From contig JAAOMT010000041.1 in assembly GCA_016748015.1 (NCBI GenBank), positions 1 to 5,110 on the forward strand: DNA of 5,110 nucleotides, written 5' to 3'. Position 1 is the first letter of the stretch. Every line of letters begins with the position of its first letter. Below the pieces are notes generated by a model that was given only the letters and a program-made list of their open reading frames with translations, was not told where the DNA came from and did not search any database. The DNA comes from Geosiphon pyriformis uo1. Taxonomy: Eukaryota; Fungi; Glomeromycota. This document shows, one piece after another, positions 1-5,110 of this stretch. A program made the translations under genes and the position numbers.

Positions 1-91
1 GGATAGAATCTTCATCTTGATTTTGTTGCGTTGGGCAAAGCGTTGCGGGAAACTTTGTCTGTCAACCGATCTATTTGCCTGAAAGAATGTA

Positions 92-96
92 GTGAA
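92..96 (+). other. Candidate left copy of a 5-bp target-site duplication (GTGAA)
   Basis: The five bases before the 5' LTR. Copia elements typically make 5-bp TSDs, but the right flank is outside the window. Confidence 0.35.
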
Positions 97-334
97 TGTT
101 GGAGACCGAGTTTGAGAGTCAGGTCAAACTAGTCAAATGTGAGAAACTAATTCGTGGAAAGTCGTGAATGACGTGAGTACAAAAGAGATTCGAAGACAGA
201 GACTGATTTCTATGGAAGAAGCTGATGATCCTAGAGCAGAGTGAATAGGAGTAAATTACTAGCTCATAATTTGGAATTGGAAACAATTGGTAAAGCTAGC
301 ATTACTACTGTCGAGTCAAGGGAGCCTCCAAACA
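97..334 (+). repeat. 5' LTR (238 bp)
   Basis: TGTTGGAGACC...GAGCCTCCAAACA; matches 4873-5110 with no difference found by eye. Terminal inverted repeat TGTT/AACA, extending to TGTTGGAG/CTCCAAACA with a one-base bulge. Confidence 0.98.
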
Positions 335-346
335 TACTTCGAAGTA
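335..346. promoter_or_regulatory. 12-bp perfect palindrome at the primer-binding-site position
   Basis: TACTTCGAAGTA equals its own reverse complement and begins at the first base after the 5' LTR. No TGG-initiated tRNA complement is present here. The palindrome is certain; its priming role is inferred. Confidence 0.75.
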
Positions 347-382
347 CTAAGGAGAAGGCCCCAACAATTGGCAACAACGACA

Positions 383-1066
383 ATGGACGTGGAAACAACT
401 ATCGGAACAAAGGCTGTACAGCTACCAACTTTTGATGGAGATCACAAGAAGTTTCAAACCTGGTGGACTAGGTTCAAAGCCTATGGCAGTGTGATGAGAT
501 TTGGACAAGCACTTACTGGTAAGGATGAGACAGATTTGCCAGGTAGCGATGCCGAGGCAGTTGATGTGTCAACTGAGGCAGGAAAGAAGAAGGATGCGGC
601 AAGAAAGCGCAACAACCTGGCAATGGCAAACTTTACCATGGCATTCACAACGGAGGCATTGATGGCGCTGGTGTATCGGGCGCAGGACGATGACTGGCCT
701 CAAGGGAAAGCGTCAAGGGTTGTGAGGGCGCTAATGAAGAAGTACATGCCGAATGACAAGTTGGCAAAGATTGAGATCAGAGCTATGTTGGCAAAGGTTA
801 GTATGAAGAAAGATGATGACCCTGCCACACTCTTTGAGCAAGTCAGTGAGATTGAGAACCGTGCTGCGGCACAGGGACAAACGATTGAAGAGTCAGACCT
901 TATTGCCGTGATCATGAATGCTGCCCCGAAGGAGTACATCCCAGTGATCACAGCTGAGCAGCGAGCAAAAGGAGACCTCTTGGATGTGTTGGACCTTGAA
1001 GAGGCCATGACCAAACAGTACCGCTTGATGATGGGCGGAAGAGATTCTCAAAGTGATGGGAAGGGA
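383..1066 (+). other. Gag capsid-like region (boundaries approximate)
   Basis: N-terminal LPTFDG..KFQTWW.RF.AY resembles the copia Gag F.G.N(Y/F)..W start; a helical region with DWPQG and APKEY follows; it lies upstream of the zinc knuckles. Confidence 0.75.
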
Positions 1067-4000
1067 AATGAAATTGCCTTGTCGGCTTTCGGTGGTCATT
1101 GTTACCGATGCAATGAGAAGGGACATAAGGCAAATGCATGCACTAAATCTGAAAATGAGCTGCCCAAGGGCAAGAAGGGCAACAAGAATCGCGGTGGAGG
1201 CAAGAAGCGGTTCAACGGAAAGTGTCGCAAGTGCGACAAGCAAGGACACCGAGAGGCTGATTGCTGGGAAGATGAGGCCAATAAAGACAAGCGACCAAAG
1301 TGGTTCAAGCCTGGAAACGTGGGCGGTGAGACTGCTGCAGTTGGAATCAGTGGTGTGAAGAATGACACTGATCAAAAGATTGAAGTTTTACTGATGGGTA
1401 TTGGGAAGTTGACGTTCCCGACGGTCCTGGACTTCTTGACGGACCCCAATGTGTGGATAGCGGACACTGGCGCCACCGGAAACTCAGCCAACAGCATGAT
1501 AGGTGCAGTGAATATCCGAGAGGCATCGAAGGAAGATGGTATCATGATGGGCAATGGAAAGAGTGAGAAGGCACAGAAGATATTTGATCTGCCCGGAGTG
1601 CTTTGTGACAAGCATGGAAATGAACTTAAACGTATTATGCTGAGAGATGTGACCATGTGCAACAATGGAAAGTTCAACCTCTTCAGCATCACAAGGATGC
1701 AAGAACAAGGATGGAAGCTAGGCGGTGACAAGGACGCAATCTGGATCACCAAGGATGGCCAAGAGATCCGTTTTGATATCAAGATTAAGACAAAGCAAGG
1801 TGCACTCTACTGCATGTACCTAAAACGAGACGTTATGGAGCACGCGAACGCACACGTAAATGGTATTCAGGCACCAATGTCGGTCACAAAGACTGTGACG
1901 ATTCAGCAGGCACATGATTGGCTCGGTCACCCAAGTGAGCAAACGACGCGAGCAATTGCAGAGAATCTTGGATGGAAAATTACACGTGGAACACTAGGAC
2001 CCTGTGAGGCTTGTGCTGCTGGTAAGGCACAGCAAAAGAATGTTCCAAAGGAATCGAATCATCAACCATCAAAAGTCAACGCTGAAAGGATCTTCTTGGA
2101 CATCGCGACAATCAAACAACCTCAAGACAAGTTAGTCACGGTAGCAACAAAGAACAAGTGGAGGATCATGGTTGATGAAAGGACACAATTGAAGTTCAGT
2201 GACTTCTTTGAGACAAAGAATGGCATGGTCGAGCCTACATTAGAGCAAATCAACAAGTGGAAGCAACAAGGACTTACGGTGAAGTTCATTCGAATGGACA
2301 ATGCAGGCGAGAACAAACTACTTGAGCGCAGGAGCATGAGCAGCGACTGGAAAATGAACATACAATTCGAATATACGGCAAGAGATACTCCACAGCAGAA
2401 TCATCTAGCGGAGTTGGGATTTGCAACAATTGCAAGCCGTGGGCGAGCGATGATGCACAGAGCATATATTCCACTGGCAATCCGGTACAAGATATTCTCA
2501 AAGGCATTCAAACTGGCCACACTGCTGGATGGGTTGGTGGTTATTGAGTTGGATGGAAAGAAGGCATCCCGATATGAGCATTTCTTTGGAAAGTTGCCCG
2601 GGTTTGCAAGTTACTTGCGCACGTTTGGCGAAGCGGGTACAGTGAAGATCAGAACTATTGGAACGCCAAAGATTGCAGATAGGGGGGTTCACTGCTTTTA
2701 TGTTGGCCCCGCACTAAATCATGCCCCCGATTGTTGCGAGATGTATGACCCTGTAACAGGGCGAATTCACCAAACACGAGATATTACTTGGTTGAAACGG
2801 TTGTACTACGAGCGACCAGCAAACATGCCTACCCTGGGTGGACTGTTGGATGTCACAACAGATGGAGAGATGGCCCAAGAGACACTGGCTATTGAGGCAA
2901 ACACCAATCAGCATTTAGATGGCGATGAAGCCGGGGAGAGTAACTCAGACAATCAACCTGGCACTGATGACACTGACGATGATGCTGAGTCTGTTACTGG
3001 GGGAGAGATGAAGAACAACACAGCAACCAGCACTACAGCATCAGGACGGGTGATCCGACCACCCAGCAGATTGATTGAAGAAATGGGAGCGACGGCATTG
3101 GCAGCAACCCGAGCAGCAGAGTATGAGCTTGCGCTGACTCCAGCCGAAGAGAACTACCTTGCAGCCATGAAGGAATTACAAGAATTTGCATTTGTTGGCG
3201 CAGGAATTGGTGGTGGTTTTGAGAACACTGAGGAGCTACATGCCATGAAGTATGAGGAAGCGATCAAACGCGACAGGGAAGGATGGGAGAAAGCAATCGA
3301 GGAAGAAAAGAAAAAGATGGACCATTATAATGTCTTCAAACCCGTTTCACGTGAAGAATTACCAGAAGATGCAAAGATATTGACATCAACCTGGGCAATG
3401 AAGCAGAAAGCCGATGGAACCAAAAGAGCAAGAATTACAGCCCGAGGATTCGAGCAGGTAGACGGTGTTCACTACGATTCAACGAACAAATCCGCACCAG
3501 TGGCAAGTGATGTAACAATCCGCATTGTACTGGTACTGTCAATTATGGCGTACTGGTGGCGGGAGCTGATGGACGTACGTGGCGCATTCTTGAATGGTCG
3601 ATTTGAAAATGGAGAGGTACTTTACATGGAGATTCCAAAGGGATTCGAGAAATGGTACCCAGCAAATTCGGTACTCCTTTTACTGAGAGCAATCTATGGG
3701 ACCATCCAAGCTGCGATCCAGTTTTGGAGAGAACTTTTGAGAGCATTTTGGTCAATGGGTTACAAAAGAAGTAAGGCTGACAATTGCCTGTACTATAAGT
3801 GGACAAAAGTGGGCTTGGTACTCTGGATATCTTGGGTTGACGACTTGTTGGTGACTGGACCTAAAGAGGCAGTTCTACAAGCCAAGAAAGAAATGACAGA
3901 TCGATTTGATTGCGATGTGGTCGGCGAACTAAAGGAATATGTCGGATGTAAAGTAGATTCAGGCCCCGGATGGATGAAACTGACACAACCAGTAATGATC

Positions 4001-4843
4001 CAAAGTTTTCGAGATGAATTTGAACTACCAAAGGGCGAGAATCCGACGACCCCAGCGGCACCTATGACTACGTTGGTACCAGGCGACCCACGCCAAAATT
4101 TGAAGCCTGACAAGTTGAAGATTTACCGGAAAGGTGTTGGGAAATTACTACACATGATGCGTTGGACCCGGCCGGATGTCTTAAATGCGGTGCGGGAGCT
4201 GTCCAGATTTATGAGTGGTGCAAGTTTGGCGCACTTTCATGCAATGTTGCGAGTACTGAAGTATTGTGAATGCACCCCAAACCGAGGACTACTATTGAAA
4301 CCAAAGCGACAATGGGATGGAGACCCAAATTTTGAGTTCGAAATTGAAGGGAAGTCGGACTCCGAGTATGCAAAGGATGTTGCTACACGACGAAGTGTGA
4401 ATGGTTGGTCGGTATTCTTGGAGGGAGCACCGGTTGTTATGCGAAGCAAAATGATGTCCATTGTGGCATTGTCCGTGACAGAAGCCGAATTGTCTAGTGC
4501 AACGAATTGCGCACAAGACATGCTCTACGTAATGAGAATTATGGAGAGCATTGGATTGAAGGTCAAGAAGCCTATGATTTTGAAGGCTGACAACAAAGGA
4601 GCTGTCGATCTAACGAACAATTGGAGCGTTGGAGGAAGGACTCGACATATCGATGTCAAACAATATTTTCTACGCGAGTTAAAGGAAGCAAAGATCATCG
4701 ACACTATCTGGGTGAGAGGCGAAGATATGACAAGCGACGTCTTTACTAAGAATCTTGGACGACGAGATTTTGAAAAGCACATCACCGCATTTGTGGGCGA
4801 TGATGAATACATGTTGACTGGAAGGTCCAAGTCCGGAGGATGA
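383..4843 (+). CDS. gag-pol: Gag-Pol polyprotein (1486 aa from ATG 383)
   Basis: Single frame with no stops or frameshifts. The first in-frame ATG is at 383 in a strong context (ACAATGG), downstream of the LTR. The track's start at 287 is a TTG inside the LTR. All catalytic motifs are present. Confidence 0.96.
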   Translation: MDVETTIGTKAVQLPTFDGDHKKFQTWWTRFKAYGSVMRFGQALTGKDETDLPGSDAEAVDVSTEAGKKKDAARKRNNLAMANFTMAFTTEALMALVYRAQDDDWPQGKASRVVRALMKKYMPNDKLAKIEIRAMLAKVSMKKDDDPATLFEQVSEIENRAAAQGQTIEESDLIAVIMNAAPKEYIPVITAEQRAKGDLLDVLDLEEAMTKQYRLMMGGRDSQSDGKGNEIALSAFGGHCYRCNEKGHKANACTKSENELPKGKKGNKNRGGGKKRFNGKCRKCDKQGHREADCWEDEANKDKRPKWFKPGNVGGETAAVGISGVKNDTDQKIEVLLMGIGKLTFPTVLDFLTDPNVWIADTGATGNSANSMIGAVNIREASKEDGIMMGNGKSEKAQKIFDLPGVLCDKHGNELKRIMLRDVTMCNNGKFNLFSITRMQEQGWKLGGDKDAIWITKDGQEIRFDIKIKTKQGALYCMYLKRDVMEHANAHVNGIQAPMSVTKTVTIQQAHDWLGHPSEQTTRAIAENLGWKITRGTLGPCEACAAGKAQQKNVPKESNHQPSKVNAERIFLDIATIKQPQDKLVTVATKNKWRIMVDERTQLKFSDFFETKNGMVEPTLEQINKWKQQGLTVKFIRMDNAGENKLLERRSMSSDWKMNIQFEYTARDTPQQNHLAELGFATIASRGRAMMHRAYIPLAIRYKIFSKAFKLATLLDGLVVIELDGKKASRYEHFFGKLPGFASYLRTFGEAGTVKIRTIGTPKIADRGVHCFYVGPALNHAPDCCEMYDPVTGRIHQTRDITWLKRLYYERPANMPTLGGLLDVTTDGEMAQETLAIEANTNQHLDGDEAGESNSDNQPGTDDTDDDAESVTGGEMKNNTATSTTASGRVIRPPSRLIEEMGATALAATRAAEYELALTPAEENYLAAMKELQEFAFVGAGIGGGFENTEELHAMKYEEAIKRDREGWEKAIEEEKKKMDHYNVFKPVSREELPEDAKILTSTWAMKQKADGTKRARITARGFEQVDGVHYDSTNKSAPVASDVTIRIVLVLSIMAYWWRELMDVRGAFLNGRFENGEVLYMEIPKGFEKWYPANSVLLLLRAIYGTIQAAIQFWRELLRAFWSMGYKRSKADNCLYYKWTKVGLVLWISWVDDLLVTGPKEAVLQAKKEMTDRFDCDVVGELKEYVGCKVDSGPGWMKLTQPVMIQSFRDEFELPKGENPTTPAAPMTTLVPGDPRQNLKPDKLKIYRKGVGKLLHMMRWTRPDVLNAVRELSRFMSGASLAHFHAMLRVLKYCECTPNRGLLLKPKRQWDGDPNFEFEIEGKSDSEYAKDVATRRSVNGWSVFLEGAPVVMRSKMMSIVALSVTEAELSSATNCAQDMLYVMRIMESIGLKVKKPMILKADNKGAVDLTNNWSVGGRTRHIDVKQYFLRELKEAKIIDTIWVRGEDMTSDVFTKNLGRRDFEKHITAFVGDDEYMLTGRSKSGG
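1100..1141 (+). other. CCHC zinc knuckle 1 (nucleocapsid)
   Basis: CYRCNEKGHKANAC = CX2CX4HX4C (aa 272-285). Confidence 0.95.
1223..1264 (+). other. CCHC zinc knuckle 2 (nucleocapsid)
   Basis: CRKCDKQGHREADC = CX2CX4HX4C (aa 313-326). Confidence 0.95.
1439..1831 (+). other. Aspartic protease domain (boundaries approximate)
   Basis: WIADTGAT active site (catalytic Asp codon at 1463), MGNG flap-like motif, and NLFS equivalent to copia NLLS. Confidence 0.9.
1904..2812 (+). other. Integrase (HHCC, DDE core and C-terminal region; boundaries approximate)
   Basis: HDWLGH...CEAC zinc-binding motif (1913-2014); catalytic D at 2099 (IFLD), D at 2297 (RMDNAGE), E at 2411 (TPQQNHLAE); C-terminal LRTFG...RDITW. 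Confidence 0.93.
2933..2941 (+). promoter_or_regulatory. Candidate central polypurine tract
   Basis: GGGGAGAGT is identical to the PPT/LTR junction at 4865-4873; a second GGGGAGAG lies at 3000-3007. Confidence 0.55.
3245..4291 (+). other. Reverse transcriptase, copia (RVT_2) type, with connection region (boundaries approximate)
   Basis: RARITARGFEQ, MDVRGAFLNG (Asp at 3572), LYMEIPKGF, AIYGTIQA, WVDD (3833-3844), YRKGVGKL, TRPDV. Confidence 0.96.
4340..4795 (+). other. RNase H, Ty1/copia type (boundaries approximate)
   Basis: SDSEYA (D 4358), SVTEAE (E 4487), ADNKGA (D 4589), RTRHID, SDVFTK (D 4736). Confidence 0.95.
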
Positions 4844-4861
4844 CGGGTGAGGTGGACTCTC

Positions 4862-4872
4862 AAAGGGGAGAG
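4862..4872 (+). promoter_or_regulatory. 3' polypurine tract (plus-strand primer)
   Basis: AAAGGGGAGAG, 11 consecutive purines directly abutting the TG of the 3' LTR. Confidence 0.92.
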
Positions 4873-5110
4873 TGTTGGAGACCGAGTTTGAGAGTCAGGT
4901 CAAACTAGTCAAATGTGAGAAACTAATTCGTGGAAAGTCGTGAATGACGTGAGTACAAAAGAGATTCGAAGACAGAGACTGATTTCTATGGAAGAAGCTG
5001 ATGATCCTAGAGCAGAGTGAATAGGAGTAAATTACTAGCTCATAATTTGGAATTGGAAACAATTGGTAAAGCTAGCATTACTACTGTCGAGTCAAGGGAG
5101 CCTCCAAACA
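4873..5110 (+). repeat. 3' LTR (238 bp)
   Basis: Direct repeat of 97-334; directly preceded by a purine tract; ends in CA at the last base of the window. Confidence 0.98.

Follow-up and report, generated by a model that had tools for sequence, protein, structure and literature searches.

How does a long terminal repeat (LTR) retrotransposon begin reverse transcription when a perfect palindrome stands at the position of its primer-binding site (PBS)? The question is raised by the window, by which we mean the whole 5,110-nt stretch of DNA analyzed here; it contains one complete Ty1/copia element on a contig of a 128-Mb assembly. The features of the window are:

1–96, forward strand: 5′ flanking DNA of the insertion, outside the LTR repeat.
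97–334, forward strand: 5′ LTR of 238 bp, identical to 4873–5110; reads TGTTGG...CCAAACA and ends in CA.
315–329, forward strand: U5 arm of a predicted U5-leader stem (fold of 311–372).
335–346, forward strand: perfect 12-nt palindrome TACTTCGAAGTA at the PBS position; read directly, and kept in relatives.
351–372, forward strand: leader arm of the predicted U5-leader stem (fold of 311–372; comparison of own and swapped partners in 43 elements).
383–4843, forward strand: single intact gag-protease-integrase-RT-RNase H open reading frame of 1486 aa, with domain matches.
4862–4872, forward strand: polypurine tract AAAGGGGAGAG, abutting the first base of the 3′ LTR.
4873–5110, forward strand: 3′ LTR of 238 bp; the contig stops at its last base.

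The reading frame opens with an ATG at 383 and closes with a stop codon at 4841–4843. RVT_2 is matched at 6.8e-33, and the copia-type gag, gag-pre-integrase and integrase SH3-like domains all lie before the reverse transcriptase (RT); two CCHC knuckles are among the invariants of the polyprotein alignment. With its gag-protease-integrase-RT-RNase H order and copia-type RT, the element is a member of the Ty1/copia (Pseudoviridae-type) group, and the direct LTRs with TG...CA ends and the polypurine tract before the 3′ LTR, all present in the window, agree with that assignment. The contig ends at 5110, which makes the outer edge of the 3′ LTR and any target duplication unreadable from the window. 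The LTR end was placed at CA by means of flanked relatives (L020, L041, L061, L081, L128 and L129), two of which have verified 5-bp target-site duplications, CCGTT in L128 and GATGT in L129. The interval 94–334 returned by a repeat tool corresponds to the 5′ LTR together with three flanking bases that resemble the polypurine tract, one of them mismatched.

The palindrome TACTTCGAAGTA starts without a spacer after the LTR end ...CCAAACA (334). It is the sole match to itself in the window when up to two mismatches are allowed, it occurs as a single exact copy in the 128-Mb assembly, and the window holds no other perfect palindrome of 12 nt or more. The TGG closest to the LTR edge lies at 369–371, 35 nt downstream. 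A preliminary description of this DNA had placed a perfect 12-bp palindrome flush with the 5′ LTR and the nearest TGG at 369, and had taken the intact reading frame and the identical LTRs to argue against a decayed site; each of these details is correct. Some 1.2 palindromes of 12 nt are expected by chance anywhere in 5.1 kb, compared with 1 in 4096 at a fixed position; since the palindrome is conserved family-wide, chance is removed as an explanation.

This conservation was assessed at the LTR/leader junctions of related elements. An alignment of 23 polyproteins, used to scan metagenome contigs, identified 80 related loci, a scan of prokaryotic genome bins added one mis-binned contig, and four database proteins that were looked up led to four full elements with flanks. 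The junctions of 57 relatives, from metagenomes and one eukaryotic contig, were read. Loci were searched for palindromes, then for near-palindromes after CA, and finally all others that had a gag start and sequence upstream of it were checked; scoring is limited to loci with a gag start and an upstream region, and the first finds came from the palindrome scan. The resulting alignment comprises 58 junctions (53 distinct sequences) and leaves out L046, whose palindrome is a perfect 10-mer, TACTCGAGTA.

All 58 aligned junctions carry a palindrome or near-palindrome at the LTR edge, preceded by the LTR terminal dinucleotide CA, or by TA or CT in 3 of 53. At least 11 different perfect 12-mers are found. 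TACTTCGAAGTA is the majority form, and the others are AACTTCGAAGTT, AACTTTAAAGTT, TACTTTAAAGTA, CACTTCGAAGTG, CGCTTCGAAGCG, TTCTTCGAAGAA, TTCTTGCAAGAA, TACTTGCAAGTA, TTGTTCGAACAA and TACTAGCTAGTA. The outer triplets TAC, AAC, CAC, CGC, TTC and TTG each occur with their own complement on the other side, and the four-base centers of the perfect sites (TCGA, TTAA, TGCA and AGCT) are all self-complementary. The imperfect sites differ by one or two changes, mostly CpG transitions (TTCAAA, TTTGAA), with a G·U state in L024. An A·C mismatch at pair 2:11 recurs in three to four loci, including L028, L084 and L122 (TACTT[CT]GAAGCA), two of which also have a U·G center; this shared mismatch is either a tolerated state or decay inherited within one subclade, and its presence in several loci means that perfect symmetry is not absolute.

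When the site is treated as six nested pairs over the 53 distinct junctions, in an alignment free of gaps, 97.8% of the cells are standard pairs. Double-sided changes occur at five of the six pairs, in 27 cells; ten further pair types are present. The covariation values were approached by none of 500 shuffles and by no slid register, and the result was the same for the first 46 distinct sequences. The central pair 6:7 is CG in 39 sequences, TA in 6 and GC in 3, and the five departures are all the CpG transition products TG or CA; pair 5:8 has switched from U-A to A-U in L128. The variants are spread over an RT tree of 48 elements and imply at least 12 independent compensations, with at least two origins of CAC...GTG, two of the AAC...GTT ends, at least five of the TTTAAA center and two of the TTGCAA center. 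Variant palindromes are carried by elements with full-length reading frames (L020, L026, L035, L041 and L050). A copy whose LTRs are 93.5% identical has a CpG-decayed site, and copies with LTRs 99–100% identical have perfect ones; stops or frameshifts are found in 5 of 7 copies with imperfect sites compared with 17 of 48, which is a trend only. Palindromy is thus kept in the relatives while the sequence varies, through compensatory changes, as the preliminary description had proposed to check. As judged from these sequences, the selected property is self-complementarity and not a particular sequence.

The surroundings of the palindrome are also predicted to be structured, a feature absent from the preliminary description. 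Most elements are predicted to form a stem between the terminal ~20 nt of U5 and the ~20 nt downstream of the palindrome; the last three to four bases of the LTR and a few leader bases form an internal loop, and the palindrome sits on top. The register of this U5-leader stem differs between families, and we therefore used an alignment-free comparison in which duplexes with the element's own partner are set against duplexes with swapped partners. In 43 non-redundant elements, duplexes of the U5 end with the element's own downstream segment average −14.6 kcal/mol, and those with swapped segments −9.6 kcal/mol. The own partner ranked first in 10 of the 43 elements and among the top three in 20, and its mean was reached by none of 10,000 permutations. 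Taken alone, the stem of the window is not significant (−14 kcal/mol, z = −1.06 for the fold of 311–372). One relative, L051, keeps the palindrome and lacks ~13 nt of the leader arm of the stem relative to its close relative L081; L051 has five in-frame stops and is likely a dead copy.

We propose that the 12-mer is the primer-binding site and that its primer is encoded by the element itself, pairing from a second RNA copy in place of a host tRNA; we consider this reading about evenly balanced between right and wrong. The start of minus-strand synthesis sets the U5 edge of the LTR, which means that base 335 must be paired with the 3′ end of the primer. Among the relatives the site differs in its first three bases, so the primer 3′ end has to vary too, which a host RNA cannot do; the one sequence that changes in step with bases 335–337 is the 3′ half of the palindrome itself.

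The proposed sequence of events would be as follows. Twelve nucleotides on a second element RNA, either the dimer partner or a 5′ fragment, would pair with the site over all 12 bp, with the U5-leader stem holding the palindrome at its top, where the partner could reach it. The partner RNA would end, or be cut, after its own palindrome (base 346), which would place a 3′-OH opposite base 335, and the reverse transcriptase would then copy U5 from base 334, exactly the LTR end. We infer, on the model of RNase H cleavage in Tf1, that a cut after the palindrome would make the primer; the duplex would be RNA:RNA, and one site would act both as dimer contact and as primer site. Were the cut to occur in both partners, no PBS complement would remain on the minus strand for the second strand transfer; the model would thus require that one template stay uncut or that primer fragments be supplied from a separate pool. 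During plus-strand synthesis the site would be copied from the partner's palindrome, so that a mutation in one half would appear, mirrored, in the other half one cycle later. Such mirroring would make it easy for compensated variants to arise.

Could the palindrome instead be a dimer-initiation or packaging signal only, with reverse transcription starting at the same edge by other means, such as a primer of a few bases or primer-free, structure-guided initiation? Palindromes in loops are the classical retroviral dimer-initiation sites, and the layout of a stem with an apical palindrome fits this reading. By sequence, the site has what is expected of a dimer-initiation element, namely six pairs that are kept, the central one included, with compensation in five. 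Palindromes in or near the PBS are also reported to aid dimerization in retroviruses and in Ty1 (for example, PMC6844567 and PMC8096270). Against a role in dimerization alone, the palindrome directly adjoins the LTR in all elements and leaves no space for another PBS, and any base-paired primer would have to vary along with the first three bases of the site. We know of no LTR element with primer-free initiation. We therefore regard this alternative as unlikely, though deserving of serious consideration.

The palindrome could also prime within a single molecule: the 12-mer would form a hairpin on the U5-leader stem and be cut after 346, and its 3′ arm would then prime on its 5′ arm. RNAfold does predict an apical hairpin of 4–5 bp on the U5-leader stem in most elements, and RNAalifold, run on the ungapped alignment, recovers four outer pairs with covariation and no others; the flanking stem shifts register between families, which limits RNAalifold to these pairs. 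A hairpin is, in addition, the published model for the fungal GalEa elements (PMC5445492). Three observations speak against this reading: the pairs of the would-be loop covary, the isolated hairpin has no predicted stability, and the cut would part the leader from the coding RNA on one and the same molecule. Hairpins need at least three unpaired loop bases, and folding of the 12-mer would therefore place pairs 6:7 and 5:8 in the loop, where they would be free to vary. Because these central pairs covary, selection appears to act on the full 12-bp duplex of two site copies. The predicted energies of the isolated 12-mer are 0 kcal/mol for the hairpin and −15.1 kcal/mol for the homoduplex, and the homoduplexes of the other perfect variants range from −10 to −21 kcal/mol. 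The preliminary description had left both versions standing, the site folded on itself or paired with a second genomic RNA; covariation and predicted energies favor the second, pairing in trans, and disfavor the first. Self-priming by a hairpin is, in our judgment, quite improbable.

At the level of DNA, the palindrome might be a symmetric site for a dimeric protein, or it might have arisen by chance. Palindromes are typical of protein-binding sites, and one of 12 nt is expected by chance in 5 kb. A bound protein would, however, be expected to keep the bases that it contacts and not to swap them symmetrically. States of the G·U type occur (L024 and the TG centers), the site abuts the LTR without exception in the elements read, and the comparison of the covariation with shuffles excludes chance. 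We give this reading very little weight.

Binding of a host tRNA, a tRNA fragment or another host small RNA is the rule for nearly all LTR elements, and the TTCGAA core resembles the T-loop consensus. No tRNA with 10 nt or more complementary to 335–354 was found among 34 distinct tRNAs (30 assembly loci), a set that belongs to an assembly which is probably not the true host of the element. The best complementarity, 7 nt at 347–353, lies off the LTR edge; the next best is the 6-nt T-loop word TTCGAA. Hence the claim that the element has no tRNA-type PBS stands, and of the outcomes named in advance as contrary to self-priming, neither a tRNA with such complementarity nor relatives that conserve sequence but not symmetry were encountered. 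At least 11 palindromes with symmetric changes are incompatible with a fixed tRNA, the centers TTTAAA, TTGCAA and TAGCTA lose the T-loop consensus, and a perfect 12-nt palindrome cannot fit one tRNA arm. This alternative is close to refuted, and we hold it to be extremely improbable. Mimicry of a T-loop by TTCGAA was considered separately and rejected; the loop would have 6 nt, not 7, and the center variants are without the invariant C. No tRNA genes were found in the window or in 20 long related loci, and a scan of the window against Rfam with E up to 1 returned no family.

Self-priming of the Tf1 type, in which the first bases of the element transcript fold back onto the site, is the mechanism used by Tf1/sushi elements and could draw on a 7-nt match in the LTR of the window (TTCGAAG at 189–195), but the window has no second copy of the site with two or fewer mismatches, the longest LTR match complementary to the site plus 6 nt averages 5.7 nt compared with 5.5 nt in control regions (43 elements), and a fold-back offers no reason for a palindrome, which makes this reading most improbable.

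The closest described counterpart of the present site is that of the fungal GalEa copia elements, which have no PBS; their LTR edge is instead occupied by a palindrome, A|CTGATCAGT or A|CTAATTAGT, accompanied by a second, complementary box further downstream and, in some cases, by a larger hairpin extending into the LTR (Donnart et al. 2017, PMC5445492). Its authors found that the site fits neither Tf1 nor a dimer-initiation site and left the mechanism open; they place GalEa, the diatom CoDi clades and yeast Ty on one deep copia branch (PMC5445492). The Conserved Hairpin Site of GalEa and the site described here thus both belong to elements of the deep Ty/CoDi/GalEa branch in which a palindrome replaces the tRNA-type PBS at the 5′ LTR edge, and the GalEa variants, too, differ at symmetric positions (CTGATCAGT and CTAATTAGT). 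The two sites differ in several respects. The GalEa palindrome has 10 nt and includes the last A of the LTR, whereas the present one has 12 nt and starts after the LTR. In GalEa the second box, CHSeq2, lies 12–41 bp downstream as an inverse complement with a fixed A/A mismatch; no such box was found here, where the best downstream match to the core 10-mer is distributed as in control windows. The present palindrome forms the apex of a predicted stem of U5 and leader, its sequence and host group (diatom-like) differ from those of GalEa, and its protein clade probably does as well. In a comparison of motifs alone with PMC5445492, the TRPDV and WVDD-type motifs of the window are nearer to metazoan GalEa/CoDi than to the fungal KSRLVI/QTDD/CQPEA set. 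Relative to GalEa, the new elements are the length and sequence of the site, its start after the LTR, the lack of a second box, its position at the apex of a U5-leader stem and the evidence of the central pairs for trans pairing.

Other systems share parts of this arrangement. Tf1 is likewise independent of tRNA and uses its own RNA, with an RNA:RNA duplex of ~11–12 bp at the PBS and a U5 stem in the structure (see also the discussion in PMC5445492), and in both cases the primer would be generated by cleavage at the duplex edge; the partner in Tf1 is the 5′ end of the same transcript and its PBS is not palindromic, whereas here the partner would be the same site on another molecule. SL1 of HIV-1 places a self-complementary sequence atop a stem for trans pairing with a second genomic RNA, as the present site is predicted to do. 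The SL1 palindrome has 6 nt, lies apart from the tRNA PBS and does not prime; the present palindrome occupies the PBS position, and there is no other PBS. Drosophila copia and yeast Ty5, with their hemivirus type of priming, are also copia-type elements without a TGG...-type PBS; their sites match internal initiator tRNA-Met and are conserved in sequence, in contrast to the present site, which matches no tested tRNA and varies symmetrically. Certain Thalassiosira pseudonana copia families are reportedly annotated in repeat databases as self-primed via a palindrome. In the papers searched, which covered CoDi primer sites and self-priming by copia elements of diatoms, we found no other description of the 12-mer site; the CoDi paper does not discuss primer sites (PMC2806351).

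The priming mode is a defining trait of a retroelement. To our knowledge only three solutions are established, namely the 3′ end of a tRNA, an internal tRNA fragment and the 5′-end fold-back of Tf1, and the GalEa site has stood as an unexplained fourth case since 2017. The present clade supplies dozens of diverged elements, a motif that aligns without gaps, compensation at five of six pairs and discrimination between trans pairing and a hairpin, which turns an "unusual PBS" into a specific and testable model. It may represent a further priming mode, in which an RNA dimer primes itself and a single 12-nt site is dimer linkage, primer and PBS, in a large copia clade common in diatom-rich environments; we put this broader proposal forward tentatively, as somewhat less probable than even. 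Tools for LTR annotation in which a tRNA-type PBS is obligatory will overlook or misjudge such elements, for which the palindrome provides a simple marker in a copia clade abundant in aquatic and soil metagenomes. Silencing based on tRNA fragments would not touch elements that have no tRNA site.

The carrier of the element is probably not the fungus of the assembly. The contig has a GC fraction of 0.47, compared with a median of about 0.32 over 30 loci of 3 kb on large contigs of the assembly. The polyprotein has 295 homologues, most with the same domains; its relatives reach 58% identity over residues 480–1486 and come nearly all from environmental metagenomes, and the diatom Amphora coffeaeformis is the only named eukaryote among the 120 matches listed. 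A Logan contig of the probable source sample carries the element at unit length. Another contig, from a further run (X4) of the same sample, matches 2–97 of the window and then continues into unrelated sequence, as an empty site would, which fits a polymorphic insertion whose copy, with its identical LTRs, is very young. We conclude that the contig probably derives from a diatom-like organism co-sequenced with the fungus and carries a young insertion. Runs of two other studies hold pieces of the element (138–388, 1162–1925 and others) at 99–100% identity, and the carrier therefore occurs in several unrelated samples; the element was found in no RNA run.

A scan of IMG/VR found no relatives of the element, and in a scan of bacterial and archaeal genomes only two mis-binned or chimeric MAG contigs matched. 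Three records (L122, L123 and protein P0012) are eukaryotic copia sequences filed as bacterial, under "Gammaproteobacteria" MAGs and "Gloeomargaritales cyanobacterium"; in L122, GC-rich, bacterial-looking sequence follows abruptly after the element, which suggests a chimeric long-read contig. Many metagenome contigs of ~5 kb (L019, L027, L046, L052, L053, L068 and others) are circular permutations of the element with identical ends of 59–127 nt, most simply explained as an assembler artefact of the two LTRs and not as evidence for circular DNA. Finally, one contig of the assembly (C202; ~10.5 kb, GC 0.52) carries a dense cluster of at least 10 tRNA genes; it stands apart from the other contigs of the assembly and is possibly organellar or foreign.
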